DNA of 64,000 bases. Source: Candidatus Cloacimonadales bacterium (GTDB taxonomy: Bacteria; Cloacimonadota; Cloacimonadia; Cloacimonadales; JAFGVF01). Of this stretch, positions 1 to 64,000 are shown piece by piece (the first letter of the stretch is position 1; each line of letters starts with the position of its first letter). Below the pieces are notes generated by a model that searched no databases, had not been told where the DNA came from, and saw nothing but the letters and a program-made list of their open reading frames with translations. The position numbers and the translations under genes are program-made. The stretch lies in assembly GCA_963663475.2 (NCBI GenBank), contig CAXXJV010000001.1, positions 320,001 through 384,000 on the forward strand. The letters run 5' to 3'.

Positions 1-1
1 T

Positions 2-724
2 GGTAAGATTGAGTTCAAAAATGTCTGGTTAGCCTATAATCCAGATGAATGGGTGCTTAAAGATGTATCTTTTACTATTAATCCTGGAGAAAAAGTTGCC
101 TTAGTTGGCCACACTGGTTCTGGTAAAACCTCCATAGTAAATCTCATTCTTGGTATGTACCCTTATCAAAAAGGGGAAATCTTAATTGATGATAAACCTC
201 TAGCTACTTATTCTTTACATGATATTAGACAGAATATAGGAATAGTTCAACAGGATGTCTTCTTATTCTCAGGTAATATCAAGGATAACATCTTACTTAA
301 TAATGAAAAATTAGATGATAATCGTATGATTGAAGTTGCTAAACACGTCAATGTCCATAGCTTTATTCAACAGCTACCTGGTAAATACTATGAACCTGTT
401 ATGGAAAGAGGTTCTACTTTCTCAGTTGGTCAGAGACAATTAATTGCCTTTGCTAGAGTCTTAGCCTATGACCCTTCTATCTTTATCCTAGATGAAGCTA
501 CTTCTAATATTGACACTGAAACTGAAATCCTAATTCAAGATGCACTTGAAAAAATTATGGAGAATAGAACTTCTATTATTATTGCTCATAGACTATCAAC
601 TATTCAGCATTCCGATCGTATTATTGTCCTTCATAAAGGCAGAATTATTGAAGAAGGAAATCATCAAGAATTATTGCGGAAGGAAGGTCTATATTACGAT
701 TTATATAGACTACAATATAGCTAA
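2..724 (+). CDS. ABC exporter ATP-binding/permease (MsbA/MdlB-like), 5'-truncated by window edge
   Basis: Frame open from base 2 (GKIEFKNVWLAY...). Walker A GHTGSGKT, signature FSVGQRQ, Walker B IFILDEATS, H-loop IAHRLST. Confidence 0.93.
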   Translation, partial: GKIEFKNVWLAYNPDEWVLKDVSFTINPGEKVALVGHTGSGKTSIVNLILGMYPYQKGEILIDDKPLATYSLHDIRQNIGIVQQDVFLFSGNIKDNILLNNEKLDDNRMIEVAKHVNVHSFIQQLPGKYYEPVMERGSTFSVGQRQLIAFARVLAYDPSIFILDEATSNIDTETEILIQDALEKIMENRTSIIIAHRLSTIQHSDRIIVLHKGRIIEEGNHQELLRKEGLYYDLYRLQYS

Positions 725-872
725 CTTAACTTGCATTTGAGTAAGGAGATAAAGCAACTTAGCTATTTATTAATGCAGAAATTTGAAAAAAAGTTAAAAA
801 AAGTTTGACATTTCGTCAAATTCTTGTAACTTGCCTTATAGATAAATACAATATAAATTTCTGGGAGGAAAT

Positions 873-3596
873 ATGAAAAAGAACTTGTTAATTGTACTTA
901 CTTTAATCTTATTAGTTAGTACATCTTTTGCTAACTCTTTTAGAGTAGCAGAAATGAACAACTCACAAACTTCAAGAGAAGATCGTTTTGAACAAATCTC
1001 TTGGATTGATGATTTTGAAGGTGAAGATAACTGGACTATAGTTGATGAAACTGCAGCTCCACAAGAATGGCACATATTCAACGAAGGCGGAACTTATGGT
1101 GACGTTTGGTGGATGGGTGGCGACAATGATGGTTATATTGATAACCTCTATTTAGTTCTTGATACACCAGCTATTAATGTTACTGCTGGTAACTCTACTT
1201 TAACTTTCGATTTAAACTACAACATGGAAGAACCAGGTGGAACTGGCGAATATAATGGTTGGGACGGTGCTAACTTACGTGTTTCAACAGACCAAGAAAA
1301 CTGGACAGTTTTAGATGGAAGCCCTGCTTATGATGCAACTTCAATGTTCTCATTTGGTGATATTCATGGTGAAGGTCCTAATGTTCCTGGTTGGGGTGGT
1401 TCTTCAAACGGTTGGACTACTGCTTCTTTTGATCTTTCAGCTTATGAAGGCCAAACAATCTATGTAAGATTTGCTTTTGCTTCTGACCCTGCTTATAATA
1501 CTGGTGATGATGAAGACATGTTTGGTATTAAAATTGATAACATCGCATTAGGTTCATTCACTAATAATGGTACTGCTGGCGATATGGTTGCTTCAAGTTT
1601 AGTTCCTCTAGGTGGAAACAACTGGAACTTAGCAGAAGTTACCAATGCTTTCTCAGGTACTCACGTTTATCAATTACAAAATGAAGCTGGTTCTTATGAT
1701 CCAAATCTTTTAAATGCTATCGTTTCTCCACTTATCACACTTCCTAGTGAAGGTGAAATCTTAGCTACATTCGAAATTATGGGTGCTTTCACAGATCCTG
1801 ATGCTGGTGGAGCTGTTTCTGCTCTTGACTACTGGGGATATGAAATTCAAATTGATGGTTCTAATGCCTGGTATGCAATGTCAAACCCATATGCTGATCC
1901 AAACGGTAACAACTATATCTATTCTGATGCTCCAGATGTATGGATGCCTGTTCATGAAGCTTATTCTTTAGAAGCAAGAATTGATGACTATGCAGGTGAA
2001 GATGTAAGATTCAAAATTTACTTCCGTTCAGATGATGATACTCCTGAAGGTTCAGGTATTATGGTTGATGACTTCAGAGTTACTACTGAAGTTTATCTTG
2101 CAGAAGCTTACAATTTACAAGCTGAAGTAATGGGTGAAGAAGTTCAATTAGATTGGGAACAACCACTTCAAATGACTGAAACTGATGTTGTTTGGACAAA
2201 CGGTTCATGGGTTAGCTATGTTAATGATGGCCAACCTTACGCTATCCTTGTAGAAAATACTGATTCATACGACAAACCTCTTTCAAAAATTGGTTTTAAT
2301 TTATATAATCAAGCTGGTGTTACTGGTTCAGCTATCGTTTATGCTTGGGAAAACTCAGCAGGCCTTCCTGGTGCAGAAATTGCCTCAGTTGATGGTATTA
2401 CTGGTATGGAATCTCAAACATGGATGAATGTTGATGTTATGTCAGAAAACATTATGGTTCCTGCAAACGGTTCTATCTTCGTTGGTGTTGGTGGATTTGA
2501 TGCTGGCGATCAAGGTCTTTTAGCTGATGATTCTTCAACTGCGGTTGGTTCTTATACATTTATTCAAGGCACATGGACTGCTATCAACGAAGCTTATAAC
2601 GGTCTTATGAATGTTGGTATCAAAGCTACTATTATGGAAAATGATCCAACTCTTCCTTCAGCTGATAGTTATAAAGTTTACCACTCAGAAGATGGTAGCA
2701 ACTATACCTTCTTAGCTGAAACTGCAGAAACTGAATACCTTCACACTTCACCAGTTCTTGGTGCTCTTAACTACTATAAAGTTACTTCACTATTCGGTAT
2801 TAACGAATCTCAAGGTGTTACAACTACAGCATTCTTATTACCTGGTGGACTTACTGAAGTTATGAACGATGATGGAACAGCTGAAGAAGGTGCTACTGCT
2901 GGTGTTAGTAATATTATGGGTGCTAAATTTGTCCATACACACGAAGCTACTTTACAGTACATCAAATTCTACATTCACACTATGAATTCTGCTAACATGT
3001 TATACAGAATCTACTCTGCTGAAAATGGAATGCCTAATGAAAACCTTGCTACTGCAGTTATTCAAAATGCAGACTTAGTTGAAGGTTGGAACACTATCGA
3101 ATTACAAAACGAATACCAATTTGAAAATGGTCAATTCTTTATTACTTTCGTTAATGTTAATAACGCACCAGTAATCGGTTTAGATACTAATAATGATGGT
3201 AACTACTACTTATCAACAGACCAAGGTGCATCTTGGGATGCTCAAACTGCTGGTAACTTGATGGTTAGAGCTTTAGTTGTTAACGGTCCTGTTGATAACT
3301 ATAATGAAGAAATTGCTCCAGTTCTTACTAATGTAGGTAACTATCCTAACCCATTCAACCCTGAAACTACTATCAGATTCAACATGTCAAAAGCTGGAAA
3401 AGCTAATGTTGCTATTTACAACCTTAAAGGTCAGTTAGTTAAAACTATCCTTAATGGTGATGTTACTGCTGGTAATAAAGAAGTTGTTTGGAATGGTACA
3501 GATGCACAAAATAATAGTGTTGCTTCAGGTGTTTACTTCTTCAGAGTAAAAACTGATAACCAAACTATCAATAAGAAAATGGTTCTTCAAAAATAA
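873..3596 (+). CDS. Large acidic secreted protein: tandem InhA/MAM-like jelly-roll domains, FN3-like segments, C-terminal FlgD-Ig/T9SS-type sorting domain
   Basis: Signal peptide; GWDGANLRVS and FDLSAYEGQTIYVRFAFASD motifs; C-terminus NYPNPFNPETTIRF...SGVYFFRV...KKMVLQK; RBS GGAGG upstream. Confidence 0.85.
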   Translation: MKKNLLIVLTLILLVSTSFANSFRVAEMNNSQTSREDRFEQISWIDDFEGEDNWTIVDETAAPQEWHIFNEGGTYGDVWWMGGDNDGYIDNLYLVLDTPAINVTAGNSTLTFDLNYNMEEPGGTGEYNGWDGANLRVSTDQENWTVLDGSPAYDATSMFSFGDIHGEGPNVPGWGGSSNGWTTASFDLSAYEGQTIYVRFAFASDPAYNTGDDEDMFGIKIDNIALGSFTNNGTAGDMVASSLVPLGGNNWNLAEVTNAFSGTHVYQLQNEAGSYDPNLLNAIVSPLITLPSEGEILATFEIMGAFTDPDAGGAVSALDYWGYEIQIDGSNAWYAMSNPYADPNGNNYIYSDAPDVWMPVHEAYSLEARIDDYAGEDVRFKIYFRSDDDTPEGSGIMVDDFRVTTEVYLAEAYNLQAEVMGEEVQLDWEQPLQMTETDVVWTNGSWVSYVNDGQPYAILVENTDSYDKPLSKIGFNLYNQAGVTGSAIVYAWENSAGLPGAEIASVDGITGMESQTWMNVDVMSENIMVPANGSIFVGVGGFDAGDQGLLADDSSTAVGSYTFIQGTWTAINEAYNGLMNVGIKATIMENDPTLPSADSYKVYHSEDGSNYTFLAETAETEYLHTSPVLGALNYYKVTSLFGINESQGVTTTAFLLPGGLTEVMNDDGTAEEGATAGVSNIMGAKFVHTHEATLQYIKFYIHTMNSANMLYRIYSAENGMPNENLATAVIQNADLVEGWNTIELQNEYQFENGQFFITFVNVNNAPVIGLDTNNDGNYYLSTDQGASWDAQTAGNLMVRALVVNGPVDNYNEEIAPVLTNVGNYPNPFNPETTIRFNMSKAGKANVAIYNLKGQLVKTILNGDVTAGNKEVVWNGTDAQNNSVASGVYFFRVKTDNQTINKKMVLQK

Positions 3597-3616
3597 GAAG
3601 ATACTATAAATAAATT

Positions 3617-3649
3617 AAAGAGGCTGAGAAATCAGCCTCTTTTTTTTTT
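3617..3649 (+). terminator. Intrinsic terminator
   Basis: AAAGAGGCTGA-GAAA-TCAGCCTCTTT followed by a long T run, just after the stop codon. Confidence 0.9.
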
Positions 3650-3697
3650 GTTATGTTGCTGTGTGGAAAACTTTATCGGTTTTGTCGGAGGGTAGAC

Positions 3698-3821
3698 AGC
3701 AACTAACTGGGAAAGCGGGTATCCTTACCCGCACCACACACAGAAAGTGTGTGGATAATCTTATAAGTCCAGCACTTGTGCTGGACACGGGCAAGGATGC
3801 CCGTATTCCCAGTTAATTGCT
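3698..3821. repeat. REP doublet (REPIN-like) of the CTGGGA/'caaggatg' family with internal hairpins
   Basis: Outer IR AGCAACTAACTGGGAA / TTCCCAGTTAATTGCT. Palindromes GCGGGTATCCTTACCCGC, CCACACACAGAAAGTGTGTGG, GTCCAGCACTTGTGCTGGAC, ACGGGCAAGGATGCCCGT. Confidence 0.75.
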
Positions 3822-3844
3822 AAGCTGAACTTACTAGTAAAAGC

Positions 3845-3873
3845 AAAAGAGGTGCTAAAATAGCACCTCTTTT
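3845..3873 (-). terminator. Intrinsic terminator of frr (possibly bidirectional)
   Basis: AAAAGAGGTGCTA-AAA-TAGCACCTCTTTT. Confidence 0.85.
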
Positions 3874-3896
3874 AATATATAATCAGATATTAAGAA

Positions 3897-4451
3897 CTAA
3901 ACGCTCAAAACATCCTTTTCTTTATTTACGATAGTTTGATCAATTTCTTTAATCCACTTATCAGTTTTTTCTTGAATATCTTTAAGAAGTTTTGCTTCAT
4001 CATCTTCAGAGATTTCAGAGTTTTTCTTCATCTTTTTAGCTTGATCATTAGCATCTCTTCTCACGTTACGAACAGCAATTTTAGCATCTTCTCCTAGCTT
4101 TTTAACTTGCTTAACAATTTCTTTTCTTTTATCTTCAGTCAGAGCCTGGAAAGGTAATCTAATAACATTACCATCATTATCAGGTGTAACGCCGATATTA
4201 GCAGCAAGAATAGCTTTTTCTACTTCAGCAAGTATAGTTTTATCCCAAGGTTGAATCACGATTGTACGAGCTTCTGGGACTGTTATATTGCCAAGTTGCT
4301 TTATAGGAGTAGGAGTACCATAGTAGTCAATTCTAATATCATCTAAAACAGCAGGTGAAGCCTTACCTGTTCTGAGTTTACTAAAATTTCTACCAAGAGC
4401 ATCAAGAGCTAACTTCATATTTTCTTCAACATTTTTCAATAATTCTTGCAT
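3897..4451 (-). CDS. frr: Ribosome recycling factor
   Basis: LRTGKASP, IDYYGTPTP, AVRNVRRDAN motifs; follows pyrH. Confidence 0.98.
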   Translation of the reverse strand: MQELLKNVEENMKLALDALGRNFSKLRTGKASPAVLDDIRIDYYGTPTPIKQLGNITVPEARTIVIQPWDKTILAEVEKAILAANIGVTPDNDGNVIRLPFQALTEDKRKEIVKQVKKLGEDAKIAVRNVRRDANDQAKKMKKNSEISEDDEAKLLKDIQEKTDKWIKEIDQTIVNKEKDVLSV

Positions 4452-4468
4452 GATTGACCTCTCAATAT

Positions 4469-5209
4469 TTATGAGTTACTTAAATCATTTCCAACAAAAG
4501 TGCCAACATTAACATCAGCAATAGCTTTTGCTAGATTTCCGGGTACAGATAAATCAAATACTTTGATAGGAATATTATTCTCTTTAGCCAAAGCGAATGC
4601 TGTCATATCCATAACATTAAGTTGTCTATGGATAGCATCTGCAAAGGTTATTTCAGGAATAAATTCAGCATCAGAGTATTTTACTGGGTCTTTAGTAAAC
4701 ACTCCAGCCACCTTAGTACCTTTAAGAACTAAGTCAGCTTGCATTTCAGCAGCACGAAGGACAACAGCAGTATCGGTAGTGAAATAGGGATTACCTGTTC
4801 CACCACAGAGGAAGACTATTTTACCTTCTTTCATAGACTGAATGGCTCTGGTAGGAGTATAGAATTTAGCTATCTTTTCAGCTTTGACTGCACTAAGAAC
4901 TTCTGTTGAGTAATTTTTGATTTTCAATACTTCTGCAAGGTATAAAGCATTTTGAATAGTAGCCATCATTCCAATATTATCTAATGTCACTCTATTCATT
5001 TTAGCATTGGACCAAGATCCACCGCGGAAGATATTTCCACCACCAAGTACAATACCAACACTATATCCTAATCGTTTAACTTCGATAATGTCATTAGTAA
5101 TACGATCAATAAGAGTTTCATCGAAACCAAATCCTTTTTCTCCTGCGAGAAATTCGCCACTTAGTTTAATAATAACTCTATTGATTTTTTCGGGATGATA
5201 AGGACTCAT
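4469..5209 (-). CDS. pyrH: UMP kinase
   Basis: IKLSGE, GGGNIFRG, GTGNPYFTTDT motifs; tsf-pyrH-frr synteny. Confidence 0.98.
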   Translation of the reverse strand: MSPYHPEKINRVIIKLSGEFLAGEKGFGFDETLIDRITNDIIEVKRLGYSVGIVLGGGNIFRGGSWSNAKMNRVTLDNIGMMATIQNALYLAEVLKIKNYSTEVLSAVKAEKIAKFYTPTRAIQSMKEGKIVFLCGGTGNPYFTTDTAVVLRAAEMQADLVLKGTKVAGVFTKDPVKYSDAEFIPEITFADAIHRQLNVMDMTAFALAKENNIPIKVFDLSVPGNLAKAIADVNVGTFVGNDLSNS

Positions 5210-5227
5210 ATACTTAATCCCTGGCTA

Positions 5228-5818
5228 TTAGATACTATATCTTGTAAATCTAGCTACTTGGATATTTTCTCCAAGTTTAAAGATAGCTTCTTTGATAACA
5301 GTATTAACATCTTTAGAAGGATCTTTGATAAATTCTTGGAAATAAAGAGTATTAGTTTTTCCAAATTTTTCAATCACACCATTAACAATCTTTTCAATAA
5401 TTTTTTCTGGTTTTCCTTCTTGGATAGCTTTATTTTTAGCAATTTCTTTTTCGCTTTCAATTAATTGAGGATCAATATCTTCAGGTCTGAGAGCGATAGG
5501 ATCTGTAGCTGCAATTTGCATAGCTATATCTTTGCAAAGATCTTTGAAATCATCTGTATTTGCCACGAAGTCTGTTTCACAGTTAACTTCTACAAGCACA
5601 CCGATTTTGCCATTTCCATGGATATAAGAATAAACTAATCCTTCTTTTGTGTCTCTATCGTTCTTTGATTCAGCTTTAGCCATTCCTCTTTCACGAAGAA
5701 ATTTTACTGCTTGATCTACATCACCGTCAGTCTCTTTAAGAGCTTTTTTGCAATCCATCATAGCTACGCCTGTTTTTTGACGTAATTCTTTTACCATTGC
5801 TGCAGTAATTGTTGCCAT
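5228..5818 (-). CDS. tsf: Elongation factor Ts (short form)
   Basis: VKELRQKTGVAMMDCKKAL, EVNCETDFVA; 196 aa. Confidence 0.98.
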   Translation of the reverse strand: MATITAAMVKELRQKTGVAMMDCKKALKETDGDVDQAVKFLRERGMAKAESKNDRDTKEGLVYSYIHGNGKIGVLVEVNCETDFVANTDDFKDLCKDIAMQIAATDPIALRPEDIDPQLIESEKEIAKNKAIQEGKPEKIIEKIVNGVIEKFGKTNTLYFQEFIKDPSKDVNTVIKEAIFKLGENIQVARFTRYSI

Positions 5819-5875
5819 AATTAACTCCTTTCTATAACTTAGGTCTCTTTTAAGAGCCTAAATCTAATTTTGATT

Positions 5876-5905
5876 AAAAAAAAGTTCCCGAATAAATCGG
5901 GAACT
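5876..5905 (-). terminator. Terminator/attenuator between rpsB and tsf
   Basis: AGTTCCCGA-ATAAA-TCGGGAACT stem; the A8 run on + gives a U tract on the minus strand. Confidence 0.7.
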
Positions 5906-5917
5906 ACCAATTTATTC

Positions 5918-6718
5918 TTATTCTTTATTTTCTGCTTGAGTTTCTGCTTGTTCTTTAACTTCAGTTTTTTCTTCTGAACCTTCTTCAACAAGCTGATTTT
6001 CTTCGGTTACTTTAGTTTCTACATTACCTTCTTCAAGGATATTTCTACCTTCGATAACAGCATTAGCCATGATATCTGAAATTAATGAGATAGCTCTAAT
6101 AGCATCATCATTAGAAGGAATTACAAAATCAATCTTATCAGGATCGCAATTTGTATCAACCATACCGATTAATGGAATATTAAGTTTCTTTGCTTCGTGG
6201 ATAGCAATAGCTTCTTGTTTAGTATCAACAACAAAAATTGCGCCAGGAACTTTTTCCATATCACGAATACCACCAAGACCACTTTCGATCTTGTCGTGCA
6301 TTCTTTTCATCTTTAAAGCTTCTAATTTAGTATAATTAGCTATGCTTCCATCTTCAGTAATTTGCTCATACTGTTTCATTTTTTCAATTGATTGGCGGAT
6401 AGTTTTCATATTAGTAAGCATTCCACCATACCAACGGTTATTTACATAAAATACACCAGCTTTTTCAGCTGCTTCTTTTATAGCATCTACAGCCTGTTTT
6501 TTAGTTCCTACAAATAATATTTCTTCACCACGACTGGCGACATCTTTAAGGAACTGATATGCTTCATTAATAGCATCTACAGTCTGTTTTAAATCTAATA
6601 TATGGATACCATTTCTTTTAATGAAGATATATTTCTTCATCTTAGGGTTCCATTTATGAGTCTGATGACCAAAGTGTACACCAGCTTCAAGTAGTTGTTT
6701 CATTGTTACAACTGACAT
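5918..6718 (-). CDS. rpsB: 30S ribosomal protein S2
   Basis: [27 protein letters not shown] motifs. Confidence 0.99.
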
Positions 6719-6734
6719 TAAATTACTCCTCTTG

Positions 6735-6825
6735 TTACGGTTAATTTTCTGCTTAAAATCTACGCAATTCAGTCTATTATCTTATAGAAAATAATAGACA
6801 CCGCCTTGCAACTTCTAAGCAGCTT
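6735..6825 (-). ncRNA. rpsB (S2) autoregulatory leader RNA
   Basis: On the minus strand: outer stem CTGCTTA/TAAGCAG, inner stem GTCTATTAT/ATAATAGAC, and a bulged CGGT that can pair with AACCG just before the RBS. This matches the pseudoknot layout of the S2 leader. Confidence 0.7.
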
Positions 6826-6854
6826 TCTTGATAATCTGTAAAAAATAATAGAGA

Positions 6855-7241
6855 TTAACGTTTTGAGAACTGGAATCTTTTTCTTGCTTTTGGGCGACCT
6901 GGTTTCTTTCTTTCGACCATTCTTGGGTCACGAGTAAGAAAACCATTCTTTTTAAGATCAGCTTTTAAAGATTCATCATAGATAACTAAGGCTCTTGAAA
7001 CACCATGTCTGATAGCACCAGCTTGACCTGATAATCCACCACCAATAACATTAACCTTAAGGTCAAGTTTGTCTGATAAACCGGAAACTTCAAATGGTTG
7101 TTCCACAACCATCTCAAGAACTTCTCTTTGAAGGTAATCTTTCATAAGCTTACCATTGATAATTCTTTTTCCTGTTCCAGGGGTGATTCTCACACGTGCT
7201 ACAGCATTTTTTCTTCTGCCTGTTGCGTCGAAATACTGCAT
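6855..7241 (-). CDS. rpsI: 30S ribosomal protein S9
   Basis: [31 protein letters not shown]-terminus. Confidence 0.99.
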
Positions 7242-7255
7242 TAATTTCTCCTAAA

Positions 7256-7678
7256 CTATAAAGTCTTTGGTTGTTGAGCTGTATGAGGATGTTCAGTTCC
7301 AGCATACACCTTCAATTTCTTAAACATTTGTCTGCCAAGGGTGTTTTTAGGTAACATACCTTTAACAGCACTTCTAATAATTTCTTCTGGTTTAGAGTCT
7401 AACATTCTTTTGAAGCTAACTTCTCTTAAACCACTTGGATAGCCACTGAAGTTCTGATACACTTTATAATCTGCTTTGGTACCAGTTACTCCAACTTTCT
7501 CTGCATTAATAACAACCACATAATCACCACAATCTAAGTTTGTAGCAAAGTAAGGCTTGTTTTTTCCGCGGAGAATGGAAGCTATTTTAGTAGCAATACG
7601 ACCTAAAGTTTGACCTTCAGCATCGATAACATACCAATCCCTTTGGATCTGATCCGGGGTGGGAGTTAAAGTCTTCAT
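7256..7678 (-). CDS. rplM: 50S ribosomal protein L13
   Basis: [29 protein letters not shown] motifs. Confidence 0.99.
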
Positions 7679-7933
7679 CCTTTCTCCTTTTCTTTTTACT
7701 TATTTCTAAGTTAATTCACTTTTTTCTAAAGAGTTATAAATAAAACTCCTTTAGCGTAACAAAATATTTATGATAGCCTATATATGTCAAGACTTTTATT
7801 CTTTTCTTTTGATTAAGTAGGTCATTCTTATCCCAAGTCCTACTGTTGAAGTTTAGAGATACTGGGATAATTTCCAGTAAAATCCAGGCTAGAAAAATTA
7901 AAGCAAGTATTTGCCTTGGGAAAATCCTTGTAG

Positions 7934-8012
7934 CATCACTTACCCTTCCTTTACAGTCTTTCGATGAAAGTCCGTGTTTCATCGAAAGACTGTAAAGGAA
8001 GGGTAAGTGATG
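7934..8012. repeat. Perfect 36-bp-stem hairpin (copy 1 of 2)
   Basis: CATCACTTACCCTTCCTTTACAGTCTTTCGATGAAA, loop GTCCGTG, then the exact reverse complement. Homolog at 38686-38762. Confidence 0.95.
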
Positions 8013-8108
8013 ACTAGGGGATAAAAGCATGTTGTAGAATGGAACAATCCCCTTTCTGTGTCGTTCCATAAAAGTGGACTAGATAATTAAACAAACTAGG
8101 AGCTTGAA

Positions 8109-8501
8109 ATGGAAAGAAAAAAGAATATGACTCATAAGATTCAAAAGACCTATAGTGAAAGTTTTAAAATTAAAGTTGTTGACGAAATAGAGAAGGGAGA
8201 TTTAACTCAAGCTGGAGCTTGTAGACTTTACAATATTTCAGATAGCAATGTGAGTAGATGGGTTGCCAATTATGGTATGAATGAACGAGTGGGAAAAAAG
8301 GTGGTAGTTATGACCGATAGAGAAATACGTGAATCTGACCTTTTAAGGAAAGAGAATAAGCAGTTAAAACGAGCATTAGAAGATAGTCAGTTCTCCAACG
8401 AAGTTCTAGAGAAATATATTCATTATATTGCAGAACAAAATGGTATTGATTTAAAAACAAGATCGATTCAGGTTTATCAGAAGATACTCAGAAACTCTTG
8501 A
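8109..8501 (+). CDS. IS3-family transposase OrfA (HTH + coiled coil)
   Basis: YSESFKIKVV...ACRLYNIS...VSRWV HTH followed by an LRKENKQLKRAL leucine zipper. Confidence 0.9.
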   Translation: MERKKNMTHKIQKTYSESFKIKVVDEIEKGDLTQAGACRLYNISDSNVSRWVANYGMNERVGKKVVVMTDREIRESDLLRKENKQLKRALEDSQFSNEVLEKYIHYIAEQNGIDLKTRSIQVYQKILRNS

Positions 8502-9321
8502 TTTCAAGGTTGCTAAAAGGTCAGGAATAAGCCAAATGTGTAGTTTATTACAAGTATCTAAATCAGGTTACTATAAATATCTTCAAACTGTCTCCCAGAG
8601 TTCTACAAATGACTCCCTATGTCTCTCCAGAGTTAAACAATATAGAAAAATTCAGCCTTATTCAGGCACTTATAAATGTTGGAAAATGCTACATAATGAT
8701 GGTTTTAAAATTGGGAGAAATCATCTTAACTGCCTGCTTAAAGAACATAATATGTTGATCAGGAAGAAGAAGAAATATTGCAAAACTTCAATATCAGATG
8801 GTAGTAAGGTATATCCTAATTTACTTAAAGATACCGAAGTAAAGAGGAAAAATCAAGTTTGGGTAACTGATATTACTTATATTTCTAAAGGCAAAGGGTT
8901 TTATTATTTGTTTTTGCTAAGTGATATGTATACTAGACAGATATTGGATTATGAAGTTTCTTCTAATATGTTGACTGATAATCATATAAGGATGTTAAAA
9001 AGACAGCTAAACCATGTTGATAATGCTAACGATCTTGTTCATCATTCAGATCATGGTTCTCAATATACAAGTAATGAGACTATTAGCCTTCTGAAAAAGC
9101 ATGGTATAAAGATTAGTATGACTGGTGATGGTAAATGCTATGATAACCCTATTGCTGAAAGAATAAACTGCACAATGAAGCATGAATTTGGTTTAAATCG
9201 GACATTTAGCACTATAGAAAGTCTTAAAAAAGCTACTAAAGATGCAGTAATGATCTATAACTCTCAGAGACTTCACAAAAGTTTGGGGTATTTTACTCCA
9301 AATGATTTTGCAAATCATTAA
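8455..9321 (+). CDS. IS3-family transposase OrfB (DDE/rve integrase core); frame open from 8455, first ATG at 8536
   Basis: MCSLLQVSKSGYY, NQVWVTDITY, HHSDHGSQY, CYDNPIAER, YNSQRLHKSLGYFTP motifs. Confidence 0.93.
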   Translation, partial: KQDRFRFIRRYSETLDFKVAKRSGISQMCSLLQVSKSGYYKYLQTVSQSSTNDSLCLSRVKQYRKIQPYSGTYKCWKMLHNDGFKIGRNHLNCLLKEHNMLIRKKKKYCKTSISDGSKVYPNLLKDTEVKRKNQVWVTDITYISKGKGFYYLFLLSDMYTRQILDYEVSSNMLTDNHIRMLKRQLNHVDNANDLVHHSDHGSQYTSNETISLLKKHGIKISMTGDGKCYDNPIAERINCTMKHEFGLNRTFSTIESLKKATKDAVMIYNSQRLHKSLGYFTPNDFANH

Positions 9322-9677
9322 AAGAGGTTACCAGATGATGAACAGATACTTAGCTGAATGTATTTTCTTTTGGAAAATGCGACTAAATTACGAATGCAAA
9401 ATGGAGTCGACAACAGAACTCAAAAGTATGAGTAAATGTCTCATTTTTCAAAAGAGATACATGACTCAGGATACATAAAAAAGGTGTCCACTATATTGGT
9501 ACTTGACATTCGCTAAAAGTGAAAAATGAAAGAGCTTTTACTCAAAGAGAGAGACATTAATATCGGTGTTTTCAGTGTTTTCGGTGGCAATTTTCTTCCT
9601 TCTTCCTTCCCTTTTCTTAAAAACTCTGTGTTAAGGATTTTAAGATATTGATTATTAGTGTTAATTTGTGTTTATTA

Positions 9678-10042
9678 GGCTAAAGTTCAAGTCTGGTGTG
9701 GGAATAATATAGGAAAATGAGAATATTTTATTAAATATTGATTCATCAAAAATCCCTGAAAGGGATAAAATAATTTAGCCCAGGGTAAGATGCTGAAAGT
9801 ATCGCAACCCTGGGTAAAGATGGCTAGCCCAAAGATATTACCCTGTAAGGGTTTAATAAAATGATAAATAATGCATTATTTGGGATTATAATAAGTCTAT
9901 GGTATATATGATGTTATTTAACCCTTTCAGGGTTAGGCTTTGTTTTTCATCACCAGTACCCAGGGTTGCATTCCCTTCAGGAATTTACCCTGGGCTAAAC
10001 TATTTATCCCCTTTTGGGGATTCAAGACTTATCCCCTCAGGA
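9678..10042 (+). mobile_element. MITE-A copy, 3'-truncated
   Basis: Starts GGCTAAAGTTCAAGTCTGGTG; colinear with 27801-28155 and then breaks off. Confidence 0.85.
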
Positions 10043-10079
10043 TACATAAAAAAGGTGTCCACTATATTGGTACTTGACA
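10036..10079 (+). mobile_element. Orphan second copy of the IS3 right end
   Basis: CTCAGGATACATAAAAAAGGTGTCCACTATATTGGTACTTGACA is identical to 9465-9508. Confidence 0.92.
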
Positions 10080-10117
10080 TCTTCTTTTCACGTGGGAAAA
10101 GCCCGAATAAAAGAAGA

Positions 10118-10234
10118 TGCCAGCAGGGATGCTGGTACTCCCAGTGAAGAATGCCAGCAGGGATGCTGGCGCTCCCAGTGAAGAATGCCAGCAAAATGCT
10201 GGCATTCCCAGTTTTGGTGGGCAAGCTGCCCACC
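10118..10234. repeat. Tandem REP-like units (3 x 34 bp) plus palindrome
   Basis: (A)TGCCAGCAGGGATGCTGGnnnTCCCAGTGAAGA repeated three times, then GGTGGGCAAGCTGCCCACC. Confidence 0.85.
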
Positions 10235-10291
10235 ATTCAACAAAAGCTATTCTCCAAGGTTCCAAAGAAAGTTCTACTAGAACATTGGCTT

Positions 10292-13216
10292 TTATTCTAA
10301 GATATTTTCAATGTTATCGAAGAGATCTTTATCTTCTTGGATTTTACTATCAGCACCAACAGTAACTCTAATACCACCAGCTAGGGCTTTCTTAAAGTTA
10401 TCAGCTTGAGCTTTAACTTGTTCAGGGCTAGTATTGAGTAATTCCTTTCTTAAATTTTGCCTATATTCTGGTGTAATATTAGCATAATTAAAATGGAAAG
10501 AGGTATCAAGGACCATTCGAGGAGATAATGGAATATCTATATTAGCAATAGAACCAATAATTTGTTTAGACATTTCTGCTTGTGAAGCAGTAAAATTGCT
10601 TAAATATTCAGGAATACCTTGGTAAACTTTATATGTCTTAGCAAGATTAGGGTCTCTATAAGATACTAAGGAGAAATGACCACCATCACCGTAAGAGAAG
10701 ATAGCTCCATAAGCACCACCTTGAACTCTAATATTATTATAGAGATAATCTGAGCTTAGGATATTATTAATCACAATATGGCTACCTTTATAAGACATGC
10801 CTACTTCTTCATAATCACAGACTAATCCTGTGTATTGCACGTTGATTGGAGCAGTTAAAGCTAGGTTCTTGTGTTTTTTTGTGAAGTTGATAGGGGAAAG
10901 ATTGGTTTGAGCTTGAGGTAAGAGGTCTACAAACTTTGTCATAAGATCCTTAACAGCCTGATTATCCGCCTTTTCACCAGCAATACCTAGAATAAATCCT
11001 TGTTGGAAAATTTTCTTGGAAACTCTTTCTAAGTTTTCTTTAATTAAGTCAAATTTCTCATCAAAGTTCTTTTCAAGATCTACTAGGAATCTGTAGAAGT
11101 TATATCCTGAGCTTTCATTAGTATAATCATACTCAAAACGTAACTGGGCTCTACCTTGATTAATAGCCAACATATGGCCAGCTTGAATCATCATCATTTC
11201 TTTACGAGACTTAAGTTCTCTAATTATTTGTTGAATTCTAGTTTTGTTATCAAACTTAGATTGGAGGAGAATTTCCTCTAAGAATTGAGAGATATGGTTA
11301 ATTTTTGACTGGAGAGCTTTCACAGCAACAGACAGGATAATACTAGCTTCATTTCTGCCTTTAGCACTTGGAGTGAAATCACAAGCAAGATTGAACTGTC
11401 CTAAGTTTATATGAATTTCATTTGCTAATTCATTATACTTAAAGTTCTTTGTATCAACCTTAGTTAGAAGGGATTGAAGTAAGCCTAACCACTTCCAATC
11501 TTGTCTATCTAAAACTTTAGCATTAAAGTCTAATCTTACATAAGAAATCTTATTTGTTGGAGAATCAACTTCTAGGTAGTTATATTTTTCTTCCTGAGTA
11601 ATTGTATATTCTACAGGAAGAGGATTTGGACTAATATCAGCAAGTTCGATGTGAGGAATTTTGCTTAATTCTTCTTCAGTATCAGGTGTTTGCTGACGTT
11701 TTCTAAGAACTTCATTCTTCTTGATTAATTTAGCTAAATCATCTTCATTAAGAGATTTCTTATATTCTGCTAATGCTTCTTTAAGCTTTTGGTTTTTCTC
11801 TTCAGTAAGTCCTTTTTTAGGTAATAAGGTCACTACTGCTTGGTGGTTATTTTCTAAAATATAATCTTTGATAAGTTGTTCAAAATAGCCATTATCAGCT
11901 TGATTTCTGATATAATCAAGAGAACTTTCAAACTCTAAATAAAGCATAGGGTCATCACAATGCATCCAGCCATTAAAGGCTTGCATCTGGTAGAAAAGCC
12001 CCTTAGGATAGGTACGAGTATCTGCTTCTCTTAATTGGAATTCTAAAGAGTTGATGACAGCTTCTTTGAGTTTTTTATCTATACCTTCCTTGACTAATTT
12101 ATTTAAGCAATCTGTGATAACATTAGCAATTTTGTCTTTTTCAGAAGGGTTTGTATTTTTAACAATAAAAGATAGGACTGGTTGCAAGATAGAAGAATCA
12201 TGAATTGAGAAAACATCTTGCCCTAAGCCAGCTTCAAGTAATGCTTCTTTAAGTGGAGCCCCTTCCATATCAATCAGGATATTACTTAAAAGTCCTATTC
12301 CCATATTAGTTCTTGCGTCATTAATATTGCCTACACTGTAGCTATGACAGATAAAGCTTTTATTTTCTTCAGAATCAGATTGTCCAATTGGGTAGTAATC
12401 AACACTTTCTTGGGGCTGAGTAAAAGCTTTTTGAAGTGGAATATCTGTATCAATATCTAATCTATCAAAATTAGTTAAATATTCATTATCAATCTTCTTA
12501 AGAGCTGCTTCTAAATCTAAATCACCATAAAGAGAAATATAACTGTTGCTTGGATGATAATATCTTTTATGGAAATTTAAAAACTTTTCATAAGTTAGTT
12601 GAGGTATAACATCTGGATCTCCACCAGACTCATAACTATAGCAGTTATCAGGATTCAAGACTGCTTGAATCTTACGGTAGATGATAGATTCTGGAGATGA
12701 GAAAGCACCTTTCATTTCATTATAAACAACACCATTAAAAATAACTTCATCTTCTTTATTGAAGATTTCATGATGCCAACCCTCTTGTAAGAATATTTCT
12801 TCTGTATCATAAATCTTAGGATATAAAACAGCATCTAAGTAAACATCCATAAGGTTCATGAAATCTTTTTGATTTGTGCTAGCTATTGGGTACATTGTCT
12901 TATCAGAAGCTGTAAAAGCATTCAAGAAAGTCTTTAATGACCCCTTAACTAGTTCCATAAAAGGCTCTTTACAAGGGTATTTACGAGAACCGTTCAAGAC
13001 TGAATGTTCCAGGATATGAGGGGTTCCACAAGAATCTTCTGGTAATGTTTTGAAACCAATAGTAAAGACTTTATTTATATCATCATTTTTAAAATATAGT
13101 AAGCCAGCTCCATTCTTTTGATGTTCAAAATAATAAAGGGTATTGTTTATTTCTTTTATCTCTTTTATCCATTTAAGTTCAAAGTTCTGATAGCTCTTTC
13201 CTATCTCTAAATTCAT
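10292..13216 (-). CDS. M16C (insulinase/presequence protease-like) metallopeptidase
   Basis: Inverted zincin HILEH (GTPHILEHSVLNGSRKYP), FLNAFT, GVVYNEMKG, IRVQGGAYG, SYRDPN. Confidence 0.96.
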   Translation of the reverse strand: MNLEIGKSYQNFELKWIKEIKEINNTLYYFEHQKNGAGLLYFKNDDINKVFTIGFKTLPEDSCGTPHILEHSVLNGSRKYPCKEPFMELVKGSLKTFLNAFTASDKTMYPIASTNQKDFMNLMDVYLDAVLYPKIYDTEEIFLQEGWHHEIFNKEDEVIFNGVVYNEMKGAFSSPESIIYRKIQAVLNPDNCYSYESGGDPDVIPQLTYEKFLNFHKRYYHPSNSYISLYGDLDLEAALKKIDNEYLTNFDRLDIDTDIPLQKAFTQPQESVDYYPIGQSDSEENKSFICHSYSVGNINDARTNMGIGLLSNILIDMEGAPLKEALLEAGLGQDVFSIHDSSILQPVLSFIVKNTNPSEKDKIANVITDCLNKLVKEGIDKKLKEAVINSLEFQLREADTRTYPKGLFYQMQAFNGWMHCDDPMLYLEFESSLDYIRNQADNGYFEQLIKDYILENNHQAVVTLLPKKGLTEEKNQKLKEALAEYKKSLNEDDLAKLIKKNEVLRKRQQTPDTEEELSKIPHIELADISPNPLPVEYTITQEEKYNYLEVDSPTNKISYVRLDFNAKVLDRQDWKWLGLLQSLLTKVDTKNFKYNELANEIHINLGQFNLACDFTPSAKGRNEASIILSVAVKALQSKINHISQFLEEILLQSKFDNKTRIQQIIRELKSRKEMMMIQAGHMLAINQGRAQLRFEYDYTNESSGYNFYRFLVDLEKNFDEKFDLIKENLERVSKKIFQQGFILGIAGEKADNQAVKDLMTKFVDLLPQAQTNLSPINFTKKHKNLALTAPINVQYTGLVCDYEEVGMSYKGSHIVINNILSSDYLYNNIRVQGGAYGAIFSYGDGGHFSLVSYRDPNLAKTYKVYQGIPEYLSNFTASQAEMSKQIIGSIANIDIPLSPRMVLDTSFHFNYANITPEYRQNLRKELLNTSPEQVKAQADNFKKALAGGIRVTVGADSKIQEDKDLFDNIENILE

Positions 13217-13229
13217 TATAACTCCTTAT

Positions 13230-14111
13230 CTATTTCTTAATTAATTTGTATCTTTTTAAAGTTTCTTTGAGCAAATCTCTGTTCTTTTCCTCCAATAACG
13301 TAAGTGGCATTCTTATCTCTAAATCTATCATTCCTATCATTGCTAAAGCTTCTTTAACAGGAATTGGATTTGTTTCAATAAACATAATACTATTGAGGTC
13401 TAATATTTCTTCATGCAATTTTCTAGCCTCATTCCATTTATTATCCATACAAAGTGCCCATAGTCTGTGAACTTTATCAGGGATAATATTAGCTGTAACA
13501 GATATAGTTCCCTTGCAACCGACAGAGTAAAGGGGAAGATTTAAAGCATCTTCTCCAGACATAACAGAGAAATTCTTATCTGTTCCCATTACAATACGAG
13601 AAGCTTGAAGAATATCGCCAGTGGCTTCTTTGATTCCTACTATGTTCTTACAGTCTTTAGCAAGTTTGATAGTAGTCTCAGAATTCATATTCACTCCTGT
13701 TCTACCAGGAACATTGTAAATTACGATTGGAATTTTAACTTGATCAGCTATTAGCTTAAAGTATTCGTAGAGACTCTTCTGTGTAGGTTTGATATAATAA
13801 GGAGTTATTACTAGCGCATAATCAACCCCTAAGTTCTCAGCTTTCTTGGTTAGTGAAAGTGTCTGATGATAATTATTAGTACCAGTACCAACCATTATCT
13901 TAACTCTCTTGTCTATCTTCTGAATACAAAACTGTAGTAAACGTTCTCTTTCATCAGAAGCAATGTTTGGTGATTCACCTGTTGTTCCCATTAAAAGAAT
14001 ACCATCTGTTCCATTCTTAATGTGAAACTCTATTAATTTTTCTAAAGCATTATAGTCTATATCATTGTTTTTAAAGGGGTTTACTAAAGCAACATAAGAT
14101 CCTTTTAACAT
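13230..14111 (-). CDS. dapA: 4-hydroxy-tetrahydrodipicolinate synthase
   Basis: GTTGES, ITPYY, IYNVPGRTG, GIKEA, FIETNPIPVK. Confidence 0.97.
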   Translation of the reverse strand: MLKGSYVALVNPFKNNDIDYNALEKLIEFHIKNGTDGILLMGTTGESPNIASDERERLLQFCIQKIDKRVKIMVGTGTNNYHQTLSLTKKAENLGVDYALVITPYYIKPTQKSLYEYFKLIADQVKIPIVIYNVPGRTGVNMNSETTIKLAKDCKNIVGIKEATGDILQASRIVMGTDKNFSVMSGEDALNLPLYSVGCKGTISVTANIIPDKVHRLWALCMDNKWNEARKLHEEILDLNSIMFIETNPIPVKEALAMIGMIDLEIRMPLTLLEEKNRDLLKETLKRYKLIKK

Positions 14112-14330
14112 AATTTTCTCCTTATTAAGCTCGAAAGCATGTTTATATTTTTACAAGTATAATAAAACGCTGTTAATACGTCAATTAAAAATTTAAGAAA
14201 ATAGAGAAAGACTAAATGGAGACTGCTCAAGCAGCAAGCCACCTTCTTTATATTAATCTCATAGATGAAACATTTTTCACAGTGTATTTTGTTGTTTGTT
14301 GTTTAAACCCAAAAAATATTTTTTTAGTAT

Positions 14331-14359
14331 TGACAAACAAATCCTAATCAAATAAATTA
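14331..14359 (+). promoter_or_regulatory. Putative sigma70 promoter
   Basis: TTGACA-17 nt-TAAATT upstream of the 14517 gene. Confidence 0.45.
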
Positions 14360-14516
14360 GATTTAGAATTTGAAATTACATTAATAAGATAATTTAAAAA
14401 ATAATTAGAAATAATGAAACAGACAATAATAGCTATTGTTATACTTATATATATCATCATATAAGATAGACAATGGAATTTACATGGCCTATCTTTTAAC
14501 TAACTAAGGGAAAATT

Positions 14517-16718
14517 ATGAAAAAAATCAGTTTAGTTTTAGCATTTACATTTCTAATAGGCTTAGTTTGGAGCTTAGAGTACTCTTCAATTCTATCAGTG
14601 TCAGAAGAATCACTTTCAGCAGCTAGTAAAGATTCTACTCTATATCTAGCTAGTCTAAATGGATTATCTATTTATAATTACACTAATGAAAGCCTAGAAT
14701 TAGTGAATACAATTATTTCTCCCAATAATCTAATAACCAATGTAGTAAGAGCTTCTGGTAACTATCTTGTCCATGGTACTTATGCCTACCGCTTGTATGA
14801 TCTCACAGATAGCCATAATCCAGTTGAAATAATGACTCTTAATCATGGTCATATTGCTGAGATATATGATGTTGGGGACTATCTTCTTGTTAGAGCTGAT
14901 AATCTTTATGCATATAATACTAATGATTTTAGCATTCCACCAACCCAATTATTAGAATCTGTAGGAGAAATTAAAATCTATGATAACCTGCTTTTCCAAT
15001 TGATTCGTAATGCAGAAGAACATAGAGAGTTACGAATGTATACCATGAGCTTACCTACAGGCTTAGAGTTAATTGATTCTCTTCAAATAAACGATAATGG
15101 AGACTATTCTGTGATGGCTATTCAGAATGAAAGAGTCTTTACCAGAGAAAAAAATTACCTTAAAGTTTTTTCTTTCTCAAATGGATTAGAACTTTTAGAG
15201 ACCTTTGGTCCATTGCCCTCTTTGGATGATGATCCCAGCGATTTTAGGACTATTGGAAATTCATCAACTCTCATAAGTACAGATGGTTACTATTGGGATA
15301 TTAGTGAAGTGACTAATATTACCCAATATCAAAGTTGGCGAGATCCTCATTATTACTACCGATCAAAAGCAACTATTATCGGAGATTACTATATTAAACC
15401 AAATTTAGAGTATGGCCTAGTTATTGTTGATTTTAGTGATATAGAAAACGCAGATATTATATATGAGTACAATTATTATTATAATCCTGTAGGGGTAGAA
15501 ATTATTGACAATACTCTTTTGGATCTTGCTTACCCAAAACTAACAATGTATGATTTATCTAATGCTGAGAATATTGAAGAAACATTTTCAATTGAAGCTG
15601 AAGATTGGGATGGTCGATTTAAGAGCTATTGTCTTGCTGAAGATAAACTAATCTTAAATACCGATCAATACATCAACATCTATAATACAGAAAATGGCAT
15701 ATCTCAAGCTGAATTTTCGTCTTCAATAGGTTTTGGACAAGTTGGTCTAGTTGCTTCTTATAATAATTACCTCTACCATATAGGGCCAGAATCTCTAAAC
15801 ATGCAAATTATTGATATTTCTAATACCGATGATCCTGAGATAATTACCTCTGTATCTGTTCAAGAAATATCAGATTATCCTGTTAATCTTTATATTATTG
15901 ATAATTATCTAATATTAGTTAACCACACTAGGCTTATGGCAATATATGACTTAAATAATCCCCTTCAACCTCAGTTTTTAAGTACATCCAGTTTTAACAC
16001 TTTACTTGGTAACCAACATTATACTGACGATATTGAGATTATTGTACAAAACAATATTGCATATGTTTCATTTGTCAATTATTGGACAGTAAATCAGATT
16101 TATTTATCAGATATTTTCATCTTTGATATCACAGATATCGAGAACTGGATTTTACTGAATACAATAACTTCTGATGTAATAAGAAGTAATTCTATTGAAG
16201 TTGTGGGTGATTACCTCTACAGTGTAAGCATGGAACTTGAAGCTCAAATTTACATGTATCAACTTGATGGCCTAGGTGGTTTTAGTCTGCTTGCATCATA
16301 TACTTCAGATATTTGTACTCAAAGTCAAGTTACTGACTTTGATGTTTTCAACGGAAAATTGTATCTTTGCCAAGAATATGTCTTATCTTGCTTTGACATA
16401 CTTTACTATACCGAAAATGATACCTATGAAATTGTACCTTCAAATGAGATTTCAGCTTATAATTACCCAAATCCCTTTAACCCTGAAACTACTATTTCTT
16501 ATGAACTTGCAAATAAAGGAAATGTAAGTGTAGATATTTATAATCTAAAAGGGCAGAAAGTAAAGACATTGTTTTCTGAAAGTCAAGAAGCAGGCATGCA
16601 TAGTCTTGTTTGGAGGGGAGACAATGATGCAGGCAAACAGGTATCCTCTGGAACATATTTGTATCGTGTAAAAAGTGGCAATGATGAGATAGTTAAGAAA
16701 ATGCTAATAATGAAGTAG
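14517..16718 (+). CDS. Secreted LVIVD-repeat beta-propeller protein with FlgD-Ig/T9SS-type CTD
   Basis: Signal peptide; repeats GLVIVDFSD, MQIIDISNTDDP, IYDLNNPLQP; C-terminus NYPNPFNPETTISY...KKMLIMK. Confidence 0.85.
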   Translation: MKKISLVLAFTFLIGLVWSLEYSSILSVSEESLSAASKDSTLYLASLNGLSIYNYTNESLELVNTIISPNNLITNVVRASGNYLVHGTYAYRLYDLTDSHNPVEIMTLNHGHIAEIYDVGDYLLVRADNLYAYNTNDFSIPPTQLLESVGEIKIYDNLLFQLIRNAEEHRELRMYTMSLPTGLELIDSLQINDNGDYSVMAIQNERVFTREKNYLKVFSFSNGLELLETFGPLPSLDDDPSDFRTIGNSSTLISTDGYYWDISEVTNITQYQSWRDPHYYYRSKATIIGDYYIKPNLEYGLVIVDFSDIENADIIYEYNYYYNPVGVEIIDNTLLDLAYPKLTMYDLSNAENIEETFSIEAEDWDGRFKSYCLAEDKLILNTDQYINIYNTENGISQAEFSSSIGFGQVGLVASYNNYLYHIGPESLNMQIIDISNTDDPEIITSVSVQEISDYPVNLYIIDNYLILVNHTRLMAIYDLNNPLQPQFLSTSSFNTLLGNQHYTDDIEIIVQNNIAYVSFVNYWTVNQIYLSDIFIFDITDIENWILLNTITSDVIRSNSIEVVGDYLYSVSMELEAQIYMYQLDGLGGFSLLASYTSDICTQSQVTDFDVFNGKLYLCQEYVLSCFDILYYTENDTYEIVPSNEISAYNYPNPFNPETTISYELANKGNVSVDIYNLKGQKVKTLFSESQEAGMHSLVWRGDNDAGKQVSSGTYLYRVKSGNDEIVKKMLIMK

Positions 16719-16817
16719 AAGAAAAAAGGAAGCTATAAAATAAATCTTGACTAATATTTATGTTATATAATTTTAGTAATCTATATAAAAATCTATAAAA
16801 GAAGGGGGTGATGTAAA

Positions 16818-17024
16818 GTGCCTAAAGTAGTCGGAAGAGACAATGAACCTTTTGATATCCTTTTGAAGAGATTCAAAAAGAGATGTGAAAAAGCTGCTAT
16901 CTTATCAGATATCAAGAAGAATCAGTACTTTGAAAAACCTTCTGTTAAGAAAAGAAGAGAAGAGAATGTTGCAAAGCGTAAAATGGTTAAAGCGATGAGA
17001 AAAATGAATCGTTTCAACAAGTAG
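16818..17024 (+). CDS. rpsU: 30S ribosomal protein S21
   Basis: LKRFKK...YFEKPSVKKR; GTG start with RBS. Confidence 0.96.
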   Translation: MPKVVGRDNEPFDILLKRFKKRCEKAAILSDIKKNQYFEKPSVKKRREENVAKRKMVKAMRKMNRFNK

Positions 17025-17145
17025 TTTTACGACTGATAGAATTGAGTAGCTAGTAATTATTTTCTACTGATAGTAATCAACTTTCAGTTTTAATAAAAAT
17101 CGATTATTGATAGAGATTTGATAGATACTTAATTTGAAGAGATTG

Positions 17146-17178
17146 AAGAGTGCTGATTAATCGGCACTCTTTTTTTTT
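17146..17178 (+). terminator. Intrinsic terminator after rpsU
   Basis: AAGAGTGCTGA-TTAA-TCGGCACTCTT followed by a T run. Confidence 0.88.
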
Positions 17179-17192
17179 AATAAATTAGAAAG

Positions 17193-17311
17193 AATAACCC
17201 AGAATTTCTCCAATGGCGGACATATTTTTGCTTACTAAGAGCTTTCCCGTCTTAGGAATACCAGTCCACTCCTCAGAGAGGAGAATTGTCAGGGTTAAGC
17301 AGACTTAGCCC
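17193..17311. ncRNA. Candidate structured RNA of unknown class
   Basis: GC-richer island forming a long imperfect rod (TAACCC/GGGTTA, TTCTCC/GGAGAA, GGAC/GTCC, CTAAGA/TCTTAG), plus an alternative hairpin GGGTTAAG/CTTAGCCC. Confidence 0.35.
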
Positions 17312-17339
17312 AATTAACAAGAAACAAAGAGAGTAAATT

Positions 17340-17867
17340 ATGATGTTAGACATTATTTTAGCTATTTGCATAATTTTATTAGTAATTTGGGGCTTATATA
17401 AAGGCCTGATTAGAGGATTAATGAGTTTTATAACTGGTATAATTCTTTATATTTCTTTAAGTAAATTTACTATTCCTTTAAGTGATTGGATGGTAGAAAA
17501 CTGGCAACTAAGTTATGGTTGGTCCACAGTTCTTTCTGTAGTAGGGCAAATATTAATTATAAGTGTGATAACCTTGGTAATCACAAAAATTATTGAACTG
17601 ATAATAACTAGCCTAAATTTGAATATTTTTAATAGATTATTAGGAGGGCTTTTCGGTCTTTTAGCTATGCAATTTGTAATTACCCTCTTTGTGATCATTA
17701 TGAACATAGCAAATATCGAGTTGGTTCTTAAGCAGATTAATAATTCAAAAGTCTGCCAGATCTCAGCCCATATTAATAGCAACTATTTAAAACCTGTCTT
17801 GGGCAAAGATATTAATCAATATCTACAAGACTATTTAGATAGAAATAGACAAGAGGAAATAATATAG
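17340..17867 (+). CDS. cvpA: CvpA (colicin V production) family membrane protein
   Basis: LDIILA...GLYKGLIR and NRLLGGLFG motifs; lies next to mutS2. Confidence 0.88.
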   Translation: MMLDIILAICIILLVIWGLYKGLIRGLMSFITGIILYISLSKFTIPLSDWMVENWQLSYGWSTVLSVVGQILIISVITLVITKIIELIITSLNLNIFNRLLGGLFGLLAMQFVITLFVIIMNIANIELVLKQINNSKVCQISAHINSNYLKPVLGKDINQYLQDYLDRNRQEEII

Positions 17868-17871
17868 ATAG

Positions 17872-20226
17872 ATGTATTCCTATAATAAATTAGAATTTAC
17901 CAAGCTAAAAGAGCTAATTAAGGGTCACTGTAACTCTTATTTAGCTAGTGATAAGATAGATGCTTTAGAGCCTTTAGCAGATATTAGAAGCATAAATAAG
18001 CAAACTGAGATGATAGATACATTTCAGTCTATGCTGAAAGAAGGCTTATCTGTTAGGATTGAAAATCTTTCAAATTTAGAAGATTTTTTTTCTGAATTTA
18101 AAGGTTTTGTCATGAGCATAGAAGAATTTCAACTTGTGATCAATAATGTCAGAATTGGCAATGATCTCAAGAGGAAACTAGCCTCTTTTGAAGGTTATCA
18201 AGTAGTAAAGAAATATTTTGAAAACTTGCAGGCTTACCCAGAAATAAGTGATAGATATGATAGAATTTTTTCACCTGAAGGCGATATCTTAGATACTGCT
18301 TCTTCAGAACTAAATAGAATTAGAAAGAGTAGAAAAGACACTAGGTTAAGTATTCAGAAAACACTCAATAGCAAATTGCATGATCCTAAATTTGAGAAGT
18401 ATTTACAAGAAAAGATAGTTACTACTAGAGGTGACAGATTTGTTGTACCTATAAAAGAAGGGAAGGTAAAGTTTGTAGGTGGCGTAGTACAAGAAAGATC
18501 TTCTAGCGGAGCATCAGTCTTTGTTGAGCCCCCAGAAATAGTTGAGATGAACAACAAGATATCCTATTTAAAACAAGCTGAAAAAGAAGAGATCTACAAG
18601 ATTTTCAAGAAGTTCACCGAGCTTATTCTTCCCTTACAGGAGAGCTTAATAAGCAATACCGAGCTGATAGGACAGTTTGAATTCTTCTTTGCTTGTGCCT
18701 CCTTCTCAAACTATTTGAAAGCTAATAAAGTTAATATAGTTGAGTCTCCAATTATTTCTTTAAAAGGAGCTAGACATCCCCTCTTAATTCATACTTTGCG
18801 AGGTGTGGATAAGGTTATCCCCTTTGAACTGAAGATTGGTCATGATTATAATATATTAGTTCTATCAGGTCCTAACACAGGTGGTAAAACTGTTACCCTG
18901 AAAGGAACAGGACTCTTAACTATGATGGCCTTATCTGGTCTGCCAATTCCTGCTGATAAAGAAAGTCAGATAGGTATCTTTGAGCATATTCTAGCTGATA
19001 TCGGAGATGAACAATCTCTTGAATCCTCTTTATCCACCTTCTCATCACATATTGGTCAGATAAAAAAAATGATTGATAATGCTAATGATAAGACCCTTAT
19101 TCTAATAGATGAGATTGGTTCTTCTACAGATCCTGAGCAGGGTTCAGCTCTTGCCCAAGCGGTATTGGAAGAGGTTGAGAAGTTATCTGCTAAAGGTATT
19201 ATAACAACCCACTTCACCGCCTTAAAGGTTTTTGCTGAGAAAAATAAGAATTGTCGTAATGCTTCCATGCAATTTGATGCTCGTGAACATAAACCAACCT
19301 ATAAATTTGTATTTGGTCTGCCTGGAGATTCCTTTGCTATTGATGTAGCTGAAGGCTTAGGTCTTAATGAAGAAATTATTAAACGGTCAAAAGACTTAGC
19401 TGGAACTCAGAATGTAGAACTTACTAATTTGATTAAAAGACTCGAAGTTGAGAAGAAAAAGCTAGGTCAGATTACCTATAAACATGAACTTCAGCTTGCC
19501 CTATTGAAGGGGAAAGAAGAGGAATACAAGAAGAAGATTAACCAACTAGAGACAGAAGCTAAGGAAATCAAAAAGAGACATTTAAAAGAAGCTCAACAGT
19601 ATTTAATTGAAATGCAAAAAGAACTTAATCAAGATCTTGATAACATTAAAAAATTAGATAAAGAAGAAAGAAAAAATAGAAATCAAGATATTCTAAAGAA
19701 GTTAAATCAAAAACATCAAGAGATTAAGAATGAGCGCCAGAAACTATCAAAGAAGAAAGGATCTAAAATTCGAGAGGCTGAAGTAGGAATGCGAGTATGG
19801 GTTGAAAGTTTTGAAACTGAAGCGACTATTGCTGAAATAAATAAATCTTCCCTTATAGTAGATATGGATGGAATCACTTTCAAAACTACATTAGATAATA
19901 TTATATCTCTTCCTGAACATAGACAGAAGAAAAAAGAAAAAGATCAAGCTGTTTCTATTGTTTCCACTGACCATGCTCCTAAGGCTAGTTTTGAGCTAAA
20001 GTTACTTGGCTTAACCTTTGATGAATCAAAAACCCTAATTAATGAATTTATCGATAATGCTAATTTAGCAGGCTTGAAAAAGCTAAGAATTGTCCATGGT
20101 AAGGGTACTGGAGCTTTAAGAAGCAAGGTGCGACAACACTTACAGAGAATAAGAATCGTGAAAACCTTTTATACTCCACCTGAAAATGCTGGTGGTTCTG
20201 GAGTTACCATAGTTGAACTCCACTAA
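17872..20226 (+). CDS. mutS2: MutS2 (ATPase + KOW + Smr)
   Basis: SGPNTGGKTVTLK, DIGDEQS, DEIGSSTDP, IVHGKGTGALR, GGSGVTIV. Confidence 0.97.
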   Translation: MYSYNKLEFTKLKELIKGHCNSYLASDKIDALEPLADIRSINKQTEMIDTFQSMLKEGLSVRIENLSNLEDFFSEFKGFVMSIEEFQLVINNVRIGNDLKRKLASFEGYQVVKKYFENLQAYPEISDRYDRIFSPEGDILDTASSELNRIRKSRKDTRLSIQKTLNSKLHDPKFEKYLQEKIVTTRGDRFVVPIKEGKVKFVGGVVQERSSSGASVFVEPPEIVEMNNKISYLKQAEKEEIYKIFKKFTELILPLQESLISNTELIGQFEFFFACASFSNYLKANKVNIVESPIISLKGARHPLLIHTLRGVDKVIPFELKIGHDYNILVLSGPNTGGKTVTLKGTGLLTMMALSGLPIPADKESQIGIFEHILADIGDEQSLESSLSTFSSHIGQIKKMIDNANDKTLILIDEIGSSTDPEQGSALAQAVLEEVEKLSAKGIITTHFTALKVFAEKNKNCRNASMQFDAREHKPTYKFVFGLPGDSFAIDVAEGLGLNEEIIKRSKDLAGTQNVELTNLIKRLEVEKKKLGQITYKHELQLALLKGKEEEYKKKINQLETEAKEIKKRHLKEAQQYLIEMQKELNQDLDNIKKLDKEERKNRNQDILKKLNQKHQEIKNERQKLSKKKGSKIREAEVGMRVWVESFETEATIAEINKSSLIVDMDGITFKTTLDNIISLPEHRQKKKEKDQAVSIVSTDHAPKASFELKLLGLTFDESKTLINEFIDNANLAGLKKLRIVHGKGTGALRSKVRQHLQRIRIVKTFYTPPENAGGSGVTIVELH

Positions 20227-20257
20227 GTTAACTCTCAAAAATTAAGGATAAATTAGA

Positions 20258-21979
20258 ATGGATTCTTCTTTAATAGAACAAATAAGGGAAAGCAATAATA
20301 TTGTTGATGTAATATCAGCTTACCTTCCTCTAAAAAGGAGTGGAGCAAACTACAAAGGACTCTGTCCTTTTCATGAAGATAGACACCCCTCAATGATGGT
20401 ATCTGAGCAAAAGCAGATATTCAAGTGCTTTGTCTGTGGTAAAGGCGGAAATGTCTTCACTTTTGTCCAAGAATATGAGAAAATTACCTTCATGGAAGCT
20501 GTAAAAAAACTAGCTCAAAGAGTTGGTATCACAGTTCAAGAATCAGCAAATGATAAACGAGCTGTTTCCAAAAAAACCAAGCTACTTAATGTTTACAGAC
20601 TAGCCAAAGATTACTATGCTAATAATCTAAAAGAATATGGCCAAGATGTCTATAAATATCTAGAAGCTAGAGGTATCTCGCCAGAATTAGCTGATAAACT
20701 AGAATTGGGATATGCTCTTGATAGTTTCACAGGACTTCTCAATCAGGTTAAAAGAGAAGATGTTTCTCAAGAGATAATTGACGAAAGTGGTTTGTTCAAA
20801 GATTCTAATAAAGGGCGTTATGATGCTTTTAGAAACAGGCTTATTTTCCCAATTCACTCCCACACAGGCCAGATTGTAGCCTTTGGAGGAAGACAACTAA
20901 GTGATCAAGAAAAAGGTGGGAAATATATCAACTCGCCAACCACAGAGCTTTATACTAAAGGTAATGAGCTTTATGGCTTCTTTTTAACCAAATACGAGAT
21001 AGCTAAAGTCAATTATGCTATTATTTCAGAAGGATATTTAGACTTCTTACGCCTATATTCAGAAGGTTTTACCAGCAGTGTAGCTGCTCTAGGTACCGCT
21101 CTCACTGAAAAACAGCTTACCTTACTAAGTAGATATACTAAGAATGTTTACCTCCTCTATGATGGCGATGATGCAGGTAGGAAAGCTGCAATTTCCAGTG
21201 GCTTAAAATGTATTGAGATGGGATTAACTGCCAAGGTAATTTCCCTACCTCAAGGAGAAGATCCAGATTCCTTCCTTCTAACTAAGGGTAAAGACTCTTT
21301 ACAAGAATTAATTGATAAACCTCTTCCCTTCCTAAGATTTGTAAAAGAGACTAAGATTCTAGCTGCCGAGAATAAGGATAAAATTAAACTACTACTTGAA
21401 AGTGTAAGCAAGATAACTGATCTTATTGATAGAGAGATGATGATTAAAAACATCAGTGAAGAATTTGCTATAAATGAAAATTCTGTGCGAGCCAGTGTAA
21501 GTCAAAAAAAACAGGTTACAAATAGACCTAAATCTGCTACTGGTTTTGACCTACAAATGCACGCTGAAGAGAAAGAACTCTTCCAGTTTATGCTTAATAA
21601 CCCAGAAGAGATAAAAAATATTTGCGAAATAATCAATTCAGATTATTTTTTTGATGTTAATTATAAAAAAATGTTTAATACTTTGACAGAAAATGAGGAC
21701 TTTCTAAATTTGTTTACTCATTCCCAAATCATTGATTTTTTCAAAGATGAGAGTTTAAAAAATATTGCAGTAGAGTTAATCCTTTTAGGTGATCCCCAAA
21801 GAGACATCCTGCACATTATCAAGGATATAAAACTCCGTAAATTGAAAAATGATTTAAATGTTGTAAATAAACAGATTCATACTGAAGGCTTTACAGCAGA
21901 GCTTTTAGAAAGAAAACAAAATATTAAAAATGAGATTTTACGCTTAAACACTGCAATAGTGAGCAATTTATTAACTTGA
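20258..21979 (+). CDS. dnaG: DNA primase
   Basis: CPFH...FKCFVC Zn ribbon, FGGR, KYINSP, EGYLD, YDGDDAG, DPDS. Confidence 0.98.
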   Translation: MDSSLIEQIRESNNIVDVISAYLPLKRSGANYKGLCPFHEDRHPSMMVSEQKQIFKCFVCGKGGNVFTFVQEYEKITFMEAVKKLAQRVGITVQESANDKRAVSKKTKLLNVYRLAKDYYANNLKEYGQDVYKYLEARGISPELADKLELGYALDSFTGLLNQVKREDVSQEIIDESGLFKDSNKGRYDAFRNRLIFPIHSHTGQIVAFGGRQLSDQEKGGKYINSPTTELYTKGNELYGFFLTKYEIAKVNYAIISEGYLDFLRLYSEGFTSSVAALGTALTEKQLTLLSRYTKNVYLLYDGDDAGRKAAISSGLKCIEMGLTAKVISLPQGEDPDSFLLTKGKDSLQELIDKPLPFLRFVKETKILAAENKDKIKLLLESVSKITDLIDREMMIKNISEEFAINENSVRASVSQKKQVTNRPKSATGFDLQMHAEEKELFQFMLNNPEEIKNICEIINSDYFFDVNYKKMFNTLTENEDFLNLFTHSQIIDFFKDESLKNIAVELILLGDPQRDILHIIKDIKLRKLKNDLNVVNKQIHTEGFTAELLERKQNIKNEILRLNTAIVSNLLT

Positions 21980-21988
21980 GGAGATTTA

Positions 21989-23731
21989 ATGCTAACTTAC
22001 AATGATTGTATTAAAAAATTAGTTGAGATTGGTAGAGAAGCTGGCTTCATAACCTTTAGACAGATTAATGAGCTACTTCCAGCAAATCCTATTTTCCTAG
22101 ATAAAATTGACGATATTCTTTTTGATTTAATGCAGGAGAATATCGAGGTTATTGATGAGACTGAGAACAAAGTTAGCAAGGCACAAGTAAAAGTTAAGAA
22201 AGAAAAAAAGTCTAAGACTCTCAAGACTCGTAAATATTATGATGATCCAGTAAGAATGTATCTTAAAGAGATGGGAAGAGTCCCACTTCTTGACCGTGAA
22301 GGTGAGATAAGAGTTGCTAAGAAGATAGAAGTTTATCATAAAATGATTACTAACAATGTCTATCTCTCTGGTTCTACCTTGAGAGAAATGCAAAACTTTT
22401 TGCACCGTTATAAAGAAAAAAGAATCAGACTTGACCAAATCTTCAAGATAGATTTTGGTACTGAGTTAGATAATAAAAAACCTGATGAGATTATTGAAAT
22501 TTTCAAATCAAGACTAAATGAGATTGAAAAGTGCTTTGATGTTATCGGCGAAATTCTTAACAATACAGACTTTGATGATACAGGCTTAGCTTCTAGACAA
22601 GAAGAAATAGATGCCAATAGAGAAAGAATTGTTGAATTATTTTCTACCTTCGTTTTTAATGATAAACTTATTAAAAGATTAGTCTATCGTGTTCGTAGTC
22701 TCGTTGATAGAATTGTTGAATCTAATACAATCATAGAGAAAATCACCAAAATTAAGAGATACTCTGTTGAAGAGATTTGCTCCTTTGGTAGAAAAGCTAA
22801 AAAATCAGACGAGGAATTCGAAGAAGTTAAAGTGGAAACTGGTGTTGATCCAAACCTCTTTATTGAAACTTTAAGGAAAATAAAAAATGCTAAAAGAAAG
22901 ATTCGCCGTGTTGAACTAGAAACACGAATGACTGCTAGTGAATTAGTATTTTTACTTAGAGAGATTGAAAGAGGAGAAAGGACTAAAGAACGTGCTCAGA
23001 GCGATATGATTGAAGCAAACGTGAGATTAGTTATTTCTATTGCGAAACGCTATAATAACCGCGGTTTAGACTTCCTAGACCTAATTCAAGAAGGTAATAC
23101 TGGTCTGATGAAAGCAGTTGAGAAATATGACTATAAAAAAGGTTATAAATTCTCTACCTATGCAACATGGTGGATTAGACAGGCTATAACCCGGGCCATT
23201 GCTGACCAAGCAAGAACTATTAGGGTTCCTGTTCACATGATAGAATCTATTAATAAGATTAACCGTACTTCTAGAAGATTAATGCAGAAACTTGGTAGAG
23301 ATCCTTTCCCAGAAGAGATTGCACAAGCTCTGGAAATGCCTATTGATAAGGTAAAATCTATTCTCAATATCTCTAAAGAACCGGTCTCTCTTGATAAACC
23401 TATTGGTAATGAATCAGGTGATAGTATCCTGGGTGATTTCATTGAAGATAAATCTACCATCTCACCAGAAAGACTGGCTGAACGTTCTCTTTTAAAACGC
23501 CAAGTTGATGAAGTACTACAAACTCTTACACCTAGGGAAGAAAGAGTTATTAGACTTCGTTTTGGTATTGATGATGGTTTCCACAGAACTTTAGAAGAAG
23601 TTGGTAATATCTTTAACGTTACTCGTGAAAGAATCAGACAGATTGAAGATAAGGCTCTTAAGAAATTAAGACATCCTACCAGAGCCTCTATCTTACAAGA
23701 GTTTATTAATAACTTTAATTTAAAAACTTAA
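21989..23731 (+). CDS. rpoD: RNA polymerase primary sigma factor
   Basis: [50 protein letters not shown]. Confidence 0.99.
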
Positions 23732-23747
23732 ATTTTATTGAAATATC

Positions 23748-23777
23748 AAAGCCCCTTTCTTGCTAAGGGGCTTTTTT
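23748..23777 (+). terminator. Intrinsic terminator after rpoD
   Basis: AAAGCCCCTT...AAGGGGCTTTTTT. Confidence 0.88.
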
Positions 23778-23795
23778 CAAGTAGAGTAAAGTTCA

Positions 23796-23902
23796 CTGGA
23801 GCGCCTTCGTCTCTGAAGGCAAAAGAAAGAAAGCCAGCAAGGATGCTGGCGTTCCCAGTATTTTGAAAGATAGATGCCAGCAAGGATTCTGGCCTTCCCA
23901 GT
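23796..23902. repeat. REP-like units (same family as 3698, 10118, 30260)
   Basis: CTGGAGCGCCTTC...GAAGGC followed by two GCCAGCAAGGATkCTGGCnTTCCCAGT units. Confidence 0.8.
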
Positions 23903-23910
23903 ATTTTCAT

Positions 23911-26900
23911 TTATTTCATTAAAACCATCTTCTGAAGATGGCTAGTATTACCAACTTTTAGTTTGGCAAAATAGATTCCTGAAGCAAGGTTATTTCCTTT
24001 TTCATTATCGCCTTTCCAAACAACTTGATAATTACCAGGAGATTTATTTTCTTTAAGTAGACTCTTAACCTTCTGACCTCTCAAGTTATAAATTTCGATT
24101 TCAACTAAAGCATTAGTTTTAGAAGTATTAGTTGGGATTGTGTAGCTTATTGTAGTTTCTGGATTAAATGGATTTGGATAGTTACCATTAATCTTGGCTG
24201 TTAATAATTCTACATCATTGCTAATATTATCTGTTGGAGCAATAATCCGAACATCATCAACATACCAGCCTTCATTCACAGTAGCTCCATCTGAGCCAAA
24301 GACAAATCTAAATTGAACTTGACCTGAAGTAGAAGCAAGATTAAAGCTTACTTCTGTCCAAGGAATAGTTCCAGAAAAGACTGGAGTAGAACCAGCTATT
24401 GGACTTGCTTGATTTGTTCTCATATAGTAAGGATAAGCTCCTATAGGCTCAATAATATTAAATGGGCCACCATTAACAGACATTTCTACATAACCTCCAT
24501 CCCAAGCATAATTAGGATTAGTAGCATCATTTTCAGCCTTCATTTTATGAGAAAAGACAAAGCTAGAATTGGCTTCAACATTGAATATTGGTGATATAAG
24601 ATAGCCATAAGCACTGTTAGAATAATGATTAGAACCTGATCCTCCAAATTTGAAACTATAAGAACCATTCGGTGTATTATTTTGATTATTTGACCTATGC
24701 CATTGATTAATGAATTGACTATTTGCTTGTTGACTAATAAAGCCATCATCTCCTGTTTCGAAAGTGTACATATTTAAACCTACTAAGAAATCATAGATAA
24801 ATTCATTAACAGTAAAGAAGGGGTCAATAACTGTAACAACAAAATTTCCAGGATCATAGTCTTCAACACTATCATTAATAGTAAGAGTAAAAATATCTTC
24901 TAAGGTGATAGTCTGGTTAGGAGCAATCTCTTCAATAGTATATGAACTAGGACTGACAGTCATACCTGTATAATAGGAATAGAAAATTAGTTGAATATTC
25001 CTAGCATAACCACTCCCGCTATTAGTAAAAGTAATATTGATTGGATTTTCAGTATCAGCTTGTGGAGCTAAGGCATTAGATGTTAGATTAACACTTTCTA
25101 AGATAACTTGCGAAGCATTTAGGGTTACATGTTCCTGACTTACTGATAGCTGTTGATCAAAGTAGATTGTAAAAATTAATTCAGCATCTTCCCCATCTTC
25201 ATGACCTCCCAAGTTCTTTACTTGAAAAACATCTGTAAATGTTGACACTTGATCAGAAGCAAATGAACCAAGATATAAAGAATCTTGTAAAACTTCTAGA
25301 TGCTCATTCAGAGAGTTAAGCTTAACATAGGCTTCACCAGTAAAACTTTGATTTCCTAGATTGCTAACATCACAGGTGAAAGTTGTTATATCATTAGCAC
25401 TAAAAATATCTGTTGGGTTATTATTAACAATACTTGTTATCGCAAGATAAGCCTGGTCTCCTTGCACAACTTCAATTTCAATTTCTTTGGGAAGATGATA
25501 AGGAGCATTTAAGATAAGTCTATAATCTCCTGCCATTAAAGAAGAAGTAGTGACTACACTTATATTACCAAGAATGTCTATTCCTCCAGACCACAAAATC
25601 TCATCATCCTCATTAACCAGAGCTCCACTAGTATTTGGAGTTGAAATAGACAAAGGATAGCTTGATTGACCTTGTTCCCAAACATTATTTATATTTTCAG
25701 CAATAACTGCTGGAGTCTCTTTCCATAGGTTCATAGCAGGATCACCAAAGAGATTTGTTTCATAATAGACCCAGTACATAGTACCATTATCCATCATTGG
25801 AATATTATCTATTTTACTGTCGTTAAGAGTTTCCCCTATTTCAACAATTTCTTCAGTAAAGATAGCATCCACCCACTGTCTATGGTATTTCTGAGAAACC
25901 CCATTAGTAGAGCCCTGAACTCCCCAACCATAACGAGAATGAGAGATCATAGCTACTGCAGAAGTTTCAATTCCTGTGAATCTTTCGGTAATACAATCTT
26001 CACCGTAATCTCCAACATAGGTTCCTCTGTTATCAAAAGAACCAGCATAACAGCCTTGGGTAAAATGAACAGAGAAATTACCATTGTTTCCATTGTTAGT
26101 AATGTTGTTTACAGTTACGTAACTGTTAGATAATCTCATGTTATAAGTAGTATTAGAGTGGCCTAAATGGTTAACATAAGTTGCACCTTGATTCAAAAGA
26201 GGGAATAATTGAGAGCCATACCAAGCATCAGCATAGCCATAGTCTCTGTCATATAACTTTGAAAAAGTCCAATCTTCTGGGAAACCAGTAGTTTGATAGC
26301 CATAAAGGTTAGTGTTACCAATTAACTCATCCATGTGGTCACCACCCCAAGTAGGACCTTCCCATAACCATTCACCCACCATTACTGAAGTCTCTACTAA
26401 ATCCATAACAGGCTCTTCAGTAAACTTATGTAACTTAGTGATAATGTTATCTAACTCAGTAGGATTATTGTAGCAAATTCTCCCAATAGCAAGTTCTGGC
26501 ATTAAATCAGTTTCTTGTGATTCACCAAAGATATCATTCCCATTGGTATCCCAAGTTCCATCTAAGTTTGAATAGTAGCAATCTGCAGGAATATCATAGT
26601 CGGTTTGAGCTTCATTTGCAGCATAAAAACCACGGTGGGGAATAACATCATCATCACCAGCCAGAAGCACAAATTGAAGATCATTAGCAGGTTGAGAATA
26701 GTAATACTTTATATATTCTCTAATCTTATCTTGTGTATCATTATAACTTGCACCACCAGGTACAGGACTATTTTCAATATGCTCAATAGATACTAACTCT
26801 ACATTTCTATTTCTTAGATTATGGTAGTATTCTATTTGCTGAATTTGAGCTAAGTAAGCTTCTGGATAAATTATTAAATAATCTATACCCGTATTTCTTC

Positions 26901-27525
26901 CTGTATTTGGCATTGGAACCATCTCTGGATTATCTACACTCTTTATTAATCTTTTATATACAGACATATTGTCTTTTCTAAGATTTTGAGCTTCTTGACC
27001 AGCTTTTGTTACAGCAGTTTCAATTTCTAAAGTTGCTTGAGAATACCAAATAATTTTGTTTTCTTGAGGATAGTATTCCACTGGAGAGAAGGCAAAAGAA
27101 CCAACACTATGACCTGCCATGAAATCAGTTCTGATATTCTTAGTTGTTTCATAAGGGAAAGCTTTCCCTGAAGCATAGATATCTTCATTAGCTTCAGTAA
27201 ATGTGGCTTTATCCATTTGTGATAATGGGAATTGTTGCTGAGCTGGGAAAATTTTACCTTTTAGAATAATCTCTTGGGGATTACTAAGCCTTACATTAAC
27301 TTTGGTAATTTCTTCGCTTGTTGGTAAGTAAATCATGTTTCCTTTATAAGGTAACTGTGGTTGTGCAGGAATACCGTTCGGGAAACAATCTTCCATTGAA
27401 ATTTTTGTGTAATGACCAGTCTCCTCAATAACTGGTTCATCAAAATTATAAGTCATCGTTATCGTAGCATTGATTAACTGGGCTACAATTATTAAAAGTG
27501 AAAAAACTAATAGTCGCTTAGTCAT
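23911..27525 (-). CDS. C25 (gingipain-like) cysteine peptidase with propeptide, InhA-like domain and FlgD-Ig/T9SS-type CTD
   Basis: FVLLAGD, DCYYSNLDG, LAIGR, catalytic NHLGHS and TQGCYAGSFD, NLFGDP; C-terminus NYPNPFNPETTISY...KMVLMK. Confidence 0.93.
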   Translation of the reverse strand: MTKRLLVFSLLIIVAQLINATITMTYNFDEPVIEETGHYTKISMEDCFPNGIPAQPQLPYKGNMIYLPTSEEITKVNVRLSNPQEIILKGKIFPAQQQFPLSQMDKATFTEANEDIYASGKAFPYETTKNIRTDFMAGHSVGSFAFSPVEYYPQENKIIWYSQATLEIETAVTKAGQEAQNLRKDNMSVYKRLIKSVDNPEMVPMPNTGRNTGIDYLIIYPEAYLAQIQQIEYYHNLRNRNVELVSIEHIENSPVPGGASYNDTQDKIREYIKYYYSQPANDLQFVLLAGDDDVIPHRGFYAANEAQTDYDIPADCYYSNLDGTWDTNGNDIFGESQETDLMPELAIGRICYNNPTELDNIITKLHKFTEEPVMDLVETSVMVGEWLWEGPTWGGDHMDELIGNTNLYGYQTTGFPEDWTFSKLYDRDYGYADAWYGSQLFPLLNQGATYVNHLGHSNTTYNMRLSNSYVTVNNITNNGNNGNFSVHFTQGCYAGSFDNRGTYVGDYGEDCITERFTGIETSAVAMISHSRYGWGVQGSTNGVSQKYHRQWVDAIFTEEIVEIGETLNDSKIDNIPMMDNGTMYWVYYETNLFGDPAMNLWKETPAVIAENINNVWEQGQSSYPLSISTPNTSGALVNEDDEILWSGGIDILGNISVVTTSSLMAGDYRLILNAPYHLPKEIEIEVVQGDQAYLAITSIVNNNPTDIFSANDITTFTCDVSNLGNQSFTGEAYVKLNSLNEHLEVLQDSLYLGSFASDQVSTFTDVFQVKNLGGHEDGEDAELIFTIYFDQQLSVSQEHVTLNASQVILESVNLTSNALAPQADTENPINITFTNSGSGYARNIQLIFYSYYTGMTVSPSSYTIEEIAPNQTITLEDIFTLTINDSVEDYDPGNFVVTVIDPFFTVNEFIYDFLVGLNMYTFETGDDGFISQQANSQFINQWHRSNNQNNTPNGSYSFKFGGSGSNHYSNSAYGYLISPIFNVEANSSFVFSHKMKAENDATNPNYAWDGGYVEMSVNGGPFNIIEPIGAYPYYMRTNQASPIAGSTPVFSGTIPWTEVSFNLASTSGQVQFRFVFGSDGATVNEGWYVDDVRIIAPTDNISNDVELLTAKINGNYPNPFNPETTISYTIPTNTSKTNALVEIEIYNLRGQKVKSLLKENKSPGNYQVVWKGDNEKGNNLASGIYFAKLKVGNTSHLQKMVLMK

Positions 27526-27800
27526 TTATCCTCCATATTATAAATAATTTTCCTTCCATAAATACTAAATGCAAAATACTTACCATTAGTCAATACTAAT
27601 ATTTTAAATACTTTATAAATAAGCTGATCTACAAATTAAAAGGGCTGATTTATGGACTAATTTTTGCTTATTTGGATTTTCATTCTAAAATTGGGATATT
27701 TAAGTAGTTGAGATGCCAATTTTCCATAAAAAGAATTACTTAGACGTAAGGGTCTTTAAATGAATCGGACAAGCTGTCTGTCCGACATAAGATATTTTTA

Positions 27801-28275
27801 GGCTCAAGTTCAAGTCTGGTGGGAATAACATAGGGAAATGAGAATATTTCATTACTATATTGATTCATCAAAAATCCCTGAAAGGGATAAAATAATTTAG
27901 CCCAGGGTAAGATGCTGAAAGTATCGCAACCCTGGGTAATGATGGCTAACCCGAAGATATTACCCTGTAAGGGTTTAATAAAAAGATAAATAATGTATTA
28001 TAATAAGTCTATGGTATATATGATGTTATTTAACCCTTTCAGGGTTCAGGCTTTGTTTTACATCCAGTACCCGGGGTTGCATTCCCTTCAGGAATTTACC
28101 CCGGGCTAAACTATTTATCCCCTTTGGGGATTTAAGACTCATCCCTTCAGGATTTAGGACTTCTCATCAAACAAAACATACTATTGACAGTATATTCTTA
28201 CTTGTAACATTCTGTCATTCAATTAATATGCTATACTATAAGTCTCTTTTTATCCACCAAACTTGAACTTGAGCC
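27801..28275 (+). mobile_element. MITE-A, full-length 475 bp, non-autonomous
   Basis: Terminal IR GGCTCAAGTTCAAGTyTGGTGG at both ends; 8-bp TSD TATTTTTA (27793-27800 and 28276-28283); no ORF; internal REPIN-like palindrome. Confidence 0.92.
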
Positions 28276-28303
28276 TATTTTTATCTGTGGTTCAATTCTC
28301 TTT

Positions 28304-30187
28304 TTATTCCTTTTCTTCCAGCTCTTCTTGCCTCTCCAGCAGAGCCAGCATTTCATCTTCAAGTTGAGTCTGTTCTTCACTTATATCAGTAAAGTCTTGG
28401 TGGCTCAATTCATCTGCTTTGTTTTCAATCATATTAGAAAGTTCAAGAACTCTAAACTCTATTTGAGTCAGTCTATCATTAATTTCTTCTAATTCTTTTT
28501 TCTCTTTGAAGCTAAGTCCTTTTTTGACAGTCTTTATTTTGATTGTCTTTTCCTTTTCTTTCTCCTCTTCTTCTTCTTGGCGGAAGCGTCTTACTAAGAG
28601 ATAATCAGAATAATTTCCTGCAAATTTATTAATTTTGTTATTCTCAAAGATAAAGAGAAAGTCACAGATTCTATCTAAAAAGAAACGATCATGAGACACT
28701 ACTAAAATACAGCCATCAAAGGCATCTAAGTAGTCTTCTAAAATTTCTAAAGTTCTGATATCGAGGTCATTAGTAGGTTCATCAAGAATAATGAAATTAG
28801 CTCCGAACATGAGTGATTTCAGTAAGTGAAGTCGTTTCTTTTCTCCCCCTGAGAGAGAAGAGATTTTAGCTTGTTGCATCTTAGGTTCGAAAAGGAAGCG
28901 TTCTAACATTTCAGTTGCTGAATGAAGAACCCCGTCTTTAGTCCTAATATTTTCAGCATAAGAAGAAATATATTGGTACACAGACTTATCTTTAGGCATT
29001 TCATCAACATCTTGTTTGAAGTAGGCAAACTTAGTATTAACACCAATATTAACAGAACCCTTGCTTGGGATTAGTTCTTTGATGATAATTTTTATAAGAG
29101 TAGTTTTACCGCAGCCATTATCGCCAATGATACCTATTCTTTCAAACTTCTGGAAAATATGACTAAAGTTATTTATCAGAGCTTTCTTATCATATTGGTG
29201 AGTAATCCCGCCTAATTCTAAAATCTTCTTACCTAATCTATGGGTTTGAAAAGAGATATCCATATCTTGTTGTTCTATTAGATATGATTTATCTAGAAGT
29301 TCTTTAACTCTATCAATATGATTTTTTGGCTTAGAAGTCCTAGCTTTAGCCCCTCTTTGTAGCCATTTTAGTTCTTTAGAGAGTTGGGCTTGACGTCTGG
29401 TTTCTTTCCTCTGTCTATCAATATTTTCCATTTCTTTCTTTTCAATATAGTAAGAATAATTACCTTCATAGAAGTTAACTTTTCCTTGTTCAATTTCCAT
29501 AATCTTATTACAGATACTATCTAAGAAATAACGATCATGAGTAACAAAAATAATATTGCCTTGATAGTATGCAAGATGTTGTTGCAACCACTCTATCGAA
29601 TCAATATCAAGATGGTTAGTAGGCTCATCTAAGATAAGTAAATCAGCTTCTTTTAAGAGAATATTTGCTAGATCAACCTTTCTTTTTTGCCCTCCAGATA
29701 ACTGGCCTATCTTTTGATTAAAATCTTTTATACCAAGCTTAGTTAGGTAGGATTTAGCTTTAGCTTCAATAGACCAACCATTTAGCATTTCTATCTTTTC
29801 TGCTAAGACAGCTTGTCTTTCCCACAAATCTTGGCTTTGACTTCTGGTAAGTTGATCGCTAATTTTAAAATATTCTTTTAAGAGAACAAATTCCTTTTTA
29901 TCAGAAGAATAGATTTGTTCCATGATAGTTAAGTCATCATCTAGATTTGGATTTTGTTGAAGATAGGCTACTTTGACTTCATTTCTGAAGGTAATTTGGC
30001 CAGAATCAACCGGTTCATTTCCTGCTAAGATTCTTAAAAAAGTAGTCTTGCCACAGCCATTAACTCCGATGATACCCATCTTTTCACCTGAGTGAATTCC
30101 AAAGTTGCCATCTCTTATGATGTCCTTATCTACAAAACGTTTATTTACATTATTAACTGTTACTAATATTTCACCTATATTTATCAT
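28304..30187 (-). CDS. ABC-F family ATPase (Uup-like)
   Basis: Two NBDs (GVNGCGKTT, LSGGQK, LDEPTNHLD; GDNGCGKTT, LSGGEK, LDEPTNDLD), no TM segments, C-terminal coiled coil. Confidence 0.94.
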   Translation of the reverse strand: MINIGEILVTVNNVNKRFVDKDIIRDGNFGIHSGEKMGIIGVNGCGKTTFLRILAGNEPVDSGQITFRNEVKVAYLQQNPNLDDDLTIMEQIYSSDKKEFVLLKEYFKISDQLTRSQSQDLWERQAVLAEKIEMLNGWSIEAKAKSYLTKLGIKDFNQKIGQLSGGQKRKVDLANILLKEADLLILDEPTNHLDIDSIEWLQQHLAYYQGNIIFVTHDRYFLDSICNKIMEIEQGKVNFYEGNYSYYIEKKEMENIDRQRKETRRQAQLSKELKWLQRGAKARTSKPKNHIDRVKELLDKSYLIEQQDMDISFQTHRLGKKILELGGITHQYDKKALINNFSHIFQKFERIGIIGDNGCGKTTLIKIIIKELIPSKGSVNIGVNTKFAYFKQDVDEMPKDKSVYQYISSYAENIRTKDGVLHSATEMLERFLFEPKMQQAKISSLSGGEKKRLHLLKSLMFGANFIILDEPTNDLDIRTLEILEDYLDAFDGCILVVSHDRFFLDRICDFLFIFENNKINKFAGNYSDYLLVRRFRQEEEEEKEKEKTIKIKTVKKGLSFKEKKELEEINDRLTQIEFRVLELSNMIENKADELSHQDFTDISEEQTQLEDEMLALLERQEELEEKE

Positions 30188-30259
30188 TTAATTCCTAATA
30201 TATTTTTATGTCCCACTAAGCTTCTAAAGTGCTTAGTAGGGTAAGCTACTTAATCACTA

Positions 30260-30383
30260 AATGCCGACAAGGATGTCAGCGGTCTCAGTAAATGCTGACA
30301 AGGATGTCAGCGGTCTCAGTTAACTACCGACAAGGATGCCAGCGGTCCCAGTAAATGCAGACAAGGATGTCAGCCCTCCCAGT
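30260..30383. repeat. Tandem REP-like units (4 x ~31 bp)
   Basis: AATGCnGACAAGGATGTCAGCGGTCyCAGT repeated four times head-to-tail with no spacers. Confidence 0.88.
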
Positions 30384-31393
30384 TAATTATTTAAGAGTTT
30401 CTTACGTATCTCAGCAGAAACCATATCCATAAGCCAGACAGCTAATGCTATTAGCCAGACAATAGTTCCTACTCCATTCCAGTCTGTCATCTGTTGTTTT
30501 TGAAAGAGTTGCAAACCAATACCACCACCACCGACAAAACCGACAATAGTAGCCATTCTTACATTAATATCCCAGCGATAAATAGTGAATGCTAGGAAAG
30601 GATTAATAATTTGTGGTATAACAGCATATTTCCAAATTTGCAGTGTGGAAGCACCAGTAGAAGTAATTGCTTCAATAGGTCCATGATCAATATTCTCAAT
30701 TTGTTCTGAATAGAGTTTAACAAGGGCTGCGATTGAATGAATCATTAAGGCAAGCATACCAGCAAAGGGTCCTATTCCTACCCAGACAGCGAAGATAATA
30801 GCCCAAACAATAGCTTCAATTGATCTTATAATAGTAGATATTGTTCTAATAACCGCATAGATTATTCTTCCGATTAAAGACTTGTTCATTAGGTTTGAAG
30901 CAGCCAGAAAACTAAAAACAAAGGCTATAGGTACAGCAAAAACTGTTGCCATTAAAGCTAGATAAATAGTCTTAATAAGCTCAGATACCATCTTCCAAAA
31001 TATTTCTTTATCAGGAGTGAATAATCCTCTTACTATATTCTTAGTACCTGACATTCCTGTAAGAAATTCATAAGGCTCTATTTCAACCATAAACCAGCCA
31101 ACAGCTAAAGAAAGAAGGATAGCCAATGCGTAAAGATAGTGATAGAGTTTCGAGAATAGTCTTACTCGCTCATCCTTCTCTTGATAAATCCTCTTTCCAG
31201 GACTATTAGGTAGGGGGATTAGCAGAGTAAAAGCTAAAGAAGAAGCAATAAAAATATGCAAGGGACTAATATTTAATTCAAATATATAATTAATCAAATA
31301 GCCAATAGTTGACCCAAGATAAAGGGCAATACCATAATCTACCCCATTGGCAATAAATCTCTTTTTCATAATATTATCTTTTACTTTTGTCAT
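30383..31393 (-). CDS. phnE: Phosphonate/phosphate-ester ABC permease (PhnE) with N-terminal membrane extension
   Basis: GIGPFAGMLAL, KLYSEQIENID, YRWDINVR, VGFVGGGGIG. Confidence 0.92.
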   Translation of the reverse strand: MTKVKDNIMKKRFIANGVDYGIALYLGSTIGYLINYIFELNISPLHIFIASSLAFTLLIPLPNSPGKRIYQEKDERVRLFSKLYHYLYALAILLSLAVGWFMVEIEPYEFLTGMSGTKNIVRGLFTPDKEIFWKMVSELIKTIYLALMATVFAVPIAFVFSFLAASNLMNKSLIGRIIYAVIRTISTIIRSIEAIVWAIIFAVWVGIGPFAGMLALMIHSIAALVKLYSEQIENIDHGPIEAITSTGASTLQIWKYAVIPQIINPFLAFTIYRWDINVRMATIVGFVGGGGIGLQLFQKQQMTDWNGVGTIVWLIALAVWLMDMVSAEIRKKLLNN

Positions 31394-32145
31394 TAGCGTA
31401 TCTCCACTTCCTCAGCATCTTCCCCATAGATTTCTTTAAATTTTCCTTCATCAATATCATTTGGGTTACCTGAGAATTTTATTTTCCCATCTTTAAGGGC
31501 CAGAACTCTGGAACCATACTTTCTAGCTAGACTTAAGAAATGTAAGGAACAGACAACAGTAATTCCATCTTCTTTATTAAGAGTACCTAAATAGTTCATT
31601 ACTGAGTCAGCAGTTGCAGGATCAAGACTTGCTACAGGTTCATCAGCTAGAATAAGTTTAGGTTTTTGCATTAAAGCCCGAGCAATAGCAACTCTTTGTT
31701 GCTGTCCACCACTTAGGTTTCTAACTTTCCTATAAGCAAAATCTTGGAGTCCTACCCTTTTAAGATTCTGCATAGCTAATTCTTTCTCTTCTTTAGTCCA
31801 AGGCGAGAAAATGCCATGCTTAGACAGATTACCTGTTAAAACATTAGTTAAAACAGTAAGATTCTTTACAAGGTTAAACTGCTGAAAAATCATAGCAATA
31901 TCAGAACGGTTCTTTCTTAAGGAAGTTGAATTTGCCTTAGTAACATCATGTCCCAGAAAGTTAATCTGACCTGATGTTGGTTGGATTAATCTGTTTATAC
32001 ACCTTAAGAGGGTTGATTTCCCAGAGCCAGACAGTCCTAAAAGAATCAAGAATTCACCCTCTTTGATTTCTAAATCAATATCTTTAAGGGCATGAGTTGA
32101 TTCATCATAGAACTTGTTTAATTTGTTTATTTCTATTATACTCAT
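31393..32145 (-). CDS. phnC: Phosphonate ABC ATP-binding protein
   Basis: [47 protein letters not shown]. Confidence 0.93.
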
Positions 32146-32149
32146 TTTT

Positions 32150-33043
32150 TTAATCTAATTTGGCTGTATCAATTAAATCCAACTTTTTCTTGATATTTTC
32201 ATAAGCTGAATCATCAACTCTTTTCAAATCATCAATATCATAAAGTTCTTTGAAAGCTTTTTTACCAAGCTCACTATCCTTAAACTCTGTAATTGCAGCA
32301 ATCATCTTATCTGCTATCTCTTGAGGTAACTCTTTTCTAAAAGTGCAATTATCATTAGGAATCCAGTCTGTAAATCCAATAATCTTAACCTTCTCAAATA
32401 TCTCAGGCTCTTCTGTAAGAAGTTTCTTTCTTGCATCTTGAGGAATACCATCAACTGCTGGAGACCAATAAGAACAACCTACATCAGCTTTACCCTGCAA
32501 GACAGCTCTAATTACTGTATCATGTCCACCTAAAAAGACTTTCTTGCCTGGTTCAATCTTTTCATAAGCTAAAAGAGCTGAAGGAAAGATATAACCAGAG
32601 GTGGAAGAGGCATCAGAATAAGCAATAGTTTTACCTGCTATATCTTCAATAGATTTAATATCAGAATCAGCACGAGCTACAAATTGTCCTTTATATTCAG
32701 AAAGACCACTTCTAACAGTTTGGAAGGTAACATAAGCACCATATTTCTTATTTGCTAAGTAGTAAGCATAGGTAGGAAACCAAGCAATATCAGCTCTCCC
32801 CACTCCCATTGCTTCAATAACAGCAGCATAGGAGGTAGGAACATTTGTTTCAATTTCTAAACCACTAATTCTTTCTAATTCTTCTTCAATAAGTGTACCT
32901 GAAGAAATTAGTTTGTTATGTTCTAAAGATGGGACAAAATACATCTTAACTGGGTTTTTCTTTGAACCTAAGGGAGCTTTTCCACAAGCCAAGGTTAAAG
33001 CTAAAATTATAATAATACAAGTAATTTTAAAAATTCTATACAT
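32150..33043 (-). CDS. phnD: Phosphonate/phosphate-ester ABC substrate-binding lipoprotein
   Basis: Lipobox LTLAC; SYAAVIEAM, DASSTSGYIFP, GGHD, IPND motifs. Confidence 0.9.
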   Translation of the reverse strand: MYRIFKITCIIIILALTLACGKAPLGSKKNPVKMYFVPSLEHNKLISSGTLIEEELERISGLEIETNVPTSYAAVIEAMGVGRADIAWFPTYAYYLANKKYGAYVTFQTVRSGLSEYKGQFVARADSDIKSIEDIAGKTIAYSDASSTSGYIFPSALLAYEKIEPGKKVFLGGHDTVIRAVLQGKADVGCSYWSPAVDGIPQDARKKLLTEEPEIFEKVKIIGFTDWIPNDNCTFRKELPQEIADKMIAAITEFKDSELGKKAFKELYDIDDLKRVDDSAYENIKKKLDLIDTAKLD

Positions 33044-33055
33044 AGTTTACTCCTT

Positions 33056-33739
33056 TTATAATATACTTTTAAGATCTAACAAAGACCTTATATCATAGTC
33101 AGCCTTTGTATCGGATATTTTATCCTTAGGATTATACCAGCAGGTAGTAATCCCATAGTTAATGCCACCTTTAATATCTGAATTTATACTGTCTCCTATA
33201 ATCATAACTTTTTCTTTATCTTCAATAGCATTTTTCTGGAAAAGAGTATGGAAGAAGTTTTCATGAGGTTTTTGGTATCCTATTTCCTGGGAAATACCAA
33301 TAAACGAGAAGTAGTCATGCATTTGACTAGCCTTCAATCTTGGATATTGTACATCAGGCAAACCATTACTTGCCAGAATTAAATTGTAGCCTTTATTACG
33401 TAGGTAATCTAATATTTCATAAGAACCAGGTAAAGGAAAAGCATTTTGAGATAGGAACCTAGCATATTGACTAGCACAATCTTCAGGATCAATATCCTTC
33501 TTACCTATCTGGGTCATAAATTCTCTATGACGCTGGATTTTAAGCTCTTCTAGACTTATTCTCCCTTCTTCAAACTTATGCCAAAAGCCATTGTTTATCG
33601 TCTTGTATCTATACTGTAAGGACTGAAAATCACCTTGAATGTGATAAAAATCAAAGAGTTCTGAAAGAGCATTAGTCTCTGCTAAATCGTAATCTAATAA
33701 TGTGTTATCTAAATCAAAAATTATATGTTCATACTTCAT
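33056..33739 (-). CDS. YjjG-family HAD nucleotidase
   Basis: IFDLDNTLLD, SNG, KP, IGDSINSDIKGG. Confidence 0.92.
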   Translation of the reverse strand: MKYEHIIFDLDNTLLDYDLAETNALSELFDFYHIQGDFQSLQYRYKTINNGFWHKFEEGRISLEELKIQRHREFMTQIGKKDIDPEDCASQYARFLSQNAFPLPGSYEILDYLRNKGYNLILASNGLPDVQYPRLKASQMHDYFSFIGISQEIGYQKPHENFFHTLFQKNAIEDKEKVMIIGDSINSDIKGGINYGITTCWYNPKDKISDTKADYDIRSLLDLKSIL

Positions 33740-33763
33740 TTACTACCCTTTGTTAACTGTTTA

Positions 33764-33839
33764 ACCAGATTTGCGCAGTAGAACTTTGATAAAGAATACT
33801 AGATTCTGCTATTCGCAAAGGTCTGCTGCATTATTTGGC
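33764..33839. mobile_element. MITE-B, short degenerate copy
   Basis: CCAGATTTGCGCAGTAGAACTTT ... AAAGGTCTGCTGCATTATTTGG resembles both MITE-B ends. Confidence 0.7.
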
Positions 33840-33892
33840 TTTAATAATGTTTTTACATTTTTTTCTATCTTTCACTTCTAGCAAGAAAAAGT

Positions 33893-35158
33893 CTATTCCA
33901 TAACCCAATCTTCAAACATTGGAGAAATAATAACTATATTCCTAGCAAGTTCTTTTTTTATAGAATCACTGTCAAAATTGTCAAGTGTTAATCCTTGGCT
34001 ATTAAAAATATCTTTTGAGAATAGAGGTATTTGCTTTTCTCTTAACTTAATCTGTCCTTTGATATCAGAGAAAGTAAGCAAACCACATACCGTAACTGTT
34101 TCTCCCATGAAATTATTTTTTACTAGCTGAACTTCAGCTTTATAGGGAGAGATTAGCCCCTCAAGCTCTTCAGCAATTTGCTTAATATACTTCTGAGCTG
34201 AATAACCAGTAACAAATAAAAGATCCTCCTTAACTTCTGTTAAAATAAAATTAGCAAAAGACTCTTTTTCATACTGCCAGTTATCCAAGAGCATTCTCAC
34301 CATGCCAATACCATTTTCAATTTCATCAAAAGAACCATAATATTCTGCTTGTGGTATTGCTTTATCTGCCTTTATGTAAAACTCGTCAGAAGCATAAATA
34401 TAAGGGAAGTCCTCCCTATATTTATCAATAATTCTGATAACCTCTCCGGCTTGCTCTTGGCTAAATAGTGGTAATTCTTTTAACCCTTGTCGGTGCTTTG
34501 TTAACCCAACAGGAACTACCCCTACTCCTAAAGTAGCTAGGTCAGGACTAGACAAATCGGCTAAAGATTTTTCTAATTCTCTCCCATCATTAAGTCCTGG
34601 TACTAATACCAATTGAGTATGATAATCAATCCCATTATCAGCCAATTTTTTGAGAATAGCCATAATATCAAAATCTTGCTTATACCTCATCATCTCTTTT
34701 CTTAATCTTGAGTTTGTTGAATGAACTGAAATATAAAGAGGACTTATCTTCATTTGAATTATCTTATCTAGCTTTTGCGGACTCATATTTGTTAAAGTAA
34801 CATAGTTGCCATAAATAAAGGAGTAAGAATAATCATCATCCTTTACATAAAGAGTCTGCCTCATTCCCTTGGGCATCTGATCAATAAAACAGAATATGCA
34901 ATTATTCACACATTCACGACAATGATGGTCTTCTATTTCTATACCTAATGTTTCCTCATAAGTCTTACTTCCCTGTAAGATCAATCTCTTATTATCCCTC
35001 ATAAGTTCTATTTTCAATTGAGCTTCTGCTCCAAAAAAATTTAAATCAAGAAAGTCCTCAACAAATACATCATTTATTTTGAGAATTAAGTCATTCCTTT
35101 TGATTCCTATCTCATCAGCAAAACTCTGTAATTCAACTTCTTTTACAATTATAGCCAT
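33893..35158 (-). CDS. DUF512 PDZ/radical-SAM-like Fe-S protein
   Basis: CVNNCIFCFIDQMPKGMRQTLYVKDDD, GNYVTLTN, VVPVGLTK, SDEFY, ENGIGM. Confidence 0.92.
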   Translation of the reverse strand: MAIIVKEVELQSFADEIGIKRNDLILKINDVFVEDFLDLNFFGAEAQLKIELMRDNKRLILQGSKTYEETLGIEIEDHHCRECVNNCIFCFIDQMPKGMRQTLYVKDDDYSYSFIYGNYVTLTNMSPQKLDKIIQMKISPLYISVHSTNSRLRKEMMRYKQDFDIMAILKKLADNGIDYHTQLVLVPGLNDGRELEKSLADLSSPDLATLGVGVVPVGLTKHRQGLKELPLFSQEQAGEVIRIIDKYREDFPYIYASDEFYIKADKAIPQAEYYGSFDEIENGIGMVRMLLDNWQYEKESFANFILTEVKEDLLFVTGYSAQKYIKQIAEELEGLISPYKAEVQLVKNNFMGETVTVCGLLTFSDIKGQIKLREKQIPLFSKDIFNSQGLTLDNFDSDSIKKELARNIVIISPMFEDWVME

Positions 35159-35257
35159 CTATTCCTCTATTTCTTTATAAGCTCTTCAATTAAGCAACTT
35201 GTTATAGTATTTTTTCAAATCAAGTATTATTACTTTTGATTATCATTTTCTCTTAAT

Positions 35258-35345
35258 CCCTATAATACTGTAGACTTTTTGGAGAGAGTGTAAATCCATC
35301 AAAAGAATATTAAGCTTTTCACAAAAGTCTACTCCATTATTTGGC
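35258..35345. mobile_element. MITE-B, short degenerate copy
   Basis: CCCTATAATACTGTAGACTTTT ... AAAAGTCTACTCCATTATTTGG. Confidence 0.55.
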
Positions 35346-35455
35346 TTGATAATTATCAATTTTCTGAGTAAATGATAAATGTCCAGTTTTTTTAATTGCA
35401 TTTTTTCCAGATGCACTTATTATATATTTATAAAAATTATAAATAGGAGGAAAAT

Positions 35456-35836
35456 ATGACAAAATTAAGAGAAATCTATCACTGCCCAATCTGTGGAAAC
35501 GTTGTTGAATTAGTATATCCAGGACAACCAGCTCTAGTCTGCTGTAACGAGCCAATGAAATTATTAGAAGGTAAAACTGCTGATATGGCTACTGAAAAAC
35601 ACGTTCCAGTAATTGAAGAAAAAGACGGCGGTGTCTTAGTTAAAGTGGGTTCTACAACTCACCCAATGACTGACGAACATCATATTGCCTTTATTGAAGT
35701 ATTAACAAAAGACATGGTTTATCGTGCTGAACTTTCACATACCCAAGCACCTGAAGCCTTCTTCAATGTTAAAAAAGATGATATTATTGAGGCAAGAGAA
35801 TATTGTAATTTACATGGTCTTTGGAAAACAAGTTAA
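35456..35836 (+). CDS. dfx: Desulfoferrodoxin (2Fe superoxide reductase)
   Basis: CPICGN...CC desulforedoxin centre; EKHVP, HPM...HHI, YCNLHGLW. Confidence 0.96.
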   Translation: MTKLREIYHCPICGNVVELVYPGQPALVCCNEPMKLLEGKTADMATEKHVPVIEEKDGGVLVKVGSTTHPMTDEHHIAFIEVLTKDMVYRAELSHTQAPEAFFNVKKDDIIEAREYCNLHGLWKTS

Positions 35837-35866
35837 TTTCAAAAAAAAATAGAGAGGTATTAAAAA

Positions 35867-36457
35867 ATGTCTTTAAAAGGAACTAAAACTGCTGAAAATT
35901 TAATGAAAGCATTTGCTGGTGAATCACAAGCTAAAAACAGATATGAATTTGCTGCTAAAACAGCTAAAAAAGAAGGATTTGAACAAATCTCAGCTATTTT
36001 CTTAGAAACAGCTTTAAACGAACAAGAACATGCAAAAATCTTCTTTAAACATCTTGTTAATAATGGTGTTGAAGGTGATGCAATTGAAATCACAGCCAGC
36101 TATCCTGCTGCTTGGGCTCAAAAAGATACTTTAAAAAATCTAGAGTATGCTGCTGATGGAGAAAATGAAGAGTGGACAGACCTCTATCCTGAATTTGCTA
36201 AAATTGCTGATGAAGAAGGCTTCCCACAAATAGCTGCTTCTTTCCGTGTTATTGCTAAAATTGAAAAGCATCACGAAGAAAGATATAGAATGCTCCATGA
36301 AAGAGTTAAAGCTCATGAAGTATTCAAAAAAGATGGTAAAGTTTATTGGAAATGTAGAAAATGTGGATACTTACATGAAAGCTTAGAAGCTCCTTCTATC
36401 TGCCCATCATGCTCTCATCCACAAGGATATTTTGAATTATTGTGCGAAAAATATTAA
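35867..36457 (+). CDS. rbr: Rubrerythrin
   Basis: [25 protein letters not shown]-terminal CRKCG...CPSCSHP. Confidence 0.97.
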
Positions 36458-36475
36458 TTTAAAAAGGGGATCTGA

Positions 36476-36616
36476 ATGGAAAAGTATCAATGTTTAGTGT
36501 GTGGATATATCTACAATCCGGCCGAGAATAATAATGTATCTTTTGAAGACCTACCAGAAGACTGGGTTTGCCCAGAATGTGGAGTAGGAAAAGATATGTT
36601 TGAAGTAATTGACTAA
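36476..36616 (+). CDS. Rubredoxin (46 aa, absent from the supplied ORF track)
   Basis: Translated by hand: [55 protein letters not shown]. Confidence 0.96.
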
Positions 36617-36705
36617 AAACTTATTATGAGTTAAGGATTGATTAGGATTTAGCATTTACTTTTCCATAAAGTTGCTGATATTTCCTTGTCAATTTAGGAG
36701 TACTA

Positions 36706-37158
36706 ATGACAAAATCTGAGTTTGATAAAGTAATTGAATTCGCTATTTTAAGAGAACAAGATGCTGTAGATTTTTATCATGAATTGCAAAATCATGCTAA
36801 GTTTGCAGACCAAAAACAAATGCTGATTGATTTCGAAAATATGGAAAAAGGTCATATAGCCATTCTTAAAAATATCCATAAGAAAGGTTTAGACTTTTTA
36901 GATCCTAATAAACCTTCTAACATGCAAACTAGTGATTACATGTTAGCTGATTATGATCAAGATAATCTGAGCTACGATAAAATCTTAGTAATTGCTATGA
37001 AAAGAGAAGAGTACTCTTATAAGTTATATAAAGATTTAGCAACTAAGTTCCCTGATACTGAAGTAGCTACTCTCTTTAATAACTTAGCTGCTGAAGAGAT
37101 TAAACATAAAAATCAATTCGCTGACATGTATGATAAACATGTTTTAAAAGATAATTAA
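36706..37158 (+). CDS. Ferritin-like (rubrerythrin-domain) protein
   Basis: Two AIxREE/ExxH repeats (AILREQDAVDFY...EKGH; AMKREE...EEIKH). Confidence 0.9.
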   Translation: MTKSEFDKVIEFAILREQDAVDFYHELQNHAKFADQKQMLIDFENMEKGHIAILKNIHKKGLDFLDPNKPSNMQTSDYMLADYDQDNLSYDKILVIAMKREEYSYKLYKDLATKFPDTEVATLFNNLAAEEIKHKNQFADMYDKHVLKDN

Positions 37159-37181
37159 TTTAACCTGATCGTAATTATATA

Positions 37182-37215
37182 GAGCATAGCCTATTATTTT
37201 AGGCTATGCTTTTTT
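37182..37215 (+). terminator. Intrinsic terminator of the oxidative-stress cluster
   Basis: AGCATAGCCTA...TAGGCTATGCTTTTTT. Confidence 0.85.
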
Positions 37216-37239
37216 ACTTTTTAGTAAACAGTTAAAAAA

Positions 37240-37625
37240 GGCTCTTGTTCAAGTCTGGTGGGGATAATCCCAGATAGTGTAGTAGAGCTTTAGTGAAGAG
37301 TGCAGATTATTCTAGCAAAATAGCTTACAGAATTTTGACGCATATATTTTATATATTCGGAGAAATTATGGAAGCTACTTTTGCAGAAGAATATAGTGCT
37401 ATTCACAAAGGTCTACTGCATTATTTGGGATAATATAGGTAAATGAGAATATTTCATTACAATATTGATTCATCAAAAATCCCTGAAAGATAAGATGCTG
37501 ACTTGTGAAGGCGTAGCTTTAGCGAAGATTCAAAGTATCGCAAGCCTGGGTAATGATGGCTAGCCCAAAGATATTACCCTGTAAGGGTTTAATAAAACGA
37601 TAAATAATGTATTATTATAATAAGT
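37240..37625 (+). mobile_element. MITE-A, truncated copy with nested insertions
   Basis: Starts GGCTCTTGTTCAAGTCTGGTGG; interrupted by MITE-B at 37269-37429 and by a ~31-bp insert near 37501-37531. Confidence 0.85.
37269..37429. mobile_element. MITE-B, 161 bp, nested in MITE-A
   Basis: IR CCCAGATAGTGTAGTAGAGCTTT / AAAGGTCTACTGCATTATTTGGG; ATAAT duplicated on both sides, single in uninterrupted MITE-A. Confidence 0.9.
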
Positions 37626-38489
37626 TTATTGCACTCTTCTACCTAGTCTAAGTCCTAACTTAAAACTCATATAATATTGGACTTTTTCAAACTCATCTTC
37701 TCCTACAATTTGGTTCTCAACACCACCACCAACAGAAGAATATACAGGACCGAGCTTTAGAGTGTACAACAACTCTGCACCTATCGCCTGAAGGTGTTTC
37801 TCGCGTGAAATACCAGAAATAGATTTATTTCTTTCTGTATGGGCTGAAGAATGATAAATTGCCACAGTTGGGTAACTGGTCCTCTTATGTAAATCATTCT
37901 GAGTCCCTAGGAGAATTGCTGCTCTAGTTTCTAAAGAATGTGCATCATATTTAGCAGCCTGTCCTATGCTATCGAACAAATTTCGGGAAAGACTCATAAA
38001 CATCGAAACTCTAAGGGGTTTCTCAGGATTACTAAGTAACCTCTTGTATCCTATTTTAAAACCAGTAAGTTTTGTTCTGCATTGAAATTTTTTTGTTGTA
38101 GTATCATCTCCTGAGGAATAAGAATAAGTATTTGTTCCTCCTTCAGATCCTGCAAGTAAACCTAAGGATAATTCATCAAGATCTGTCAGCCCTAACCTGA
38201 GTGTATAATCATTGTAAATATAAGAACTTGAAGTATTTGAGCCAGTTGCAGAGATTTCTGTGTCATCTTCATCCCAAACTTCATATTCAGTAACATAAAT
38301 CTTATCTAACGTTCTGATCTTTTTAAAAGACACTTCAATCCCAAAAGATCCCCTTTCAATTGGTAAAGCTTCTTCTCCTAAACCTATAGTTCTTGAAACA
38401 GAAGAACTTGATTGATCAACTATACTACAACCACTGAAAATTATTATTCCCAATCCTATTAATACTAAATACATACAAAGCTTTTTCAT
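37626..38489 (-). CDS. Hypothetical lipoprotein, possibly outer-membrane beta-barrel-like
   Basis: Lipobox FSGC; alternating hydrophobic beta-strand pattern at the C-terminus. Confidence 0.65.
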   Translation of the reverse strand: MKKLCMYLVLIGLGIIIFSGCSIVDQSSSSVSRTIGLGEEALPIERGSFGIEVSFKKIRTLDKIYVTEYEVWDEDDTEISATGSNTSSSYIYNDYTLRLGLTDLDELSLGLLAGSEGGTNTYSYSSGDDTTTKKFQCRTKLTGFKIGYKRLLSNPEKPLRVSMFMSLSRNLFDSIGQAAKYDAHSLETRAAILLGTQNDLHKRTSYPTVAIYHSSAHTERNKSISGISREKHLQAIGAELLYTLKLGPVYSSVGGGVENQIVGEDEFEKVQYYMSFKLGLRLGRRVQ

Positions 38490-38685
38490 ATTATCCCCTT
38501 TTTAGCTTACCATTTTTTTATATCTGTTTCTCTTTTTATATATTTTACCACTAATGTCAAGCTTTATTGTTAACTTATTTTATCCTAGTATCTGAGACAA
38601 TTCATGAATTTATGAATTTATGGGTTTATCAACAACATGCTTATCAAGTTAGTTTTTTATTCTTGACCTTATTCATCCCCTACTC

Positions 38686-38762
38686 ATCCCTTACCCTTCC
38701 TTTACACTCTTTCGATGAAAGTCCAGGTTTCATCGAAAGAGTGTAAAGGAAGGGTAAGGGAT
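38686..38762. repeat. Perfect 35-bp-stem hairpin (copy 2 of 2)
   Basis: ATCCCTTACCCTTCCTTTACACTCTTTCGATGAAA, loop GTCCAGG, then the exact reverse complement. Confidence 0.95.
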
Positions 38763-38894
38763 CAATAAGGAAAATTTGAGACATTTCTTAGATTTTTTTG
38801 CTAAATAGGACCATTTTGAAAAAAATGGACCCTTAAAGATTATGAGGGCTTGTTAAAAAACTTCAAGAAAATCTAAGAAAAGGAGGATAAAGCA

Positions 38895-39611
38895 ATGGTT
38901 GTTATTGAATTTAAAATACCACACGGATTAAAAGCCAAAGCTAGAAGAGAGGGATATTCTCTAGTAAAATATTCAAAACAGCCCTTTTATCACCTCCGAA
39001 AAAAAAATTCTCCTAAAATAGGGAAAAATCATCATAAGTTCCGCAATACCATGCAAGAACTAAAAATATCTTATAGAAAGCTTAATGATGCTGAAAAGCT
39101 AGCACTGAAAGAAAGGAGAAAAAAGGAAGGAAGTACTAAGTCAGACTGGATTCAATTTGTCAGAGAATATTATAGAGGGATTAGTCGTCAAGCTCTTAAA
39201 GAAAAAAGACAAGTAAAAGCTCAAAACAAGAAAGATCAAGTTAACAAGCCACAAAAAGGAATTGAAAGTAAGAATTTAAGAGAAATGAAGAGTGACGAGA
39301 CTTGCTCACGGAGTAGCGACTTCCGACAAATCAACTTATATTCGTCCGAAGTCCCTTGCCTAGGGCTGAGGAAGTCTGGTCTCCAACCCTTATTGACGGG
39401 AGTTGCTCACGTAGTAGCGACTTCCGACAGCTTATATTCGTCCGAAGTCCCTTGCCTACGGCTGAGGAACTCCGGTCTCAAACAACTCAGCGACTTCCGA
39501 CACTCTTCACCCGAAGTCCCTTGCCTAGGGCTGAGGAAGTCTGGTCTCCAACTCACTATTTCATCAACACTATTTTGTGAGTTTGAGATTTTCCCTCAAC
39601 TTCAAGCCTAA
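38895..39611 (+). CDS. Hypothetical very basic protein; ~130 unique aa, with a C-terminal part read through repeat DNA
   Basis: Strong RBS AGGAGG; Lys/Arg-rich; from ~39285 the ORF translates the repeat units. Confidence 0.65.
   Translation: MVVIEFKIPHGLKAKARREGYSLVKYSKQPFYHLRKKNSPKIGKNHHKFRNTMQELKISYRKLNDAEKLALKERRKKEGSTKSDWIQFVREYYRGISRQALKEKRQVKAQNKKDQVNKPQKGIESKNLREMKSDETCSRSSDFRQINLYSSEVPCLGLRKSGLQPLLTGVAHVVATSDSLYSSEVPCLRLRNSGLKQLSDFRHSSPEVPCLGLRKSGLQLTISSTLFCEFEIFPQLQA
39285..39552. repeat. REP/REPIN-like hairpin units, family C (two full, one partial)
   Basis: Unit TGACGrGAsTTGCTCACGkAGTAGCGACTTCCGAC-variable loop-GTCCGAAGTCCCTTGCCTAsGGCTGAGGAAsTCyGGTCTC; arms are imperfect inverted repeats. 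Confidence 0.88.
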
Positions 39612-41754
39612 CAAAATAAATACCAGAGCTTACACTAGTAGACTGTGAGTTTTTTCCATCCCAAACATAGCTATGATAACCACTATTCAATAAACCTTGA
39701 TATAAACTTGCTACTTTCTGCCCTTTCAAATTATAAACTGCTAGGTGACCATAAGCTTTCTTAGGAAGAATGAAGCTAATTTTAGTCTCTGGATTGAAAG
39801 GATTAGGATAATTTCTAAGTCCAAAAGCTGATTCACTTGCTGGAATAACATCATCATCTTGATTAGAAACACCTATTGGCAACATTGGTATATCTAAATT
39901 TAATTCTAAGGACTCCATTATCATTACATCAGATATTATTACATCTTGATAATCCCAGCGACTTGCCTTAACAGTATAAGTCCCTGCTCCACAATGATAA
40001 GTGTAATTACCTAAGCTGTCACTAAATTCAGGAAGCTTATCTATAATCTCTATCCTAACACAATCTAAAGGCTGATTAGTGCTTGCATCATAGACATTGC
40101 CACTAAAACCACCAATATAGACTGAACCATACTCATAGGCTCCAATATCAACTATATCAGGATTACTCCCGTTTGCTGAAGCGATTCTTTTATGGTAGCG
40201 TAGGTCAAAATCTGGTAAATCAGGACCATAAGCTCCAGCATCTCTACAAGGTGATGAAGGAGATAAAGAGTAATTATGATTTAAAGTATCTGCAAAAAGT
40301 GGGTCTGCGTAAAGATGATTTTCTGTATAGTAATATGATGGGTAATCGATAATTGGAATTGTCCCAAGGTTATTAAAAAATGAGGTAATATACCCCCCAG
40401 AGTTTCCTCCATAGCTAGTTTGTATATCAATTATGTTATTTGTAAATATCGACGCAGAGCTTCCTCTAGCAGTAATCAGCCAAGAATTGTTTACAAATGT
40501 ATTATTATAGATATATGGTGATGTATCATAAGTGTAAAATAATAGTCCCGCAGGAGAATCTGCTGTTTGTCGCACTAGATTATTAAAAACCCTGATTTGT
40601 CCATCGGGTGCTAATAATGAACGTTTTTCAAAATCCATCACACTACTAACATGTTCATTAGTTTCAATTATATTATTATAAATATATGCTTTATTATTAT
40701 CTCTTGTTTCAGCAGTAACTTGAACGTTCCCAAATAGATAGTTATCAGATAGATAATTTGTTCCAAAACCCCCAGAATATAGATTTATGGGATCTAAGTC
40801 AACTACATTCTTAACTAAAGTATTTTTCCTAGCAAAAACTACTTCAGTTGAATCACCAGAATGACAGCCCCAGCCTCTTTTACCATTATAGGCATAATTA
40901 CCGTAACTGCTTATTCTTCCAAAGTTTATTTCTCTAGTTTCGGTAGCATTTACTTCTGAGCCAAAATTATAATAAGTATTAAAAAGGAATAAAGTTATCA
41001 GGTAACCTCCCGAAGAAGGATAATCTGAAGGACCATTAAAGTAACATCTTGCAATAACAAGATTATAAGCTTCATTAGGAGGGTTTTCTTCTGAAGGTCT
41101 AATTGATAATGGTGTAGGATTCCCATGAGGTAGTGGATATATGTTTGTAGTGATGAATCTACATTTATAAACAACTAAATCCATATTCAAGTTTCTTGTT
41201 CTGAGACCAACACAATTATTTTCGAATGTGCAGTTTTTAACATTAATTAAACCATTAAGAAAATTAATTGCACCTCGATGCCCTCCATGTATATAATTGG
41301 GGGTTTCATTGGGGACATAATTTCCAATAAAGGTATGTCTGATTTCACAATACTCGAATGATGAAATAGGAGCCTCTGGTGTTAAAGCAATACCTCCCCA
41401 CTGGTATTCACTGCCATCTTGATATTTATCAAAAATAATTGGGTCTTCTGGAGTACCGATAGCATTGATTGTCCCGTTAACAACTATCATCTTAGCAACT
41501 GGCTGTGTGGTATTACTGTAACTCCAATCAAAAAGAGCAGGATAATTCATGTCTGCTCCACTAACTAAAATTTCAGTTCCAGGCATGATAGTAAGAGTAA
41601 CACCAGAATCTATATAGAGAAAAGAAGTAACTATATAAGGATCATTATGATGAGGATACCAAAGAGTATTCTCTGTGATATGACCTCCTACTTCTATGGA
41701 AAGAAGAGGAAAGGCAATAAGAACTATGATAAACAATAATATATTGTTCTTCAT
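39556..41754 (-). CDS. Secreted parallel beta-helix protein with CarboxypepD-reg-like domain and FlgD-Ig/T9SS-type CTD
   Basis: GVTLTIMPGT, AIGTPEDPIIF, SPCRDAG, DIGAYEY, GTYTVKASRWDY; C-terminus NYPNPFNPETKISF...HKIVLMK. Confidence 0.87.
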   Translation of the reverse strand: MKNNILLFIIVLIAFPLLSIEVGGHITENTLWYPHHNDPYIVTSFLYIDSGVTLTIMPGTEILVSGADMNYPALFDWSYSNTTQPVAKMIVVNGTINAIGTPEDPIIFDKYQDGSEYQWGGIALTPEAPISSFEYCEIRHTFIGNYVPNETPNYIHGGHRGAINFLNGLINVKNCTFENNCVGLRTRNLNMDLVVYKCRFITTNIYPLPHGNPTPLSIRPSEENPPNEAYNLVIARCYFNGPSDYPSSGGYLITLFLFNTYYNFGSEVNATETREINFGRISSYGNYAYNGKRGWGCHSGDSTEVVFARKNTLVKNVVDLDPINLYSGGFGTNYLSDNYLFGNVQVTAETRDNNKAYIYNNIIETNEHVSSVMDFEKRSLLAPDGQIRVFNNLVRQTADSPAGLLFYTYDTSPYIYNNTFVNNSWLITARGSSASIFTNNIIDIQTSYGGNSGGYITSFFNNLGTIPIIDYPSYYYTENHLYADPLFADTLNHNYSLSPSSPCRDAGAYGPDLPDFDLRYHKRIASANGSNPDIVDIGAYEYGSVYIGGFSGNVYDASTNQPLDCVRIEIIDKLPEFSDSLGNYTYHCGAGTYTVKASRWDYQDVIISDVMIMESLELNLDIPMLPIGVSNQDDDVIPASESAFGLRNYPNPFNPETKISFILPKKAYGHLAVYNLKGQKVASLYQGLLNSGYHSYVWDGKNSQSTSVSSGIYFVRLEVEGKSQTHKIVLMK

Positions 41755-41811
41755 TGTAACTCCTTTAAATATTCGGAGCTTAGGTAATAAGCCTAAGCCC
41801 TTTTAGTTTTT

Positions 41812-41835
41812 TTATTTCATTAACATCATTTTATG
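41812..41835 (-). pseudogene. Orphan tail of another CTD gene (HKMMLMK*)
   Basis: Minus strand reads CAT AAA ATG ATG TTA ATG AAA TAA, followed by hairpin GCTTAGG/CCTAAGC; in-frame stop ~13 codons upstream. Confidence 0.6.
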
Positions 41836-42138
41836 TAGTCTATGTGTATTCTTTGGAATTATAACTACCAAGCACGATTATAGTACAAATATTAACAATT
41901 ATTATGTCAAGATATATTTTGATTATTATTTCCCTCATTAGTGATTAAGAATATTCATTAACAAGTTTACTTCCCTACTAGTATTTTCTTTTTATGTCGT
42001 TGAACATATCACTTTCATTCAAGAGTTCAGATATTCTCATTATAACTTTTTATGATCACTCAATTGATTAAAAAAGTAAGTCTTATTCTTCTAGGAAGGC
42101 TTGATGGTGAATCCAAGTAGTGCAGTATATCTTTAGTG

Positions 42139-42320
42139 ATGAGGAGTGACGGGAGTTGCTCACGGAGTAGCGACTTCCGACAAATCAACTTATATTCGTC
42201 CGAAGTCCCTTGCCTACGGCTGAGGAACTCCGGTCTCCAACTTAGCGACTTCCGACTGACATCTCTTTTGTCTTTCGTCCCAAGTCCCTTGCCTAGAGCT
42301 GAGGAAGTCCGGTCTCCAAC
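42139..42320. repeat. REP/REPIN-like hairpin units, family C (one full, one partial), same orientation as 39285-39552
   Basis: Near-identical to 39285-39387, including loop AAATCAACTTATATTC. Confidence 0.88.
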
Positions 42321-42423
42321 TCTAGGATTATTTACACTATACTCAAAGTTTAATAAAATTATACTTGACACTAATTATACCATACTTAAGTTTTGAATAT
42401 ATAATAAATAAAGTGGAGGAGAT

Positions 42424-43866
42424 ATGGAACTAGGAAAAATAGCAATAGATTATGCTCGCTCACTAGGAGCTGACTTTGCTGACATTAGAATCCAGAGAAC
42501 TAAACGTGAATTTATCTTTGTACGTGACCTCAATGTAAAAATGTTTAATAATGATGACAGCTATGGTTACGGAATAAGAGTATTTAAGAATGGTGCATGG
42601 GGCTTTGCCCATAACAAAATCTTCACTAAAGATGCAGTAATCGAAACAGTCAAATCTGCTTATAATATTGCTTTAGCATCTTCCCAAATAAACAAAAACT
42701 TCAAATTGCAACTTACTCCCGAAAGAGGCTATATTGATACTTACAAGACCCCTCTTAGTATTGACCCTTTCTCAGTATCGCCTAAAGAGAAAATTGACCA
42801 ACTCTTAGAAATCAACAGAACTTTACTTTCTTATCAAGATATAAAGCAAGCTAGAGCCATGATAATCTCGCAAAATGATGATAAAATCTTAATGAATACT
42901 GATGGTTCTCACTTGAAAATCAATACAACTTATGTATATCCTTCCTATACTGCAGTAGCAGTTAACCAAGAGGATAGTCAATCCCGTTCTTATAACCCAG
43001 GAGCAACTGCTGCAGGTTGGGAGCATGTAATAAATCTAAGACTTTTAGAGAATGCTGATAGAGTAGCTAGAGAAGCTATTATGAAGCTTAATGCAGACTC
43101 TTTGCCTGGAGACAAACGCCGTGATTTAGTTCTAAATCCTGACCACTTGGCTCTTACAATGCACGAATCCGTAGGACATCCAACTGAGCTTGATAGAGTC
43201 TTAGGCTGGGAAGCAGATTTTGCTGGTATTTCTTTTGCAACTCCAGAGAAACTAAAGAATTATCAATATGGTTCAGAAATAGTAAATTTCACAGCTAATA
43301 ATAAGCTTGCTGGTGGTATGGCAACTGCTGGTTATGATGATGATGGAGTACCTAACCAAGAATGGCAAATTGTTAAAGATGGTATTCTTAATGAATACGG
43401 GACTACTAGAGATACTGCTTCTTTCATAGGACAAAGTCTTAGTCGTGGCTGTAACAGAGCTACTAATTATTATGATATGCCAATTAACAGAATACCTAAC
43501 CTTTACTTAGAAGCTGGGGAAAAAGAATGTAGTCCAAACGATCTCATTTCTGCAGTTGATGATGGTGTTATGATTGAAGGACAAGGTTCATTCTCCATTG
43601 ACCAACACAGAATCAACTTCCAATTCGGTGGAGATATGTTCTGGGAAATTAAAAATGGAAAGAGAACTAGACCACTCAAGAAGATTCTTTATAGATCAAA
43701 TAATCCAGAATTTTGGAATAGTGTTGAAGCTATCGCTGATAAGCGTTTCTGGAAATCCTGGGGAGTTAATAATTGTGGTAAAGGACAGCCAAGTCAAACT
43801 GGTAGAATGACCCATGGTGCTTCACCAACCCTCTTTAGAAACATTATGGTAGGAGGTTCAAAATGA
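42424..43866 (+). CDS. tldD: TldD-family metalloprotease
   Basis: HESVGHPTELDR zincin motif, GYDDDG, CGKGQP, HGASP. Confidence 0.95.
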   Translation: MELGKIAIDYARSLGADFADIRIQRTKREFIFVRDLNVKMFNNDDSYGYGIRVFKNGAWGFAHNKIFTKDAVIETVKSAYNIALASSQINKNFKLQLTPERGYIDTYKTPLSIDPFSVSPKEKIDQLLEINRTLLSYQDIKQARAMIISQNDDKILMNTDGSHLKINTTYVYPSYTAVAVNQEDSQSRSYNPGATAAGWEHVINLRLLENADRVAREAIMKLNADSLPGDKRRDLVLNPDHLALTMHESVGHPTELDRVLGWEADFAGISFATPEKLKNYQYGSEIVNFTANNKLAGGMATAGYDDDGVPNQEWQIVKDGILNEYGTTRDTASFIGQSLSRGCNRATNYYDMPINRIPNLYLEAGEKECSPNDLISAVDDGVMIEGQGSFSIDQHRINFQFGGDMFWEIKNGKRTRPLKKILYRSNNPEFWNSVEAIADKRFWKSWGVNNCGKGQPSQTGRMTHGASPTLFRNIMVGGSK

Positions 43867-45146
43867 TAAATAAACTAATAAAAACCATAGATTTTATTAA
43901 GCAGAACATAGATGCTGATGATTATCAAATTAATGCTAACGTAAAAGATTCTTTAGATACCCGTTTTGCTCAAAATAGAATTACCCAAAATATATCAGGT
44001 GTTAAATTTGAAATTGATGTTACTCTTTACTTTGGTAAAAAATCAGGTTCAGTCAATATTGACCAACTTGATGAAAAGAGTATTTTAGATAGACTAGCTG
44101 TAGCAAAGACTATTGCACTCCACTCATCTGAAGATACTGAGTATATCCCTTCTGAAGAAACTAAAGACTTTGATGAATATAACAATTTCGATCAAGAAAT
44201 CGCTGATTTAACTGTTGAAGACCATCTTGCTATTATTAAAATTTGTATTGATAATGCTATCAAGCAAGATGCTCAAGTTTCAGGTATGGTATCACGACAT
44301 ATAATTCATACTTATCTCACTACTAAAAATGGCTTTGAAGGTCAGAATAAGTTCACTATCTTTGAACATTCAATGACTATTAAAAAAGACGATAGAGAAA
44401 CTAGAGTTTCTAGCTCTGTTATCAGAAAGAAACTACATGATTTAGATGCTTTGATAAATCAGCTAAACACTAATTTCCAAGCAATCTCTTCTCCAAATGA
44501 AATGCTCCCTCGTAAGATACCTGTCATCTTGCGACCTCAAGCTGTTATCGATATCTTCTCTTTTATGTCTTGGTTTATGGATAGAAGAGGAGCTGATTTA
44601 GGTATGACGCCTTTCTCTAACATGATAGAAACTCCTTTCTTTGGGAAAAACTTCAATATGTACTCATCTTTAGATGATGAGAGAATTATGAGACCTGCTT
44701 TTGATGGAAATGGTATTCTTAATCAAAATACTGATTGGTCAAAAGATGGTATCTTGAAGAATCTACCTACAGGCAAGGCTTATGCTCAACAACATAATCT
44801 TAAACATGTCAATCATCCATTTAACATTATTATTGCTGGTGGAGATAAAACAGAAGAAGAAATGATGGCCATGGTTGACGAAGGTATTATTATTAACCGC
44901 TTCTGGTACATCAGAGTTGTTGATAGCAAAAGTGGTGAACTTACTGGACTTACCCGAGATGGTGTACTCTACTTCAAAAATGGTAAGATTGAAAAATCTG
45001 TTAATAACTTCCGCTGGAATGAGATTCCTCATGATATGAGCAGGAGAATTCTTGCTCTAGGAAAAGAAGTTGTGAATGATACTAGATCTATTATTCCGAC
45101 AATGTTAGTTGATGATTTTACTCTAGTAGATAATACAAGATTCTAA
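43863..45146 (+). CDS. tldE: TldE/PmbA-family partner subunit
   Basis: RFAQNRITQ, VILRPQAV, TGLTRDG, NFRWNE; no HExxH; ATGA overlap with tldD. Confidence 0.88.
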   Translation: MINKLIKTIDFIKQNIDADDYQINANVKDSLDTRFAQNRITQNISGVKFEIDVTLYFGKKSGSVNIDQLDEKSILDRLAVAKTIALHSSEDTEYIPSEETKDFDEYNNFDQEIADLTVEDHLAIIKICIDNAIKQDAQVSGMVSRHIIHTYLTTKNGFEGQNKFTIFEHSMTIKKDDRETRVSSSVIRKKLHDLDALINQLNTNFQAISSPNEMLPRKIPVILRPQAVIDIFSFMSWFMDRRGADLGMTPFSNMIETPFFGKNFNMYSSLDDERIMRPAFDGNGILNQNTDWSKDGILKNLPTGKAYAQQHNLKHVNHPFNIIIAGGDKTEEEMMAMVDEGIIINRFWYIRVVDSKSGELTGLTRDGVLYFKNGKIEKSVNNFRWNEIPHDMSRRILALGKEVVNDTRSIIPTMLVDDFTLVDNTRF

Positions 45147-45199
45147 ATAAATAAACAACCAATAATAAAGCAAGGGCGAATTTAACAGTTTGCCCTTTT
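44894..45199 (+). repeat. Direct repeat, copy 1 (tldE 3' end + terminator)
   Basis: About 306 bp; 12 substitutions versus 47769-48074 by manual alignment. Confidence 0.95.
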
Positions 45200-45275
45200 T
45201 TAATATATAAAGTCCTATGATGTGATATAACTATTAGGGAAATTGCAGATTAAGTGGTGCTGTTTAAAAAAGATC

Positions 45276-45753
45276 GGCTCTTGTTCAAGTCTGGTGGTAA
45301 ATAAGAGACTTTCATTATAGCATATTGCTTGAATAATAGAAAGTTACAAGTAAGAATATACTGTTAAGAGTATGTTTTGTTTGATGATAAGTACTAAATC
45401 CTGAAGGGATAAGTCTTAAATCCTCAAAGGGGATAAATAGTTTAGCCTAGGGTAAATTCCTGAAGGGAATGCAACCCTGGGTACTGGTGATGAAAAACAA
45501 AGCCTAACCCTGAAAGGGTTAAATAACATCATATATACCATAGACTTATACAATAATATATTATTTATCATTTTATTAAACCCTTACAGGGTAACATCTT
45601 TGGGCTAGCCATCATTACCCAGGGTTGCGATACTTTCAGCATCTTACCCTGGGCTAAATTATTTTATCCCTTTCAGGGATTTTTGATGAATTAATATAGT
45701 AATGAAATATTCTCATTTTCCTATATTATTCCCACCAGACTTGAACTTGAGCC
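45276..45753 (-). mobile_element. MITE-A, full-length 478 bp, opposite orientation to the 27801 copy
   Basis: IRs GGCTCTTGTTCAAGTCTGGTGG / CCACCAGACTTGAACTTGAGCC; 8-bp TSD AAAAGATC (45268-45275 and 45754-45761). Confidence 0.93.
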
Positions 45754-45990
45754 AAAAGATCTATCTCCTTGTTTAGGCTAAGTATCATAAGAAACTTCAT
45801 ACATCCTACATAATACCTGTCAATTTAATTTACATTTAGCATACAATATTTATTTTTATAGAAAGATATATGCTAACATTTTTCTTTCACTAGAGAAGAA
45901 AGCTAGTACTAATCAATCTTAAGTAAAAATTTATATTATATAATATTTTGGAATTAATTGTGCTTATAATTAAAAATAAAAGGAGATATT

Positions 45991-47643
45991 ATGAAAGTAA
46001 TTGTTACTTTATTGACTATAATATTATTCACATCTTGTCTATTCTCTTATCAGACCCTGGATACTATCTGGGAGTATGAAAGTGAAAACTTGGAAGATGA
46101 TTTTGGGAAAAATATTACTTCCCTGGACTTTAATGGGGATGGTTATTATGACTTATTCGTAGCAACTGGGGGAGTCATTGCTATTGAGAATGATTCTTTA
46201 CGAATTTTTAATTTTTTATATTATTTTGAGGGCAATCAAGATGGTTTACCTAATACTTATACTTCTATAATCAACTATTCTCCTCTTGAAGAAATTCCTG
46301 ATTCCATAAGTTTCTATCTTGTTGGTGCTTTTGAGAAGATAACCAGTCTAGGAGATGTTAACAATGATGGATATGAAGATTTAGGGTTTATATCAAATTA
46401 TTGGGATGATAGTTTTATTTATTGGGGTGGGCGAATAAATATTATTTATGGAAATAACTATAATGATTTTGAAATTGACTATTCTCTCGACCAATATCAC
46501 CAACCAATCTCTAACTTCAAAGGGTTAGGTGATATTAACGGAGACGGTTATGATGATATGGGCTATATAATTGGATCTGGTAATTCCAATTATCCTCTAT
46601 CTTTCCGAGTAATTGATGGGCAAACATTGGAAGAATATGCAGTCTCTAATGATATTACTATTATTGGAAATCATTATAGTTCAATTGATGGATTAGGTGA
46701 TATAAATGGGGATGGCTTTAGTGATTACTCATATAGTATAGGCGGACGTGAATCTATTGTAGATGAATATGGAAGTACTCGCTGGTACACACAACATAAA
46801 ATTTTTTTGGGTTCTTCCCTTATCGACTCTCTGGCTGATTATACATTTACAACTAAAACTCAAAGCAGAAATGCAAATCTTTTACAAGTAAATGACTTTA
46901 ATGGTGATGGCTATGATGATTTTCTTCTATCTGGTTATGAATTAAACGAGGTAGGAAGTTCGGGTTTAAGATTATGGCTAGGAGGTCAAGATATTGATTT
47001 CTCACACTATTCTCATATAGAATACTATGACTGGTTATATCATTATGCTTGTGATGATATAAATAATGATGGTTATAGTGATATAATAGGTATCAGAAGA
47101 AATTATTCCACTGGATATGTTAATGGTTACCTGGGGGGAGCAAATGGTACTCGAGATATTTATCAAACTTTTCAAGATGGTTTCGGATGGGATATGACCA
47201 GTGGTGATTTTAACAACGATGGTCAAGTTGACTTAGTAGTAGGTTCATACGATACTGTCAGTGCACCTTGGCAGCCAGGAAAGTTAATTATGTTAGCAAC
47301 TTCAAATGATTTAACAGAAATTGATCCCGAAATCAATACTGAAATCGAGAGTGAAGATATTTCATCCCCACAGCCAATTATTATAACATACCCTAATCCA
47401 TTCAACCCTGAAACAACAATATCCTTCAATATTGCAAATCAAACAAATGTTGAGCTTAGTATATATAATATCAAAGGGCAAAAAGTTAAGACTCTTATTA
47501 ATGATAAGCTTTCGAAGGGAGCTCATAAAGTCGTTTGGAATGGTAAAAATTCTTCTGGACTAAAAGTATCTTCAGGTGTATATTTTTATCGTCTAAAGAC
47601 ACCTAAGCTTGATACAATAAGAAAAATGTTGTTAATGAAATAG
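45991..47643 (+). CDS. Secreted FG-GAP/VCBS-repeat beta-propeller protein with FlgD-Ig/T9SS-type CTD
   Basis: About seven DxNxDGxxD motifs; C-terminus TYPNPFNPETTISF...RKMLLMK. Confidence 0.92.
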   Translation: MKVIVTLLTIILFTSCLFSYQTLDTIWEYESENLEDDFGKNITSLDFNGDGYYDLFVATGGVIAIENDSLRIFNFLYYFEGNQDGLPNTYTSIINYSPLEEIPDSISFYLVGAFEKITSLGDVNNDGYEDLGFISNYWDDSFIYWGGRINIIYGNNYNDFEIDYSLDQYHQPISNFKGLGDINGDGYDDMGYIIGSGNSNYPLSFRVIDGQTLEEYAVSNDITIIGNHYSSIDGLGDINGDGFSDYSYSIGGRESIVDEYGSTRWYTQHKIFLGSSLIDSLADYTFTTKTQSRNANLLQVNDFNGDGYDDFLLSGYELNEVGSSGLRLWLGGQDIDFSHYSHIEYYDWLYHYACDDINNDGYSDIIGIRRNYSTGYVNGYLGGANGTRDIYQTFQDGFGWDMTSGDFNNDGQVDLVVGSYDTVSAPWQPGKLIMLATSNDLTEIDPEINTEIESEDISSPQPIIITYPNPFNPETTISFNIANQTNVELSIYNIKGQKVKTLINDKLSKGAHKVVWNGKNSSGLKVSSGVYFYRLKTPKLDTIRKMLLMK

Positions 47644-47721
47644 TATCATATGATCCCATGAGCTTTAAGATCCCAATATAAAGGGTTTTTAAGGCATGGA
47701 CAGATTGATAAAATATATCAA

Positions 47722-47747
47722 AAAGGCACGGTATAAGTCGTGCCTTT
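47722..47747. terminator. Terminator-like hairpin after the FG-GAP gene
   Basis: AAAGGCACG-GTATAAGT-CGTGCCTTT. Confidence 0.65.
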
Positions 47748-47768
47748 CTAAATTTTGAACATTATTTA

Positions 47769-48074
47769 TAACCGCTTCTGGTATATCAGAGTTGTTGATA
47801 GCAAAAGTGGTGAACTTACTGGGCTTACCCGAGATGGTGTACTCTACTTCAAAAATGGTAAGATTGAAAAATCTGTTAATAACTTCCGCTGGAATGAAAT
47901 CCCGCATGATATGAGCAGGAGAATTCTTGCTCTAGGTAAACAAGTTGTGAATGATACTAGATCTATTATTCCGACAATGCTAGTTGATGATTTTACACTA
48001 GTAGATAATACAAGATTCTAAATAAATAAACAACCTATAATAAAGCAAGGGAGAATTTAACAGTTCGCCCTTTT
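47769..48074 (+). pseudogene. Direct repeat, copy 2: duplicated 3' fragment of tldE (last ~83 codons) + terminator
   Basis: Encodes NRFWYIRVVDS...LVDNTRF* as in tldE apart from one E>Q change; the 5' part is missing. Confidence 0.93.
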
Positions 48075-48156
48075 CTTCCTTGACAAAAACCCTTTAACAT
48101 ATAATGTAATAATAAAAATAAGTTGTTATTATAATGGGCATTATCAAAGGAATAAT

Positions 48157-48864
48157 ATGAATAATAGTAAAAAAAACTTCAAGAAAGTAGCAAAAAAGCA
48201 TCAACCTAGAGGATTAACCATCCTTTACGAAGATAGAGATATAATAGTTGTAGATAAAATCAATGGACTTCTCTCAATCAGTACCGATACAATTAAAGAG
48301 AATACAGCCTATTATCGTTTGAATAATTATGTTAGAAAAGGCAATCAAAAATCTAAGAACCAAGTGTTTATAGTCCATCGTTTAGATAGAGATACTTCTG
48401 GAGTGTTAGTATTTGCTAAAAGTGAATCTGCCAAGCTCTTTCTACAAAGTGAGTGGCATAATTTTAGTAAGAGTTACTATGCTATTGTATATGGAACAAT
48501 GGATAAGAAAGAGGGGATTTTCACTTCCTACCTTACTGAGAATAAGGCTTATAGGGTTTATTCAGTAGGGGATTCAACAAAAGGGAAATATGCTAATACA
48601 GGCTATAAAGTCATACAGGAATCACAAAAATATTCTCTTCTTGAAATAGCTTTATATACTGGCAGAAAGAATCAAATCAGAGTTCATTTCGCTGAAAATG
48701 GCTTTCCTGTAGCAGGCGATAAGGTATATGGTAAGAAAAATCCTGAGATTAATAGACTAATGCTTCACTCTGCTTCTTTGACTATTTTACACCCTCACAG
48801 CAAAGAGGAAATGACCTTTGAAGCTGATATTCCTCAAGCCTTTAAATCACTTATTAAAAAATAA
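48157..48864 (+). CDS. RluA-family pseudouridine synthase
   Basis: IVHRLDRDTSG, TGRKNQIRVH, GDKVYG, LHSASL. Confidence 0.95.
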   Translation: MNNSKKNFKKVAKKHQPRGLTILYEDRDIIVVDKINGLLSISTDTIKENTAYYRLNNYVRKGNQKSKNQVFIVHRLDRDTSGVLVFAKSESAKLFLQSEWHNFSKSYYAIVYGTMDKKEGIFTSYLTENKAYRVYSVGDSTKGKYANTGYKVIQESQKYSLLEIALYTGRKNQIRVHFAENGFPVAGDKVYGKKNPEINRLMLHSASLTILHPHSKEEMTFEADIPQAFKSLIKK

Positions 48865-48911
48865 ATTACTCCAGTTTTCTAGATACTATACTGCATTTTG
48901 GGTTTAAATCT

Positions 48912-48940
48912 AAAAAAAGGAAGTTACAAGAACTTCCTTT
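48912..48940 (-). terminator. Terminator between convergent genes
   Basis: AAAAAAAGGAAGTT-ACAAG-AACTTCCTTTT. Confidence 0.75.
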
Positions 48941-48965
48941 TATATATTGTTAAGTATCAGATATT

Positions 48966-50477
48966 TTAGAGTTTATAGGAAATACCAAAATGTAGTACAT
49001 TTTCTGAAAGTGAGCTTGTACTATTATCATATTCATTAGCAATCATAGATTCATCAACTTCAAGTTCAGTCTTAAGATTGAGTTCATATCCAAGATCAAG
49101 GGATAATCTTGGATTAACGTTTAAGCCTAATCCCATAGTGATATGATTTTCCACAACAGCAGGGAATATTGGAAGAACAGTCTCTTCAGGTACAGGATTA
49201 TTACCAAAATTATAACCTGCTCGAACATTAAACATAGGGTTAATAGCATATTCAGCACCTAAAGCAATTACGAATTGGTCATCCCATTCCATTGGCATTG
49301 CCAGCTCTAAATCTTCAGAACCCATCATTGTGTTAATATTTTGATTATTACCATTTTTGAACTTCATTTTAAATTCTTCCATGGAGTCTTTCCAGCCAAT
49401 CCATTTTACATCAGCAGCTAAAAGTAATTGTGGATTTGCCTTATAAGCTAAACCAAGACCAATCTCTTGTGGCCAAGACATTTCCACTTCTGCATCATAA
49501 TCAGCTATCATTCCTAAAGTCATATCAATACCCATAGCGGATAGTTGTTGACCTACCATTTGCTGAGCTGTAGCTACATCAGGAGCACCTTGTTGCATGG
49601 CACCACCAACCATCATTTCATAAGCTTGTCCAAACTGAGCTGTCATATCCATAGAAGCATCACCTTCAAAGGTTAAAGTTGCTTTTGAATTATAAGCAAA
49701 ACCTAAGCTTAAATCTTCATTTACCTTGTATGAGAGGCCTAGTCTAGCCCCAAAGCCCATTGCTGTAGCACCATCTCCCATATCTGCATAAGCAGTTACT
49801 TCTTCATAGCCTAGTCCACCTTGATCCATAGGAGAACCGAACATAGCGCCAAAAGTCATTCCTGTTTGAGAATTAGCCACACCTTTCATTTCTGATGGCA
49901 TTATTGAATATGGCATTTTCATCTCCAACATTGCATAGCCAAAACTAGGTGAAATTCCTATTGAGAAATTCTGATTAACCTGATATGCTAATGTTGGCAT
50001 GACCTTAAGATAAGCAATCATTGAATGATATTCTAAATCATCAATATAGGCATCGTTTTGAGTAGTTGGATCCATATCATACTGTCTAAAAACTGCATGC
50101 TTTACATCTTTATAAGTAGCTCCCATTCCTCCTTGTGAATAGAATCCTAAACCAAATGTTAGAGGATTTTCAGAGCCATGAACATAAGAGAAATTGGGAA
50201 GAGGAAAGATTTCACTTTCTCCTTCTAAATCATTCAAAGAGTTTTCGAATGTTACTTTAGGAATTAATAGACCAAGGGTTAAATCAAATTCTTTATTCTT
50301 GAAAAATGATATTGCTGCTGGATTTGTATTTACAGAATTAGCATCATCAATCAAACCAAGACTAGCTCCACCCATGGATGATGATCTTGGACCGTAACCT
50401 ATCATATTCATTCCGTTTGTAGCAAATAAGAAACTTGTGGCGACTAAAATAATAAGAATTATTAGATTTCTTTTCAT
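48966..50477 (-). CDS. FadL/OmpP1-family outer-membrane transporter
   Basis: ATNGMNMIGYGPRSSSMGG, NPAA hatch motif, RAGYN, terminal aromatic strand GISYKL. Confidence 0.9.
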   Translation of the reverse strand: MKRNLIILIILVATSFLFATNGMNMIGYGPRSSSMGGASLGLIDDANSVNTNPAAISFFKNKEFDLTLGLLIPKVTFENSLNDLEGESEIFPLPNFSYVHGSENPLTFGLGFYSQGGMGATYKDVKHAVFRQYDMDPTTQNDAYIDDLEYHSMIAYLKVMPTLAYQVNQNFSIGISPSFGYAMLEMKMPYSIMPSEMKGVANSQTGMTFGAMFGSPMDQGGLGYEEVTAYADMGDGATAMGFGARLGLSYKVNEDLSLGFAYNSKATLTFEGDASMDMTAQFGQAYEMMVGGAMQQGAPDVATAQQMVGQQLSAMGIDMTLGMIADYDAEVEMSWPQEIGLGLAYKANPQLLLAADVKWIGWKDSMEEFKMKFKNGNNQNINTMMGSEDLELAMPMEWDDQFVIALGAEYAINPMFNVRAGYNFGNNPVPEETVLPIFPAVVENHITMGLGLNVNPRLSLDLGYELNLKTELEVDESMIANEYDNSTSSLSENVLHFGISYKL

Positions 50478-50608
50478 ATGTTCCTCCCGAAACTTAGTGT
50501 TTTGAAATATTATAATTATTATAAACTGATTTAGCTAAATAACAAGTTATAAATGAGATAATAATATTATTGTCTGATTATCGTAAGTAATATTTAACTA
50601 GTTTTTTA

Positions 50609-50706
50609 CCCAGATAGTGTGGTAGAGCTTTAGTAATAATTCGCTAAAGCTAGGCCCTCAAAAGAATAATATTATGCTATTCTGAAAGATCTATTGCATT
50701 ATTGGG
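50609..50706. mobile_element. MITE-B, internally deleted copy
   Basis: CCCAGATAGTGTGGTAGAGCTTT ... AAAGATCTATTGCATTATTGGG. Confidence 0.75.
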
Positions 50707-50777
50707 AGAATATGCTGTTCATAAGATTATGCTTGACATTCTCCAGCAAGTACAATTAAATGTACTTATTGGAGGAG

Positions 50778-51371
50778 ATGATGATTATTACTCACATAGA
50801 TTTGTTGGAGAGACTTAAAGCTTTTGCCTCTCCTAAAGCTAAAATTACTAAATTGATTGAGGCAGAAGACTTAATTCAACTCAAGAGAGGTCTGTATATT
50901 GATAGCAAGTCAGAAAATGAATCCTTGTTTGAAATTGCTAACACCCTCTACGGACCATCCTATATTTCATTTGAGAGTGCTTTATCCTACTATGGATTAA
51001 TACCGGAGAAAGTACAGATTGTTATGAATGCTTCCTTTAAGAAAAATAAGACAAAAACATACCAAACTAAGTTAGGAAGTTTTCATTATTATCATATTCC
51101 AGCTTCAGTCTTCCCTTGGGCAGTAGATAAAATAGTTGACCATAGCCATAGCTTCCTCATTGCTACTCCAGAAAAAGCATTGTTAGATACCCTATATAGA
51201 ATAAGCAAATATGATGGTGATTTAACTGAGCTTCTCATTAATGACTTGCGTATAGACCAAGACTTGCTAAAAACTTTAGACATAGAGGTACTTAAAGATT
51301 TAGCAGCTAAATATAATAGGAAAATTTGCCAGGACTTTACCCTATGGCTAGAAAAGGAGTACTTGTCATGA
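50778..51371 (+). CDS. AbiEi-type antitoxin/transcriptional regulator (type IV TA)
   Basis: LKRGLY, PSYISFESALSYYGLIPE, IATPEKALLD; ATG placed after GGAGGA. Confidence 0.9.
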   Translation: MMIITHIDLLERLKAFASPKAKITKLIEAEDLIQLKRGLYIDSKSENESLFEIANTLYGPSYISFESALSYYGLIPEKVQIVMNASFKKNKTKTYQTKLGSFHYYHIPASVFPWAVDKIVDHSHSFLIATPEKALLDTLYRISKYDGDLTELLINDLRIDQDLLKTLDIEVLKDLAAKYNRKICQDFTLWLEKEYLS

Positions 51372-52234
51372 TAAATCCAGTTATAAGAATGCTAGAAAAA
51401 TACGATATTAAAAGCCTAGAAGATAAGAAAAATGCTTTAAAAGAAATTCTTCAAGAAATTGCTTTACTAGGCCTTTTCCGAGGTAACTTTTTTACTAAAG
51501 CTGCCTTCTATGGTGGAACTGCTCTAAGAATTTTTTATGGATTAGATAGATTCTCTGAAGACTTAGATTTTTCTTTGATTGAGCCAGATAAGAAATTTGA
51601 TTTATATAAATATTTATCCTTTATTGAAAGTGAATTAGGTGCTTATGGTTTTGAAATGAAAGCCGAACAGAAAATCAAAACAAATCAGAGTGATGTAATG
51701 TCAGCATTTATCAAAGGAAACACACTTGTAAATTTGTTAAAAATCAAGCCTGAAAAAAATAATGGATTACAGATTAATCATAATGAACAATTAAAAATCA
51801 AGTTAGAAGTAGATATTAATCCACCTCAATATGGTGAATATGAGGTCAAATATCTACTTAATCCCATTCCTTTCTCAGTAAAGCTCTTTTCTGAATCTTC
51901 ACTTTTTGCTGGAAAAATTCATGCTTTACTTTGCAGACCTTGGAAAAACAGAATTAAGGGTAGGGATTTGTATGATTATACTTGGTATTTAGCTAAAAAC
52001 TCACCCCTAAATCTTATACATCTTGAAGCAAGGATGAAGGCATCAGGACATTTAGCCCAGGATTCAACCTTAACCAAGCAAGATTTATTAGAAATGTTAC
52101 TGAAAAAATTTTCTTTGATAGACTATAAACAAGCAAAACAAGATGTTCTACCATTTATCAAAGATAGTGAAAGCTTACAAGTTTGGTCGCAAGATTTCTT
52201 TGATAGCATTACAAACTTATACTTTAGAAACTAG
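51368..52234 (+). CDS. AbiEii/AbiGii-family nucleotidyltransferase toxin (type IV TA)
   Basis: FYGGTALRIFYGLDRFSEDLDFS, KIKLEVD, GKIHAL, KGRDLYD; ATGA overlap with the antitoxin gene. Confidence 0.93.
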   Translation: MINPVIRMLEKYDIKSLEDKKNALKEILQEIALLGLFRGNFFTKAAFYGGTALRIFYGLDRFSEDLDFSLIEPDKKFDLYKYLSFIESELGAYGFEMKAEQKIKTNQSDVMSAFIKGNTLVNLLKIKPEKNNGLQINHNEQLKIKLEVDINPPQYGEYEVKYLLNPIPFSVKLFSESSLFAGKIHALLCRPWKNRIKGRDLYDYTWYLAKNSPLNLIHLEARMKASGHLAQDSTLTKQDLLEMLLKKFSLIDYKQAKQDVLPFIKDSESLQVWSQDFFDSITNLYFRN

Positions 52235-52247
52235 GGTTGTAAAAATA

Positions 52248-52304
52248 TGGTCTGAGGGCATCTTTCTGCCCTCAGATTGTGGAAGCAAGCATACTTCCAC
52301 TCCA
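52248..52304. repeat. REP-like palindrome pair
   Basis: TCTGAGGGCA...TGCCCTCAGA and GTGGAAG...CTTCCAC between convergent genes. Confidence 0.6.
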
Positions 52305-52324
52305 TAATTAATATTTAGATCAAT

Positions 52325-53773
52325 CTATACTACCAGTAACAACTCTTTAATAAAAGTATAGATTTTAGATATATCTTCAATAAGAAGTTCTTCTCTTGGA
52401 GTATGCACATTTCTGATAGTAGGTCCCATAGAGATCATTTCCATATCTGGATATTTAGAGCCAATTAAGCCACATTCTAAGCCAGCATGAATCACTTCAA
52501 TAATAGGTTCTCTACCAGTAATTTTCTTATAAGTAGCCTTAGTTTTATCAAGGAGATTTGAATCCCAGATAGGTTCCCAAGCATTGTAAGGATCTCTATT
52601 TTCGACCCTAGCTCCTGTTAAGAAACCTAAGAAATGAATCTTATTTGTAAGAACTTGAAGCATTGACATAACGGAGCTTCTTTGGGAAGAGGTAATTACT
52701 ATTTGGTCTTCTTCTGTATTGATTAAAGCCAGGTTATTAGAAGTTTCAACTAAATCTTTGATTTGCTTAGACATTCTGAAGATACCATGTGGGAAAACAG
52801 CTAATACTTGCATGATTTTACTTGCAAATTCAGGAGTAAAGACTTTTCCTTTACCTTCACTTGCTATCAATTCAATAGTCATATTAGGATCAGAAGTAAT
52901 AAACTCCTTTCTCATTGTCTCTTGACATTGAGCTATAATATCTTTAGCATCTTCAATATCGTCAGGATTGATATAGATATCAATTTCAGCATTATGAGGA
53001 ACTGCATTATGAGCTATACCACCATGATAGTTACTGATTTCAATATCACAAGCTGAATCTAGTTCTATTATAACCCGATTAGCTATTTGAATAGCATTTG
53101 CTTGTTGTTCATTAATCATAACTCCTGAGTGGCCACCCATAAGCTTAGAAACTTTCACTTGCATCGCTGTGAAAGCATCACTTGGGTCTGTTAATTCTAA
53201 GGGGTAGTAGAGACGAGTCTCTTCCCCACCAGCACAACCAATAGTAAAAATGCCTTCATCTTCTGAATCAATGTTTAATAAATACTTACCTTTTAGCCAG
53301 TTTTCTTTGAGAGCAGCAGCACCAGTAAGACCTGTTTCTTCATCGACAGTAAAAAGAAGTTCTAAGGGACCATGTTTTGCTTCTTTATCAGTAGCTAAAT
53401 ACATAGCAATAGCCAAAGCAATACCATTATCTGCACCTAGGGTAGTTCCATTAGCCTTAAGCCAGCCATCTTCAATCTTCATTGTTATTGGATCTTTAAA
53501 AAAGTCATGCACAGTATCAGGATCTTTTACACATACCATATCCATGTGACCCTGCAAAGTTACTACAGCTTTATCTTCATAGCCAGGACTTGCAGGAACT
53601 CTTATTAATACATTACGAACATGATCCATTTCAGTTTGGAAGCCTTGTTCTTTCCCCCAATTAAGTAACCATTGAGAGATTTGCTCTTCATTCTTAGACT
53701 TTCTAGGAATCTTATTTATAGCTTCAAATATCTCTAAGACACCTTGTGTAATAGAATCTTCTGAATATTTCAT
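52325..53773 (-). CDS. pepD: Aminoacyl-histidine dipeptidase (M20C)
   Basis: LQGHMDMVC, TTLGADNGI, DEETGLTGA, NIDSED, IHAGLECG. Confidence 0.96.
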   Translation of the reverse strand: MKYSEDSITQGVLEIFEAINKIPRKSKNEEQISQWLLNWGKEQGFQTEMDHVRNVLIRVPASPGYEDKAVVTLQGHMDMVCVKDPDTVHDFFKDPITMKIEDGWLKANGTTLGADNGIALAIAMYLATDKEAKHGPLELLFTVDEETGLTGAAALKENWLKGKYLLNIDSEDEGIFTIGCAGGEETRLYYPLELTDPSDAFTAMQVKVSKLMGGHSGVMINEQQANAIQIANRVIIELDSACDIEISNYHGGIAHNAVPHNAEIDIYINPDDIEDAKDIIAQCQETMRKEFITSDPNMTIELIASEGKGKVFTPEFASKIMQVLAVFPHGIFRMSKQIKDLVETSNNLALINTEEDQIVITSSQRSSVMSMLQVLTNKIHFLGFLTGARVENRDPYNAWEPIWDSNLLDKTKATYKKITGREPIIEVIHAGLECGLIGSKYPDMEMISMGPTIRNVHTPREELLIEDISKIYTFIKELLLVV

Positions 53774-53841
53774 TATTACCTCTTATTTATTTATTTTTAT
53801 ACGATTATACTTGAAGTGATTTTTTTGGCAAGAAGATTTAT

Positions 53842-54002
53842 CCCAGATAGTGTAGTAGAGCTTTAGTGAAGAGTGCAGATTATTCTAGCAAAATAGCTTA
53901 CAGAATTTTGACGCATATAATTTATATATTCGGAGAAATTATGGAAGTTACCTTTGCAGAAGAATATAGTGCTATTCACAAAGGTCTACTGCACTATTTG
54001 GG
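53842..54002. mobile_element. MITE-B, free-standing 161-bp copy
   Basis: Near-identical to 37269-37429; flanked by TTAT/TTAT. Confidence 0.9.
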
Positions 54003-54006
54003 TTAT

Positions 54007-54906
54007 CTATAAAGTAATAATCACATCATCATCGTCATTATCATCTTGGGGAGGAAGCTTAGACCTTTTGAAAACTCTCCTAATCCAACCCCAAATAAAG
54101 ATAAGTGGGAAGATTAATCCAATAAAAGTCCCCATAGTATAGATAACATTAAGAATAATCTTCTGTTTAAAGTCTTTCTCAAAGTCATTGTAGAATTTTT
54201 CTAAAGACATGGCAAAAGACTGATTAAATGCTATGTTAAATCTAGGATTACTTGTAAAAATAGCAGAAAAGTCCAGCTTATCTTGCTTATACAAATACTC
54301 TACTGCCATGGCAGATTTTCCATAAAAACTAGATAGTTTTCTCTTTTCTTTGGGATAGTGCCTTTCCATCTCATTAATAGGAATTATCTCATTACTAAGG
54401 TAATCTAAGCCTAAGGAATAGACCATATTACTAGTAAATTGCTTAGAGAAATGAATGGCCATTCCTTCATGAAACCAGAGTGGGGCATCCTTAAAATGAT
54501 AATCTATGAAGGCATGGATATACTCATGATGTAGTATCTGATAGAAAGTCTCCTTATTAGCAATTTCTAAGAAACTCTTTATATAGATAACAGAATCTCT
54601 TCTAGAATAAAAAGCATTAGCATGTTCTGTTATTCCACCAAAAGTTGCAACTAAATCCTGAAAATCATTCTTATCATGACTGAGATATATCTTTTGTCTA
54701 AACTTAGGATAAACTCCTATGTCCATTTGGAATCTATCTATCAATTTAGGAAGATGATCCATTATTTCTTTTGCTAACCACTTATCATTCTGGTTGGCAA
54801 CTACTTCTATCAGGTCATTCTTAAAGGATAACTTCTGAGAGTTTAAAGGTAGAAAACTTAGAATTAAGGTAATTATTAGTAATAGACTTCTCAATCTATT
54901 AAGCAT
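54007..54906 (-). CDS. Peptidase MA-like zincin with C-terminal TM segment
   Basis: Signal peptide; LHHEYIH and PLWFHEGMA motifs; hydrophobic C-terminal helix. Confidence 0.85.
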   Translation of the reverse strand: MLNRLRSLLLIITLILSFLPLNSQKLSFKNDLIEVVANQNDKWLAKEIMDHLPKLIDRFQMDIGVYPKFRQKIYLSHDKNDFQDLVATFGGITEHANAFYSRRDSVIYIKSFLEIANKETFYQILHHEYIHAFIDYHFKDAPLWFHEGMAIHFSKQFTSNMVYSLGLDYLSNEIIPINEMERHYPKEKRKLSSFYGKSAMAVEYLYKQDKLDFSAIFTSNPRFNIAFNQSFAMSLEKFYNDFEKDFKQKIILNVIYTMGTFIGLIFPLIFIWGWIRRVFKRSKLPPQDDNDDDDVIITL

Positions 54907-55807
54907 TAACCTTTTTTCCTAAAGCAGCAAGATAGATAACAAATTCACTTTCTCCATCAAACCCTAAATAATCGTTAATGAATTCATCTATAAATGCACC
55001 AATACCACAAACTCCACAAGTTATTGATTCTCCAGCTAGGTATAAGTTTTGACAAACATGGCCTGCATCTAGGTGAAGATAACGCCATGATCGTGCTGTA
55101 TAACGCCAAACTGTTCTGTTGGGTATAGCAGACCAAATAAAGTTAACTGATGCTGTCTTGACCATATTTTGACGCTGACAGGCTATCCACAGCTTTTCAA
55201 GTGTCTCTGGATTAGAATCCAAAAGAACAAGATTATGTTTAAGAGCATTATAAAAATAGAGTCCTGGCTTAATACCCTCTACCCTATTAATATAGAGATA
55301 AGTTTCAAAAGGATGCCTTGCCCCAGCTGAAGGTACTGTTCTAAAAGTTACTGAATTTTTAGCACTTTCTTTTACTTCCTTCACTCCTTGAGTCAGCCAT
55401 AAGAGATATGAGAGTTCATCTTTTGTTATCGCTACTTGAGAAAATTCTCTTATCGACTTCCTATTTTCCAGGATAGCTCTAAAATCATTATGTTGTACCT
55501 GAATAGTTTGTGGGTTAGGTAATTTAATTACTTCCCCTTGCATCACTTTAGCAAGTTCAGGCTTAGGAATACCTTTCATCTGGTCTGATACATTTGTGTA
55601 TAAAGGAGATGTTAATTCCATAAACTTCTGACCGATAGTATCAACTTCTTGATTTTTTGCTTTTACTTCTTCAACCTCAGATTCATATTCTTTGACTATT
55701 CTAGCATAATCTTCATCATTTACTTCTATTTCATCTTGAATAACTTTATCTTCATAACCACGTGATTTCATTCTAAGATAAAAGAATCTTTCTCTTACTT
55801 TATCCAT
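54899..55807 (-). CDS. SagB/ThcOx-family nitroreductase-like dehydrogenase
   Basis: RKSIREF, RTVPSAGARHPFETY, LDAGHVCQNLYL, GIGAF. Confidence 0.93.
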   Translation of the reverse strand: MDKVRERFFYLRMKSRGYEDKVIQDEIEVNDEDYARIVKEYESEVEEVKAKNQEVDTIGQKFMELTSPLYTNVSDQMKGIPKPELAKVMQGEVIKLPNPQTIQVQHNDFRAILENRKSIREFSQVAITKDELSYLLWLTQGVKEVKESAKNSVTFRTVPSAGARHPFETYLYINRVEGIKPGLYFYNALKHNLVLLDSNPETLEKLWIACQRQNMVKTASVNFIWSAIPNRTVWRYTARSWRYLHLDAGHVCQNLYLAGESITCGVCGIGAFIDEFINDYLGFDGESEFVIYLAALGKKVNA

Positions 55808-55981
55808 TTTTTACCTCACTAATTATTGTTTTAGGTTATTATAATGACTTATTGCTATTGTGTCAAATGAATGTTTGATAAATAGCTAATAATGAAACTA
55901 TAATATTAATCTAAAGTAGGACTACTAACAAAAAGTTACTCCACTATTTGGGTTAATTTCGCATGCTTAGTTTTTTATGAC

Positions 55982-56254
55982 TCATGTATTCCTCTTTTGG
56001 TCATTCTTGAATAAAATAATTAATGTTATACCCATGACTAATGACCAAGAGGTTAACAACATCAGTAGGGGATAAATAAGCCTTATTTGTCCCCAAGCAA
56101 TCCATGTAACTATTATAGTTCCCCCAAAGGAAGCTCTAATCGCATCAAAACACCGTAAAATAATTTCTCGCCTTTGATTTGCAAACAAAACTCCTAAGGA
56201 TATAATAGGCATAAGAAAAATAACTAGCTCTGATAACAAATATTCATCACTCAT
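55982..56254 (-). CDS. Small hypothetical membrane protein
   Basis: RBS AGGAGG; about three hydrophobic segments. Confidence 0.6.
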   Translation of the reverse strand: MSDEYLLSELVIFLMPIISLGVLFANQRREIILRCFDAIRASFGGTIIVTWIAWGQIRLIYPLLMLLTSWSLVMGITLIILFKNDQKRNT

Positions 56255-56411
56255 AGTTCCTCCTATTTACAATCAAGCTAATTCTATAAGTAATGTCAAT
56301 AACTTTTTGTTTTTTATCATCTTCGATATAAAATAAAGTAATTAAATTCTTGACAAATCATTCTTAAAACTCATTTATGATTTAACCTAAATAATTTCAG
56401 GAGGAGTAAAA

Positions 56412-57821
56412 ATGCTACCCAAGAATATTAATTCAATTTTTGATCATGCTAGAGGTTTTAAAGTTTATCCAAGAATAATCCTAATTCTAGTTTTCTTACA
56501 ATGTTTATCACTATATGCAATAGAGGGTATAGCTCCTGAAAATTTTAATGAAACAAATGCAGGCACTAGTGAAAATCCATTTCTTATCTCTCAATTTGAA
56601 AACCTTGTATGGTTATCAGAAAATAATGAGTTTTGGGGCGACAGTCAAGAATCTTTTTATTTTGAACAAACACAAGATATTGATGCTTCTGAATCTCTAT
56701 CTATGAATAATGGTTCTGGATTTCATCCTATAGGTTACAAAGAGGCAATTTCTGATGAAGAGGTGATTCAAGTTCCATTTACAGGGAACTATAATGGGAA
56801 TAATTTCACAATTACCAATCTGCATTCAGATATATCCTCGACTGATCTGATACAAACTGGATTGTTCGGTTATTCCTATGATGCAATATTTGAAGGTATC
56901 AGTTTAAACAATAGTTCAGCTAGCACTGATTATACACTAACTTCCTTATTTGGTATTATTGAAAATACTAGTGTGACTCATTGTTCTGCAAATAGTAGAA
57001 CTGAAGATGGAACGTTTGGAGGATTAGCGTTTGCAGCTATCAACAGCAGTATTGAAAAATCTTTTTCTACTTCAACAATCTCAAATAGTGAGGGAAACAG
57101 TGGTGGATTAGTTGCTGTACTAAGTAATTCAAGCATAAAAAATTCATATTTTATAGGAAGTGCAGTCAACTGTAATATGTTTGGTGGAATTGCAGGAAAC
57201 GTACTTAATAATTCAGAAATAGAAAATTGTTACGCAAGATTTAGTATTGAAGGGAACTCTAATGGCGGTCTTGTAGCATTTCTGAGAATGGGTACAAGTA
57301 TCACTAATTGCTTTTGGGATAGCGAAACTTCTCAGATTAATAATGCTGTTTTTTACAACGTTGAAGGCGGAGATATTGTAAATTCAAGTGGGTTAACTTC
57401 AGAAGAAATGCAAACTGCTTCTCCATACCAAGATGCGGGTTGGGACTTTGAGACTATATGGAGTATTGACGAATCAACAAATTGGGGGTTACCCTTTCTT
57501 CAGGAATCAATAATTTCATCAAATGACCATTTTTCAGATATGATTGAAGTCATAAACATTAGCAACTACCCAAACCCTTTTAATCCAGAAACATTTATTT
57601 CATTTCAGATTAAAAAGGCTTCTAATGTTAGGCTTGATATCTTTAATCTTAAAGGTCAGTTGATTAAGTGTCTGAAAAATCAAAAATTACCAGCTGGTAA
57701 TCATACAGTAGTTTGGAAAGGTTATAATAAAGATAATCAAAAAATGCCTTCAGGCATTTATCTTTATAAAATTACTAGTGACTATGGAAATCAAATCAAA
57801 AAAATGATATTAATGAAGTAG
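56412..57821 (+). CDS. Secreted GLUG-motif beta-helix protein with FlgD-Ig/T9SS-type CTD
   Basis: GTSENPFLI, FTGNYNGNNFTITNL, repeated GGLV/GGIA, CFWDSETS, AGWDF; C-terminus NYPNPFNPETFISF...KKMILMK. Confidence 0.9.
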   Translation: MLPKNINSIFDHARGFKVYPRIILILVFLQCLSLYAIEGIAPENFNETNAGTSENPFLISQFENLVWLSENNEFWGDSQESFYFEQTQDIDASESLSMNNGSGFHPIGYKEAISDEEVIQVPFTGNYNGNNFTITNLHSDISSTDLIQTGLFGYSYDAIFEGISLNNSSASTDYTLTSLFGIIENTSVTHCSANSRTEDGTFGGLAFAAINSSIEKSFSTSTISNSEGNSGGLVAVLSNSSIKNSYFIGSAVNCNMFGGIAGNVLNNSEIENCYARFSIEGNSNGGLVAFLRMGTSITNCFWDSETSQINNAVFYNVEGGDIVNSSGLTSEEMQTASPYQDAGWDFETIWSIDESTNWGLPFLQESIISSNDHFSDMIEVINISNYPNPFNPETFISFQIKKASNVRLDIFNLKGQLIKCLKNQKLPAGNHTVVWKGYNKDNQKMPSGIYLYKITSDYGNQIKKMILMK

Positions 57822-57906
57822 AAATTAATTAAATAATAAGATACACTAACGAGATCAATTTAGCTCCATTAATTTGGGGCTTTTTATTTTAAGTTCATTA
57901 ACAAGC

Positions 57907-58662
57907 TCAAATACCTATAACAAATAAAGCAATCACCACCATAATTATTAAACCAATTATTTCTTTAATAGATAGTTTGCACTTATATTGAGTCCTCTCA
58001 TCATTATAGCCTTTTGCTTGGTAATTCAAGGCTATAGCATCAGCATTTTGTAGCACTCGAAAAATTAATGAGCTAGCAAGAAAGGATATTTTCCTAAAAG
58101 GATTCTTAGAATTATCAATACATCTAGCTTTTTGAGCTTGTTTGATCTGACCATATAAATCAAAAATGATAGGTATTTGAGCAAGAACTAAAGAAATCAT
58201 CGTTGCTAATCTAGTAGAATTTACAAGAGGTATTCTTCTAAAGATAACTTCCAAAGCAATATTTATTTCTTTTATCCTAGTTGTTGCTATAAAAATAATG
58301 CTTAGCAAGGTAAAAAGAATAAGTTTAAGAATAAATGTTAAGGAGGTAAGTAAAGCAGAAATATCAAGATGATTAAGATAATAAGCTTGATTTCTAGTGA
58401 TACTAAAAGATGAAAAGAAGATGATTAAAGGTATTATTATAATAAAATAAGGTAGTTCTTTTAGTAAAAGAATAATTTTAATTCTGGCAATTATGATAAG
58501 AGAAAAAACAAGAGCATAAAAAAAGATAAAAGAGATGTAGTTTTTGCTAAGATCTTGCAGGGAAATAGTCATACTACCCAAAAGTATCATAGCAAGAAGC
58601 TTTGTTAAAGGGCTTAATCTATGTAAGAGACTAGTATTATTGATATAGTTAAAAAGTATCAT
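57907..58662 (-). CDS. ECF transporter T component (BioN/CbiQ-like)
   Basis: SLLHRLSPLTKL, AQKAR, AKGY motifs; multi-TM. Confidence 0.88.
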   Translation of the reverse strand: MILFNYINNTSLLHRLSPLTKLLAMILLGSMTISLQDLSKNYISFIFFYALVFSLIIIARIKIILLLKELPYFIIIIPLIIFFSSFSITRNQAYYLNHLDISALLTSLTFILKLILFTLLSIIFIATTRIKEINIALEVIFRRIPLVNSTRLATMISLVLAQIPIIFDLYGQIKQAQKARCIDNSKNPFRKISFLASSLIFRVLQNADAIALNYQAKGYNDERTQYKCKLSIKEIIGLIIMVVIALFVIGI

Positions 58663-59399
58663 CTAAGCCAGGTCATTTCGCTTTTTAAACATTTGGGAAT
58701 CTTGATAGGGTAGTTTGCTAATTGACTAGGTAATTGCTCATGCTTGATTTCTTGATCAAAGAGAATTTCCCCCTTCCCCATAATTATTAAACGGCTTGCA
58801 TGGGCAAATACTTTTTCTAAATCATGACTAATCACTAAAATACTTTTTCCCCCTCTATGTAGTTTAAGCATTTGATTTAATACTTGCTTAACTCCTGAAT
58901 AATCAAGACAGTTAAAAGGTTCATCAAAGATAATTAGATCTGGATTCATACATAAAACCCCAGCTATAGCTAGTCTCTTCTTTTCTCCACCAGATAAACG
59001 AGAAGGAATCCTTTTCTCATATCCTTCTAAACCAACAGACTTAAGACTTTGCTTAACCAGGCAATCAATTTCTGTTCTCTTATATTTTAAATTCTCCAGT
59101 CCAAAGGCTACATCATCATATACTGTCTGCCCAACTATTTGAGTATCTGAATCTTGAAAAATCAATCCAACTTTCTTTCTCACTTCAAGTTCTTGTTTAC
59201 CAATAGGTATATTATTGTAGAGTATCTGCCCATGACTAGCTTTACGGATTCCATTTAGAAGAAGGCTTAAAAGACTCTTTCCAGAACCATTCTCTCCTGT
59301 AAGAACAATAAATTCCCCTAGTTTTATTTCTAAAGAAATTGATTTTAAGGCTTTATTGCCATTGGGAAAAGTATAGGATACCTCTCTTACTGAAATCAT
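58659..59399 (-). CDS. ECF transporter ATPase (BioM/CbiO-like)
   Basis: GENGSGKS, DVAFGLEN, LSGGEKKRLAIAG, FDEP. Confidence 0.92.
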   Translation of the reverse strand: MISVREVSYTFPNGNKALKSISLEIKLGEFIVLTGENGSGKSLLSLLLNGIRKASHGQILYNNIPIGKQELEVRKKVGLIFQDSDTQIVGQTVYDDVAFGLENLKYKRTEIDCLVKQSLKSVGLEGYEKRIPSRLSGGEKKRLAIAGVLCMNPDLIIFDEPFNCLDYSGVKQVLNQMLKLHRGGKSILVISHDLEKVFAHASRLIIMGKGEILFDQEIKHEQLPSQLANYPIKIPKCLKSEMTWLR

Positions 59400-59929
59400 T
59401 AATCTCCCTCAGCTATTCTTTGTCTTATTTTAGGAGCTAATACTAAGGCTATTAGCATTTTACATAAATCACCTACAAGGAAAATCCAATAAATAGGAAG
59501 AGATTTAACCCAACCCTGAGGAAATCTATATATTAACCAAACAATACCTAAAAAATGGATTATTAAGAATCCCGCAAGAAGTGCTACTATATCCTTAATT
59601 CTGTTTGGTTTTCTAGAAGATATCAATGAGATTATAAAACTTGCTAAAAGATAACCTAGAAGATAGCCTCCCGTAGGTCCGTAAAAATGATGTAAACCTC
59701 CACTTGCCCCAGAAAATACTGGTAAGCCCAGGCCTCCAAGCAAAAGATAGATTGTAACCGAAGTTACAGACCATTTTACTGGCAAGACTAAGGCAAGAAT
59801 AAATATAAACAAATTCGCAAGCACTATAGGCACTATTCCTGTTGGAATAGTAATATAAGAGCCTATTATTATTAATGAAGTGAAAAGAGAAGCATATATC
59901 ATTAGCTTTATACTATTGTTTCTTTGCAT
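59399..59929 (-). CDS. bioY: Biotin transporter S component
   Basis: VPIVLAN, YLLLGGLGLPVFSG, GPTGGYLLGY, GDLCK; ATG at 59929 preferred over the TTG at 59938. Confidence 0.93.
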   Translation of the reverse strand: MQRNNSIKLMIYASLFTSLIIIGSYITIPTGIVPIVLANLFIFILALVLPVKWSVTSVTIYLLLGGLGLPVFSGASGGLHHFYGPTGGYLLGYLLASFIISLISSRKPNRIKDIVALLAGFLIIHFLGIVWLIYRFPQGWVKSLPIYWIFLVGDLCKMLIALVLAPKIRQRIAEGD

Positions 59930-59931
59930 AT

Positions 59932-59962
59932 TAGTCAACCTTTATAAATATAGTTTTGACTA
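59932..59962. promoter_or_regulatory. Possible BirA-like operator
   Basis: Spaced palindrome TAGTCAA-N17-TTGACTA over the bioY RBS; only approximately matches the TGTAAACC-N14/15-GGTTTACA consensus. Confidence 0.35.
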
Positions 59963-60066
59963 TCTTTTTTAGCTTAGAAATTAAGTCAAGCAGATTAGGC
60001 AGTTATTTGAGTAAAATCATATTTCCACTCTACTTTAGAGAGAGCCATTATAGATTTCTATTTTTT

Positions 60067-60531
60067 GGCTCTTGTTCAAGTCTGGTGGTAAATAAGAGAC
60101 TTTCATTATAGCATATTGATTGAATAATAGAAAGTTACAAGTAAGAATATACCATAGACTTATTATAATCCCAAATGGTGCAATAGAGCTTTAGAGAAGA
60201 GTGCAAATTCTTTTAGCAAAATAGCTTGCAGAATTTTGACGCATATAATATATATATTCGGAAGAATTATGTAAGTTACTTTTGCAAAAGAATATTCTGC
60301 TATTCTCAAAGATCTATTACATTATTTGGGATAATACATTATTTATCATTTTATTAAACCCTTACAGGGTAATATCTTTGGACTAGCCATCATTACCCAG
60401 GGTTGCGATACTTTCAGCATCTTACCCTAGGCTAAATTATTTTATCCCTTTCAGGGATTTTTGATGAATCAATATAGTAATGAAATATTCTCATTTTCCT
60501 ATATTTTTCCCACCAGACTTGAACTTGAGCC
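60067..60531 (-). mobile_element. MITE-A copy with internal deletion and nested MITE-B
   Basis: Both IRs present; flanks TATTTTTT / TATTTTTC (7/8 TSD). Confidence 0.9.
60170..60330. mobile_element. MITE-B, 161 bp, nested in MITE-A at a second site
   Basis: CCCAAATGGTGCAATAGAGCTTT ... AAAGATCTATTACATTATTTGGG; ATAAT on both sides; the empty site is visible in the 27801 copy. Confidence 0.88.
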
Positions 60532-60554
60532 TATTTTTCAGGGTTTTAGCAAAA

Positions 60555-60591
60555 CAAAAAAAAAGCTAACTTAATTTTATAAGTTAGCTTT
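60555..60591 (-). terminator. Intrinsic terminator of the glmL operon
   Basis: AAAGCTAACTTA...TAAGTTAGCTTT with an A run giving a U tract on the minus strand. Confidence 0.8.
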
Positions 60592-60616
60592 GTAATTTAT
60601 TAGTTATGTTATGAAA

Positions 60617-61750
60617 TTATTCTTCAATAACCTCAACGTTAGCACGAGGAATAAGAACTTCCTTGCCATTGTTAAGTTTAGCTTTAAGAACTCTCACAAG
60701 AGTTTCAGATTCAACTTCTGTAAGTGGTTCAGGCAATTCGGTAATTCTACCAATTTCACCAAAGTCAGGTTGTCTAATAACACGGATAAGAGATCCTATT
60801 TCTAAAGAAGCCATTTCTGCGTCTTTAACGATAAGCTCTTCACCTTCTTTCATAGGAAGAGGGATAATAACTTCAGGTCTCATAACACCAGCACGAATTT
60901 GTGTAAATCCGTGAACAGATGCTTTACGACCTTGGAATTTTTTAAGAAGTTCAAAAGTATTTTTTGCCATAGTAATTGGTCCAAAACCTTCAGTAACAAT
61001 TAAGGTAACACCAATTTTTTCATGACCAGTAATAGCCACACCTATATCATAGCCAAGCAATTTTTTAAGATCTTGGTCATCAACACCACCAGAGATAATT
61101 GCAGCAACACCAATTTGAGCAGCCTTCTTAATAGCTTCAAGTGAGCATAATGCACCAGCTACAATTACTTTACCCTTACAGTCAGGAGTAATACTTGCAG
61201 GATCAAGATGGTCATCTGGTGATTTAGCTAACATCTTAATTTCACCGCTAGTTTCACCAGCTAATCCAAAGATACCTTGGATATAAGCAGATCTATTTTC
61301 AATAATAACACCTTCATCAGGGATAACATCAGTTACCACACCATCGATGAAAGCTTTGATTTCTACTGGAATTCTAGGTTCTCTAAGAACAGCATTACCT
61401 GTTGCTGGAGAGACACTTTCAACTTCACCATCTATAGGAGATTTAACGCTAGATTTGAAAAGTCCAGTACCGAAAAGACCTTTAGTTTCAGCTAAAATTT
61501 GATCTTTTTTGATATGGTCTCCAACTTTTACTTTTAAGAAGTTACCTAACATCTGTGGGGTAACACCTAACTTATTTGCTATTTTATAAGGAACAACATT
61601 ACCAGGTAAAGAAGTTTTAGCTACGATATCATCAGCTTTAACTCTGTCTCCTTTTTTAACTGTAACTTCCCCTTTCAAAGGAAGAATTCTTTCTTTTTTC
61701 AGAACAATATTCTCGGTTACTGTCAATCCGGCTGAATATGCTTGTGCCAT
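60617..61750 (-). CDS. Conserved hypothetical protein with repeated barrel-sandwich (biotinyl/lipoyl-like) motifs and a KOW-like C-terminus
   Basis: VKKGDRVKADDIVA, VKVGDHIKKDQILA, SPIDGEV, AFIDGVV repeats; GSLIRVIRQPDFGEIG. Confidence 0.8.
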   Translation of the reverse strand: MAQAYSAGLTVTENIVLKKERILPLKGEVTVKKGDRVKADDIVAKTSLPGNVVPYKIANKLGVTPQMLGNFLKVKVGDHIKKDQILAETKGLFGTGLFKSSVKSPIDGEVESVSPATGNAVLREPRIPVEIKAFIDGVVTDVIPDEGVIIENRSAYIQGIFGLAGETSGEIKMLAKSPDDHLDPASITPDCKGKVIVAGALCSLEAIKKAAQIGVAAIISGGVDDQDLKKLLGYDIGVAITGHEKIGVTLIVTEGFGPITMAKNTFELLKKFQGRKASVHGFTQIRAGVMRPEVIIPLPMKEGEELIVKDAEMASLEIGSLIRVIRQPDFGEIGRITELPEPLTEVESETLVRVLKAKLNNGKEVLIPRANVEVIEE

Positions 61751-61759
61751 TATTTCCTC

Positions 61760-63637
61760 CTATTTAAGTTTTTCTTGTGGGTAAGCTTTAAGTTCTCTCA
61801 TCCATTTAAGGAGACGAGGGACACGTTCAGCTGTTTCTACAGGTAAGACAAATGGTTGTCTTCCGCGAGTATCAAGTACGATACCAACTTCACCACCAGT
61901 TAATTCAGTTGTAATTTCTTGATTTTTACCAGCACCAATATCTAGTCCTCTACCAGGTTTTAGTACAGCTTTAGCAACTGAGCCAGTAGGACAAGGCAAT
62001 AATCTGATTTCACCAAATGGTATTTTTTCTTCAAAGACACTACCATCTGGGAGTTCAATTTTAGCTTCAAGAGCTATTTTGCCTTCTTTAATTTTTCCTA
62101 CAGGAGCAACACAAGAACCTATGTAAATCATACAGTCTTTATTGAAAACTTCAGTAGCAATTTCTTCATTAATAGAAGCTAAAACACCTAAGTGAGGCAT
62201 CATGAAAATAGAGTCAACAGCTAGCTTAGTAATACCTTCAGGTAAGAAAGCATCAATAAGCATCATCATAGTTTGATGTCTTCTAGGAGCATGTGATAAA
62301 ACACCACCAGAACCAACTAAGAGGTCAAGGGTAAGCATATTAACAATAGTATCGCCAGATTCAGATTGTGAGAAAGCTTCAGCAATATCAGAATTCTTTT
62401 GAGTACCTTTAAGATTAACAGCAAACTCTTTATGTTGAATAAAAGCAAGTCTGAGAGCTTCTTTAGCAATAGCTTGTTCAAGCACAAGTTCTTGGAAAAG
62501 AGCTGGAATAGTAGTAGGTCTAATCATTTTATTCTTAATCATATTTCTAAGTTCTTTGACATCAATATCAAAAGGAACCCAGCGAAGGATATTATCCAAG
62601 CCAGCACTAGCAAGAACATTAGAAATAGAGTAACTCATACCAAGGTTAGCAGAAACAGTTCTATTAAAAACAAAATCTTCAGTAAATACGGAGAAAACGT
62701 CAGTAGTAGCACCACCGATATCAACACCTAGAACTTCAATATTTTCTTGTTTTGCAATAGTCTGCATAATATTACCAACAGCAGCTGGAGTAGGCATAAT
62801 TGGAACTGGTTTGAGGTCTGGTCCTACAGTCCATGCCATTAATTTATTATAACCTGGGGCTTGTTGCATAACGTGTTCCATAAAGATTTCATGAATTTCA
62901 TCACGAGCAGGCCCTAAGTTTTCTCTTTCGAGAGTAGGTCGAAGATTATCAGTAATCATTAAATCAACTTTATCACCTAAAGTCTTTTTAATTTCTTCTC
63001 TAGCTTGTATTGTACCTGCATAAATAACAGGAAGTTTGTAGCTTGAACCAAGTCTTGGTTTAGGATCAGCAGCACCAACCAACTCAGCCATTTCGATAAC
63101 ATGTTTGTTACTTGTAGCGTTATCGGTGTGACCAGCCATAAGAATCATATCAGGTCTTAAATGACGAATACGCTCAATTTTTTCATGATCCATTCTTTGA
63201 TCATTACTTGCAATTAAGTCCATAACAATGGCACCTGCACCTAGAGCTGCTCTTTCAGCTGATTCACCAGTCATTTTAGCAACAACACCAGTAACCATCA
63301 TTTGAAGTCCACCACCAGCAGATGATGTTGATACATAAGCATCAGCTCCAATATCACCTTTTCTAGGAATAATAAGTTTAGAATCTTGAATTAAGGAGAT
63401 ATTAGGATTGTTATATTTCAATCTAGCTAATTCTTCTAATTCTTGCACAGCATTTAAAACTCCGCGGGTAACATCATTCAATGGTGCTTCAACTGTAGTA
63501 GGAGCTTCACCACGCACTGTTTGTCGGTATTCACCATCAACATATTCAATAAGGATAGCTTTGGTAGTAGTAGAACCGCAATCAGTAGCAATGATACGAG
63601 TCAATTTTTTCTTCTCGTACTGCATTATTTCCTCCAT
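61760..63637 (-). CDS. GlmL/MutL-family (glutamate mutase L-like) ASKHA ATPase
   Basis: DCGSTTTKA, SSAGGGL, MPTPAAV, DIGGATTDVFS, RTVSANLGMSYS, GSGGVLSHAP. Confidence 0.92.
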   Translation of the reverse strand: MEEIMQYEKKKLTRIIATDCGSTTTKAILIEYVDGEYRQTVRGEAPTTVEAPLNDVTRGVLNAVQELEELARLKYNNPNISLIQDSKLIIPRKGDIGADAYVSTSSAGGGLQMMVTGVVAKMTGESAERAALGAGAIVMDLIASNDQRMDHEKIERIRHLRPDMILMAGHTDNATSNKHVIEMAELVGAADPKPRLGSSYKLPVIYAGTIQAREEIKKTLGDKVDLMITDNLRPTLERENLGPARDEIHEIFMEHVMQQAPGYNKLMAWTVGPDLKPVPIMPTPAAVGNIMQTIAKQENIEVLGVDIGGATTDVFSVFTEDFVFNRTVSANLGMSYSISNVLASAGLDNILRWVPFDIDVKELRNMIKNKMIRPTTIPALFQELVLEQAIAKEALRLAFIQHKEFAVNLKGTQKNSDIAEAFSQSESGDTIVNMLTLDLLVGSGGVLSHAPRRHQTMMMLIDAFLPEGITKLAVDSIFMMPHLGVLASINEEIATEVFNKDCMIYIGSCVAPVGKIKEGKIALEAKIELPDGSVFEEKIPFGEIRLLPCPTGSVAKAVLKPGRGLDIGAGKNQEITTELTGGEVGIVLDTRGRQPFVLPVETAERVPRLLKWMRELKAYPQEKLK

Positions 63638-63646
63638 TTATAATAA

Positions 63647-64000
63647 TTATTTATTTCTTCTCCAAAATAGAAAAATCTTCTTAAATCTTTGATTTCTCTT
63701 TCTGCGTCTAATTCTTCTTTTTTCATACTTTTCTCTATTAATTTCAACATCTAATTCATCAATTCTCATAGCTAACATTTTGAGATATTTATCTTCTTCT
63801 ATGAGAGCAGCAAACTCTTGGTAACTCTTTGAGTCAAAGATAATTTCGGCAACAGGTAAGACAAAATAAAGTAGCTGACTTCCAATATGGTTTAACGGCA
63901 TAAACATCTCAGTTGCAATCAATGCAGGTGCTGCCATATTTCTTTCAACAACAAACCTAGCTACCTTTTCAATCAAGTGAACAGCTCTTTCTTCAGAAAT
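63647..64000 (-). CDS. Conserved hypothetical protein, 5'-truncated by window edge
   Basis: Frame open to the window end (ISEERAVHLIEKVARF...); RBS-spaced junction to glmL. Confidence 0.8.
   Translation of the reverse strand: MSEERAVHLIEKVARFVVERNMAAPALIATEMFMPLNHIGSQLLYFVLPVAEIIFDSKSYQEFAALIEEDKYLKMLAMRIDELDVEINREKYEKRRIRRRKRNQRFKKIFLFWRRNK

Follow-up and report, generated by a model that had tools for sequence, protein, structure and literature searches.

A family of 95 long palindromes has recently expanded in the genome of a Cloacimonadales bacterium, and its copies are over-dispersed along the chromosome. Dispersed bacterial repeats are normally random or clumped, and a distance of at least about 14 kb between the 95 copies implies a distance-measuring process on the chromosome. 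Transposition immunity of a 100-bp element is one candidate process, and selection for structural sites at even intervals is another. If either were true, the family would offer a new, testable handle on how DNA tens of kilobases apart senses itself in the bacterial nucleoid. The pattern of the hairpins also suggests a function for an orphan protein family. Our tentative preference is for a REPIN- or MITE-like non-autonomous mobile palindrome with exclusion in cis (target immunity), for which a small basic protein is a candidate binding partner. We located no report in the literature of over-dispersed palindromic repeats or of this hairpin family.

A family of intergenic palindromes with a conserved apex

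The window, a stretch of 64,000 nucleotides, carries at 38686..38762 the palindrome on which the original prediction centered. Its perfect stem of 35 bp was described correctly and closes on a 7-nt loop, GTCCAGG. The arms reach 43 nt each once imperfect pairs are allowed, and the family-conserved element around the hairpin extends over about 38674-38774. The region 38670-38900 folds at -97 kcal/mol, compared with -48.7 +/- 4.1 for 200 shuffles (z = -11.7), none of which is as stable. A second family copy in the window, at 7934..8012, has a 36-bp stem and the loop GTCCGTG and is not followed by a paralog of the small ORF described below. None of these palindromic features is assigned to a strand. 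The second copy had been proposed as a covarying homolog, and the two copies indeed differ by compensating changes with both arms altered. A 30-nt arm pattern matches four times in the window and not once in 100 shuffles.

Genome-wide, blastn combined with palindrome tracing recovers 95 loci in the 3.3-Mb host genome (G000), with 81 on the main contig (C1) and 14 on C2, and nhmmer --max adds just 12 marginal matches, every one with E > 0.8. The copies are near-perfect, lineage-specific intergenic palindromes of 80-100 bp with stems of 23-46 bp, and 90 of the 95 lie outside called ORFs of at least 90 aa. The genome has 100 tight long palindromes in all, and 92 of them are members of the family. 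The 95 genome-wide hairpins, as well as the seven paralogs of the ORF, had been missed by the original prediction.

Sequence conservation around the hairpin is limited to +/-48 nt from its center. The roughly 200 nt of conserved structure once proposed as a single unit are thus not supported as such. Within the hairpin, the apical core of 26 bp per arm and the GTCC loop are nearly invariant, and the basal or outer stem is variable yet paired. Of the 95 hairpins, 44 pair perfectly over the inner 30 bp. In an alignment of 27 copies, pairing holds in 91% of cells and 11 of 40 pairs have changed on both sides. The covariation score of 0.111 compares with 0.065 for shuffled alignments (0/500 shuffles reach 0.111) and 0.020-0.052 for slid controls. 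The near invariance of the apical core and loop looks as if a sequence-specific protein reads the hairpin.

The hairpins are situated in repeat-rich intergenic nests and are found in either orientation, with a loop orientation biased by replichore (Fisher p = 0.002-0.03). The gene context of 90 hairpins is divergent in 29 cases and convergent in 20, against a background of about 10% each. Each of the three 16S genes has a copy 635 nt ahead of it. No T-run follows the window stem, and intrinsic terminators were rejected as an explanation based on the stem lacking a T-run and the 29 of 90 copies located between divergent genes. Contigs from three DNA sequencing runs retain the hairpin at the window site but end at repeats. 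Overall, the hairpin is a DNA-level element and not the leader of one gene.

A small basic protein gene linked to the hairpins

The ORF starts 133 nt downstream of the window hairpin, and the predicted AGGAGG ribosome binding site is present 8 nt before the ATG at 38895. A leader block, GGACCATTTT..AAAATGGACCC..TTATGAGGG at 38803..38850 on the forward strand, keeps its sequence ahead of the ORF in both paralogs and congeners and, judged by its letters, looks promoter- or operator-like. The inner hairpin GGACCATTTT/AAAATGGACC anticipated for the leader was likewise detected. The inverted repeat thought to close the leader is real, with 17-nt arms at 38784-38800 and 38864-38880 that are 94% complementary (38784..38880, forward strand), but it is unconserved, and the left arm is confined to the two youngest copies, the one at 38686..38762 and the one at C2:59530.

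The open frame spans 238 aa (38895-39611). The original prediction counted about 130 unique residues. Beyond about residue 130 the frame runs into an unrelated repeat, here termed family B, and the conserved core measures 95-100 aa (100 aa in the window, 38895..39194, forward strand). The variable tail (39195..39611, forward strand) is unconserved among paralogs and runs through family B from 39293. Three tandem or degenerate units of family B (39293..39556, no strand assigned) belong to 60 loci genome-wide. The locus calls for caution in annotation, with the gene's "leader" being a genome-wide repeat and the long tail of the ORF being read-through into another repeat.

Seven paralogs of the ORF occur in G000, and the older ones show dN/dS of 0.12-0.28 at dS of up to about 1.5, which reflects purifying selection. 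The ORF was found once each in 6/6 congeners, with no significant match in five genomes of the family's other genera. The small ORF is a genuine protein gene that is under selection and specific to the genus. Only five residues are invariant across distant homologs. The ORF had been called unassignable to a family, and searches against Pfam, PHROGs and NCBIfam indeed return 0 families. A word-indexed protein search gives five matches, all nameless, and the ESM Atlas (top score 0.88) holds hypothetical proteins only. The Foldseek comparison proposed earlier did not help, with the structure model (pLDDT 71) matching nothing in the PDB at E <= 0.001. Many ribbon-helix-helix (RHH) domains can be aligned to the model over residues 50-100 (~44 residues, rmsd 2-3.5 A, Z 3.7-5.3), in a Z range termed uninformative by the tool. 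A homodimer prediction for the core scored 0.00, which is no evidence either way.

All seven ORF paralogs have a family hairpin 133-385 nt upstream, and no other gene family is fully linked to hairpins. Within 2.5 kb of a hairpin are 5/15 IS21-like genes and 6/41 members of a beta-helix family, against a background of 17%. The blastn search of the genome and its relatives that had been suggested thus yields 95 hairpin copies with only seven ORF paralogs, and 88/95 hairpins have no such ORF nearby. In the sister species (G001), a related hairpin precedes the single ORF copy by about 700 nt. At the ORF loci of the four congeners checked (G002, G003, G004 and G006), the promoter-like leader block is present without a long hairpin. 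The basic function of the ORF, single-copy at these four loci, therefore does not depend on a long hairpin. The original prediction held that it would be weakened by protein homologs lacking the upstream structure, or by a hairpin that is a high-copy repeat placed at random relative to the ORF. Each was found by half, with four congener ORF loci lacking the hairpin and with a hairpin that is high-copy, yet linked to the ORF in 7/7 cases.

The linkage is also the main argument for a structured ncRNA, formed by the hairpin and the multi-branch leader, that disperses with the small protein as one unit. A dispersing cassette of ncRNA or origin plus protein was the core of the original prediction, of which the association of all seven ORF paralogs with a hairpin stands. 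The strong predicted fold and the compensating stem changes are compatible with such an RNA, but DNA palindromes predict arm-to-arm symmetry equally. The many hairpins without the ORF, their occurrence in either orientation, the 29/90 in divergent promoter regions and the unconserved closing helix of the leader make an RNA-protein unit very improbable. Rfam 15 gave 0 matches to the window at gathering score, and only generic long-hairpin miRNA models, far below their cut-offs, appeared at the E-value threshold. One RNA run has no contig across 38213-39014, which is uninformative either way. With no Rfam family and an uninformative RNA run, nothing indicates an RNA product of the hairpin.

Duplication of the ORF has included an upstream hairpin. 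Recent paralogs are colinear for hairpin, leader and ORF. The C2 copy shows 98% identity across 806 nt, and the paralog at C1:1248286-1248809 shows 82% from the hairpin edge through the ORF. Such colinearity would be expected if the hairpins were remnants in decay, or plain regulatory stems such as terminators and RNase III sites, that adjoin the ORF as part of a duplicated segment containing both. Hairpins next to ORF paralogs at dS 0.6-1.5 keep the consensus core though, hence simple co-duplication is insufficient, and constraint, conversion or later insertion is required. At C1:195825, the ORF and its upstream hairpin look independently associated, because the four congener ORF loci lack a hairpin. 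Together with the missing T-run and the non-random spacing of the 95 copies, these observations make a passive origin quite improbable.

Hairpin copies are over-dispersed along the chromosome

The spacing of hairpins on C1 has a CV of 0.52 and a minimum of 13,777 bp. In 20,000 uniform simulations on C1, the mean CV was 0.98 and never fell below 0.66, and no minimum spacing exceeded 4,408 bp. Simulations restricted to intergenic DNA gave a CV of about 1.0 (minimum 0.67) and 25-27 expected gaps below 13.7 kb (minimum 13), whereas none of the 80 observed C1 gaps is that short. Two control repeats of the same genome are Poisson-like, namely family B with its 60 loci (CV 1.02) and a repeat represented at 37293-37548 with 240 loci (CV 1.13). 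The sole close pair of hairpins lies on C2, 1.1 kb apart, and consists of a canonical copy and an old variant-core copy that is orthologous to a copy in G004. The exclusion might thus be sequence-specific, as the sole close pair includes a variant core. Adjacent hairpins are neither more nor less alike than random pairs, and local hopping was rejected based on adjacent copies being no closer in sequence.

The deficit of hairpins near resident copies is a standing pattern only. Post-insertion purging could produce such a pattern if insertion were random and pairs closer than ~14 kb were lost as recombination or breakage linked to replication removed the interval or one copy. Two palindromes are direct and inverted repeats of each other simultaneously, and the lone surviving close pair includes a mutated core. 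The apparent lack of SbcD in G000 suggests that palindromes can persist, and the replichore bias of the loops hints at replication-linked processes. However, two other families of 100-250-bp repeats with comparable identity show no over-dispersion, which makes generic homologous recombination inadequate. Purging governed by the tolerance of deletions would presumably leave a soft edge with many gaps of 5-13 kb, of which C1 shows no sign, and adjacent hairpins are not less alike than random ones. Purging is distinctly unlikely.

The hairpin copies exclude each other over about 14 kb or more. For the mobile palindrome, we consider target immunity acting in cis at insertion the most likely explanation, whereby a resident copy would make nearby DNA a poor target. 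This immunity is inferred from spacing alone. The small basic protein may be a DNA-binding partner of the element, serving as a recognition, regulation or immunity factor rather than as a catalytic transposase. Mobile behavior is suggested because the apical core and loop are invariant, the basal stem drifts but stays paired, and the expansion is recent. To our knowledge, target immunity is undescribed for such tiny elements, and a literature search located no report of it.

Recent expansion compared with close relatives

Among 41 related genomes, blastn matches to the hairpin are confined to G000 and G004. A covariance model detects three copies in G004, one weak match in G003 and none in G002, G005 and G006. 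In the sister species G001, it recovers a diverged variant at 44 or more loci. At 3 of 4 checked G000 hairpin sites, both flanks occur in the same order in G006 without a hairpin there. One nest measures 1.1 kb in G000 and 157 nt in G004. In the window, a 3.8-kb block (38504..42337, no strand assigned) comprises the hairpin, the ORF, the B repeats, a 732-aa gene and a second B copy at 42139-42322. The block is missing at the syntenic site of the two closest relatives, where 480 nt (G004) and 192 nt (G006) take its place. Only 2 of 26 matches to flanks of G001 hairpins fall within 1.2 kb of a G000 hairpin, hence hairpin positions are not common to the two species. The family has expanded recently in this species, and the pattern across relatives fits a recently expanded selfish DNA element.

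Scans with the arm pattern gave 0 matches in viral contigs and one chance match in metagenome contigs, inside a recN-like gene. Among genome contigs, the scan returned one Cloacimonadales MAG and one single-arm match in a Woeseiaceae MAG, with no true match. The flanks of 8 of 10 G001 hairpin loci map far apart in G000, a count without a control set, and synteny breakpoints are also present away from hairpins. We make no claim that hairpins are synteny breakpoints, given the missing control set and the 3 of 4 G000 sites that are collinear in G006.

The even spacing could also be the product of selection rather than of insertion. Cruciform or duplex-bound palindromes might organize the chromosome as domain boundaries, supercoil sinks or bridging points, with the basic protein as a nucleoid-associated binder autoregulated via its upstream copy. 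Over-dispersion peculiar to the hairpin family would suit such host architectural sites, as would the enrichment at strand switches and the copies ahead of the three 16S genes. The upstream hairpin at all seven ORF copies is expected of an auto-regulated binder, and the orthologous G004 hairpin keeps the core, as copies do in general, though its flanking genes are only about 78% identical. A precedent is found in the E. coli REP cruciforms bridged by HU and naRNA4 (PMC4550694). However, G006 and G004, the closest relatives, carry none and three copies, respectively, so that the role would be new to this species, and the sister species has a diverged sequence at different positions. A perfect palindrome of 77 bp is also much longer than a protein site requires. 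We consider host architectural sites unlikely.

A broader proposition would unite a long palindrome and its own ~100-aa basic protein in a chromosomal spacing system. It would either give a miniature element cis-immunity that needs no machinery of the Mu, Tn3 or Tn7 type, or supply each 15-35-kb domain with one evenly placed architectural site, among them sites before all three rRNA operons. Such a dedicated system is rather doubtful.

Search for a driver enzyme and element ends

No driver enzyme was found in searches that covered Tn3-family, TniB, Y1/RAYT-like and IS21-like candidates, which counts against the mobile palindrome. As the original prediction had stated, the hairpin-ORF module contains no transposase, RT or HUH motif. 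The genome holds no solo arms or full-length elements with hairpin ends, and every blastn or nhmmer match is a complete palindrome. The profile of the Tn3-family transposase (PF01526) gave 0 matches. The two matches to TniB (PF05621) are generic AAA+ proteins, and the profile also matches 13/14 unrelated genomes. Five matches to PF01797 represent Y1 (IS200/RAYT-like) genes, none flanked by the big palindrome. The two closest Y1 copies are units of 731 bp with inverted TTAGCCCAGGGT..ACCCTGGGTAA hairpins on either side, which belong to another REP family, and Y1/RAYT was rejected as the driver based on this different family. An IS21-like element was rejected as the parent because its ends show no relation to the arms of the hairpin, with a best local alignment score of 8.

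A comparison of the listed hairpin flanks reveals no direct repeat at any shared boundary. Empty-site comparisons with G006 and G004 (MAFFT, and blastn against G006) met intergenic DNA too diverged to fix the hairpin ends or a target-site duplication. SbcD was not found in G000, G002, G004 and G006, and it is present in the hairpin-rich G001. SbcD loss was rejected as an enabling factor, given its absence from the hairpin-poor G002, G004 and G006 and its presence in G001.

Comparison with known systems

Small basic RHH proteins (TraM N-domain, antitoxins, omega, ParG) resemble the ORF product in size and charge, and the alignment of residues 50-100 falls in the Z range that the tool calls uninformative. 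Unlike RHH proteins, the N-terminal half of the ORF product is predicted to form a helix and a beta-hairpin, and there is no sequence-family match. The hairpins share with REP/BIME elements the nature of extragenic palindromes able to form cruciforms. For E. coli REP325, it has been proposed that extragenic cruciform-forming palindromes are connected by the small basic DNA-binding protein HU and naRNA4 (PMC4550694). E. coli REPs are short, GC-rich and clustered, unlike the hairpin family.

REPINs are hairpin-forming REP doublets that RAYT tyrosine transposases mobilize. They are described as high-copy, lineage-specific extragenic palindromes of ~100 nt that are symmetric, carry compensating changes, persist with the host lineage and are randomly distributed in extragenic space (PMC3116915). 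The hairpin family is also high-copy, extragenic and long-hairpin-forming with compensating changes, but it is over-dispersed, and it has a conserved apex and a variable base where REPINs have conserved ends and a variable middle. RAYT genes are flanked by the same repeats as their REPINs, whereas the Y1/RAYT-like genes here are flanked by another REP family, and the gene linked to the hairpins encodes a ~100-aa protein without the HUH motif of RAYT. MITEs and palindromic miniature elements, including ERIC, Correia and RPE, are small, non-coding, intergenic and multi-copy, with two inverted arms and species-specific bursts. The hairpin family is likewise small, intergenic, two-armed, multi-copy and species-specific. 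In contrast to MITEs, neither solo ends nor a parent insertion sequence carrying the hairpin ends were seen, the stems far exceed those of MITEs in length and perfection, and the spacing is non-random. The listed flanks showed no target-site duplication either.

The spacing has a counterpart in target immunity, by which a resident transposon end turns tens of kb of surrounding DNA into a poor target. Mu, Tn3-family elements and Tn7 are large and encode a DDE transposase, and Mu and Tn7 also encode an AAA+ target protein. In contrast, neither a Tn3 transposase nor a specific MuB/TnsC relative was found in G000. The 14-kb exclusion among hairpins matches the reported ranges, with cis-immunity of Mu strongest around 5 kb and decaying over 5-25 kb, and that of Tn3 and Tn7 extending further (PMC7350765).

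A family of intergenic palindromes

The hairpin at window positions 38686-38762 belongs to a family of 80-100 bp palindromes with 95 loci in the host genome (G000), 81 on contig C1 and 14 on contig C2. These were recovered by blastn and palindrome tracing in a 3.30-Mb assembly of two contigs that is 99% complete. A maximally sensitive nhmmer scan of the same genome added just 12 marginal matches, all with E > 0.8, and 92 of 100 tight long palindromes from a blind genome scan were family members. Family conservation ends about +/-48 nt from the palindrome centre. The apical core is nearly invariant (26 bp in each arm), the loop consists of GTCC and three variable bases, and the outer 10-20 bp of the stem are variable. 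In 44 of the 95 copies, the inner 30 bp pair perfectly. Among 27 aligned copies, 11 of 40 stem pairs show changes on both sides, with a covariation score of 0.111 against 0.065 for shuffled alignments (reached by 0 of 500 shuffles) and 0.020-0.052 for slid controls. Selection on a folded strand would produce such arm symmetry, as would correction of one arm by the other in a DNA palindrome, and the symmetry does not show that RNA is involved.

The individual elements of the original prediction are present in the window: a perfect 35-bp stem closed by a GTCCAGG loop at 38686-38762, the closing inverted repeat and inner hairpin of a second block, and an AGGAGG upstream of the ATG at 38895. There, a Lys/Arg-rich small ORF begins on the plus strand. 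The copy at 7934-8012 covaries with the first, as had been proposed, through paired differences on both arms. An ORF starting 97 nt downstream of this second palindrome (window 8110-8300) has what we take, by eye, to be a helix-turn-helix-like N-terminus and a resemblance to OrfA of the IS3 family. Short-read assemblies of three independent studies retain the hairpin at the window site, and its depth bin in short-read assemblies is many times single-copy depth. The region 38670-38900 (231 nt) folds at -97 kcal/mol compared with -48.7 +/- 4.1 for shuffles (z = -11.7). The proposed conservation of the leader structure was not supported, with the 13-bp closing repeat found only in the two youngest ORF copies. 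An RNA-protein cassette, as first suggested for this locus, is ranked fifth and is the least probable of the readings considered here.

Over-dispersed spacing and genomic context

The palindromes on C1 are over-dispersed. The 80 gaps between them average 35.7 kb (CV 0.52), and the shortest measures 13,777 bp. Uniform placement, simulated 20,000 times, gave a mean CV of 0.98 and no value below 0.66, and its smallest gap was never > 4,408 bp. When simulated sites were confined to intergenic regions, the CV stayed at about 1.0 and did not fall below 0.67; 25-27 gaps, and never fewer than 13, were shorter than 13.7 kb, compared with 0 observed. The outcome was the same whether all intergenic regions were used or those of at least 300 or at least 500 nt. 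Two repeat families served as internal controls, namely family B (units at window 39293-39556; CV 1.02, minimum gap 382 bp) and a 240-locus repeat (CV 1.13). We infer that the C1 gap distribution fits random placement subject to a hard exclusion distance of about 14-17 kb. The sole close pair, on C2, consists of a canonical and an old variant-core copy 1.1 kb apart; the old copy carries a core variant typical of the sister species and is orthologous to a copy in the congener G004. Since the only close pair has a variant-core member, the distance-measuring process seems to read the core sequence. Close pairs might also have been purged after insertion, a doubtful reading ranked third; the variant core in the surviving C2 pair speaks for it, and the complete lack of C1 gaps under 13.7 kb against it. 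Neighbouring palindromes resembled each other no more than randomly paired ones did. Loop orientation shows a moderate replichore bias (Fisher p = 0.002-0.03, varying with origin placement).

With ORFs called crudely at a minimum length of 90 aa, 90 of the 95 copies are intergenic, with 29 of these between divergent and 20 between convergent genes (background about 10% each). Other repeat families abound in the 50-300 nt on either side, hence the palindromes sit in repeat nests. Loci within 1 kb of a palindrome were above expectation for family B (13/52) and for the repeat of window 37293-37548 (48/206), and so were IS21-like elements at 380-611 nt (5/15). Palindromes at G000:C1:245164-245230, 1400369-1400435 and 2454369-2454435 share about 98% identical flanks. 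At both loci scanned, an rRNA operon follows with its 16S gene 635 nt downstream of the palindrome, and the third, judging from its shared flanks, probably has the same arrangement.

The nests hold further repeats. The 240-locus repeat (170-250 bp, at about window 37265-37548) has Poisson-like or clumped spacing genome-wide and related copies in all congeners searched. Independent assemblies of metagenomes show it at very high depth, and a short ORF-like frame within it is conserved. In the nest at G000:C2:353750-354150, a GC-rich unit of about 52 nt (CCCGTAACCACTTGGCATCTGCGTAACCGCGGGCTGGAATCCCGCGACCCAA) is repeated four times in tandem, and there are three small GTAAGCA..TGCTTAC hairpins; G004 has none of these at the same site. 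The IS21-like element (2,369 bp, at G000:C1:1757910-1760278 and 14 other loci) encodes presumably IstA- and IstB-like proteins, named by sequence features. Its 15 copies fall into two subfamilies that share about 77% identity, and several lie directly against family B repeats.

Search for a driver enzyme

Five Y1 (IS200/RAYT-like) genes were found in G000, two of them 0.5-1.3 kb from hairpins. Two 731-bp units, each with a 151-aa Y1 gene (G000:C1:2619015-2619745 and C1:1463985-1464714), are flanked by inverted copies of another, roughly 57-nt REP hairpin (TTAGCCCAGGGT..ACCCTGGGTAA) with 60-90 further copies. Y1 was rejected as a driver of the palindromes because its units carry the hairpins of this other family, and together they resemble a REP/RAYT-like system of their own. 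The 151-aa gene has close orthologs in G001, G003, G004 and G005. A search for Tn3 transposase in G000 found none, TniB candidates were dismissed as generic matches, and the ends of the IS21-like element are unrelated to the palindrome arms, which discounts it as a parent. Viral contigs yielded no palindrome copy, and the sole metagenome match was a chance hit inside a coding region. SbcD (TIGR00619) had no match in the 99%-complete genome, and among 61 genomes of the order that were sampled, only 10 carry bona fide SbcD, G001 and G003 among them. Its absence was rejected as an enabling factor because its distribution among relatives fails to track the hairpins. That the palindrome is a passive relic is improbable (ranked fourth); the nearly invariant core and the over-dispersed spacing speak against it.

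Distribution in related genomes

A blastn search of 41 related genomes returned the hairpin from two, G000 and G004. A covariance model based on 27 copies, with up to 150 candidates scored per genome, detected three loci in G004, one weak match in G003 and one in G011, and no hairpin in G002, G005 or G006. In G001, the model gave 84 matches, which represent at least 44 loci on as many different contigs, with a diverged core and a 10-nt loop. Only 2 of 26 G001 flank matches fell within 1.2 kb of a G000 hairpin, which is about chance; the hairpin positions are not common to both species. Two copies are shared by G000 and G004. The family thus predates the G000-G004 split and underwent recent, separate expansion in two species.

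The closest relatives are G006 and G004 (87-94% nucleotide identity in genes). Flanks of three out of four examined G000 sites are collinear in G006 without a hairpin, and the fourth lies at a rearrangement. One nest spans 1.1 kb in G000 and 157 nt in G004. At the syntenic site, both relatives lack a 3.8-kb block (window 38504-42337) that carries the hairpin and the small ORF, followed by B repeats, a 732-aa gene and another copy of B. Since G006 has a 93%-identical copy of the 732-aa gene (39556-41754, minus strand) at a different place, this gene was moved or copied into the nest. The copy distribution and empty sites in relatives point to the behaviour of mobile DNA. The palindromes might instead be recently evolved architectural sites, a reading ranked second that we consider unlikely but not negligible. 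REP cruciforms that HU and naRNA4 bridge provide a precedent (PMC4550694).

A small basic gene downstream of the palindromes

Searches by tblastn identified seven small-ORF paralogs in G000. The predicted co-occurrence of hairpin and protein held for all seven, each downstream of a family hairpin (by 133, 133, 202, 385, 141, 192 and 194 nt), but there is no long hairpin at the loci examined in G002, G003, G004 and G006. Among gene families near hairpins, only the small ORF is fully hairpin-linked. The open frame in the window is 238 aa and crosses three family B units from 39293 on; about 95-100 aa make up the conserved core, and the tails vary and read into the following sequence. Pairwise dN/dS between older paralogs is 0.12-0.28, and dS ranges from 0 to about 1.5, hence the ORF is real and selected, with duplications spanning a long time. 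Hairpins beside paralogs diverged to dS 0.6-1.5 retain the consensus core. Co-duplication alone therefore cannot explain the link, and constraint, conversion or repeated association is needed.

The small ORF had no match in Pfam, PHROG or NCBIfam and just five in 5.8 billion clustered proteins. A profile search of 1.8 billion representatives gave ten, including a few 95-98-aa relatives of about 34-44% identity. Among 232 genomes of the phylum, it occurs in all six congeners, mostly as a single copy, without a significant match in the family's other genera and with four weak matches (E around 1e-4) in the rest of the phylum. The single ORF in G002, G004, G005 and G006 is flanked by orthologs of two genes 32 kb apart in G000, and one flank only matches this pair in G003. 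In G001, a hairpin of that genome's variant type lies about 700 nt upstream of the ORF. The block at 38803-38850 upstream of the ORF (GGACCATTTT..AAAATGGACCC..TATGAGGG) is conserved genus-wide, with the promoter-like leader kept at the G002, G003, G004 and G006 loci, and could be a promoter or operator. An AlphaFold model (pLDDT 71) predicts a helix, a beta-hairpin and three helices. Foldseek returned no match for this model in the PDB at E <= 0.001. In an exhaustive structural scan, residues 50-100 weakly matched many ribbon-helix-helix domains (Z <= 5.3), a likeness that may serve as a lead only.

Comparison with known systems

We rank first, tentatively, a REPIN/MITE-like element with cis exclusion. 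A specific protein would read the apical core, and resident copies would make about 14 kb of flanking DNA immune in cis. The best candidate for the core reader would be the small basic protein. Such a range matches known transposition immunity as given in PMC7350765, where Mu covers 5-25 kb and Tn3 and Tn7 reach further. According to PMC3116915, REPINs share the symmetric, compensating architecture of the palindromes but are randomly distributed, unlike the over-dispersed palindromes described here.
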